Shown: positions 1-64,000 of the stretch, in pieces
Numbering within the stretch: position 1 is the first letter of the stretch
How the letters are laid out: every line of letters starts with the position of its first letter
NCBI RefSeq assembly: GCF_009914755.1
Contig: NC_060933.1
Length of the DNA: 64,000 bases
DNA from: the human T2T-CHM13v2.0 reference genome, Homo sapiens
Direction: 5' to 3' (one strand)
Program-made: the position numbers and the translations under genes
The notes under the pieces: generated by a model
Database searches by the model: none
What the model saw: only the letters and a program-made list of their open reading frames with translations
Told to the model about the DNA's origin: nothing

Positions 1-37
1 CCTAAAGACACACAGCTGGTTTGTTGCACAGCCAGAA

Positions 38-380
38 GTTTTGTTTGTTTGTTTTGTTTTTTGTTTTGAGACAGGGTCTCACTCTGTCACTCAGGCTGGA
101 GTGCAGTGGTGTGATCTTGGCTCATGGCAAACTTCGTCTCCTGGGCTCAAGCGATCCTCCCTGCTACTCTGGGATTGTAGGCATTAATCCTTAACCTCCA
201 GAGTAGCTGGGACTGTAGGAGTGTGCCACCATGCCCAACTAATTTTTAAATTTTTTATAGAGACTAGGTTTTGCCATGTTGTCCAGGCTAGTCTGGAACT
301 CCTGGGCTTAAGTGATCTGATCTGACTGCCTCAGCCTCCCCAAATGCTGAGATTACAGGCGTGAACCACCGGGCCTGGCC
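38..380 (-). mobile_element. Alu (J-like)
   Basis: T-rich tail then gagacagggtctcactctgtc...cctggcc. Confidence 0.9.
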
Positions 381-2439
381 AGAGCCAGGATTTGAACCCA
401 AGTTTTTATGATTTGAAAACTCATGCTCAAAGCCCCTACACTGTAGAAGCTGCCTTGGTATCTATTTCTCCCTTATCAGAAGGCCCTCATGCCTACAGTT
501 AGAGGAAGGGACAGAACTTGCATGCACACCAGGCCACCTAACGATGACACACAAGATGAGCATTGTCAACCCCATGTTATGGCTGAGGGACTCAGCCTCA
601 GAGAAGTAAATGAACTTGCCCGAGGTCATAGATGAGAAATAGCAGAACTGGGATTGGAGCCCAGGGTCTTTGCCTGGCCCCACCTGCCCTCTGCCCTCAC
701 AGCCCTATTACTCCTTCCATGATGGGGGTGGCAGACATCCCAGGCTGGGTCTCCAGAGCAGGCCCAAGTCTGGGCCTCAGGGCAAGGTCATCAGGAGGCC
801 AAAGAGGGAAATCTTTAAATGGTGTCAGGTTCATTGCCTTTGTGGCAGAAGGAAGAAAAAAGAAGAGGCACAGAAGCAAGGAAGATGGAGCTGATTCCTG
901 CTTAACTCACACCCTCTCGTTTGGCTGAGTCAGCGATGCAGGGAGGCCTCCCTGGCCTCAGCACAGAATCGCAGGAATCTGCAGATCTGCTGGAATTTCT
1001 CTGCACTGGCTGGCACGGGAGGTGACGAGAGCAGAGGAAAACGACTGCTGTTTTTATTCTCTGGGGCTGGTTTCTTTCTCTCCCCACTCCCCCCCGGCTT
1101 CTTGCTCATGTCTTTGAAAGGCCACTTGTCTCTGACTTGCACAGCACTCAACAGTCTAGAAAGCCCCTACAAAGAGCTCTTCGGTCCCCAAAGTGATTTA
1201 TGATTTTGAAGTGCTTTTTGGATTATGAAAGGCTAACCTACAATAGCCTCCTCACTGCGGCAACATTTACAAAGCGCTTTGCAAGTCACACGGCATTTTA
1301 TAGTTTGCAACATTCTTTGCAGCCAAAAGGTGCTTACCTCTCCAGAGGGGACTTCAGAGTTTGCAAACCCTGGTCACACCTCTTCCTTTATTTAAACTGC
1401 AGTACAGCTCTGTGATAAAGGCTGATAATAATATCTATCACTCATATGGCGTTCACAGTGTCCTAGATATTCTTATGAGCGCTTTACATACGTTCACACA
1501 TTAATGGTTCAACAACCCCGCAAGGTTGCCACTATTATGATACCCATTTACAAATAAGGATGTTGAGGCACAGCCAGGTAAACCTTGCCCAAGATCACAG
1601 GGCTGTTAAGTAGTGGAGCTTGGATTTGAGGCATTGATGTTTGATAGGATGACGACACATTTTGTATCCATTTTTCATATGAGAAAAACAGAGGTCTAGG
1701 GCAGTAGCCAGTTCTGTCATGCCCCCCGTGTGACCTCAGACTGGTCTTGGCATGTCTCTCGGTCTCTTTTATCCTTCTCTGCAGAACTGAAAGGATAAGC
1801 CCCGCCCTGCTCTCTTCTCAACTCTGAACAAATGTGAGGTGTGGGGGTGATGATGCTGGAGGGAGGAGGCCAAGCCTCAGCACCCCCTCCCTGGCCTTGC
1901 TGCCTGTGCCAAGGTACCAAGCCTTGCCTCAGCTTTCCCCTCTTGGGTGTGGCTCCACTCTGTACAGAAGGCCACCTGGAGGCCTTTCCTGAGATCTCCT
2001 ATCTTACAGGTGGAGGGAGAGTAGGGTGATGGGGTGGCATGGAGGAGGGAACTTCACCGAGGGCCCAACTCCCATCTTCTGGGTAAAGTCCTCTAGTGAG
2101 AGCCCAGAAAAATCACAAGAGTCCAGCCCCCCAGCCATTGACCAGCTGGAGAAACTGAGGCCCCAAAAGTGGAGGTACTTACAGTCACTCAGAGAAGTGG
2201 GTGCAGAGGTGGGGCTGGAATTCATCTCCATGCCCTTCCCATGGCCTGTGCTGGGAGTGTGGCTTCAGATCTGAGAAGGCCTTAGATCATTTGTTCATTC
2301 CTTCATTCATTTGTTCATTCATTCTTTCATTCAGCTAGTCAGTCAACAAACATTTCTTGAGTGTCCACTCTGTGTCAGATGCTAGATTTAATAATTGTGG
2401 GTATGGCTTGGTCCCTGCCCTCATGGAGTTTATAGTCTA

Positions 2440-3010
2440 GCACTGTGCTGCCCAGTGCAGTAGCCTCTGGCCACATGTGGCTGTTGAGCAGTTGAAATGC
2501 AGCTATTCCAAACTGAGATGTGTTACAAGTGTGAAATACACACTGGATTTTGAAGACTTAGTATGGAAGAAAGTAAGATATCTCAATGATTATTTATTTA
2601 TTATTATTATTTTTTTTTAGACAGAGTCTTGCTCTGTTGCCCAGGCTAGAGTGCAGCAGCGCAATCTTGGCTCACTGTAGACTCTGCCTCCTAAGATCAA
2701 GCAATTCTCCTGTCTTAGCCTTTTGAGTAGCTGGGACTACAGGCACACGCCACCAATCCTGGCTAATTTTTGCATTTTTAGTAGAGACAGGGTTTCACCA
2801 CGTTGGTCAGGCTGGTCTTGAACTCCTGACCCTAGGTGATCCGCCTGCCTCGGCCTCTCAAAATGCTGGGATTACAGGCGTGAGCCATGGCACCCAGCCA
2901 TTAATAATTTTTTTTATCTTGATTACATGTAGGAATGATATTTGGAGTATAGTGGGTTAAACAAAATATTAGATTAACTTCTTCTGCATCTTTTTACTTT
3001 CTTAAACAGT
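2440..3010. mobile_element. hAT-Charlie MITE (MER3/MER33-like), interrupted by an Alu
   Basis: gtagcc..gccacatgtggct and aaatacacactggattttgaagacttagta motifs, resuming after the Alu. Confidence 0.65.
2590..2900 (-). mobile_element. Alu (S-like)
   Basis: Alu consensus, antisense. Confidence 0.92.
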
Positions 3011-3015
3011 AGTTA

Positions 3016-3273
<258 letters not shown>

Positions 3274-3464
3274 CTCATTCTTCCGAGAGGAGGTGGCTTC
3301 CTCTTGCCAGTGAGGAGGTCTCTTGGGGCCCGTGTGAGCAGCCGAGTACTTGGGGGCACCAGCTCTGTGGCTGTACCACCTGGACCTGGTCTTGATTCTG
3401 CCACTCACCAGCTGTGACTCACCACCCCACAATGACCCACATGATTACAATTGTGCTATGGGTC

Positions 3465-3858
<394 letters not shown>

Positions 3859-6023
3859 TAAGGAGAAGCAACTAGAGGGGAACAGCATGCTGGACCAAGG
3901 GAACAGCAGGGGTGGAGATCGGCCCTGTTGAGGCCCTGAGAGAAGCAGGTCAGCTTGGCCGAGGCTCAGAGATCTGGCAGGAGGGGGGCCCTGGTGGTGG
4001 ACAGAGGCCAGATCACAGGACCTCAAGGGCCACACTGAGGAGATTGTTCTTTATCTGGAGGGCAGCTGGGAGCCATGGAAGGTGTGTAAGCATAGGAGTG
4101 CCTGGAAGCCTCAAGCGCTCTCTGGCCTTGTATAAGGATTGAGAGAGGCAGAGTCTGAAGCTGGCTTTCTCTTCCTCCAGAGAGGTGGCCCATGGCAGGG
4201 CTTGAATTCTCGCCAGGTGGAGCTTGCTGGAACTCCAGCTTCACTGCTCTCTCGCCGTGTGGCTGTGTGACCTCAGCCAGATGACCTGCCTCTCTGTGCT
4301 TCGGTTTCCTTATCTGTAAAACAGGAATAACGGTGGTGAGTCACTCGAGGGTTCTGCGAAGACTTGGTGACGTAACGCTTGCGAAGTGCTTGGCACAGAG
4401 TAGGTCCACGAATAGTTGTCCCTTTTCCTTTTCCCTTCCTGAGTCCCCCCACCCCACCTGTCAAACACCATGCCCCCGCTCCTCAGGCGGCAGGAAGCAG
4501 GATCGGAGGAGCGTTTCTGCACCCGTCAGAGTATTTATAGCTGTGTGCTGTCAGCCCGATGTTGTTTTTCGGTTGCATATATATTTTTACATTTTCCACC
4601 GTCACACATGGTTTCTCAGTGCGGTTGAGAAGCAGCGGGGGTGGAGGGTGGTGGATGCAGAGAGTGGAGAGTGTAGGAGGCGGAGCCGGATGGCCCAGGA
4701 CAGCACCGAGGGACGGCCTCGGTCACTTCTGTCTCAGCTCAGAAGCCATCGATGGTTCCCTATTACCCTCTGCCCGCAGCCCGGGCTCCTTCGCCATGGG
4801 TCCAGGCCCTCCCGAGAAGGATTACATGTAGGAATGATACTGCGCACCGCAGCTGCGTTTCTCACCACTGGCTCTCTCCACTCCCCGCGTCTGAGCCACT
4901 TTCTTCCCCGAGTGCATAACCAGGGGAAAGCGAACCGGACGTAGCTCTGCTACTCACCAGCTGCGTGACCTCAAGCAAGTTTCTTTACCTTTCTGAGCCA
5001 ACGTTTCCTTTCCTGTGAGACAGGAGCACTAACTCCAGTGTCCTGGAGCTGCCGTGAGGATTGAGTGTACAGGCGCCTGCCCACGAATCCATGGTAGCCA
5101 TTGTTAGGCGCGCTTCAGTCGCGTGTCTCCAGGCCTTTGCACAGGCCGTTCCCTCTGCCAGGAATCCCCAGGCCACCTCTTCAGGGAGTCCTCCGGGCCT
5201 ACTGCTCCCCCGCACCTCAGCCCATCCACTCTGGGAGGGGACTAGGAGAGTTCTTTGTAACGAAATTCTTTCTCCTCTAAAAATAGATGTCACACTCCTT
5301 GCTTATAAAAATAATCCGTACCCTCCCAGTACCAAGCCTTCCCGTGTTCCTGCTCTATCCTCACACACTTCCCCGGGAAGTGGGTACCATGTCTCCATTC
5401 TACAGGTGTGGGAAGTGGATTCGGGAAGGGAAGTGACTCATCCCAGCTCTACTCAAACTCAGACTTCAGACTCAAGGCCCCGTGGTTCTTGCTACGCGCA
5501 GCCTGACATGGCCTCCCTCCCCTACACAAGGCAGAGTTGTCTTCAGAATCTGTCACGTGGGTGATCATGCGACCCCACGGGGTGTTCTGAGGAAGCAGAG
5601 GGGCCCTGAACTAGATGCCATGGCTTGGTGCCCAGGACACACTCCCTTTCCTCGCAGGTCACTGCCTCCAGTCTCAGAGCCCACCCAGGCTCCTCTCTGC
5701 TCTCTGACCTCCTTCTCACAACTTGGGAGCCCAGGGCCCCCCACTCCCTGCCTGCCAAAGGCCAGGCCCTCAGAGCTGGCTGTGTACCCCTAGCCTTGGC
5801 GTCTGAAGTGGGTGGAGCTGGCCGTAGAGGGCACTGTTGCTAGGCAACAGTCTGGCAAAGAGTATCAGGCACCCTGAGAGGAAATGAAAAGGGGCCTTTC
5901 CTTGGGGGCTGGAGGGGAACAAGGTGGGGATGGAAAGAAGAAGGGCCTCCACCTCTTCTCCATGCTGCCAAGACCTATACCTCATCTTCACCCTCTCCAT
6001 CCCCACTTCAACCTCTCACTTAT

Positions 6024-6371
<348 letters not shown>

Positions 6372-8187
6372 TAATTAGCTTGTTAATTTATTTACTTGCT
6401 GTCTGGTGAATCACGGCTTCACTACTTGCTGCGACTTCGTTACCCCATCTGTGAAATGGGAATAATGACTGTATAGATTTCATAGGGTTGTGTTTACACC
6501 GCCCATGGTGAGCACATTATAAATGTTTGTTCTTATGATGATGAGTTATTCACAATACTTCCTAAGCACCAGATCTGTGCCTAGCGTCACGCGGGGCTCT
6601 GCGGTGACGGAGGTAAATGAGCTCTCAGCTCAGTGGGAGAGACAGATAAGACCACAGGTGGAGCTGGCATGGGCCTTGCCCATCACCTCCAGATTTCCTC
6701 CGATTGTTTTGTGGGCACATAGGGGAGTGTTAAGGGCAGGGGCTGTGGAGCCCTGCACCATGGAATTGTAGGCTGACCCTTTACTTACTAATGCTGCACT
6801 CTTGGGTGACAGATTTAACCCCTCTGACCTTGGTTTTCCATCTGCAAAGTGGGACCTGGCAGTAAACATCTTCCTGGATCTAGAGAGGATGCAATGAGAT
6901 CATGTGTGACCCTTTCTGGGCACTGGGTCAGCTTGCAACAGGGCAGCAATTATTGTTATTGGTGCACGGTGGGAACCGGGTCTCCCCAGGGTGCCGTGAA
7001 GTCTCTGAGGGCCGGGACCCAGTTTCTCCTCCTTTTTCTCTCTTTGCTCCACCTTTCTGGGTCTGCCTACTGTTTTCCACCTCCAGCCGTATGCTCATGC
7101 CGTTCCCTCTTCCTGAAATAATCTTTCTCGTTATTTCTCCTAAAGCTCTAATATAGTTCTTGGAGGCTTCAGGCCCCAGCTGGGACGTCTCACAAAGTGA
7201 ATCTGGGGTAGATTTTCAATAAACTCCTCACTTATATCCTGCTGCAGCCAAGCCCCCAGGACCCCATCTCCTTGGAGGAGCCAAGTAGGGTGGCTGCAGC
7301 CTCTGCAAGTGAGCTGACTCCTTTGGGGCATAATTCACACTTTCTCTTAGCCTCTGTCCCCCGAGGCCAAGCCTACATGGTCCATCTCTGCAGATTTTCT
7401 GCCCACGAGTTCCCTGGAATCCAGAGAACACTCCCAAGAGAGACAGTCCTTGTCACACCACTCATGATCTCCCAGGCTGCTTCTCCCCAGTGCTTAGCAC
7501 ATGGAGATGCATTCATTTCTTGTGAGCACGTTTATTGACTGTGTGGCTCCCCTGCCAGCCTGAACACTCCGCAAGGTCAGGCTCTGCCTCTGGTTCCCCA
7601 CTCAGTCCCCAGCACCCAGCCCAGACCTGGTGCATAGAAGATGCTTGTCACAGAGATGCTGTGTGGGTGGATGGACAGATGCATGAAGAATCCGTGGTGT
7701 GGAGCACACGGGGAAGTGGCCTTTGTTCTTCCATATAGAACGGCAGAGGCTGGAAGACCAAGGATCAGAAATTCCAGAGGTGAGTTTCAGCTCTGTGAGC
7801 CCAGACAAGTGGGATCCCCTTTTGGGGGACTCGGTTTCCTTACCTGTGCCATGTCTGCATAATAGTGCCTACCTTATGGAGATGACTCTGAGCATCCAAT
7901 GATAGGAACTGGGACACCCAGAAGGGAATGATGGCCTGCCAGAATTTGGGGCTGGATCAGTTGCACAGATTCATGTGCCACTCACTACCCTTCCCTGACA
8001 CCCCTGCTGCCCTGGGCAAGACTTAGGAACTTGGTGACTAGCTAGTTCAGGTGACAGAGGGGCCTGGATGCTCCTTATGAGTCTCCCTTTGGGAGATGAG
8101 CCCCTGATTGAGCCTAGATCCTATAGAAATACAGTGTGGGCCAGAGGCCAAGTCATGCATGTCTCTGAGCCTTGGCCACTTTGTCTA

Positions 8188-8554
<367 letters not shown>

Positions 8555-9999
8555 CTACGGGTTGTCCCGAGGAAGCAGAGGGACCTGGAAGTAGATCCCA
8601 TGGCTTGGTGCCCACAGCTATTAGGATTTTTCTTGTCAGTCGTGGTAGATTTTGGTTCTTCCATAAAGAGGAACCCATTTAGGTGTTTTTTAGAAATACC
8701 TCTCTGAATTGAGATTCCGTGACTCTGACTTCCTGGCTGACCGGGTGAGTCTGGCTCAGTTCTCAGTGTAAGCCACACCCCAGTCTTCTACCTCCCACGC
8801 AGCCTCTCTTCATTTTGTCTCAAATGGCCCTCTGCTTTCCATGGGAGGCCTGGGCTCAGTCTGGGACTAGGATCTGAGCTTAGACTGGGGTGGAAACTAG
8901 GCTCCGTCTGTAAGCAGTATTGAGGTTCAGTCTGCCTGGGAACGATGAGTCTGCGGATGACCTGGGTTGGGTCTCATTCAATGCCAGGATTGTCTGTGAC
9001 AAGTATTTCAGCCTGCATTCCTGGAAACAGATTCTGGACTGCACGTGTGTTTCTTGGGGCATGTCCTTGGGAGATCCACCTGGAAGGAAGGAGCAAGGCT
9101 GACTGGGCAGAAGGAGACTGACCCACCGTGAGGTTGCAACTGAGGTCCCTACGAGGACCCCTGGAGCTGACGATCCCCTAGGGTTTCCTAGTTGAGAAGG
9201 AGCCGTGCCTCTGCAGCCACACATGGGTCAGGCACTGGCCACAGGCTGTCCCTGGCATGGGGTATAACCCAGTGAGGTAACAGCAGTCCCAGCAGCTTGG
9301 CCCTGAAGAGGGGCTCTGGAGCACAGAGTAGTCCCCACAACCCACCCCAAAGCTCAGGCTCACACCAGTGTTTCAGTCAGACGCTGGATGTCCCCACAGG
9401 ACAGGATCTTTGTCCCCAGCATCTAGCACAGGGCCTGGAGGGACAGCACAAGCCTCAGCCTGCAAATGGAGGAAGAAGAGGAAGTGTGAAGTGGTGCCCT
9501 GTGCCGCATTGTGTGGGCCAGCTGCTCAGCCTCCCCCAGAGGTTCAGAGAGGGCTGGCCACCTGCCTAAGGTCACACAGCTGCTAAGGGCAGAGCCAGGA
9601 TTGGAACCCAGGACTGGCTGAGTCCAGAGCTTATGGTCTCTCAGCCACATCAGACTGTGAGCTTATTAGAAAGCAAGGGCCGGGGGAAAGGAAAAGAGCT
9701 GCTCTTCCCAGTTCCCGGAGCAGGGCACTGGAGCGGGGCCCACCAACTCTGGCCACCTCTGGCCAACCTGCCAGGACCCATGCCCAGGGGAGGGAGCGGC
9801 ATCTTGCGGGCGGGCAGCCTTTCTTGGGTAATGAGGCCCAGCCGGCAGTTTGCAGGCCTTACCATGTGAATAATTCATTTGCAACCAAGTCTGGGAATTA
9901 GAAACCGTTACTGGATGATTTATTTAACAGGGGCTGCTGCTGGGGAGAGGGGAGGAGGATTTTGAACTATAAAAGGGAAGTACATACCTTGTAGATAGA

Positions 10000-10215
10000 T
10001 TCAGAGAGTCCCACAGACCTGGGTTTCAGTCCAGGTCTGCCTTCTACCAGCTGTGTGACCTTGAATAAGTGACTGGACCTCTCTGTGCCTCAGTTTTCTT
10101 TGTTGCAAAAAGGGGATAATAATAGAGTTGTTAAAAGGATTGAATGAGTTAGAATTTGGAGAGCACTTAGAATCATGCCTGGTTCATAGTAAGTGCTCAG
10201 TGTTTGTTGTATGAA
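10000..10215 (-). mobile_element. MIR (representative of many MIR/L2 remnants in the window)
   Basis: agctgtgtgaccttg..ctctgtgcctcagttttc..gcacttagaatcatgcctgg. Confidence 0.8.
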
Positions 10216-10277
10216 TACATGACAGCCTATATAGAATAGGAGCTTAATTGAGCATGTACTTTGTGACAGGCCCAGTT

Positions 10278-10564
10278 CTTTTTTTTTTTTTTTTTTTGAG
10301 ACGGAGTCTCGCTCTGACGCCAAGGCTGGAGTGCGGTGGTGCAATCTCGGCTCACTGCAAACTCTGCCTCCAGGGTTCACGCTGTTGCCTCAGCCTTCCG
10401 AGTAGCTGGGACTACAGGCACCCGCCACCACGCCTGGCTAATTTTTTGTATTTTTAGTAGAGACCGTGTTAGCCAGGATGATCTCGATCTCCTGACCTCG
10501 TGATCCACCCGCCTCGGGCTCCTAAAGTGCTGGGATTACAGGCGTGAGCCATGGCGCCTGGCCG
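10278..10564 (-). mobile_element. Alu (Y-like, small internal deletions)
   Basis: gtgttagccaggatg..tctcgatctcctgacctcgtgatcc. Confidence 0.9.
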
Positions 10565-11679
10565 GCAGGCCCTGTTCTAAGAGCTTAACATGCGTTATCT
10601 CATAGCACTCATGTAAATTGGATATTATTATTATTGCATCTATATTAGAGATGAGAAAATAGAAGCTCAAGCTGGAGCTCAGACAGCTAGTCCTGGCAAA
10701 GCAGGGATCTGAACCCAGCCAAGACTCCCTGACTGCAGGGCCCATGCAGTTAACCACATTCCCATATCACAGATCTGATGCACAGCCTAGCACAGACCTG
10801 GCTCTTATTTTAAGAAAAATGTCCCTGTCCCCGCTAAGCATTGCCACTTTCATCATGACATTTGATTCTATTAACAAACCCGACAGGTGGTCAGGGAGCA
10901 TGTGGTCTCTCTCAGCTGAGGAAGCTGAGGCTCAGAGAAGGACTTGAATCGTTCAATGTCCCACAGCCCCAGATGAAAGCCAGGCCTCCCTGAGGCCTCC
11001 TAGCAATGATCACAATGTGTCTTATAACAGCTCAACCCCAGGCGTGTCTGCTCACGCCAAGACTGCACTCCTGGAAGGCAGAGGCTGTGTCTTGGTTTTG
11101 CCGGATTCACTAAAGGTCCTTATTAAATAGCAGAGGAAGGAAGGAAGAGAGGGAGAGAGGCAGGAAGGGAAGGAGGGAGCAAGGGAGGGAGGTAAGCAGG
11201 CTGATATAGTAGGTAAACTGTCTCTTGTCATCTTTATGCTGCTCCTGCCATAGCTCCCCACACACCCCCCCACCCAGTAAAACATACACTGGAACACATG
11301 CTCACACGCTCCTGTCCAGGGTGAGGTCAGTGTGGCCCCTGAGCCAGGCTGCCTGGCACGTGGCTGTGAAATCGACCCAGGCACTTCTGAGGGGCCAGGT
11401 GTCCTTGGCCTCCCACAGGAGGTGGCACTTTGCCAGACCCTTGCAGAGGGTGGCGGGGTCTCCAGGCCTGTCCCTGGATGTGAGCACAGGGACACGGCAG
11501 CTCTGCCCTGTCCACCGGCTGCTGGCGGGCCTCCCGGGCTGTGCAGTGCGCTGGGTACACAGGTGTTTGGGCTTTTATGATTGCATAGGGGTCTGTGTGT
11601 CTGTGGATGTGGGACTGGTGTGTTTGTAGATGTGTACTGAGGATATTTTTGAATCTTGTAGGTGTGTTGTGTATCTCTG

Positions 11680-13595
11680 CACATATTTGCATTTGTGTGG
11701 GGGGTGTGTTCTGTGAGGGTTCTGTATCTGGGTATTTCGATTTCGAGTGTTGGGATAGGTGTGTGCGTGTGTGTGTGTGTGTGGATGTGAATATGTTTGT
11801 GTGTATTTGGGTGCTCTGGGGGGCATTGTGTGGATGTACACACACGTCTATCCAGACTAGTGCATGTCTGTGTTAGCCAGTCTATGTGTGTTTGTAGAAT
11901 CTTGTATGTATACAGATATTTGCGTATCTGAATTTGGAGAGCATTTCCGGCATGTGGGAGGGTGTGTGCGCGTGTGTGTGTGTGTGTGCGCGCGCACGCG
12001 CGCGCGCTACGTGATGCGTGTGTGATGTCGGATGTCTGTGGGGGTGTATGTGTCATATGTGTGGTTTGTAAGGTGTGGAGTGCTGTGTGTATGGTGTGTA
12101 TGTGGTCTGTGATGTGTAGGGGTTATGATATGTGTGTGTGTGTGCATGCTGTGATGTGTGTGGCATGTGATGAATGTGTGTGGCATGTGATGTGTGTGCT
12201 TATGCGATATATATGGTGTGTGATGTGTGGGGGTTGTGTGGTGTGTATAGGTGGTGTGTGATGTGTGGGTATTGTGTGTGATGTATGTGTTGTGATGTAT
12301 GTGTACACTGTGTGATGTGTGGGGGTTGTGATGTGTGCAGGTGTGTAGTGTATGCTGTGTGTTAGGTGTGTGTGTATGGTGTGTGCGGTGTGATGTGTGT
12401 GGGTTGTTTGTAGTGTGTTGATGTGTGTGTTGGTGTGTGTATGAGGGTGTGTGGTGTGTGTGTTGTGATGTGTGCAGGTGTGTGGTGTGTGATGCACCTG
12501 TGTGGGTGTGTTATGTGTGCAGGTGTATATTGTGTGTGATGTGTGTGGGTTGCATATGTGTAGTATGTGTGTTATGTGTATGCTGGTGTGTGTGTGTGAT
12601 GTGTGTGGAGGGTGTGGTGTGTGGGTTGTATGTTGTGTAGTGATGTATGTAATGTATGTTGTGTATGATGTGTGTGTTGTGTGATATGTGTGGGAGTGTG
12701 TGTTGCATATTATGTATGTGTTGGTGTATGAGTGTGTGGTGTGTGTGGGTATGTGTATATGATGTGTGTGTTGTGTGATGTGTGTGTGTTGTGTACAGGT
12801 GTATGGTGTGTGATGTCTGCAGGTGTGTGTTGTGTGTTATGTGTATGGTGTGTGTGAAGTGTGGGGGTTGTATGTGTTGTGATGTATGTGGATGTGAAAT
12901 GTGTGTGTTATGTGCAGGTGTGTGTTATGTGTGTTGTGTGTGTGGTGTGTGATGTGTGGGAGTTGTATGTGTGTAGTGTGTGTGTTGTGTGATATGTGGG
13001 TATGTGTGTAGTGTATGTTGTATGTGTTGGTGTGTGTATAAGTGTGGGGGTTGTATGTGTGTGGTGTGATGTATGTGGGTGTGTAATGTGTGGGTGTGTG
13101 TTGTGATATGTGCAGGTGTGATGTGTGTTGTGTGATGTGTGGGGCTTGTATATGTGTAGTGTGTGTTATGTATGTGTGGTGTGTGATGCATGTGTGGGTG
13201 TGATATGTGCAGGTGTGTGTTATGTGTGTTATGTGTGTGTGGTGTGTGATGTGTGGGGTTGTATGTGTGTAGTGTGTGTGTTGTGATGTATGTGGGTGGT
13301 GGTGTATGTGATGTGCAGGGGTTGCATGTGTGGTGTGTGGGTGTTGTGATATGTGCAGGTGTGTGTTATACATGTGTGTTTGTGTGGTGTGTGATGTCTG
13401 GGGGTTGTATATGTGTAGTGTGTGTTGTGATGTATGTGGGTGTGTGATGCGTGCGTGGGTGTGTGTGATATGTGCAGGTGTGTGTGTTGTGTGTTGTGTG
13501 TGTGGCGTGTGATGTGTGGGGTTGTATGCATGTAGTGTGTGTGCGTTGTGATGTATGTGTGTGACGTGTGGGGGTGTGGACGGGCATGACGTGTA
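11680..13595. repeat. Degenerate TG-rich simple/minisatellite tract (~1.9 kb)
   Basis: tgtg/gatgtg/gttg motifs; almost no C on the + strand over 12040-13580. Confidence 0.95.
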
Positions 13596-14897
13596 CAGAG
13601 AGAGGTCCAAGCATGAAGATCAGGAGTCTTTGTTCCAACTTTGGCATGTGACGTGGGTCAGCCCCTGCCCCTATCAAGCCTCGGTTTCCCTGTCTGGGCA
13701 GTGAGCGCCATGTTGTTCAAGGGGGCCTGCATTTCGGGGTGCTCAGCCGCACAGAGAAGGCAGCTTCCGGGGAGCTCTGCCACGTCGCGGGCATGTCTCC
13801 TTGCAGGTTGTAAAATCCTTTTGGCAGGATTTGGGCTTGGGCTTGCTCTTTCCATCAGATTTAATAGGAAAAGGGTTTCCTGTTTCGGTGTCTCCGTTTG
13901 TTATTCATTTCTTGTTTTCATAAAATGTTAAAAGACTGTGCCATTTAGACAAGTAGAGATGCCAGTCACTTTCCCTAAAATTGTCATCCTGTCACTCCCT
14001 GCTCTGCAGCTGGGGTGATCCTTCCCAAATGCCAAGCTGCCATGACACTGCCCTGCGGAGATTCTTCCCAGGATCCCCTCCTCTCTGGTGGCCGTGGACT
14101 CCCAGTGGCCCCCTCCTCTCCAGCTGCCTCCCTGCTCTCTGCACCGCAGCCTTGCCACCCTCTGTCCCCTTCTATCCGTGTCTCTGCCAGCCTCCCCTGC
14201 CTCCAGCCTCTGTCCAGGGATATTCCCTTGTCCTGGAATGCTGCTCTCCTGACTCCCATCTCTCCCCTCATTTCCTCTGGCTAACTCCTCTCCATCCTTC
14301 CCCCTCTGGATGCTCTGAGGAGGATCAGGTCTGACTGTGAGCTCCCCAAGGACGGGCAATCTGGTTCTCCCTAGTAATCTCAGCACCTACCATGTTGCCC
14401 AGCACACAGGAGGTGTTTAATAAACACTTGGCGAGTGAATTAATGCATTATGAATGAATGGATGATGTCCTGTCCAGCTTTAGCTTCAGTGGCCGGAAGA
14501 CCCGAACCCAGGGTGAGGACTCAGATGGCATCTCCATCAGAAGCAACTGCCTCCAGCTTCAAACTGTCCTGAGCCCTGACCCTGGGCTGACTGAGCCCTG
14601 ATCCTGGACTCAGACTAAGCCCTGACTTCAGCTGCAGACTGAGTCCTGACCTGAGACATTTAGCTTTGACTCCAGACACAGACCGAGTTTAACCCCTTCC
14701 ATGAAATCATTGCTGGGGAGAGTCCTGGGCTGGGAGTTAGAGGTCTCAGTTTGAGCCTTAGCTCTGCCACAGTTCTCTGGGTGACCCCAGAAGGTCCTAT
14801 CCCCCTGTACCTCAGCATCACAGCAAAATAGGTGCATCTCCAGAAAGTACAGAACACCATTGAAATATGGCAGCCAGTCCGAGGGTGGTGGCCCCTT

Positions 14898-15190
14898 CCT
14901 GTAATCCCAACACTGGGAGGCCAAGGTAGGAGGATCACTTGAATCCAGGGGTTTGAGACTGACCTGGACAACACAGCAAGACCCCATCTCTAAAAAAATA
15001 AAAATGAAAAAATTAGCTGGGCATGGTGGCACACACCTGTAGTCCCAACTGCCTGGGAGGCTGAGGCAGGAGGATCCCTTGAGCCTGGGAAGTTGAACCT
15101 GCAGTGAGCCAAGATCATGCCACCGCATTCCAGCTTGGGTGGCAGCAGAGACCCTGTTTCTAAATAAAAGAAAAATAAATTTTAAAAAAT
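14898..15190 (+). mobile_element. Alu (J-like, 5' truncated)
   Basis: Alu consensus. Confidence 0.88.
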
Positions 15191-16860
15191 GTGGCAGCCA
15201 TTCACGCTCGGGCCCCACCCACGAAGCTGCTGTTAATCCCAACCCCAGAACATTCCTGCGGGGTAAAGGTGTCCCAGGATTCTGGGGCGGGGGGTGGCTC
15301 ACGGGAATCCCCCCTTACCTCGGTTTTTGTAGGAAGGCTCAGGAAGGGGTTTGGAAGGGCTGCTGTGCTCTTTCCGCTCAAGAGTCCATTCCATCCCACC
15401 TGGGGTGCTCTGTCCATGCGACCTTGGGTGAGTCACTCCCCTTCTCCCGTAGGGGCAGGGGGCGGGAACAGGGTTAGAAGGGCCCAGCCTGGCTGTACTT
15501 GTCTGCAGTTCCTAAAGTCTGCCTCCGCCTGCTCCCGCCTCAAAAAGACCCCTCTCCACTGCCAATTCGGTGCCTGAAGGAGGAGGTGGCCCAGAGACAG
15601 TGAGGCCACTGGACTTGGGCGAGGCTCCGATAGGACCCCCAGGACCTACATCTGAACGGTGAGCTGGGTTCTATCCCCCTCCCAGAGCGGGTGGAAGCTA
15701 AGCTGGTTGGAGAGGGGAGCCTGGGCCTATCCTGGAGCTCCCTCTAGTGTCTGAAAAGGGGCCTACAGTCTAACCTTCATCCAGGGGAGGACTGGGGGTT
15801 GTTTGTCCTGGCCACCCTCCCCAAGCTGTTTTGCCAGCCCCCAGTCTCTACCCTCACTCCTGGGGGTTCACCAAGCTGAGATCCTGGGGATACACTAGGG
15901 CTATTTCCCTTGTTTCAACCCCAGCGGACACCAAATTCTATTGTTCCTGATGCCCAAATGCCCACTCCTGCTCTCTGTGACTCCACCCAACCCCGTCCTG
16001 ATTCAAGCTTCGTGGCCTTTCCCTGGGTGATTTCAACGCATGCACTCCTTCAGTGCAGCTTTCACTCTTCCCAGAGGGAACTCTGCCACATGCAAACCTG
16101 GCCACGTCGTTCCCCTTCTTTCACCTCTTCTATGGCTCCCCAGTGCCCTCAGGACACAGTCCAAATCCTTAGCACCTTACAAAGACTGTGCCATCTGTCC
16201 TCTGCCGACCCACCAGCCTCACTTCTAATCACTGCCATTTTGCATCCTGACCCCGGGTAATAATGACCTGTCTGCAGTTCCTGAAGGTACAATGCCCTCT
16301 CTCACACCTGACCTTGGACCATCCTTGGTTTTCAGCCAGGTATGCCTTCTGCCTCTTCTCCACTTGGAAACTCCTGTTCTTACTCCATGGTGGTACCTCC
16401 CCTGGGGAATTGCCCTTTTGCAGCTGGCCTTCTCTTGGGCTTCCCACTGGGCTCTAAGCCAGCCCCTCTCTGCCTTGTCCTTGAGTCTGTTCCTCTAGAC
16501 ATGAGCTCCCCAGTGGTGAGGGCTGAGTGAGTCTCATCTGTGTATTCATCATCCTACCACATGCCTGCCTTAGGATGGGTACGGATGCCTACACTGGTGA
16601 GGAGAACAGGGCAGGATCAGTGCTGGGGGCCTTACGGGAAGCCCAGGGGTCTGTCGGAGCCTAGAAGAGGCCCCGACGAAGCCTGGGGGTTGGGGGAGGA
16701 GCAGAGAAGTCTTCTCTGAGGAGATGATGCCAGAGTTGGAGTCTTCAAGGATCAGTGCAGTGTCAAGAGGCACTCAGTCAGGTGGGGGCGGGGTGGGCAT
16801 TCCAGGGAGCAGACCCTGGCATCAAAGACTTGTGGGCAAAACCTGGCCACTGGCCCAGGG

Positions 16861-16906
16861 GTGTGTGTGCATGTGTGTGTGTATGTGTGAGAGAGAGAGA
16901 GAGAGA
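16861..16906. repeat. (TG)n(AG)n compound microsatellite
   Basis: direct read. Confidence 0.9.
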
Positions 16907-17690
16907 TTTTAGTAGGGGCAGAGGGAGAGACGCTGAACGGTAGAGAGGTGGGCAGAGGAGCTGGGGGCTGAGGATATTGATCTGTGTTTGTGCCAGGGAC
17001 TGAGTTATGAAGCGTTCTGGGCATGAGTCTCAGGAATTTAGACTTGGCCTTCGTGCAACTGGGGGTCACCAGGCAAGAGACACAGTTGAGATTTGAAAAA
17101 AATCCCTCTGGCAATTGGTGTAGAACCCAGGGGCCTCCTGGGCATCGTTTTGGGCATTTGTGGGGTGCTTTCAGTTATCATGATGACTGGGGGGTACTAC
17201 TGTGAGTTAGTGGATGGGGCCTGGGATGCCAAACACCCTGTGATGTTGGGAACAGTCCACATCATGAAGGGTTGGCCCATGTGCCATTTGATTTTGCATT
17301 TCCCACCAGGCACGCGTGCAGAGGGAAAACACCTGTCTGTAATTGTCTAAGATTAGAGCACATGTCTGGCTTGCATAGAAACGGAGAGCATCTTTGCGTG
17401 GTTTTTAGCGAAGACTGATTTGCCAGAACTATGCCTTCCATGCACATTTTAGGAAGATTGCGCCTTATCTTGTTTGGAGCCTTACCCAGATTCGCCACCA
17501 TTTTGAAAAACTACATACTTCATGGCAGATCTTCTCATGGGATTTGAGCGGCCAACGGGACCTTCCCCACATTGGTGTGCATCTGTGGCTGTCACCTTCA
17601 GTGGAGTTCTGTGTAGGCACACACTTCTCATTGCTTTATTGTGTCTGCTAGCATAGTGTACTCAACAGGAGCATTTACAATTTGAAATAA

Positions 17691-18021
<331 letters not shown>

Positions 18022-21000
18022 CCTTTATGTATTAATTTAACCAACACTCATTTAACTCTTGACATTGCCAGACACTTTTCTAAATGCTTGATGAGTAATT
18101 ATTTAATCCTCAAGACAAGTCTATGCAGTAAGGTGCAGTTGCTGTCTCTTTTTTTTTACCAGGGAGCTAACTGAGGCACAGAGAGGTGACTTACCCAAGG
18201 CTGGAGTCGGGCAGACCCAACTCGAATCCTGCCAGGCACTGGTGCTGGGCCAACCTCACTTCTCTGTGCCTTGGTTTCCTCATCCATAGAATGGGGCCAG
18301 TGCTGACCTTGCAGTGCTGCTGGGAAGTGGAGAAGCCGGGATTTGAATCAGCATCTGTGCACCTCACCACTGGCCTATAGTGTCTGCCTCTGATGTTTCA
18401 GTTAGGGCATTGGGTTGGTTTTCTTTTGGAAGTTACAAGCATACATATGTTGAGACAAGGTTAAGTGCCACTGGTGGAGAGCCTGTGAGAGCTGGGCTGG
18501 GAGGGAGTGGAGGTCTGGTCACTGAAGCTGGGGCATGGACACGCTTGTCCAGGGAGGAATGTGGAGTGAGGAGGGCAGGGGGCTGGAGACAGACCCGGAC
18601 AGGTCACAACATTCTGGGAGGAGGAGTGAGGAACGGTTAACAAGGTAGAGAGACCAGGGTAGCAGGGGTTGGGGAGCCCACAGGGACAGAGTTCCAAGAA
18701 GGAGGGCATGGGTGACAATGGAGAAGGCCTTAGAGAAACCCAGTGAGGTCAGGGCTGATGGTGGCCCCAGACTCAGACACAGAGGGAGCAGGGGGACCTG
18801 GGCCGTGAGAGCCGAAGGGGCCTCAGCTGGAGCTGCAGTCACTCTCACCCCAATACCCAATGTAGGGAGAAGGAGGGGAAGAAACACCCCAACCTCCATC
18901 TCCTCTCTCCCTGGCATCTCCGGCCTGTGCCTCCCACTGGCTCACCTTTCCAGGAAGCAGATGGAAGGAAGCCAGCATGACACAGCCCACAGGTGCCAGC
19001 AGGGCAAGGGCGGCTCTGGGTGGGGAGTAGGGACAAACAGAACAACCAGTGAGACCCTGAGAAGGGAGATGTGAGACCCTGGGGAATGATCCAGAGCAGG
19101 AGTCACCTGGAAGGGTCTGAAGGGGTTCCTTCTGGTGGGCTCCTCAGTGGGGAGGGTCACTATCCTCCCACGACGAGGCTCTGACAGCAGCCACCCAGTC
19201 CTTGCAATGTTCTCAGGCAGATGCTGTGATGATCCCATTTACAGATGGGAGAACTAAGACGCAGAAAAGGAACAGACCAACAAAAGCTCACCTAAGGGCA
19301 GAGAGCAGGAACCGGATTCAAACCCAGGTCTGCCTGATGCCAAAGCTGGGACTCCCAACCACTGAACCTTGCTGTCGCATGTGCCCATCAGCTTGAGAGT
19401 TGGTGGGAATCCCGGCCCAGGACAGCGTCCCCTCAGCCAGGGAGGTGGCAGCAAGTCATGCTCAGGCTAGTGGAGGGGCAGTTAGTAACCTGCAGTCGGA
19501 GGTTCACCAGTGGAAAGGCTGGAGTCGGGCAGACCCAACTCGAATCCTGCCAGGCACTGGTGCTGGGCTGCTCACCTCTCTGTGCCTCGGTTTCCTCATC
19601 CATAGAATGGGGCCAATGCTGACTTTGCAGTGCTGCTGGTGGGTGGGGGGGGCGGTAAACTGAGGTTATGTCGATTCCCTTCCCAGGTGGGGAGGACAGG
19701 GGAAGTGGATGCACCTGGGGGACCATCTCAGAGGAGCTGGCCCACTCTTACTGCCTTCTCCAGATCCGGACCAGGGAGCGGTCAAGATGGTGTGCCCTTG
19801 TCTGACCTCCGTCCTGCCTGCTGTCCAGCGACTCCCTGGCTTCCTCCCCGTCACGTGGGACTCCTGTACCCGGTGCTGTCGGGGGAGCCCCCCTCCATAC
19901 CCTCCAGACCTCACAAGACACTTCCAGGTCTGGCCACAAGGTGGAGTGTGGCGGCTGCAGGACAGTGCTGGGGGCCGGGCTGCAGAGGAGACTGGACCTG
20001 CGCCGGGTGACCTCCCCGCTCTGTGAAAGTGTGGGAGTTTGTGTCTGTGCATCCAGAGAACCAGAGGGTGGTGGTTGACTTGCCGTGCTCCCCCCAGCCC
20101 CCCATTGGGATTGCCTGGGTCTCTGGGGGATCACTGAGAAGCTGGATAAAGAGAGCTGGCACTGTCGCCTTGGCTCACTAACGCCACCATTTTACAGGTG
20201 AGGAGACTGAGGCCCAGAGAAGGAAGTCACGTGCTGAGGTCACCGGCTAATCAGTGGCTGAGCTGGGCTCGAACCCAGATCTCTTACGCTGTGAGGCCTC
20301 TGCTTTTCCTGTGGCATGGAGAGGGGCTTCTCCCACCTGGGGAGAGGGATCCTGTTGTATTGGAGAGGCAGGGGATTAAAGATGGACTGAGAGAGGTTAG
20401 TGTCCCAGAAACCAAGGGGCAATCCCTGCCCTGGAGAGAACAGGCCTCAAGGGCAGGGATGGGGCAGGGGCAGTGGATAAGGAGTCTACCCAGGCCTTTT
20501 TGGGCTCCCTCCTTTGGTCCCTGGGGACCCAGGGCTGTGGCACTTGCCCCGGGCTAGAGGGTCGGCCAGGGCCTGTGTGGTGCCCACTGCTCCCTCCCCT
20601 GCACTGCAGGGGACCCTTGCCCATCCCTCTAGCTCATCTGGACCTCCCTCAATGGCTCCTGCTGTCTTTCCAGGCTGTGTCCTCCCGTGTCAGGGACACA
20701 TCCCAGAGCCCAGGGCCTGCGTGGGCTGTATCCACGGTTACTGAATAGGGACAAACAGGCATGTATTGGCAGGGGCCGGTGGCTCATTTCAGGAAAGTCC
20801 CTTCAGCAAGAGGATTCTCTCCCCACTGGGGCTGAGGGTGGTAGAAGAAAGGAATGTTGTTCTATGTTGTAGTGTCTCTGAGATGACCTGGCTTCCTGAA
20901 CCAGGTCCCCCTGAAGAGCTCCTCCTGTCCACCCCAACAAGAGGCCAGCTGGAGAGCAAGCAAACATCGAGTGCAGCAGGAGACTATAAGGTTAGACAAC

Positions 21001-21799
21001 AAGAAGGACTTCCTGGCAGGGGAGAGCAATGCTTGCTTGGTTAGAGCTGCCTTTCAGTAGAATGGGCTGCTTTGGATTGCAGTGAGGTCGCTGGAGTTGC
21101 AAACAGCAGAGCCAGAGATCAAGGTCAAGTGGAAGAAAGCTGGGAAAGGTTCAGTTTGGCTGGTGAAGGGTGGAGAGGGTAAAGGGAGGCAGGGACCACC
21201 GTGGTGCAGGGGTGAGGTGCCCTGCAGGGAGCTGATCCTGAGGCCGATGGTGGGAGGAGCTGTGTGTGGTCGGGTGGGACGGGGTGGGGACAGCAGGAGA
21301 CACTGAGAAGGTGGCATGGCCAGGAGCTAGGGGCTGACCGAGTGTGGGGAGGGGGGAGTGGGGAGGGGGCGTTGGGCTGCCCGATGGGAGGTGCCTTGGC
21401 TCCGATGGGAGCACTGGGGAGCAGCAGGTGGGGGGACGAGCTGGGTGGGAGGGGCTGCAGCTTCCCAGCAGAGACAGGGTCTGGGAGGCGACTGGACTCG
21501 AAGGCCTGGGCTTGGGAGAGAGGCCCGGGCTGGAGAGGTGGGGAGGGGGATCCAGGAGAGGGGATAACTAAGGACTTGGGAGTAGCTGGCATCACCTGGT
21601 GAGACGAGAGTCCTGAACAGCCCCCTCTCCAAGGACAGAAATTTCTCCAAGGAGGCTGACCTGAGAGGTGGGAGGAGAGTGGGGCAGAGGGTCAGGAGGG
21701 AGAAACCAGTGGGTGCCAAGACCAGGTCAGCCCCACAGGCTAGGGGGCTTGAGGACTTGGGGCTGATGTCTAGGGACGTCCACGAGGTGGAGCAGCCCA

Positions 21800-21954
21800 G
21801 GAGGCCTGGGTGGGAGGAGGAGGCGGTGGCGGGGAGGGGAGGGAGGGGCTGGGCCTCTGTCCACAGCATTAGTGCTGGTTGGAGGGACGAGGGGGGTGCG
21901 GAGCCAGCCAGGCCGCCCTCCCGTTCTCACAGCAGCCGAGCAGAGCGGGCTGCC
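21800..21954 (+). promoter_or_regulatory. CRB2 proximal promoter/5'UTR, TATA-less and G-rich, with a G4 motif at 21831-21853
   Basis: GGGGAGGGGAGGGAGGGGCTGGG and GGCGG boxes immediately upstream of the ATG. Confidence 0.6.
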
Positions 21955-22048
21955 ATGGCGCTGGCCAGGCCTGGGACCCCGGACCCCCAGGCCCTGGCCT
22001 CTGTCCTGCTACTGCTGCTCTGGGCCCCTGCCCTTTCCCTCCTGGCTG
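21955..22048 (+). CDS. CRB2: CRB2 exon 1 coding part (signal peptide MALARPGTPDPQALASVLLLLLWAPALSLLAG)
   Basis: gccATGG Kozak at 21955; Leu-rich h-region; donor G|GTGAGT at 22049; 94 nt, phase 1. Confidence 0.96.
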
Positions 22049-25000
22049 GTGAGTTGGGGCCCATGTCTGGAGGGGCCTGGGAGAGGGTCTGTCCCCCAAG
22101 ACAGATACCCCAAGCCTTGGCTGCTGGGGTGGTGGGTGGGCTGGTCCGCGTGGGTGCAGGCCTGAGCTGTGGGGTGCACAGGAGTGCGCGGCTGTGGCCC
22201 CCAGACTCTGTGGGGCTCCACGGAGGTGAGTGTGTTCTGAGGCTCGGGGCTGTTTCATGTTGAGGGGGGTTGTAAGTTTCGGGGTTGGGGGATCGGGGGC
22301 TGGGCATGATTTGGGGGAGCTGATGCGGGTGAGGGATGGGGTGCGTGTTTTGGGAGGTGCTGTGTTGCATCCTGTAAAGGGCTGGGGGACTTCTGGGTTT
22401 CTAGGGGCTGAGTTTGGGGAGTTGCAGGTGGCATAAGCCTCACCCCAGAGCCTGTTCTGTGTCGCATGCTGGGTTGTGGGGCACAGGTTGTGGGTGTGTT
22501 AGAGTTGGGAGGTGGATGAGCTGTCTGGGGTGAGCCGTGAGTTGTGTCCGAGGAGTTGGGTGTGGTGAGCTGTGTCCTAGCACACGCTGTGGGGTGTAGG
22601 TTGTCCAGGGTTGAACTAGGTCTTTGCTCTCAACATGAGGGGTGTGGGATGTGCACAGCCGACCCCAGCTCGGGACTGAGTGGAGAAGCGTGAGGGAGAC
22701 TCAGGGAGCTGGGTGCCTGCCCGCACCCCTCCATTTGTGCGGTAGCCCTGCCTGTGCTGAGGGCTGCTGGGGATGCTCTGGGTCCCTGTGGGGTGGCTGG
22801 GGATTTGGGAACATGTGTGTGTCCCCTGCTGCCCCCTCCCCAGCATTCCAAGGCCAATCTGAAAGGGCTCCCTGAAGCCAGACCACATTTGCCAAGCCCT
22901 TTTTGCTTTTGTCCAAGCTCTCGGAGCCTGGAATTCCTCCTGGGGGGTCCAAGGGAACGCTTGGTGTTAGTTACTATAGTTACAGGGGCCGGGCCTGGGA
23001 AGTCCCCTGCCCCCACCACCACAGGCTGGGGAGGGAGCCAAGGAGGGCCTGGGCTCTCCTGAGGCTGGGGGAGCCCTCCCTGCCCCAGAGCTCCACAGGC
23101 TGTAGGGTGTGGGGGCCAAGTGTCTCCCAGTCCCACCTGGGGACCCTCATGTTTCCCGCACTCACAAAGCTTTCATTTCCTATCCTCTCTATGGGGCCCT
23201 AGGGAGGATGAGGACCCCATTTTGCAGTGAAGGAAACCAAGGCTCAGAGAGGGACGGGGACTTATGAGCTGGGCTCTGCTGGCAGGCGACTTGGGCTCCA
23301 TAGAGGGGTGGGGCATGGTGGCGGGGGGCGGGGTGGCTGCTCCTCTCTGTTCTCTGCATACAAAGCACGTGAGATCCCGGTCTGTGGATCGGTGCTCTGT
23401 CCCCTGCCCTGTGATGCTCACACACCCACACTCCGCACACCTGTGTGGCATGCCCAAGGGCACACAGCACCACAGGGACAGGTGCTACAGACACATGTGG
23501 ATCTACCAGCACATGCACCTACCTACACACATGGCATGTGCCTGCACACCAATGTGCACACCCCAACACGCACGTGTGGACATGTGTGCATTCACACTCA
23601 GTGTGCACTCACAGGGGACCTGGAGGCACAGAGTGGATGGAGGCTGTGGGGGGTCTGGACACTGGTGTGTACACTCAACCCATCAGGCCTGCTGGGTTGC
23701 CCAGGGGCAGCCTTTCCTCTGCCATTTCTGTGCTGGGAGCGCCATCCCTGGGGATCCCTAAAAGTTGGTGGGGTACACTGCAGGCATGACCATTTCTGCA
23801 TGCTGGTACCCTAGACTGCCTGCCGGGAGGGGAGGGATTGGGGATTTTGTCACTTGAAAACCAATTTCCATCCTGGAGGGGATGGGGGCTTCTGGAGGCC
23901 ATGGGCCCCTGGCTTTTCTCCCCACCCCTGCCAGGCCCTGAGCTGGGCCTCTCCATCCTGGGCCCAATTTGCCACAAAGGCCCGGCTGGTTGCCATGGAG
24001 AGGACCAAGCATCTTGGAGTACAATGGGGCACGTTGGGCTCTCATATCCACCCTCCCTTCCCCAAACACCCAGGGAGCCCAGCAGACAAAGGGGCAGTGA
24101 GTCCAGGCCCCAAGTCCGGCCCCTCCTCCAGCCAGAAGGGGGTGGGGGCCTGCAGGACAGAAGCAGAGATGGAGCAGAAAGCCACACACATTCAACCCAA
24201 TGTCAGGATCCTTTGGACAGTGGGTGTCTGCCTCAAGTAAAGAATTGTTAATGAGTAAGATCAGCCACTCCATGGCAGGCACTGTGCTATTATTAACGAG
24301 GTCTAATTTAATTCTCCCAACAGCCTATGAAGTCAGCTCTGATACCCCTAGTTTACAGAGGAGGTAAACGAGGCCCAGAGATGGCCAGTCCCAGAGCCAG
24401 GAAGCCCCAGAGCCAGTGCTGGGATTTCACAGTACACTGTGCTACTTGCCTAGGCAAAGTCACGTCTCTTCTCTGTCTCTACAAAACGAGGACAGACTGG
24501 CTTACTCCGAGCGCTGGTATAAGGATTGGAAGAGAATGCAGTGAGCGGTTCCCCACCCCAGGTTTTGGCATGGAACCCCCAATTTCAAGGGAAATTTTAG
24601 ATGGAAGCCCATGAATAGTTAATAGTAAAATTGTTAAAAGTGGCCTGTTTGGGTGGCAGGTGGGGAACCCCACCTGCTCTGTCTCCCCCTCACTTCAGGA
24701 GGTAACTCCCTGGAACTGTGCTCTGAGCCCAAACTCTCAAGGGTTGGTCAGTGCCAGGCACAGGGTAGGTGCTCCGTCCCTGACAGCTATTGTTGCAATT
24801 ACTGTTATCAAAATTATGTCTTTTAACCTCAGAAGGTAAACATTTTTGAAAAAGAGTATGCCAAATTATTCTGCCCAAAAGAGAATTTCACCCTTTCCTG
24901 ATGACTGAGTGAGTGTCTGCAAGCCTCCATGGTTATTCAGCCCTACCCTTGTAGGGTAGAGCCTTGGGGCCCAGGGATATTAGATGAACAATTTCTTCCC

Positions 25001-25102
25001 CTATGCTAGAAGTTCCCACACCTTATGAGATCTTAGGTCGCTTCTTAGAAATATTCTGTCTCTTGATTTGTTGGGACAGGAAGCTTCCCCAGTAAATGCT
25101 TC

Positions 25103-25441
25103 TTTTTTTGTTTGTGGTTTTTCGTTTTTGTTTTGTTTTTTGTTTTTTTTTTTTTTTTTAAGAAAGGGTCTCACCCTGTTGCCCTGGCTGCAGTGCAGTG
25201 GCAAAATCATAGCCCACTGTAGCCTCGACACCCTGGGCTCAAGCCATCCTCCCACCTCAGCCTCCCAAGCAGCTGGGACTACAGGGACCCACCCCATGCT
25301 TGGCTTATTTCGTTTTGTTTTCATAGAGCCAGCGTCTCACTATGTTTGCACAGGCTGGTCTTGAGCTCCTGGCCTGAAGTGATCCTCCCACCTCAGCTTC
25401 CCAAAGTGCTGGGATTACAGGTGTGAGCCACTGCACCTGGC
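25103..25441 (-). mobile_element. Alu (J-like), CRB2 intron 1
   Basis: Alu consensus. Confidence 0.9.
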
Positions 25442-25969
25442 TTCAGTAAAACACTTCTCATCAGTTGTTGGCTGTTATAAACAGGCCCATTCTAAGTGCA
25501 TGAAAAGTAGGAGTTACTAATGAGTGAGGCCTGAGACACAGTGGGATTACTGACAGCTGGGTTCTGGATAGACGGGGAAGATTGCCTGCTCTGCCCAGGC
25601 TGATATTGGAAGCTGTATTCCTGTGAAAACCTTTAGAGATTTTTTTTTTTTCCTGGGTGAGGCAGCTGTAATGTACTAAAGCAACAATATGTGAGTGGCA
25701 ATTTAGGGTTTGTAAAGTGAAAATTTCACATGCATTGGGAGATGTGGACCTCTGGGAAATCAGGAGCTGATCTGATTCTTCGTCTCAACCTGGGCAAAAT
25801 TATCAACCTCTCTGAGTTACAAAAACAGAAATTTTCTTAATGGCACCCACCTTTTCTGGTCTGAATCAAGTATAACAATGTAATAATAGATGCACAGGCC
25901 CAAGCACATAGTACACACTCAGTAAACAGCTGGGTCCTCCTGCCCCTCCCCAGGACAGGGCAGCAGGTC

Positions 25970-26170
25970 GAAGGGGAGGGGCGGGCGTCGGTTAATCCCT
26001 CCCTGCCAGGTCGGCCCAGGCAGCCTGAGGTCAGGAGGGATTTGTAAAGATAAGCACAGGCCCCTCGTTGCCCTGGCAACAGGCCCCGCCCCTCCAGCCT
26101 GGCCCGGGAAGGGGGGACAGCCCCTCCTCCGCCCTGCTGCCCTCCACACCCCGCCCCTCCTTGCCTCTCC
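25970..26170. promoter_or_regulatory. CRB2 intron-1 element with an RFX X-box, GC boxes, TAATCC and GATA sites
   Basis: GTTGCCCTGGCAAC 26067-26080; CCCCGCCCC x2; TAATCC 25993; GATAAG 26049. Confidence 0.55.
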
Positions 26171-26259
26171 TGTCTGGCCTGGGCTATCGTGGCCTCCTAG
26201 GCTCACTCCTGGAAGACAGAGACAACCTGAGGTCAGCGGTTCCCACACCTAAAAGTGAA

Positions 26260-26380
26260 AGGAATCCCCCAGGAGCAGGTTGCGATGCAGATTCTCAGGC
26301 TCAGGGCCCAGTGGTTCTAAATTTGGGGTCTGGAGTGGGTTCCAGGAATCTGTATTCTTAATGTGGGCCCGTGATTCCGG
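26260..26380. mobile_element. MER5-like hAT fragment
   Basis: gatgcagattctcagg...ggtctggagtggg..ccaggaatctgtatt. Confidence 0.55.
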
Positions 26381-28518
26381 GAAGCTTGGAGTGAGGCCCT
26401 GGGTTTGGATTCCAGCCTCCCTTGGGCTGTGGACTGTGAGGCTGCTTCGAGTCTCCCTTTCCTGAGCTGTAAAACAGGCATCATAATCCTATCCACCTCG
26501 GAGGTAAATGCCAAGATCAACTGAGATGACACATGAAAGATGGCTGTCCCTCCCAGGCAGGACTGTGGCACTATTGCATGCCTCCCAGGACGGGCAGCTC
26601 CTTCCCTTCCTGCCTGGCTCTGACTGGAGAAATTCCTTCCTCCCATGGGGTTGGACTCTGTCTCCCGGGCTCTGTCATTTAGAGCCCATCTGCTCCCATG
26701 GTCCTGGGAAGATCCCTTGTGACAAGGCACCTCCCCCGCCCCCCAGGATCCTTTCCCCGGTGCTGCCTCCCCAGCGTGGTCCCAGCTGCTCTGAGATAGG
26801 GGGCAAAGCTTCAGATTGGATGGGCGGGGAGGCGGGGGGGGTTCCTTGCACTGCACAGGTGAGGGACAGTGCTCTGTGGGAATTAAGTGAGGGACCTGTT
26901 GGCACAGGCGCTGGCAGCCGGGGCCCTTTACCATGGGTTATGAGTGCTGCACCCTCCTGAGCAGTGCTGGCCACACCCAGTCCCAGGGCTGTGCCCTGCA
27001 TCACCTTGGTGAATCCTTCCAACACCTCCACGAGATGGGCACTTTTTGCACCCCAGATACAAACCAGGACTGCCCGATGCCCCAAACCTGTGCCCTTTCC
27101 TGGGGGAGCTGGAAGGATGCGGGTCAGGCCACAGGACAGCCCTGCCTGGAATGCGGATGACGCCTGAGAGGCTGCCAGCCTTATCTGGGGGGCTTCACCA
27201 GAGTGGGGGAGGGAAGGGTGCAGGGTCTGAGCTGTTCTGGGGTCTGGTGAGTGTCTAGATGACAACCTGGGTGGGGGAGGGGCACCTTTGGGAGCTCCGG
27301 ATGGGGGTGGGGGGAGGAATGGAGGCTGTGTCTTCTGGAGGCTCTCCTCCCCCATCCCTTACCGAGTTCTTACCAAAAGCAGCCCTTGACTGCGGTGCTG
27401 AGGAGCTGAATAGTTCAGCATTTGATGAGGGGATTCTTTTATGATCTAATTTTCAGACTGGGAAACGGAGGCTCTGTAGGAGAAATGACTTACCCAGGGT
27501 CTCATAGCTAGGAACTTTCTGAGCTGAAATTGAACCCAGGTCTGTTTCACTTCAAAGCCCAAGTTCTCACCTGGGCATTGTGGTGACAAGGCTCTCAGGA
27601 AGGCAGGAGGAGAGGAAGGGGGATGAGGATCTCTGGGCGTGGCTTCCAAGCCGGTTGGTGACCCTCTGTTAGAGCTCCGGTGCTGGAAGCATCATGGTGG
27701 CCAGGGGCAGGTGTCCGTGAGCCATCTCAATACCTGCTCTGTACCATGCGACCTTGGCCAGGCCGGCCACTCAGGTGTTTGCTGATGGGGGATGAAATTA
27801 GGGCCAGGGACCCTCTAGAAGTTCCTAGGCCAGTGGCTGGCAGGGGGTGGGTAGTGATGTGGAGAAGGGGTAGGAATGAGACCAGCGGAGCACACGATCC
27901 CTGCTTTTGAAGTTGTCCACCCATCCTCCCGAGGTTGAGGTCGGGCTCATCTCCAGTTTCACCCAGGGATGGAGTTACCAGACCCCTGGCAGAAGAGGTG
28001 GAGGGGGCAGTGGGAGGAGCCTCACCCTCTGGGGCCTCCTTGGATGGATGGGGCCTGCAGGAGGGAGACCCCTCCCCAGGTGGAGCTGAAATAATCCAGA
28101 TAGACCTTGAAGCCTGTCCCAGCGAACACTAACTTGCTGTGTGAAGTGGACAGGGCTGGGCAGGCTCAGCAAGCCTTCACTTTCTTTCCTGGGCCTCCTT
28201 TTGCTGTCTGGTGCAATGGGCATGACGGATACTGCCTCAAAGGGGGACTGCAGGGACAAGACAGTGGAGGGAAGCTCACGGGGCTCAGGGAACCTCTGCT
28301 CACTAATCCTGCCCAGAAGCCAGACATCCTTGGTGCTGTTTCTCTGCTATATAGGCTCTCCTAAAACCGTTCCCAGTTCTGGGTGCAGACGTGTGCAGCT
28401 TACTGGGACCTGGCTTGCAGACCCCTGGCCCTCTGTCCATACTGTGCATGCAGAGACCCACGTTGCTTTTGGGGTCTGGGGTGGGCCTGAGAGGGTGGGG
28501 AGGAGATTGTCCTTGTAA

Positions 28519-28977
<459 letters not shown>

Positions 28978-29997
28978 TAGGGACGCCCCCAGGCATCCGG
29001 GCAGCTCTAGGGTATATCCACTTGGTCTGACTACAGAACTGATGCCTGGCAGCTCTGGGTGAGAGTATGTATGTGCGGGTGCTGGCGTGGTGTGTGGCGC
29101 ATCTCAGGCACTCGGTAAATGTGATTTCAGTCCAGCCTAGAGTTCAGTTTGGCTGCGGGGGTGGAATACCCCTCATTCATCTCTGGCAGTGTGAACCTGC
29201 CTGGCGTGACTTTAGTGAGGATGCCCAGATAGTCTTTCTAGCACTTCAGGCCTGTGCCAAGCTGTCATGTAGACACTGTCTACACGACAGTCACCATCAG
29301 CTCATTTGAACACTCCTGATGTGGTCTGGAGTGCAATGTGGACCCCTGGCCTCTGGGTCTCCCCCAGAGTTCTAGCATAGACATACAAGGTCTCGTTCAA
29401 ACTGTAGTGTTGACATACCCCAGGGATCGCTGCTGTCTGGAGTGGGATAATATATACGTAAGTGCTCAGAAAAGTGACTGGCACTAAGGGTACCTTCTCC
29501 AGAGTGTGGCCCGTCCCAGGCCCACCCATGGTCTGAGCCGAGAACATCCTGGAGCGGCTTCCCAGAGAGGCCTGAAGTCGGGAAGGAGGGCGCAGCTGGG
29601 GACAGAAGGGGCGCAGTCTGGGAGCGAAGCTGAGTCCAGGGCAGAGTCTGAGTCTGCAGTGTAGATGCTCTGGATCCTACTTCAATCCTGAATTCAGACA
29701 ACTGTACTCTGAGGGCAGAGGGCAGTTTGAAGTCACTTCAGAGCAAGAGGTACAGATTGGGGGGCTGGGTTCCAGGGCAGGGGGCCTACAGCGAAGAGAT
29801 GGCAGCTGATGAAGAGAGATTTGGGAAGCTGGTTCCATGCATCTTTCTCATCGTTCCAGTGTCTCAGCGTCTGGGTGTATTAGTGTACATGCCAGTGCAG
29901 GTCACATTCGTCCATGTGTCTCCTAGTTCCAAGTTCTGTTTTGCATCTGTAAAGATCTGCCAGTACCTGGGGGTGTCTGCAGTCTGAGTGCATGTGT

Positions 29998-30125
29998 GGG
30001 CAGTGGGTTGTTCGGGCAGTGGGTTGTGTGGGCAGTGGGTTGTGCGGGCAGTGGGTTGTGCGGGCAGTGGGTTGTGTGGGCAGTGGGTTGTGCGGGCAGT
30101 GGGTTGTGCGGGCAGTGGGTTGTGC
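29998..30125 (+). repeat. 16-bp VNTR, 8 copies of GGGCAGTGGGTTGTG(C/T)
   Basis: units counted directly; first unit ends TTC. Confidence 0.95.
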
Positions 30126-30612
30126 ATCCGGATGTGTAGCACTCACACACTTCGGGTGACTCTTCCTGGGTAAGCTGTGGATGTGAGTGGGGGCAGCATC
30201 TGCCGTGACTCATTCTCTCCTCTTTCCATTCCAAGCCGGGTGGGGGAGTTTGGGATTTCCAGACAAGGCCTGGCTCCCCCTGGCACAGAGGGTGGGAGTG
30301 GGGATGGGGAGGGAGGAGGGAAGGGTCATGGGAAGGTGGGGCCATGTTTTGTGCTCAATGAACTGAGAAGGGGGAGGGTTCCAGCTGGAGTCAGCTGGGC
30401 CTCTGGCCCCCGCTTGACCAAACCCACTTAGGGGGCAGGGCCTGCTGGAGTCTACAGTGACACGTGAGTCCAGGATGATCTCAGGCAGCGTATCTGAAAC
30501 CCTGGGACTCCCCATCTCCCTTCCTCTTCACCCTCACCCTGGGAGAGCCACTCAGCTGTCGTGATTCGCCCAGGACTGCGAGGGTTCTGGGGACTTGGTA
30601 CTTTCAGTTCTA

Positions 30613-31042
<430 letters not shown>

Positions 31043-31576
31043 CTAAAATGTAGGTGGGACCAAGTCACTTACCTGTCTGAAACTTTCAGGATGGACCCAG
31101 AGGTTACCTGGTCCCCAAGGCACTGACACCTCCCACCCGACTCACCTCCGCCACCCTCTCCCTTGCTTCCAACCCTCCAATAACCCCGCCTAGGGCATCA
31201 TGGCCCTGCCCCTAGTGGAACTTGCCTCTTGCTGCAGTCTCTTTGGAATCCAACTGCTGCCCACAGTCCCCTATCTGAATCCTTCAAAAGCCTCTTCTTC
31301 TAGGAAGCCTTCCCTGAACAGAGCAGACCCCGGCTATTGCTTTCCCAAGACCCAACCCCTTTCCTTGTTGAACTTGGCAACATCACCTAGCTCATTTAGG
31401 TAATTACTGGCTGAATCACCCCCCACCATGTCCTGGCCTAGACTGCTGTGAGCCCCATGAGGGCAGGGCTGTCTGTCTCGTTTCTCTCCCTGCGGTTGCT
31501 GGCATGACCCGTCCCCCACCCCCCAACCACCACCACCACCATCCGGCTCTGAATGAATGAATCCACGAGTCTCTAA

Positions 31577-31855
<279 letters not shown>

Positions 31856-31858
31856 TGA

Positions 31859-32386
<528 letters not shown>

Positions 32387-32411
32387 TAATGCTAGTAATA
32401 GTAGTAAGACT

Positions 32412-32705
32412 AGGCCGGGCGCAGTGGCTCAAGCCTGTAATCCCAGCACTTTGGGAGGCTGAGGCGGGTGGATCACGAGGTCAGGAGTTCAAGACCAGCC
32501 TGGCCAACATTGTGAAACCCCATCTCTACTAAAAATACAAAAATTAGCCAAGCATGGTGGCATGTACCTGTAGTCCTAGCTACTCAGGAAGCTGAGGCAG
32601 GAGAATCGCTTGAACCTGGGAGGTGGAGGTGAGCAGAGATCATGCCGCTGCACTCCAGCCTGGGCAACAGAGTGAGATTCTATCTCAAAAAAAAAAAAAA
32701 AAAAA
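32412..32705 (+). mobile_element. Alu (Sg-like) with TSD tagtagtaagacta, CRB2 intron 4
   Basis: Alu consensus; flanking direct repeat. Confidence 0.93.
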
Positions 32706-32844
32706 TTAGTAGTAAGACTAGTAATAGCAGTAATAGGCCACTGCTGCTGAAGGCTGCCGTGGTCATTCCTGCGGCCCTTAGTGTGTCCCTCCCTCGCCAT
32801 TCGTGGCTTATTCCAAGCTGCGGTCCCTTGCTGGCCCTCGCTAG

Positions 32845-33503
<659 letters not shown>

Positions 33504-34622
33504 TGATGGGGTCAAGGAGATCAGGGAGGAGGTGGGTATGGTGGCCCAGGTGACCGCTGAGGGTGGCTGAACTGGGACTCGCTTTGGAGGTGAGACTGGG
33601 GCTCAGGAGTGTAGTCCTGGCAGCTGGGGCCATAGTGGGCTGAGGTTGTCTGGGAGAACGTGTGGAGGGATGGTCTTCAGGGAAGACGGAGGTGGTTCAG
33701 CCAGGACAGAGAAGGAAAGGGGGGCTATTGCAGAGAGTTAGGGGGCAGCATCTGTAGAAGGATGACTCTGACCTTTGGGGAGCTGGGGCCTGTCAGGCAG
33801 GAGTTGGGGGTTCAGAAGTCTGCCCCTGCCTTGGGTACACGCAGATGCACAGACACAGGACCCCGGTGAGCCCAGGGAGCTCCACCGCCAACACTGAACG
33901 TCCCTGCCCCCTCTGGAATGCCTGCGACACCTCCCTCACACCCGCCCGCATTCCTGCTGGGGCACACTGCCTCCTCCCCCTGGCAGGCTCCTGGGCACAG
34001 GCTCCTCCACCAGGGGAAAGAGATGGTGGTCACCTCTTCCCCTCTCTCACTCGCCTGAAGATGGTGGGACTCAGTGTCCCCCAGCCCTGGATGGCTGACA
34101 CTCCTGGGGGTCCCGAAGGCCCATCCACTGCCTCCATGGGCCGAGGTTCCCCAAGTCCTGCTCCAAGAGCCATGGCCTCCTGGGTACCTGGCACACAGTG
34201 GGCCCACACAGCACGTCTGGCCTCTGGGAAGCATTTGCTCTGCATTTTGTTTTTTCCTTGCCACAGCCCCATGAGGCAGGGGTTTAAAACCCCATCTTAC
34301 AGCTGAGAGGATGAGGGGGTGTCATCCCCCAGGTTCACCACTATCAGCGGGAACCCGGCTCCTCTCCCAGTTGAGCTCACTGTTGGGTGACAGGGAGGGC
34401 AGACCTCTGAGGTCAGAGCCAGGGAGGGGGGACCCCAGCTGCAGGGCTGGGCTCTTTGCCCATCCTCCCTCCCTTTAGGCCATGCTGGGCATGGGGGAGG
34501 CCAGTGCCTGGCATTCCTGAGCAGGCTCCGAAGGAGGCAGCTGGGCCAGGCAGGGAGCTCTGCCCCCTCCCCACTTCCCCAGCCTCAGTGCCCGCCCACC
34601 ACTCTCAACCTGTCTAGAGGGC

Positions 34623-34680
34623 ATGGCAATGGAGCCGGGGGCTCTGTGGACCTTCCTGGGCCACCTGTGGCTCCTGGCAG
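34623..34680 (+). CDS. CRB2: Putative CRB2 alternative first coding exon (MAMEPGALWTFLGHLWLLA-G) in intron 6
   Basis: gggcATGG strong Kozak; hydrophobic 19-mer; CAG|GTATGG donor, phase 1, matching the exon 7 acceptor. Confidence 0.75.
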
Positions 34681-35795
34681 GTATGGAGGAATGTGGGCCC
34701 TGGGCAGGGGGAGGTTGGTGGGTGGTGGTTCCTAGGAAGAGGCTGTGGTGTTTGTGAGCTGATCGAGGCTGGGCTTCAAACCCTGGTGACTTCTCTGGGC
34801 CTGGGTTCCTCCAGCTGGGATGTGGCTCTGGCTGAGCTACAGTGGGCTATGGCTTCTGGACCCAAGCTGGGGCCTGAGCACCTGAAGGGATCCCTAGAGG
34901 GAGGATGAGGCAGCCCCTTCACAGCCAGTGTGGGGGCCCTGGGGCAGAGGGACTGAGGGGTTAGAGCCTGGGAGGCCACTCAGAGTGCCTTGGGTACTTG
35001 CACTACCCCACTAGCTCCTCCATGCCATCACTCTGTCCATAAAAGCCATGTCAGGCCCTTTGCTGGGCACCAAGGACATATTCAGGTCCCTGAAGATCTC
35101 AGCTGAGTAAACAAATACTTTTAATACAGGGTTCTGGGGAGCTGTGCCTGGGACTGCAGAGTGACACAGTAGTTTGAGGTTGGGAGTTAGGGAAAGCCTC
35201 TGGGCCCTTTGAGTTTGGGCTTTGCAGGATGAGTAGGAGTTTGAAAGGAAGGGTAAGGGTGAATGAGGCATTCCAAGCAGACAGAACAGTATGAGCAAAG
35301 CCCCAGAGTCACGACTTTCCAGGAAATGCTCGGAGGAATGGGACGTTCAAGATTTGTGGGAAGCAGGATTGAGGCTTGAGAGCCTGGTAGGACCCAGCCC
35401 ATGAGGGTGTCTTAAATGTCAGGGTGAGTGATTGGACTTCAGGCGGCAGAGGAACCCAGCCTGGCGATGCTTTAGAAATGGACCTCTGGCTACTGGTGGA
35501 GATGGATGGGAGAGGGCTTCTGAAGGCTGGCGAACTGGGGGATGCGGGATGGTAGCCCAGACAGCTGGTAAGGCAGGAGATGGGGGGTAGGAGAAAGGGG
35601 CATTGGAGAATGTTTAGGAGATTAAATCTACAGGGCCTGGACACTCACCAGACATGAGAAGGGAAGGGGCATCTTGGCTTCTGGCCTACGGGGGGACTTG
35701 AGGGGACCATGAGAAATCCTCTGGGAATTGGTTTGGCTGATAGGTACTGAGGTCCCCATCATAAGAGGCATGTAAGTTCTGGGTCAGTACTGTGA

Positions 35796-37387
<1,592 letters not shown>

Positions 37388-37799
37388 TAGTGTGTCCTTT
37401 TGCTGATGAGGAAACTGAGGCTCAGGAGGTGAAGTGACCTGCCCAGGGTCCCACTACAGGAGGGTGGCAGGGCAGATTTACATCTGTCTCTTCAGCCCAG
37501 CTGCTCCTACCCTCTGGCGGTCCCCGTGTCTCCCCGAGCTAGTCCTGGTGTGAGAGAGACACCCTGACCGAGATAGAGAGCTGCCTGAGCCTTTCTGCAG
37601 GAGCTACTTGGGGAGCGGGACACGCTTTTGATCATGAACAGAATTCCACCAACCCTGGAGTTAGAACAGCTTGGGCATGAATTCTGGTTCCTCTCTTTAC
37701 TGGCTGGGTGACTCAGGCAAGTGGCTTTGCATCACTGAGCCTCAGTTTTCTCATCTGTAAAATGGGGATCTTAGCGACTTCCTCTCCCCTCGTTTGTGA

Positions 37800-38483
<684 letters not shown>

Positions 38484-38740
38484 TGACCAGATCTGCATTT
38501 TACAAAGATGACTGGCTGCAGTGAAGGGCAAGCCTCGGCCATGAGGTGGGGCAGCTTCACGGAGAAGGGAAGGGGCCAGATTCTGCCAGGAGTTGCTGTT
38601 GCCTGGCTTGTGACCTGGAGGGTCGCCTAGGCATCACGCCCCACCCCCCAGCACTGGCCGGGAACTGCTCCTCCATGGGTAGGAAATACATTGGGAGTAG
38701 AAGTGAGGGTGGTGGGGGCGGCTGCAGTTTCCAGGATTAG

Positions 38741-39793
<1,053 letters not shown>

Positions 39794-40312
39794 TAATTTG
39801 ATAAATTTCCTGATAAAATACAGATCAAAACACAACCAGTTAGCCTGGAATTTCAGATAAACAGCGCTGTGGTCTGGGGCTGGGAGCCGCCTGCCGCTTA
39901 CACGGAGGTTCATCCCTATTGGTGGCTGGTTGGGGTGGAGGGAGGGGGTCAGGCTTTGGCGCTTCCCTTATTCATCTGGCAGTGGCTCTCCCGGGAGCCC
40001 AGCGTGTGGAAGGGGATCTGGCTGTGGCCTGACCCCTCCCTCTCCCCTCAAGGAATGTCCAGGCGTTGTGTTTAGGAGCTGCTTTTGTTCAGAGTCCTTA
40101 CACTTTGTTGTCCTGAGTCCTCTGAGACTCTGGAAAGCGAGTGCAACCCTGTGTCCCTTCCCTCCCATCAGGGACCTCAATCCCATGCCCAATAGAGGAA
40201 GGCCCTGAGTTCCATACATGAGAACACAAGCTCAGGTGGCCCACGGTCACAGCGCTGGGGAGGGCAGGTCCCAGGTGTCCTGCACCCACTCCAGCCTCTG
40301 CTCTCTCCCCAG

Positions 40313-40429
40313 GTTGCCTGTCCCATCCAAGGAGTGCAGCCTGAATGTCACCTGCCTCGATGGCAGCCCATGTGAGGGTGGCTCTCCCGCTGCCAACTGC
40401 AGCTGCCTGGAGGGTCTTGCTGGCCAGAG
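40313..40429 (+). CDS. CRB2: CRB2 exon 11 (EGF)
   Basis: ctccccag / AG|GTGGGT; 117 nt. Confidence 0.95.
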
Positions 40430-40867
40430 GTGGGTCTGGGGGCCTGGGAACTGTGAGGAGGTCCAATGAATGTGGAGGGCTGTTCCTCCAGCCAGGGTGG
40501 GGCGGGGGTCCTCGCCCACCTTCTCACCCCTCCCTGGTATCACAGTCACCATTGTCACTTGAGTTTCCTTCCATGACTCGCAAGACCATCCTCTGTGATA
40601 CAGACTGCTGCTGGGCAGTGGTTGCCTGGTGGCAGTTCTGGAAACCCAGCCTCAGCCCGCCTGTGGGAGACCATAAAAGTGCAGATTCTGGGCCCTGCAG
40701 ACAGTGGCGTCAGCGTCTGGGGCACCTGCCTTCACACAGGCTCCCGTCACCCTAATGGGATGAGAGTCCTTCTCAGTGACGGCTGCTCAGGTGGTCACCT
40801 GGCAGGGCCCAGCTGGGCAGGAGCAGCGCATGGGGACAGTGGATGGATAAGCTCTGATGCTTGCTGA

Positions 40868-41287
<420 letters not shown>

Positions 41288-42547
41288 TGACAAGAGCACA
41301 AAGCTCCTAGCTGGGTCAGCGGCTTCCTCAGAGTGCCCAGGGCAGTGGCAGTGAGGACAGATGGTCTCTGCCAATCCAACCAGGACTCAGGGCCATGTTG
41401 GTGTTCTGGGATTTAGGTTGGTGAATCCAGGAGACTCATCTCCAGGGGTTTCTGAGCCAGTGTCCTGAGTAGGAAGACACGGAGGGGCAGGGGGCCTGGG
41501 AGTCCGCACTGGAGCAGGCTCGGCCCGCTGTGCAGGCTGGCCCCAACCCCGGGTGGCTCAGCCCAGGAGGAGCCTGGACAGACGAAGGCAGCAGGCGCTG
41601 GAGCTGTGAACCTCCCCGCCACACCCCTTCCTGGGGCGGGGTGGGGGGAGTGGGTGCTGGCGAGGAGAGGCTTGGAAGGGAAGTCTGGGGAGCAGCCTTG
41701 ATCTCCACAGGCTTCTGGCAGCCTGGGTCATAAACCACAAATCCCCTCCGCTTACGGGGAATGTTTCCTTTCAAGTTGAACTTTTACAGCCTCTGGCTTC
41801 CCTACCCAGCCACCTCCCCAGGGCAGGGGGAGGAAATGGCTTTACAGCTCCTCCCTCAAAATGTCCAACGGTGGAGGCTGGCAGGACCCTCTCAGGACCA
41901 GAGGAACTTTCCTGTCAAGTTTTAGGACCCAGGTCACAGTGGGCTGGGAAGCCTGGAGGTACAGAGGGAGGCTGGTGAGTCCCAGAGCCCATGCCTCTGG
42001 AATCCTCGCATCCTGGGACTACAGAGTCCCAGGCATGTAGAGGCTTTGATGGGGAATCCTGGGAGCCTGTGACTGGAGACACCAGGGAGGTTTGCTGGGC
42101 TCCCCGAAGCCTGGGCCGAGGCTCGCAGGGACAAGCTGTCATAACAGCCCCTCGGCCCCCCTGCCACCCTGCCCCCGCAGGTGGGCCCCAGTGGATTCTG
42201 ACCTTGCTATTGTGGCAGGGGGCCGCTCAGCCTGCCCCTGCTCCTGCTCTGCCTCATGAGACCCTCGTAGGCTTCTGTGAAACCCATGCACCCTGCTTAG
42301 CTCCTGCCGGGTGTTCAATAAACGCCCATCTCTGTCCTTCTAGCCAGAACTCCTTTGTTGTATAGGCCTCCCCGAGCAGTGGCTGTGACAGGTGGTTTCC
42401 TGGCACTTGCCTGCACACCCCTGGGGCTGGGTCTTCACTGCTCCCAGGGCAGCCTGCTCCCAGCTCTGATTTTCTCTGAGTAGGTCCTTGTGCTGCGCTC
42501 TCTGCTCTCTGAGGGCCCCAGCGTCCTCCCCTTCTCTGCGGTCTTAG

Positions 42548-42796
<249 letters not shown>

Positions 42797-44531
42797 GCCA
42801 GCCTGGCTGCTGGCACCAGCACCTGGAGGTCCTGAATGGTTTCTACCTGGAGACCCAAGGAAGCTGCTTCCAGGGCTCGGGACATTGCTACGGAAGTGTC
42901 CCCTTGGCTGGCAGCCTCTGCCTCTGCCTCTGCCCCATCCTGGATGGAGGACGAGGGGAGCAACTCAGGGAAACAGAGGCCTAGAGAGGCTGCGGACTTC
43001 TCCATCCCACCCTCGGGGTTCCGCCTTGGCAGGTGTACGGCTGTGCGTGGGAGGGCACACGTGGGTTCACAGTGTGTTCAGGAGTGTGTGTATCTGGAGG
43101 AGTGTGTGTGTGAGTGTGTACCTGGGCCTGTGTTAGTCTGCAGATGCTAGTGTGAGTGTGTCCTGACATGGCTCCAGGGCGTGTCTGCCGTGTTTACTGT
43201 GTGTCTATGACTGTGATGGGTGTAGCTGATCCCAGGAGGTGGCGGCTGCGCCATGGGGTCAACCATTACAGTCCTAGGGCAGGGGCGGCCCAAGGCTGCA
43301 TGTTCTCCAGGAGGCCAGGCCGGGGTTGCCCAGGCACCTCCTTCCCCGCCTCTGGGGGCTGCTCCTGCTGTGGAGGCAGCTGGGAAGTCAGGGAAGGCCA
43401 CTAGCAGAGGCTGAGTGGGCTTCTGGCTCCTAGAACAAATGTCCCTTCAGGCAGGTCTGTCTGCCAGAAGCCAGAGCCAGTCATGCGAGGGAACCACAGA
43501 CCCACCCGCCCCCTCAGCCGGAGCAGCCCGAGGGAGCAGAGGAGGGGCTGCCTGGAGCTTCCCACCCTGCTGTGGTCATTTGTCAAAGGGGGAAGGCACC
43601 CACTGCCTACCTCACAGGGCTGTTGTGAGGATCAGAGAGGACGACAGTGGGGAAAGAATCTGGAAGTCTTCAACTGCCGTCTGATGGGAAGGACCGTCTG
43701 GGTGTCCTTCTGGGATGAGGATGACAGAGCAACCCTTCTCCTGCCCTGAACCCCCCCAGCTCACCTGACCACCTCTGGTTCTCCAGCTCCGGTCCTTCCT
43801 AGCAGCCTGGTGAGCTCACTCCTTCCCCTGATGACTGGCTGCCTCTACACAGACTCGGCGAGAGGACTTGAAGGAAGCCCTCTGGGTTGTCTGCTGAGTA
43901 CAGGGGCTCAGTGAACACTGGCGCTGCCTCTGAGTCGGGGCTGGGCCTGCAGAGGCCGACTCAGAGGAGACTCTGCTGCTTGCTCCCAGCCCCTTCCCCG
44001 GCGATGCCCATCACACTGTGACCTCCCATCCCTGAAGGGCACCTGCCTGAGGGCCTGGCCTCCTTCCAGCTTCATGGACCTGGAGATGTGCCCTTTCATC
44101 CTTCCTGCTTCCCAGGCCAGTAGATCCGTTTACACTTTTGGGTCGACAGTCAGCTTTTCCTTTTGGTTTTGGCGGGTCCCAGAGGCATGGGTGTCCAGTC
44201 CAATGTGGGGAGCCACGTGACAACGTGGGGGACTGGGACATGGGACTGGGAAGTCAGCAGACGCTGGGATAGAGAGGGCCCTGAACACCAGGCTCAGGGG
44301 CTTGCTTGGTCCTTATCCTGTAGGAGGTGGGACCACCTTTCCCTGAACTTTCTCTACAACCCTTGGGAGCGTGGGGAGGAGGCGGCTGGTTCCAGGGTCA
44401 GTTTACTAAGTTAGAGATTTGGAAAACCTGTGTCAGCTGTAACTCCTAGGATATTTTATGTGGAACCTAACATGCAGATGAAAGCTGGCTGTCCCCTGTC
44501 CTCTTCCTGGCTCCTGTGGGTTCGGGTGCCT

Positions 44532-44532
<1 letters not shown>

Positions 44533-44570
<38 letters not shown>

Positions 44571-44841
44571 AGATGGAGTCTAGTTCTGTCACCCAGGCTG
44601 GAGTGCAGTGGCGAGATCTCGGCTCACTGCAACCTCCGCCTCCCAGGTTCAAGCAATTCCCTGCCTCAGCCTCTGGAGTAGCTGGGATTACAGGTGCCTG
44701 CTTTTAGTAGAGACGGGGCTTCACCATCTTGGCCAGGCTGGTCTTGAACTCCTGACCGACCTCGTGATCCACCTGCCCCGGCCTCCCAAAATGTTGGGAT
44801 TATAGGTGTGGGATGACAGGTGTGAGCCACCGCGCCCGGCC
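44533..44841 (-). mobile_element. Alu (S-like, internal deletion) with a 37-nt T tract
   Basis: T37 at 44533-44569 plus Alu consensus. Confidence 0.92.
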
Positions 44842-45404
44842 CGCGTGCCTGTCGTTTTCAGCCTGTCAGTCAGTCCTGCAAGTGGGGGCATGGTCAGATG
44901 ATGGGCGAGTCGGAGGGGGTGGGTGGTGTGACTGGGCATGTTCCACGCTCACTATGGGGTGGTCGATTGGTCTGCATTCCCCCGCCCGCCTCCCCGCAAA
45001 CACCAGCGTCCAACAGAGGCAGAGTCCCAGGCTCTGTTCTTGCTAATGAGAGACCTGTGGGGGCGACTTGCCAGGTGTCCCCTTGAACTCTTTCCTGGCT
45101 CCTGGGTGCCCTCAACGTCGTTGGAGGCCTGCAGTCTGCCCCATGGCCCCCGCAGGGCTGAGCAGGCCTGTTGCCAGCCCAACCCCGTGCCTGGTCTGTG
45201 AGGGGCAGAGCATGAGCTGGCTTAGAGCCCTGAGTGGGCACCGGCTTGGGAGGGTGCGGGGAGTTGACTCCTTCCCTAACTGCTCTGCGCCTGGCCCCTG
45301 CCTCTACAGGAGCAGGTGGTGAGGATGGCTCCGGGCCCGTGTGGGGCCTCCCCGACCCAAAAGCTTCAAGGACACGGGGATGCCAGCCTCTTCCCCAAGA
45401 TGAT

Positions 45405-45410
45405 TTTATT
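45405..45410 (-). terminator. DENND1A: DENND1A polyadenylation signal AATAAA
   Basis: TTTATT on + strand, about 1.75 kb past the DENND1A stop. Confidence 0.8.
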
Positions 45411-46041
45411 GAATGCACACAAAGTTCATCCTTGGGTTTGCAAAAAGTCCCACAAGTGAAGAGGCAGCAGTGCTCATGTGAACATGGAGCGCTCACCCCA
45501 GCCCCTCAGCACAGCCAGGGGGCCTTGGGGTACACACCCTCCTTCCCTGGGGCCGCCAGCACCTCCTCTGCCCTATCCCGGATGGGGCCTGGGGGTCTGC
45601 CCAGGGTGCGAAACTGGAATCTATGCTGAAACACCTAAGTGCCCAGGAGGTGCCCCCATGGCCCAGGAGTGACACGGCTCCCCCAGCAGCCAGAGCCCAT
45701 TCCTGAGCCAGACAGGTCACGGTTGACCCAGGAAGAGCCATGTGCCAGGATGGCCGCCAAGCCTCACTGAGCATGTGCAGCAGTGGCAGCCTCTCAGACA
45801 TAGAGGGGGCTCCCTGGGTGACATCTCCAGAGACCCCCTTGTCCCCCAGACACCCCTGGGTAGACTGTGTCTGACCCTTCACAAATAGGAAATGAGAGCT
45901 CGGGTCGAAATGCTCACAATTTCCTGCGTGTCTCAGATGGTTGTTTTCTTAAATGGTCGGGCCATACTTTAACTTGGTTTATGGAAATGAATCCATTTCA
46001 AGATTCATCAAATCAATAAGGTAAAAAGGAAAAAGAAAGAT

Positions 46042-46047
46042 AATAAA
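46042..46047 (+). terminator. CRB2: Candidate distal CRB2 polyadenylation signal AATAAA
   Basis: first canonical hexamer found by eye on + after the CRB2 stop; GU-rich tttggtgacgttgg downstream. Confidence 0.6.
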
Positions 46048-47164
46048 CATTCAATCTAACTTTGGTGACGTTGGCCTCAGGAATTTCTGTGCTGGCCTGG
46101 AGCTCTGGGCAGGTGGGGAGGGACTGGCTTCTAGCCCTCCTCCTGCTTCCCCGAGGCAGAGACCAAGTTTGTCCTTTCTACCTGGCCCTGGAGAAGGGGC
46201 TCAGGGCCACTGCCTCGTTCCAACCCAGGAAGGCCAGCTGCCTTCCACATCAGTCTGAGGCATTCAGCTTGACCTTTTTGGGTTGAAATCTGGGTTGCAG
46301 CTTCTCAGCTTTGCCCACAAAGCTCCAGATGACAAGAGGCTGAGCCCCAGCTTTGACAGTGAGGGGAGTACCTGGAGGTATCAGCGTGCCAGAGCTGGAT
46401 GAGGGCTGGGGGCTCCTCCCAAAATACTCAGATGGGGGTTTCCATTTTCCTTCTATAAATCAAAGTTGCTGGTGCTCGCAGCCCCCGTGCAGGGTGGCTG
46501 GGGCTGTGTATCACAAGGCAGCCCAAGACCCCCTGGTCCCCAGATCCTCCCAGGTCAGAATCAACTGAAGTTTTGGGGTGAAGACACAGGAAAGAACGTG
46601 TGTGTATATTGCTAGAAACAGTCTGGAAGTGCCCCACCAGGTAAATCCTCCAGCCCAGGAGGAGTCCTAACTTCAACCCCAAGCTACCTGTGTCTCGTGC
46701 AGATGAGCTCAAACTGGAGGGTAACCCTGTCACCTGTGTCCGAGGAGGTGGGCGTGCAGGGCCTGGCTGTGGAGGAGACAGGAGAGCTGGGCTCGGAGGG
46801 GAGGCCTTCGGAGCCTCTTGGGACACTTCCGGGGGAAGGTGGGTAGGACTCGGTCTGGAGCAATATCATTGGCCCAGCTGACCTCTTTAGTGCAAAACCC
46901 AATCAAGGGTGCCGAGGAGAGGCAACCGCGGGGTGGGATGGGCACTCAGGAACTGGGTTGATTCCCAGGCTGGAACTGGTGCCATTCCCCAGGGCCAGAC
47001 ATCAGAGATGGGCAGTGTGGAGGGGAGGAGGGGGCAGCAGAGAGGGGTCCCATCCCTTCCCACCAGCAGAACCTGGGCAGAGAGAGAGTGGCGGGGGAGC
47101 CTCGGAACCGCAGCAGTGGACGGACCCTCGGGCCTCGGTGCATCCCCCACCCTCAGGGCCCGGC

Positions 47165-48358
47165 TCACTCGAAGGTCTCCCACTGCTTCCTGAGCTGCTC
47201 CACCGAGTCTGGGGCCGGGGCCAGGGCCGGACTCGGGCTCACGTCTTGCTTGGTTTTCTGTAACAAATCCTCAAAGGGGTCTCTGGCCTGTTGAGGAGCA
47301 GAGGGCTGCAGTGTTGGCTCCAGGCCTTGAGGGGGCCTGGGAGGCAGAAGCGGGGGGTCTCCAGGCCTCAGGGCCAGCCCCTGCTTGGTCTCAGCAGCCC
47401 TGGCACTTGAGCGGGCCAGGGGCAACGTTCGGATCCTCGACGGGGCAACTGCTGGGGGACCCAGCGGCTGTAGGGGGCTCGTGTGGGTGCCCATGGGCAT
47501 CTGGCCAAAGAGGTTGGGCATGGAGAGGGCGGAGAGGTTGGGCTGAGACCTGTGAGGGGCACAGAAGCCAGCACTGGACAGCAGGAGGCCGGACGCAAAA
47601 GCCGGCCCCAGGGAAGCTGGAGGGGCCCCGAAAGGCCCGGCTGGTGTGGAGACCAGGGGCAGGGTGGGTGGGGCTGCTGGCATGGATGGGACAAAGGGGT
47701 TGAGTGGTGGCTGTGGGAATGGGGTGGGTGTCCCTGCAGGGGGGAAGCTGAATTGGGGGGTGAATGGGGTGGCTACATTCGGGGTGGCGGGGCGTGACGG
47801 GAGGGTGCTGCCTGACCAGGCTGTGCTGAGCGGGTCCAGGAGGGCGAGCAGGGCGTCACTGCTCGTGCCTGCAGCCCCGGGGCCAGGGCTGAGCGGCTGG
47901 AGCAGTTCAGTGGGGCCTTGGGGGACAACACCAGGCAGGAGCCCTGGACTCAGGGCAGCTCGCCTGTCCCGATCCGTCTGCAGCCGCTCTGAGACGTCAC
48001 CAAGTGCGGCGCCGGCAGCCTGGAGCTTGGCCGGGCGGGGAATGGGCGGTGGAGGCACGATGCCCAGCTCTGGGGTCTTCCTGCCTTGGGGCCGGGGGAT
48101 GGTGATGCTGCCCAGAGTAGGGGTGGGCACCTCCTCCTTGTCACTGGGGTTCAGGATGCTGTCCCGGTTCTGGGGCCTTCGAGGCAGGGCCAGGGAGTTC
48201 CCGAGCAGGGCCGAGGGCTTCTCAGGGGAGGCAGCTGGGGGCTTGCTGGGGATGGCCATGTCGTCCTGGCCCAGGCTCCAGAGCTTGTTGTACGGGTGGG
48301 TAAGCTTCAAGGCCACTGTCACCCCGCGGCTCCTCTCACTCCCGCCCAGATCCAGCCT
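47165..48358 (-). CDS. DENND1A: DENND1A last coding exon (Pro-rich tail; NPF, DPF and terminal WETFE motifs)
   Basis: acceptor cccaacag|AGGCTG on minus strand; 1194 nt to TGA; ...DPFEDLL...QWETFE* typical of connecdenn-1. Confidence 0.95.
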   Translation of the reverse strand, partial: RLDLGGSERSRGVTVALKLTHPYNKLWSLGQDDMAIPSKPPAASPEKPSALLGNSLALPRRPQNRDSILNPSDKEEVPTPTLGSITIPRPQGRKTPELGIVPPPPIPRPAKLQAAGAALGDVSERLQTDRDRRAALSPGLLPGVVPQGPTELLQPLSPGPGAAGTSSDALLALLDPLSTAWSGSTLPSRPATPNVATPFTPQFSFPPAGTPTPFPQPPLNPFVPSMPAAPPTLPLVSTPAGPFGAPPASLGPAFASGLLLSSAGFCAPHRSQPNLSALSMPNLFGQMPMGTHTSPLQPLGPPAVAPSRIRTLPLARSSARAAETKQGLALRPGDPPLLPPRPPQGLEPTLQPSAPQQARDPFEDLLQKTKQDVSPSPALAPAPDSVEQLRKQWETFE

Positions 48359-49387
48359 CTGTTGGGAGGGAAGGAGGGCGGCAGTGACCACGGGCTGAGT
48401 TGGGACATATGTGTGCCCATTCCCACACCACTTCTGTGTGCTGAATGTGTGCTGGGCCTAGTTGTGTGGCTGATCAGCTCCTCGGACTTGGAACAGCTGA
48501 GGGCTCCCCCAGGTTACCAGCAGAGGACCCACGTGTGCTGGGACTCCAAGCCTGTGCTCCGGGAACTCAAGACAAAGCTCTCGTCCCTTTATGCCAGTGG
48601 CGGTTGCCAAGGAGTTTTAGGAAAGTGACTCCAGCTACCGGCTGGCCCTTTTTACTTTTTAGATCGCAGGCACCCGCAATCACCTGTAAGCCCGGGGGCG
48701 CGAGTGAGACTCAGGGCCTGGTAGGAGGCACCTTGGCTGGGGAGGAAGGAGGAGGCCAAGTTGGAGTCCTGGCTCTGCCACTTGCAAGCCACACGGCCCG
48801 GGTGCCAGTCCCTTTCTCCTGGCCCAGGTCCTCGTTCCCAGCAGGGAACACTCATGAATGACTGGAGCTCTGTGAACCCCACGGTGTGACCCAGTGATGC
48901 AAAGTCAGAAGACCCCACTTGCAAGTGAGGAAACTGAGGCACCGAGCGGGGATGTGATGGATTAGACGTCACAGTGGGAATTACACACTGATTTGCATTC
49001 ATAATGCAGAGCCAAGAACTTGCATCCACAGGCTCTGCCAAGGAGCCCTGGCAGGGATGGACGCAATCCCGGTTCCAGCAGGGGCTGCAGCCCTGCCTGG
49101 GGGTGCGAGGAGAGTGGCTGGCAGCACCCGCCCCCCCGTCTGATGCACACACAGAGTGGGGCAAGTTTCCATCGGGCTCTAGCATCTTCTCCTACCGTCA
49201 CTGTTAGGGTGGTGTGGGCCCCGGCACCCTGGGAGGTGTTTACAGTCACACTGACCCTGAGCATTGGCTGAGGGTCTTGGAAAGTCACTGTTTCTCCCTT
49301 AGTCTCTTCCACTGTCACATGGGGATCCCACCTCGTGTGCGGACAGTGCCGGCCCCCGGCAGATACCCTCCCTTGCCCATGCCATAC

Positions 49388-49646
49388 CTGATAGTCAAAG
49401 GTCCCTGGCTGCTCCCTCAGGTCTTTGGGGGCACGAAGGTCCTCTAAGCTCTTGGCCTGGCCCAGTGGCTGCAGTGCGGCCTCCATGTCCAGGTTGCTGA
49501 AGACGTCTTCCAGAAGGTCGATGCTGGCAGCCCGGTCAGGGGGAGCTGGGACAGGGCCTGTGGACTTCCGCACTTGCTGCTCTGGACTCTCTGCCTCGTC
49601 GCCTTCCGCGCTGTCTGACTCCCTGAGTGTCCGATACGGCTGCGGC
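49388..49646 (-). CDS. DENND1A: DENND1A penultimate coding exon (PQPYRTLRESDS...SIDLLEDVF...GTFDYQ)
   Basis: cccacag acceptor, CAG|GTATGG donor; 259 nt; phase 0 join to last exon; DLL clathrin-binding-type motif. Confidence 0.94.
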
Positions 49647-50398
49647 CTGTGGGGGACAGAGCAGGCTGCACTCTCCCACCCAGGCCTTCAGGGGAGGAGC
49701 AAGCGGACTCCAGCCCAAGCACATTGAGGGCTTGAGGGGTGCACGCAGGGGCCTGCGGGACAGGAGAGTGTCCCGGGGTCTCCGTGAGGGCAGGAGTCTG
49801 GGAGGCTGCGAGGGTGCAAGCTGGGCATGCCGATGGGCCTGGGGCTGTGAACCAGGGCAACTCGCTTTGGCTCTCACTTGCACTCAGGGGACCCATTTAG
49901 TGCCCCCCAAACTACAGGTCCTTTCATAAAACTGGCTACTGGGCTTGTGAGCCATTCAGACAAGGTGTGAGGAACAGACAGGACTGGAAGGGGGCTCACA
50001 GGCCAGCAGTCATGCTCCTCTTGCTCCCGCCCTGCTCTGCTGTTTGTTTGGTGGCCTAGGCACAGCCACAGTCAGGTTCTGTGAACAGCCCATGGGGAAC
50101 TGGGCTGGGGAAGCTCTCCAGGGGAGCTGTCTGGGCCTAAGCTTGCCCTGCTAACCTTGGTTCCACCTCTGGTCATGCTATTTCTTGCTGTGGGACCTTT
50201 GGCAGGTCACTTAACTCTCTGAGCCTCAGGTGCTCAGGTGGTGGTGGTGGTTACATGAGCAAATGCGGTGCCCGGCACACAGCAGACACGCACGGGTTGG
50301 TTACAGCATCCATCGCCCACCAGTGAGCACGGCTGTCACACAGGCTCTTCTGCTAGCAGCTTTCTGTACTTTTACACATTCAAAACCTTGCAGTCATT

Positions 50399-50728
50399 GG
50401 CTGGGCACGGTGGCTCACGCCTGTAATCCCAGCACTTTGGGAGGCCGAGGCGGGCGGATCACTTGAGTTCAGGAGTTCGAGACCAGCCTGACCAACATGG
50501 TGAAACCCTGTCTCTATTAAAAACACAAAAATTTGCGGGGTGTGGTGGTGCGTGCCTGTAGTCTCAGCTACTCGGGTGGCTGAGGCATGGGAATTGCTTG
50601 AACCTGGGAGGTGGAGGTTGCAGTGAGCCAAGATCACAACACTGCACTCCAGCCTAGGCGACAGAGCGAGACCCTGTCTCAAAACAAAAAAGCAAAAAAC
50701 AAAACAAAACAAAAAAACAAACAAAAAA
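50399..50728 (+). mobile_element. Alu (S-like)
   Basis: Alu consensus. Confidence 0.92.
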
Positions 50729-50892
50729 CCCCACACCACTACTTTGCAGCTGATCCAAGTATAGTTAACAAAGGGTTCCACTTGCCTTCCCTTCCCATGG
50801 ACCTGAGTCCCAGGGCACCACTGGGTAGATGGAGAGGCAGCGCCTGGGTCAACCCTTACCTCTAGTGGAGCCCCAGTGGGAAGTGCATCTAG

Positions 50893-51195
<303 letters not shown>

Positions 51196-52100
51196 ACATC
51201 TCACCTCTTCTAACCCCAAGTCTGGGGCTGGTGGTGGCCCTACGTCAGGCGGAGATGGTGCCCGTGGCACTGGTAAAGTGGGGGAAGGGCACCACCTGGC
51301 GGTCAAGGGTAGGATCACAGTGAAGGCACCAGGGTGGGGGACATGGGAGGGCTCATCAAACAGTCCCAGTGATGGGCAGGGACTCCATCATGTACTCTCT
51401 CGCTGAAGCAATGCAAGCAGGCCAGGAAGTCGGACTTACACCCCCACCTTATGGATGAGGAATGAAGCTCAGAGATGTTAAATAACTCACCTATGTCACA
51501 CAGCACCCGCAAGAGGTGGAAATGGAAGCCAAGCTTGAGAGGCTTCAAACGTCCCTCACTCACCCTGACCAAGGAATTAGAGACCCTTTAATAAAGATGA
51601 GCACAATGAAAGGGTTAAAGTCAGTCAGTGTGCTTCTGGAACTTCAGGAAATAGTGTTCTTTTGAGCCCATTTTGAGTTAGGATGGGCTAGTTTCTTTTC
51701 AAACACACACACAAAGGCCTGTACTGACTTCTAAGGTCATGGGCTAAGGAAGCGAGCCCTCGCCGTTATTTAAATAATTAAGGCGCCAGTTAGTTCAGAG
51801 ACGATATGATGGAGCTGGGCCTTGGACATGACCTGGTGGACTCCTGGCTGGGAGCAGGGTGCCTTTTCCCAAAAGGTGTTTTAAATTGACACATAGATGA
51901 ACATTTCTTATGCTAAAGGTTCTCTTTTTGTTCTAATTAGCAACAGAAATAATAACTAATACATTACGCCTATGACATCATAGATATTATTGCTTAGGAG
52001 AAGGCTAATTTTAAAATCTTTTGAAAAAAAATCGAAACAAAGATTTGACATACAGCAAAAGTGACGTGTGATGCTTGGATGACACCAGCTTAGGCCACTA

Positions 52101-52476
<376 letters not shown>

Positions 52477-53464
52477 TGACCTGCTGGCAGGAAAGGATCA
52501 GGACCCTCTGACCCTGTGGGGTCAATGACAGAGGGCCAAGCAGCCTGGGGTTTATAAGGTCCCCAGAGGAACCCACAGGCCATCCCAGGGGGAGGGACCT
52601 GATGCTGGGGTTTGGGAACAGGGAGAGGGTGCAGGGGACATGAGGGAGAGGGAGGGAAAGGCATCTCTCTTCTGTGCAATGACCAAAACGATTAACGTGC
52701 CCCCTGGAAGGTTGCTGTGGGCACCACGGGCATCCCGCAAAGGGCAGTTTCCATTCCCTTAAAGGCTCCCATTAAAAACACATAACCGTGTTAACAAGGG
52801 CAGACAGACAAAAGCTGTCTCTCTGCTCAATGCCAGCTCTGAAACACTTGTGGGTGGAGGGGCAAGAACGGGTAAAGGAAGGAGGGCGACAGCAGCTTAA
52901 TCTTAGGGGTGGCTGGATGGTGGGTGAAACTTTTAAAAATCGCTACTTGTAATTGGTATGAGGCTTAGGCTATAAATAATAATGATTAAATTATCTTTAA
53001 AAAGTCAGGCAGATCAGAACACTTGGATAGGCTGGCATTTAATATACACATTTCATATGAGGAACGTTTTCTTTTTTAACTTAAACTCTGATTCCCATCT
53101 CCATGGCTTTCCAAGATGTGCTGAGATAAAGAAGGACTTGGAGATCAACAACCAGGCTAATTGTAGTCACCAGTTCCACTAGCAATCAAGCACATTTCAT
53201 CTCTAAGGGGACCAATGCTCGCGTATCACCCTGTCACCTCTCTATTGTCACAGCCTCTGTGGAGCTGGCAAAACGGATGCCCTGAGAGGTGGCACGCAGA
53301 GGTGGTGTCCACCCTGCATGTTGGCACTGGGGCACCGGCAGGCAGCAGCTCCAGACACCCTCCCCCCGACACAAAGGCAAGCAGCACCAGCCCCCCGCTT
53401 TCGCCATGCAGCCCCGCAGAGTCACCAAGCCGAGCTCAGGGAAATGGAAGAAGGAAGGAGAGAC

Positions 53465-53593
53465 CATTCAAAGGGAGCGGAGAAGAAAAAGCTCTCGGTG
53501 AAGCCAGAGCTCGGGCCCTCTTCCCGCTGGCATTCATCATCAGAGGAGTCTTCGGAGAGGAAGACCGCATAGTGTCGCAAGGGCTTTACCAGG
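53465..53593 (-). CDS. DENND1A: DENND1A frame-preserving exon (LVKPLRHYAVFLSEDSSDDECQREEGPSSGFTESFFFSAPFEW), probably a cassette
   Basis: long pyrimidine tract plus cag acceptor; 129 nt, phase 2-2, in frame with the next exon; donor TG|GTCTCT is weak, so the 3' boundary is less certain. Confidence 0.75.
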
Positions 53594-53789
53594 CTGGGGC
53601 AGAGGAAGACAAAAGAGAAGAGAACAGGCAGTTAGGGGCGCCCTCAGAACTTCACGTGCAGGCGGGAAGCAGGCCTCTGGGCTCCACGCCTGGCCCTGCC
53701 TCTGTGTGCCAGCCTGGGGTGGGGGCTCTCAGGAGAGGAAGCTCGTTCCAGATAGAAAAGAAACTAAATTTGCCACGTGTCCAGAGCCT

Positions 53790-54235
53790 TAAACTCATGA
53801 TCCATCACATAGGACCTAGTAATTCCACTTCCATTTGGTTAACCCTCAAAGTTGGCAAAGAATCACACTGGAAGATTGTCATCACTGCTGTTTATAATAT
53901 TAAAACATGGAACAACCTACACTGTCAGCAACAACTAGCTGGTGCAGTGGCTGAATCTTGTCCTCCCATGAAACGTAATGTTTATGAAGACAAATTTAAA
54001 GATCAGGATGCAGAACTGCAATCACACCACATTCGCTGTCATCTGCTTATGGAAAAATTCATAGAAAAAAGACTGGAAAGGTTCATGGCTAAACGTCAAT
54101 AACAGCCAGTGGAATCATGGGTGATTTCTTTCCCCTCTGCTGCTTTTTATTTTTCTGTGTCTTATACATTTTCTACAATGAGCATATCTATTCCAATAAG
54201 CAGGAAGAAATAAAAAATAAAAAAGTTCAAGAAAA
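53790..54235 (+). mobile_element. Old L1 (L1M-type) 3' end remnant
   Basis: gacctagtaattccactt, tgtttataata..aaaacatggaacaacct, ttttctacaatgagcat..aaataaaaa. Confidence 0.6.
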
Positions 54236-57200
54236 AAGTGAGCCGTGCGGAAGAGCTCTCGCGAGAAGGCCCTTTTCTGATTAGCAGCTGCTCTCTGGAG
54301 CTTCCCTCAGATGCCTCTTCAGAGAGTCTTTTTCATCTGTGATGTGGAAATTAAATATTCATTGTTATAAAAAATGCATCTCCCTTGTCAGCCACCTGTG
54401 AGCTCTACCTCTATAAACACCAACACATACACAGCCTGGAGAAACTCCACGCCCGGCTCCCATGAATTATATACTGACCAGGGCCCACCAGAGGCCATGT
54501 GCTCAGCAGGGGCGAGCTGGACCAGGCAGATCTGGGTTCAAATCCCGGCCCTTGTGCTGGGGAGTAGGTGTCTCTGTGCACCCCACCAAGAGGCACTTTG
54601 AGCCTGCTTGGTGTGAGCAGACCCGGGGTGTTCCACACCCCTGCCCCATTCTGTGGGCTGGCTTGCTCTGAGGCGAGTGAAGTCTGGGGAGAATGTGGGG
54701 CACGGGGGCTGGCATGGGCTACCTCCTCTCCCCTCACCCCCCAGCCCCCAGCTAAAGCCGTCTCCCTTCTCTGCTCTGTATGCTAGAATTCTTTTGAGGG
54801 TTTATTTCAGGAAAGGGCAACGTGTCCAAAAAAAGGACATGAGAACCACAGCTGGAGGGTGAGTGAGAGACAGTGGCTGCGCAGGGGGACGGGGCAGGTG
54901 GCCTGTGCCTGCACTTTGCTGCAATCCGCCAGGGCTGGTGCCCATCCCAGCACTTGCACATCAGAACGCTCACTTCCTCCCAGAGGCTGGCCAGGCAAAG
55001 AGTTTTGTCCTCGAACTGCAGTGGAGGTTGAGGCTCAGGAGGGGAAGCCAGTAGCCCAGGGTTACACAACAGGAGGCAGCGAGTCCCAGTGCTGGGCTTT
55101 TCTCTGCTCCCAGGCTGCCTTGCTGGCTGTCGGGGCAAGACACAACTCAGCCCTTCCTGGACTCGAGGGGGCTCTGGTCCAGGGGGCATTTTCCCGCCTC
55201 AGTGGACAGGTCAGGAAGACCTGACTTGCAGGAATCTCGGGGCCAGGGCACCACCTGGCTCCTGCCACTTCCACAGCAAAGAAGACAGAGCAGAAAGGCT
55301 ACCCTCCATACAGCCACCAGAGTCTCTTTCAATCACAAACCCACACTTGTCACTCTCCTGCTAAAACCTATAAATCTGCCATTCTGAATTGTGATCTTGC
55401 TGCAGTTGGTGGTATGGTGAGTAAATAAATCTGTGGAGCAAAGGGTTAGGAATAATAATGTTCAGACATTTGCAGGGACTTGTTTCAAAGTGAGGGGGAG
55501 CCCACTCTCACTCTGCAGCACTGACTGCTCTCCTGAGCAGGTGAGGGGCAGAGGGTGCGCAGGCCGTGGGCTTCTGCTGCACTCTGGGGAGCTCGTGGGA
55601 TGCACTGCTGAGCGGCCGTGCCGAGCTCCGAGCAGGGCAGTCTCCATGCTGTGTGTTGGCTCTACCTACCTCTGTGGCCCTCTCCTGGCCTCCCCTGCGG
55701 CCATGCTTACCATCTTTGACCACACTGGGCCCTGGATATTCCCCCTCCCTGTCACCTTTGCTTGGAGCACTGACTGCTCTGCCGTCTTGAAGACTCAGCT
55801 CAGCGGGACTTCTACGAAGCCCACTGGAGGCTAGGAGAGCTCCCTGGCTGTGCCTCTTCGCACTTCATAGATACCATTTAACCTCTTGTCACTCTGTTTC
55901 TGAGTCAAGTTCCTCAAGGGCAGGGCCTGCCTTGTTCTTCTCTTTCTCCCCAGCTGGGGTACAGCATGAATGCTGTGGAAGTTTGCGAATGAATGAAAGC
56001 CAGCCTGCTGGGGGAACCCCCACTTTACCATCTTCCTGGAGCTGCACCACACTGTCCCCTTTCCCCAGACTGTGGCTGTGGTACAAAAGTGCTCCCCCTC
56101 TGGGCTCCCATCTGTTCTGAGATGCTAAGATGTGAAGAATGGGACGATGTTTGAAGGTGAGGGTGTCAGGTAGGTAGGGGCAGGCAGAAAGTGTTTAAAA
56201 TGATATCAACAAGCAGGTACCGTGCTTTATAGAGGCCACTTCTACCCCTCACAAGAGCCTAACAAGAAGGTGTCGCAATACTGATTTTCTAGAGGGTGAG
56301 GGCTTCATGAGTCCACCCATCCATCTGTCCATCTGTGCACCCAACCAAGAGGCGCTTTGAGCCTACCTGGTGTGAGCAGACCCAGGCTAGCTGTGCACTG
56401 GGGCATCACTGGTGAAGAGGTGACCACGTGGCCAAGAAGTGGAGAACAGGGACTGCAGCCCGGATGGTCCACCCCCAGGGGCCTCACCCTCTCCTGTGAG
56501 CGGGGCTCGGAGTAGATGCACACGAGGGGACACCAGCCCCGGCTCGGGCCAAATGGAGGGAGGCTCTCCAGTCGCCCTCACGTCCACCTTGGTTGCCTTT
56601 CCGACACCTATCCAAGCACGGGCCCCCACCTCTGGCTCTGACAAGAGAGCACAGATCACAGCTTGACACGTTGGTGCAACGCCACTGAACCTGCCAGGAA
56701 TTTCCGGCTTCACCCAGGAGCGAGGAACCTCTGCGCTGGGCTGTGCCCTGGCTTTGCTAAATCCAGCTGCCGCAGTTCAGGCCACTGTCACAATCCAGCG
56801 CTGCCCACACTGCTGTGATGGTGGAGGGGGCTGGGGGCTTCCACACTGGTGTGACTGTGGTGGGCGGGGGAAGAGAGGGAACCGCAGTTTCCAGTTCAGG
56901 AGCCACTTTCCTTCTCCAGTTGGATGTACTGGCTGAGCCAGGCTGGTTGGGCAGTGATTTCCACAGGAGGCCTAGCTGTCTCCAGAATACACCACCTGTC
57001 TCTTGAAAGTGGCAGGGTACATCCAGGTGAGAAGTTTGTCATCTGATGTGGTCAGATCAGAGCTTTGTCGAGTCCAGGCCACATGGATGGCGATACTTAC
57101 AAGCCTTGGGCGAAATGCTGTCCATACAATTTCTCATGAATTCTTTACTGCAACCCCATTTTGCAGACAAAGTAGCCAAGGCTCAGAGAGGGGGAGTCAC

Positions 57201-58396
57201 TTGCCCAGGGTCACACAGCAGCTAAAGGTAGAGCTAGGAACTGAATGTGGATTTGCCAACTTTCAACCACTACGGGATCTTGCCTCTTCAGTTTTCTGGG
57301 TCAGAAACAACGAAATAAGAGATAGGGTGTTTCCTCTTTTACTTTTAATGAAAGGTGAGGTTTCAAAATAAACTTACTTAAATTCAGCTACCCATGTTCT
57401 CCCATGAAACATACAGTCAGATATTTGTCAGAGATAAAGGATGAACCATCGAAAACGTCCAGGCTTAAACTTTTTATTAGCTTAAGGCAGAATATGAAAA
57501 AAAAAAAAAAAAAAAAAGCACCTTTTCCCTCATTAACCCAATTCAGCTACTCCCCTGCGGTCTGCCACCCACCACTTGCCTGGATTTTATTACACACAAA
57601 GAGCTGTCTGTGAAAAGGCAGGTTGCGGCAAACTTGGCTGCCCAGCGAGGGCTGCCAGAGTCTTGGTGCAGAAGAAAGGCTGGCCGTCCGTCATGGATCA
57701 GACCCCATCATCCCCCACGGCTGCTCCCGCCTCTGCCCACCTTGTCTCCGCGTGGAGTTCCCATGCAGATGACTTCCCGAACCCCTTCTAATGTTTGGTT
57801 TAACGTGTCGCCGGTTAGCGCGCGCGTGTGACAGTGGTGACAGGCGAGGCTGTTCCTTTTTAAATACCATGTCAGAGACACGGCGTCAGGAAGCAGGGAC
57901 GTGCTCCATGCTCTCTGCCGCGCCGGGATCGCACCGGCTTATTTTTTAATGAGGAAGATCTGCATCTCGGGAGTTTTTTTTATGTGTCACATCGCGTGGA
58001 CAAATCAGCAGCACGTCACGCTGGCCCAAAATGAAATGCTGACAAATGTAGATATTTCAAATTTAATTGACATTTAAATGTACTTGAGATAAAGACGGGG
58101 AAAAATCAGCCAGGACTTGGTCTCCGGAGGTGGTGAAGGGGAGCTGGTGATCATTTTTGAAAGGATCACTTCACTCAGGCACAAAGGATCCTCGCTTTGT
58201 AAATGTCTTGGCTACGCTGTGTCCCTCTGTCACATGGCTCCAGTGGGCAGGTGCTGACGAGCAGGGACAGCCCCCAGGGTGAGGCTAGGTCCTGCCTGTC
58301 CGGTGGGTGCCAGTCTGTCTAACCATCCACTACCCTCCCCTTCCTAGTCAGGCTACCTTGGAAAAGTCACTTCATCTCCCTGAACCTAACTTTCTT

Positions 58397-58833
58397 GTTT
58401 AATTTTCTATTTCCATAGGTTTTTGGGGAACAGGTGGTATTCGGATACATGAGTAATTTCTTCAGCTGTGATTTGTGAGATTTTGGTGCACCCATCGCCC
58501 GAGCAGTGTACACTGAACCCAATTTGTAATCTTTTATCCCTCACCCCCTTCCTACCCTTTCCCTGCCGAGGCCCCAGAGTCCCTTATGTCATTCTTACGC
58601 CTTTGCATCCTCAAAGCTTAGTTCCCACTTATGAGTGAGAACATATGATGTTTGGTTTTCCATTCCTGAGTTACTTCACTGAGAATAAGAGTCTCCAATC
58701 CCATCCAGGTTGCTGTGGATGCCATTAATTCATTCCTTTTTATGACTGAGTAGTATTCCATCATAGATATACCACAGTTTCTTTATCCACTTGCTGATTG
58801 ATGGGCCTTTGGGCTGGTTCCACATCTTTGCAA
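58397..58833 (-). mobile_element. L1 (L1PB-like) 3' fragment inserted into a MIR
   Basis: cccacttatgagtgagaacat, gagtagtattccat; imperfect TSD aacctaactttctt/aaccttattttctt. Confidence 0.85.
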
Positions 58834-59179
58834 CCTTATTTTCTTATCTGTAAAATGGAGATTCTGTAGCCCTCCTGAGAGTCTTATGGGAAAACTTAAA
58901 TGCACGTATTCGTAAAGGGCTTTGCATGGTGCTGAGCACACAGTGACTAATCCACTACTGTCCACATGCCACATTCACCTGCCAACAAGTAGATTCTGGG
59001 CATCTGTCTCCTGTGCAGGGTCTTTCCTAGGTGTTCAAGGATGAGTAAGGCAGTCCCTGCCTTCCCAGAACTTTCCAGGCATGGTTAGTGGTCCTCAGCT
59101 GAATGTATGTCAGCACATCAGAATCATCTGGGAACCCCCGTCTCCTGCCAGAGATTCCACAGCAAAGGAATCTCTGAAG

Positions 59180-59290
59180 TTCCAGCTACTCAAGAGGCTG
59201 AGGTGGGAGGATTGCTTCAGCCCAGGAGTTCCAGGCCAGCCTGGGCAACACAGCTAGACCTCATCTTAAAAAAATAAAAAAAAAAAAAAG
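59180..59290 (+). mobile_element. Alu monomer fragment
   Basis: ccagctact..gaggctgaggtgggaggattgctt plus poly-A. Confidence 0.8.
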
Positions 59291-59585
59291 AAGGTGGCTC
59301 TGAACCAAGACTGCAGGGTCTCTGGGGGTACACAGTGGCACACGCCCCATAGAAGAAACTCTGGAATTAGACTGGAGCTGTTCTCTGTGCGACCCAGGAT
59401 AAGGGCTAGGACTGTTCTCAGGGAGGAAGCAATGGAGACAGAGGAAGCTACTGTACATAGGAACCTGTAAACTCAGTTGCAGGTGAATATCTACTTAAAA
59501 GCAACGACGATAAGAATTCTTGTTGCCACAAGTCACGATCACCAGCATGGTCTGCCTGTTCTGCCTGTCCAGTGAACTGGTTTAG

Positions 59586-60007
<422 letters not shown>

Positions 60008-61195
60008 CAGAGCTGGACTTTTAATCCTGAGCATGGGAGAGGATCATAATGACCTGGAGGCATCTCCGAGAGGGGCAGGCACAGGGAACTCCATGTCCGG
60101 GTGGGGAGTTCAAGAGAAGAGGCTGGAGGTTGGCAGGGACCAGGTCGTGGAGGGCCTGGAGCCAGCGCAAGGATGAGAGGTGACGTGCAAGTCTGGGGGT
60201 GGTGCAAGGCCTTGGGGTGGCTGCAGTCAAGCAGGAAGCATGCCTGGCTGCCCATCCCCCTCTCTTGGGTTATGCCCTTGGCTTCTTCAGCCTTTATTCG
60301 GGCATTTATTTGATTACTTCTCAGTCTGTAGGTTCACTCCTTCCTTCTTTCAACAAAAATCATGAATGCCAATTTCACACATCCATACCTGTGCCCCAGC
60401 ATGCCCGAGAAGCCCTTCCACGACCACTGGCTGGACACTCACATAGGCAGTGGCCCCAGCACAGGATGTGGGCTTCAGGCTCTGCGGTGGAGGGAAGATG
60501 GGGCTGGGAATGCCTTGGGGGCACTTTCCTCTGCAGGGAAGAGGCACTGTGCAGAACACCTGCCCCTCACCCTGAGGACAGCCTCTGCATCCTGGAGCCC
60601 AGATCTGGAGACTGAGTTCTGGGAACTGTGGGAGCAGTGGTGGGGGCAAGAAAGTAGTGGCTGTGGGACCTGGCTGCCCGGGTGCACATCCTGGACTGAG
60701 GGTACGTCATTCCACTGGCTACAGCCGTGGCTCCCTCATGGCTGAATGCCCAGGCTGCGAAGATTTTTTGGGGAGCAGGGAGCTTAGCCAAGACAACACG
60801 TGTGAAATTGCTGGGCACAAAACAGGCAGTTGAGAAATGGCGATGTGGCATCTGGAAGAGGCAGAGGGCTAGGTGGGAAGGCAAAGCCTTTCAGGGGTGA
60901 CTGAAATCAGTCATGTCTTGAGGATGAGGCCCCTGTTCCTAAAGCATCCCCAAGGCTTGGTTTCCAGTTAACTCCCTGTGGTGACAGCTCCTGGGAAAAG
61001 TCCTTCCCTCTGATTTGCCAGGCAGAAGAGGCGACAGACAAATGGGTCCCGTGTCTTCCGGGGCTGCTGCAGATCCTTGGGGGGATCCTGGGTGGGCAGA
61101 AGTGAGGTATTCTTGGCACTTCCTGCTCTTCCAGTTTAGGCTCAGGCTCCACGGCTGGCTTTAGGCTTGGTTTTGTCTCCAGGGCCCAGAATCTA

Positions 61196-61228
<33 letters not shown>

Positions 61229-61266
61229 TGTGTGACAGAGAGAGAGAGAGAGAGTGAGAGTGAGAG
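61196..61266. repeat. (CT)n(GT)n(AG)n compound microsatellite
   Basis: direct read. Confidence 0.92.
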
Positions 61267-62901
61267 GCCTCTAGCCCTGCTAATTGGGTCTGTGACCTTC
61301 TGCTCATGTGTTTGCATAGCTGGCTGCTAAGGGAGTGGGCCCTGGCAGCCTGCCAGGGGGTAGAGCCCAGACAGCTGCCCCTACCCCCTGGGGCCGAGGG
61401 CCCAGCTGGCATCTTGGAGACTTGCTCCTGGGGCTGAGCACAGTTCCTGGCTCTTAGAGGGCTGGGGATGCACTGGCAGCTTCATACGCACGTCCTAATC
61501 ACACCTGGCACACAGTAGGTGCTCTTTACCTGTTTGTGGTTGTTACCGGACGCCCCTACCCCGCCTCCCAGGTGCTTGACTGCAAGCCGCACTCTGCCTT
61601 CAGATTCCTTTGTTCATTCACCCAGGAAACATCTCAGAGCAGAGGTCTGGGCTCGGATGTGGTCCAGGAGTTGGAGAGTCAAAGCTGAGGAAGAGCTCAC
61701 AGACTACTGGTGTGCCTGGTGTGTGTGTGTGTGTGTGCGCGCGTGTGAGACAAAGAGAAAGCTACAACATGGCCGGTCACCGCCAGATCAGGAGACGCAC
61801 AGGGGATTGTGGGCGTGGGAGGGAGGAGAGTGGGTGGTTCGTGGGGGAGGTGTTGGGGTGTCGGAGTGCTGAGATAAGGCCAGGAGGGAGGCCACGCGCT
61901 CTGCTCACTCAGGATGCCAGTGCCTACTGTGGGCCTTTTCCCCAGCCACGCTCCTGGAGATGTTAATAGGCATCATGTTAAGAAAGGAGGACCAGGAGAC
62001 ATGCCCATAGCCTCCAGGCTGGTGCCTGGTGGGCCAGGAGGCTGACTCAGGCCTGTTGGATGCCAGAGCTCTGCCCATGCACCAGGCCGCCATCCAAATG
62101 ATGGGCCCACGCCCCCAGGGCAGCAGTGGGGCTGTGCAGGAGGGAAAGTGCTCTACCCCTGTGTGATCCACAGCTGGGAGCAACTGATCTGCTGAGGCTA
62201 TGCTGAGTCTAGGCTCGAGGAGGGCAAGGCCGTTGAACGTGCACAAGCGGCACGCCAGCTTTTGCCAGAGCATGTGTGTGAGTGTCCAGAGTCCCTTGCA
62301 AAGTGTTCTGAGACCTGGGCTTCGGGCGGGGTTTTCTCACTAAATGCTTCTGGCAGCTTCTTCTGATCTTATTTTAATCTTCTGGGGCTTTGGTGCTGGG
62401 GTCACGCAGTGCAATTCAGAGGATCAGACACTCCAATTCCTAGGCAGCAAGGGTCAGGCATTTGGGGTAGAGACTGTCTACCTAGCTAGCATGGCCTACA
62501 GAAGTTTTCCTTGTCCAGAAGGATTCGGACACATGTTTGAATGCCAGTCACATGTTTCTCTGGGTCCCTCAGAATCAGATGTCCGGGAGTCCAGTTCTGG
62601 TGAGGGTATAAGGTGGTACAATTCTTCAGAAAGTTATATAGCAATATGGAGCAGAAATCTTCTTACAACTGGTTAAGGGTAAAGGCTTTTGGTCTTAACA
62701 AGGCATGTTTGAGGCTCAGGTCTGCTACTAACTAGCTGTGTGACCAAGGGCAGTGACAATCTCTTGAAGTCTCAGCTATTTCTATAAAATAGATCTCATA
62801 AGACCTCCCCCTACATATTTCTTGTGAGGATTCAATGAAATGGTGTATGTAAAGTGCTTAGCACATTCCCAGTTAATGGGAGTTGTCAATAATTCCGTTT
62901 C

Positions 62902-63194
62902 CTTTTTCTTTTTTTTTAGAGTCTCACTCTGTTGCCCAGGCTGGAGGGCAGTGGCATGATCTCTGTTCCCTGCAAACTCTGCCTCCTGGGTTCAAATGAT
63001 TCTCCTGCCTCAGGCTTCCGAGTAGCTGAGATTATAAGTGTGTGCAACCAAGACCGGCTGATTTTTGTATGTTTAGTAGAGACGGAGTTTTGCCATGTTG
63101 GCCAGGCTGGTGTCGAACTCCTGACCTCAAGTGATCCACCCACCTTGGCCTCCCAAAGTACTGGGATACAAGCATGAGCCACCGTGCCCAGCCT
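62902..63194 (-). mobile_element. Alu (S-like)
   Basis: Alu consensus. Confidence 0.9.
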
Positions 63195-64000
63195 AGAATA
63201 AGGATATTTACCCTGGCATTTTTTATATTAATGAAAACCTGGAAAGGATCTAAAGATCCAGTATGAGGGCAATAGTTAGGCAGACCATGAGCATACACAC
63301 AATGAGATCCTCTGCAGTCACAGACAATAGGGGTTACAGAGACACACGGAACAAGTCCACATGCTGGCATATTGCAAGGAAGTTGCAGCTCTATAAAAGA
63401 CATGCAGGATAAAGACTGGGCATGGATCTCCAGGAATGCTAATATGTAGTGGAATGAAAGTAATGGGATTCAGAATGAATTTGTCTCTTTTCCCTAACAT
63501 TCCAGATTGTCTATCAGGCTACCGGGTAATTTTTACAAACCAAAAATTACCTGAAAAGAGCAGATTTTGCACGGATCTGGCCAGAGAAGTGAGCTGGGCA
63601 GCAGCCCTGGGCCCTGGTGGCTGAGTTTGGACCCTTCTTACTTAGTACAGTGGAACTTCAAATAACCAGGATGCAGCCAGTCAAGACCCTCGTGTGACTG
63701 GAGAGTGTTCAGTGTCTCACCCATTAGGAGACAAGGTGTGCAGTCGAAAGCACTTGGCTCTGCATGCAGGTTGTCAGGAGGGGCACCTCAGATCCACAAC
63801 CAGCTGCAAGCCCCTTAACCCTTAAGACTCAGAAGACAGCCCTACATCTGGGCTGTGAAGATTAAACAGGTGGCAGATGCCTGTAATTATCTCCCTCCAT
63901 ACTCTCAGCAACTCTGTGAGGGCCAGTGCCCCAGCCCCTACTGCCACTTCCCAGCAGGGAACAAATGACTAGCTGCCTGGCAGAGAGATGCACCCCGGGA

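What the first reader, a model, noticed from the sequence alone, without database searches (positions are those of the whole stretch)
43805..46070. Probable 3'UTR intron plus distal poly(A) site make CRB2 overlap DENND1A tail-to-tail by ~0.67 kb
Seen: no AATAAA/ATTAAA found by eye on + between the CRB2 stop (42796) and 46042, while the DENND1A signal is at 45405-45410 (-). Use of 46042 would give antisense overlap at about 45390-46065. Just before the overlap is a textbook + strand acceptor: branch point CCCTAAC (45274-45280), pyrimidine-rich tract and CAG at 45307-45309. Candidate donors are CTG|GTGAGC (43810) and AGT|GTGAGT (43152). Inference: splicing would remove the Alu/T37 and create a junction far downstream of the stop (NMD-sensitive). 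The terminal exon would be largely complementary to DENND1A mRNA, allowing mutual regulation by dsRNA or Pol II collision.
Basis: partly seen in the sequence, partly recalled or inferred. Interest (0 to 1): 0.7.

Follow-up and report, generated by a model that had tools for sequence, protein, structure and literature searches.

The report
Known CRB2–DENND1A tail overlap, unproven intron
A longer, already annotated version of the human CRB2 messenger RNA overlaps the end of the neighbouring DENND1A gene by 669 bases, an ordinary arrangement, and the splice signal just before the overlap looks unusually good but is likely little used.

Summary
The tail-to-tail overlap (45391-46059, 669 nt) is real but not new. 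RefSeq already ends one CRB2 transcript at 46059, behind the only AATAAA. A 2011 figure legend states that the two genes overlap at their 3' ends in human and mouse. The selected CRB2 mRNA stops at 44487, at a hexamer-less site 903 nt short of DENND1A, so the overlap likely belongs to a minor read-through form.

The acceptor at 45309 is unannotated and better than chance. Only 2 of 150 strong acceptor-like sites in 528 kb also have a CTAAC branch point, and the other is a real DENND1A acceptor. However, the proposed donors are at chance density, no junction evidence was found, and the full-length mouse isoform has an unspliced 2.4-kb 3'UTR. RefSeq's own 3'UTR junction (43409/45696) has very poor splice sites and is likely a cDNA artefact.

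If 45309 is used, exon 12 is the likelier partner. That would give an NMD-free, secreted CRB2 with a 49-residue tail, whose reading frame is not kept in the one comparable orthologous record. Mutual regulation of the two genes is untested.

The parts
42572..44487 (+). CRB2 exon 13 of the selected transcript (coding to 42796, 3'UTR 1691 nt)
   Evidence: gene table; CDS translates to 1285 aa ending ERLI; UTR length
44388..44533 (+). Proximal, hexamer-less poly(A) region: AT-rich upstream with one TGTA at -50, annotated end 44487, A-free GU/CU-rich 50 nt downstream
   Evidence: GC 0.40 in 44401-44600; function of the elements inferred
44523..44858 (-). Antisense Alu with 37-nt tail (T37 on + at 44533-44569, 46 nt after the proximal end) and a 17-nt target-site-like direct repeat at 44523-44539 / 44842-44858
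   Evidence: D7; SRP-like matches; the name Alu is by recognition
41075..41083 (+). Real exon-12 donor (phase 0); candidate partner of the 45309 acceptor
   Evidence: gene table; (score 7.3)
42728..42736 (+). Weak phase-0 GT inside exon 13 coding sequence, one codon before the position of the CRB3B donor
   Evidence: score 5.6; sites this good occur at 4-12 per kb
43149..43157 (+).
43807..43815 (+).
43410..45695 (+). Gap implied by the annotated exons 42572-43409 and 45696-46059: GC donor with 3 of 9 consensus matches, GAG acceptor without pyrimidine tract, 5-nt repeat CAGAG at both ends; likely a cDNA template-switch artefact
   Evidence: donor -6.2, acceptor -4.5; that the two exons belong to one transcript is inferred
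45274..45280 (+). Consensus branch-point motif CCCTAAC, branch A at 45279
45281..45309 (+). Pyrimidine-rich tract and CAG of an unannotated, strong-looking acceptor (44-nt AG-free zone); predicted to be largely paired with the G-rich stretch just upstream
45310..45459 (+). 49-codon open frame in phase 0 behind the acceptor (P0001); frame not kept in orthologous record P0122
45405..45410 (-). DENND1A poly(A) signal AATAAA; annotated end 45391
   Evidence: gene table
45391..46059 (.). Sense-antisense overlap of the long CRB2 end with the last 669 of 1774 nt of the DENND1A 3'UTR (only 364 nt exonic if the annotated 45696 exon start is real)
   Evidence: gene table
46042..46059 (+). Distal CRB2 poly(A) signal AATAAA (46042-46047) and annotated end 46059, lying antisense to a U-rich patch of the DENND1A 3'UTR
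   Evidence: gene table

Best explanation
CRB2 has two annotated 3' ends, the selected one at 44487 that stops 903 nt short of DENND1A and a distal one at 46059 that overlaps the DENND1A 3'UTR by 669 nt, and the long form likely arises when polymerase reads through the weak, hexamer-less proximal site to the next AATAAA. This is tandem alternative polyadenylation in a convergent gene pair. The long form is likely minor and mostly unspliced. The proximal site is predicted to rely on its upstream TGTA/U-rich and downstream GU/U-rich sequence, possibly helped by the T37 tail of an inserted antisense Alu. The acceptor at 45309 is likely a cryptic site used at most at trace level. The annotated 43409/45696 junction is likely a reverse-transcription artefact. 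Shown: the motifs, both annotated ends, the overlap. Inferred: relative use of the two ends, the Alu's role, non-use of 45309, the artefact.
For: Both ends are in the RefSeq table. 46059 has canonical spacing and no A-rich downstream run. If NM_173689.7 is the MANE transcript (recalled; the table says only 'selected'), its end was set from poly(A)-seq clusters (PMC9007741 passages). The 44487 context has TGTA at -50, 0% A in the next 50 nt and T37 at +46, matching the element classes listed in PMC6169888 (passage). The overlap is stated for human and mouse (about 100 bp) in PMC3100342. Mouse long-read isoform PB.4154.1 is 6405 nt, 1282 aa and 13 exons, so its 3'UTR is about 2430 nt and unspliced. 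The human stop-to-DENND1A distance minus the Alu is 2275 nt, which fits an unspliced UTR running just into Dennd1a. 0 of 9 listed mouse isoforms have 14 exons. Donors are at chance density. The candidate's pyrimidine tract is the least accessible of 16 acceptors in two fold windows (0.16-0.18 unpaired vs 0.22-0.88). 118 of 120 listed CRB2 homologues end in ERLI.
Against: The 45309 acceptor outscores all 15 real acceptors' leave-one-out scores, including exon 13's own (4.0). Its only equal with CTAAC in 528 kb is a real acceptor. With AATAAA 46042 it would form a tidy 750-nt terminal exon. The branch consensus appears retained in orthologous record P0122, and the 3 differing codons in the tract need only pyrimidine swaps. 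The masking hairpin is no more stable than shuffles (z -0.47). For the artefact call: a 5-nt total repeat is also found at 3 of 12 real CRB2 introns, and no special stem joins the ends (rank 59-95 of 240). No human 3'-seq or junction data were seen. The mouse set is only 38 reads, and 13 exons or fewer does not exclude exon skipping plus a UTR intron. The published '~100 bp' does not match 669 nt in human.
Confidence: 0.68

Rival explanations
1. One reading: a regulated 3'UTR intron (donor 43810, 43152 or the Alu donor 44820, acceptor 45309) removes the proximal poly(A) site or the Alu, forces use of 46059 and exposes CRB2 mRNA to NMD.
For: Acceptor quality. The donors resemble real CRB2 donors (scores 8.7, 8.7, 9.9). 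Junctions would lie 355 nt or more past the stop. 3'UTR introns are widespread (PMC13223760 abstract).
Against: Donor density equals background. Not annotated. No CRB2 hit in 13 of 34 supplementary files of a 3'UTR-splicing survey. The mouse full-length UTR is unspliced. Pure 3'UTR introns are not predominantly NMD-sensitising.
Confidence: 0.12
2. 45310-46059 is an alternative last exon joined to the real exon-12 donor, skipping exon 13. It would give a 1260-aa secreted CRB2 ectodomain without transmembrane segment, not subject to NMD.
For: Exon 12 ends in phase 0 and the frame stays open for 49 codons. The acceptor is much stronger than exon 13's (9.6 vs 4.0). Read-through transcripts usually splice from the penultimate exon (recalled). 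CRB1 has a validated isoform lacking transmembrane and intracellular domains (PMC5380682).
Against: No predicted protein of 87-2000 aa shares three 5-mers with the tail, in a database that holds 367 exon-13 matches; 90% clustering could hide such an isoform. Two frame changes in record P0122 break the tail's frame. Another frame is open for 106 codons, so 49 is unremarkable. Exon 13's acceptor and the proximal poly(A) site are transcribed first.
Confidence: 0.09
3. A CRB3B-like switch: a donor inside exon 13 (42731) joins 45310, keeps the transmembrane and FERM-binding parts and replaces the ERLI PDZ motif by the 49-aa tail (1313 aa).
For: Phase 0 and open frame. In CRB3 the donor and acceptor that give the CLPI tail were located in L023, one codon from the CRB2 GT. 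CRB3B biology as described in PMC4668553 and PMC7456964.
Against: The donor is weak (5.6, C at +5), as good as 4-12 sites per kb. It is one codon off the CRB3 position, and the GT is explained by a valine conserved in 120 of 120 homologues. No C-terminal CRB2 variant is in the review table or among the 120 listed homologues (118 ERLI, 1 ERFI, 1 divergent unnamed record).
Confidence: 0.03
4. The annotated 43409/45696 junction is a real minor GC-AG intron, so the long form is an NMD-prone spliced RNA overlapping DENND1A by only 364 nt.
For: It is in RefSeq. It has GC-AG dinucleotides. A 5-nt repeat also occurs at 3 of 12 real CRB2 introns. It lies 613 nt past the stop.
Against: The donor matches consensus at 3 of 9 positions (score -6.2, still -0.8 if read as GT). 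The acceptor scores -4.5, is GAG, has no tract and has AGs directly upstream. These are the marks reported for RT artefacts (PMC8240250).
Confidence: 0.08

Closest known systems
Convergent (tail-to-tail) overlapping protein-coding gene pairs / cis natural antisense transcripts
   Same: Opposite strands, shared 3'UTR sequence, each gene with its own AATAAA. 2,980 human genes are in convergent or divergent paired overlaps (PMC6746723 passage). This very pair is mentioned in PMC3100342.
   Different: In human only the distal CRB2 end overlaps; the selected end does not. No regulatory effect is shown for this pair.
Tandem 3'UTR alternative polyadenylation with weak proximal and canonical distal site
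   Same: Proximal end without hexamer but with U-rich surroundings; distal end with AATAAA and GU-rich downstream (pattern as in PMC6169888 passages).
   Different: The hexamer-less proximal site is the selected end. An Alu T-tail lies 46 nt behind it; its contribution is untested.
3'UTR introns (e3UI; CTNNB1, HRAS, Arc)
   Same: Strong acceptor and donor-like sites wholly within a long 3'UTR.
   Different: No junction evidence here. Donors are at chance level. The mouse UTR is unspliced.
Falsitrons / RT template-switch gaps (PMC8240250)
   Same: Annotated gap 43410-45695: GC-AG ends, repeat of 4 nt or more, no U1 match, no pyrimidine tract.
   Different: 2.3 kb long (reported median 353 nt). 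No flanking stem found. No direct-RNA comparison available.
CRB3A/CRB3B tail switch and the CRB1 1376-aa secreted isoform
   Same: Paralogues change or drop the cytoplasmic tail by splicing at the last exon. CRB2 has the phase-0 sites to do likewise.
   Different: Those isoforms are validated; the CRB2 versions are hypothetical. The donor is weak and one codon off, and the tail frame is not conserved in P0122.

Membership tests
Convergent overlapping gene pair | Annotated 3' ends cross on opposite strands | tested here: met
   CRB2 to 46059 (+), DENND1A from 45391 (-): 669 nt (gene table)
Convergent overlapping gene pair | Genuine poly(A) signal and no internal priming at both ends | tested here: met
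   AATAAA at 46042 (+) and 45405 (-); 2 A in the next 20 nt at both ends
Regulatory cis-antisense pair | Co-expression in the same cells | tested here: inconclusive
   Both genes in E11.5 mouse fore-, mid- and hindbrain by whole-mount in situ; CRB2 absent in three cell lines used to study DENND1A; tissue level only
Regulatory cis-antisense pair | Duplex formation or interference changes partner expression | not testable with these tools
   needs perturbation or dsRNA mapping
Spliceosomal 3'UTR intron ending at 45309 | Branch point, pyrimidine tract, YAG | tested here: met
Spliceosomal 3'UTR intron ending at 45309 | A donor better than background | tested here: not met
   1.21/kb vs 0.61-1.72/kb
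Spliceosomal 3'UTR intron ending at 45309 | Junction seen in transcripts | not testable with these tools
   No read data. Absent from the RefSeq table and from the supplements searched.
Spliceosomal 3'UTR intron ending at 45309 | Conservation of the splice signals | tested here: inconclusive
   One unnamed record (P0122), read only through its translation: branch consensus implied, AG on an unreadable wobble base. Mouse full-length isoform unspliced.
NMD-regulated isoform | Junction more than 55 nt after the stop and UPF1 sensitivity | tested here: inconclusive
   Distance met for all UTR donors. UPF1 response untestable. The rule is unreliable for pure 3'UTR introns.
Falsitron (gap 43410-45695) | Splice dinucleotides without U1 match or pyrimidine tract | tested here: met
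Falsitron (gap 43410-45695) | Direct repeat of 4 nt or more at the ends | tested here: met
   5 nt; not discriminating, 3 of 12 real introns reach 5 and 4 of 12 reach 4
Falsitron (gap 43410-45695) | Stable stem bringing the repeats together | tested here: not met
   duplex rank 59-95 of 240
Falsitron (gap 43410-45695) | Present in cDNA, absent in direct RNA reads | not testable with these tools
   no read data
CRB3B-type tail switch | Donor at the homologous codon boundary | tested here: not met
   CRB3 after Tyr+7, CRB2 after Tyr+6
CRB3B-type tail switch | Alternative tail conserved in mammals | tested here: not met
   frame changes in P0122; no longer protein carries the tail (weak evidence)

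The most novel reading that the evidence does not exclude
45310-46059 is a hidden alternative last exon of human CRB2. Spliced from exon 12 it makes a secreted, NMD-free 1260-aa ectodomain; spliced from 42731 it makes a CRB3B-like membrane form without the ERLI motif. The same choice makes the mRNA antisense to 669 nt of DENND1A, so protein isoform and antisense overlap switch together, while the RefSeq junction in this UTR is an artefact.
Probability: 0.1. Interest if true: 0.6.

Novelty: already known. Interest (0 to 1): 0.2.

Why it matters
As it stands this is an ordinary convergent overlap. It matters mainly for read assignment (unstranded RNA-seq and 3' tags in 45391-46059 can be given to the wrong gene) and for cleaning up a doubtful RefSeq junction. 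If the acceptor were used with exon 12 or 42731, CRB2 would have an undescribed secreted or PDZ-less isoform. CRB2 is a kidney and retina disease gene and a gene-therapy cargo, and such an isoform could compete with the full-length polarity protein.

Tried and rejected
- Repeat or duplicated origin of the acceptor region: single match in the genome.
- Structured RNA in 42500-47400: only Alu-derived SRP-like and mir-3135 matches, all below gathering score.
- Internal priming at 46059 or 44487: rejected.
- A near-AATAAA on + at 45391-45560 that would give a ~100-nt human overlap: none within one mismatch.
- Stem joining the annotated gap's ends: not found.
- Hairpin over the branch point: predicted but no more stable than shuffles.
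- Exact homology of the 42731 GT with the CRB3B donor: one codon off.
- Literature: 16 papers hold both gene names. I read passages of 3; one mentions the overlap. Searches for CRB2 UTR, polyadenylation, long-read or C-terminal variants and for recalled accession numbers gave nothing on this 3' end.
- Supplements without CRB2 rows: PMC9203280 (13 of 34 files), PMC6746723 (1 file), PMC6169888 (11 of 16 files), PMC7335077 file 6 (only 4.0 million of about 8.0 million characters held). The PMC13223760 supplement was unreadable. The 2005 CRB2 cloning paper was not held. These unseen files could hold the decisive junction or poly(A) rows.
- A GC-matched genomic background beyond 80 kb was not obtained; a Markov model stood in.
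Full report
1. Observation. Between the CRB2 stop at 42796 and 46042 there is no AATAAA or ATTAAA on the + strand. DENND1A's AATAAA is at 45405-45410 on the - strand. The RefSeq table supplied with the finding already lists CRB2 exons 42572-43409 and 45696-46059 in non-selected transcripts and a DENND1A end at 45391. The genes therefore overlap by 669 nt by annotation, 38% of the DENND1A 3'UTR. A figure legend in PMC3100342 (passages seen) says Crb2 and Dennd1a overlap by about 100 bp at their 3' ends in human and mouse. The overlap is thus known; the printed length does not match the human 669 nt.

2. The two CRB2 ends. The distal end is a normal poly(A) site: AATAAA ends 12 nt before 46059, the next 50 nt are GU-rich and only 2 of the next 20 are A. 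It lies antisense to a U-rich patch of the DENND1A UTR, so the hexamer may be a by-product of that patch (inference). The selected end at 44487 has no hexamer within one mismatch of AATAAA in the preceding 60 nt. It does have TGTA at -50, a local AT-rich island, an A-free GU/CU-rich 50 nt downstream, and the T37 tail of an antisense Alu starting at +46. MANE 3' ends were computed from poly(A)-seq clusters (PMC9007741, passages); that this transcript is MANE is recalled. I infer that most CRB2 mRNA ends at 44487, 903 nt short of DENND1A, and that a minority reads through to 46059.

3. Mouse. Supplementary Data 1 of PMC7335077 lists 9 Crb2 long-read isoforms (38 reads, 90% of the gene's reads) with 10-13 exons and none with 14 (sequences cut at 400 letters). 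The full-length one is 6405 nt, 1282 aa and 13 exons. With a 5'UTR of about 127 nt, counted by eye from the printed row, the 3'UTR is about 2430 nt. Human stop to DENND1A end is 2594 nt, or 2275 nt without the Alu. The lengths fit an unspliced mouse UTR that runs 100-150 nt into Dennd1a. This is length arithmetic, not an alignment.

4. The acceptor at 45309. A simple model from the window's 15 annotated acceptors scores it 9.6; their leave-one-out scores run from 1.05 to 9.44, and exon 13's is 4.0. It has a 44-nt AG-free zone and CTAAC at -30, which 1 of the 15 real sites has. In 528 kb of strand sequence (window and 200 kb of flank, both strands) 150 AG sites reach the real median and 35 reach the candidate's score. 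Only 2 of the 150 have CTAAC: the candidate and the real DENND1A acceptor at 53593. The criteria are post hoc and the model is small, so this is moderate evidence. Against use, its pyrimidine tract is predicted to be the least accessible of 16 acceptors, though the hairpin is no stronger than shuffles. The region is single-copy. An unnamed protein record, P0122, is a chance translation of the orthologous DNA. 20 of 23 codons over 45240-45308 and 13 of 18 over 45309-45362 give the same residue. The residues over the branch point imply that the yUnAy consensus is kept, the three differences in the tract need only pyrimidine exchanges, and the AG depends on a wobble base that cannot be read. Conservation is inconclusive.

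5. Donors. The two proposed donors score 8.7 and an Alu-derived one at 44820 scores 9.9. Three such sites in 2474 nt equal the background of 0.61-1.72 per kb. No junction at 45310 is annotated. No CRB2 row was found in 13 of 34 supplementary files of PMC9203280. PMC13223760 (abstract and one results section seen, supplement unreadable) reports that introns wholly within 3'UTRs are not predominantly NMD-sensitising, which weakens the NMD inference even if splicing occurs.

6. RefSeq's own junction. The gap 43410-45695 starts with GC and matches the donor consensus at 3 of 9 positions. It ends in GAG with no pyrimidine tract and AGs directly upstream (scores -6.2 and -4.5) and carries CAGAG at both ends. 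PMC8240250 (passages) describes this combination for reverse-transcription artefacts, and notes that about 25% of annotated introns also have such repeats. Here 3 of 12 real CRB2 introns have a 5-nt total repeat, and no stem joins the ends. I rate an artefact at roughly two in three. The poly(A) end of that transcript is unaffected; the original RNA would have been unspliced and overlapped DENND1A by the full 669 nt.

7. Coding alternatives. Exon 12 ends in phase 0 and the frame behind 45310 is open for 49 codons (P0001). An exon 12-45310 join would give a 1260-aa protein without transmembrane segment and with its stop in the last exon. A weak phase-0 GT at 42731 would give 1313 aa with the FERM motif kept and ERLI lost. 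The CRB3 locus (L023) shows the donor and acceptor of the CLPI isoform, one codon from that GT. CRB3B and the secreted CRB1 isoform are described in PMC4668553, PMC7456964 and PMC5380682 (passages, and one section of the last), whose table lists no C-terminal CRB2 variant. No protein of 87-2000 aa carries the tail, although the database holds 367 matches to exon 13. 118 of the 120 listed end in ERLI (247 were not listed, and 90% clustering can hide isoforms). The two short hits to the tail are unnamed chance ORFs without CRB2 exon sequence in front. P0122 changes frame twice within the tail. These isoforms remain possible but unlikely to be conserved functions.

8. Regulation. Both genes are expressed in E11.5 mouse brain. 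CRB2 was not expressed in three cell lines used to study DENND1A (PMC12361435, passage). Convergent overlaps are common and showed the lowest share of associated expression among overlap types (76%; PMC6746723, passages). With main ends 903 nt apart, nascent transcripts would overlap whichever site is used (inference). Nothing here shows dsRNA or collision effects. The other papers opened added nothing on this 3' end: the RADIS preprint (passages), PMC13562739 (passages), PMC11129452 (passages) and PMC6169888 (passages; 11 of 16 supplements).

9. Verdict. The intron is unproven. What is worth keeping is a better-than-chance orphan acceptor and a doubtful annotated junction, both settled by one junction-database query. 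Interest 0.2; novel case 10% likely, 0.6 if true.

Noticed in passing
window 42317-42322 (+): AATAAA inside CRB2 intron 12, 255 nt before exon 13, with no A-rich run behind it. Read-through of exon 12 gives 70 residues and a stop. Possible intronic polyadenylation giving a secreted CRB2, like the CRB1 1376-aa isoform.
   Followed up: partly
window 44523-44858: Antisense Alu with T37 tail and 17-nt target-site-like repeat, inserted 36-46 nt behind the hexamer-less selected end of CRB2. It may have strengthened that site and shortened the primate 3'UTR relative to mouse.
   Followed up: partly
window 34513-46059 (+): Joining the annotated alternative first exon 34513-34680 to exons 7-12 and the two alternative 3' exons gives 3949 nt with a 953-aa ORF ending in ERLI. 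That these exons form one cDNA-based model is my inference.
   Followed up: partly
window 45382-45444: The stretch around the DENND1A poly(A) signal gives 21 of 21 identical residues in record P0122, more conserved than its flanks, as expected for the DENND1A 3' end.
   Followed up: no
window 43071-43215 (+): GT-rich repeat-like stretch in the CRB2 3'UTR with several donor-like GTGTGT/GTGAGT words; a possible UG-binding-protein site.
   Followed up: no
window 43330-43555: 55-nt imperfect inverted repeat (73% complementary) spanning the annotated exon end at 43409 (I1); not tested against shuffles.
   Followed up: no
L023 (G000:C19:6454456-6457656): CRB3 last exon with the internal donor and downstream acceptor that give the CLPI isoform; AT-rich 3' end followed by an opposite-strand AATAAA, suggesting another tight convergent junction.
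   Followed up: no
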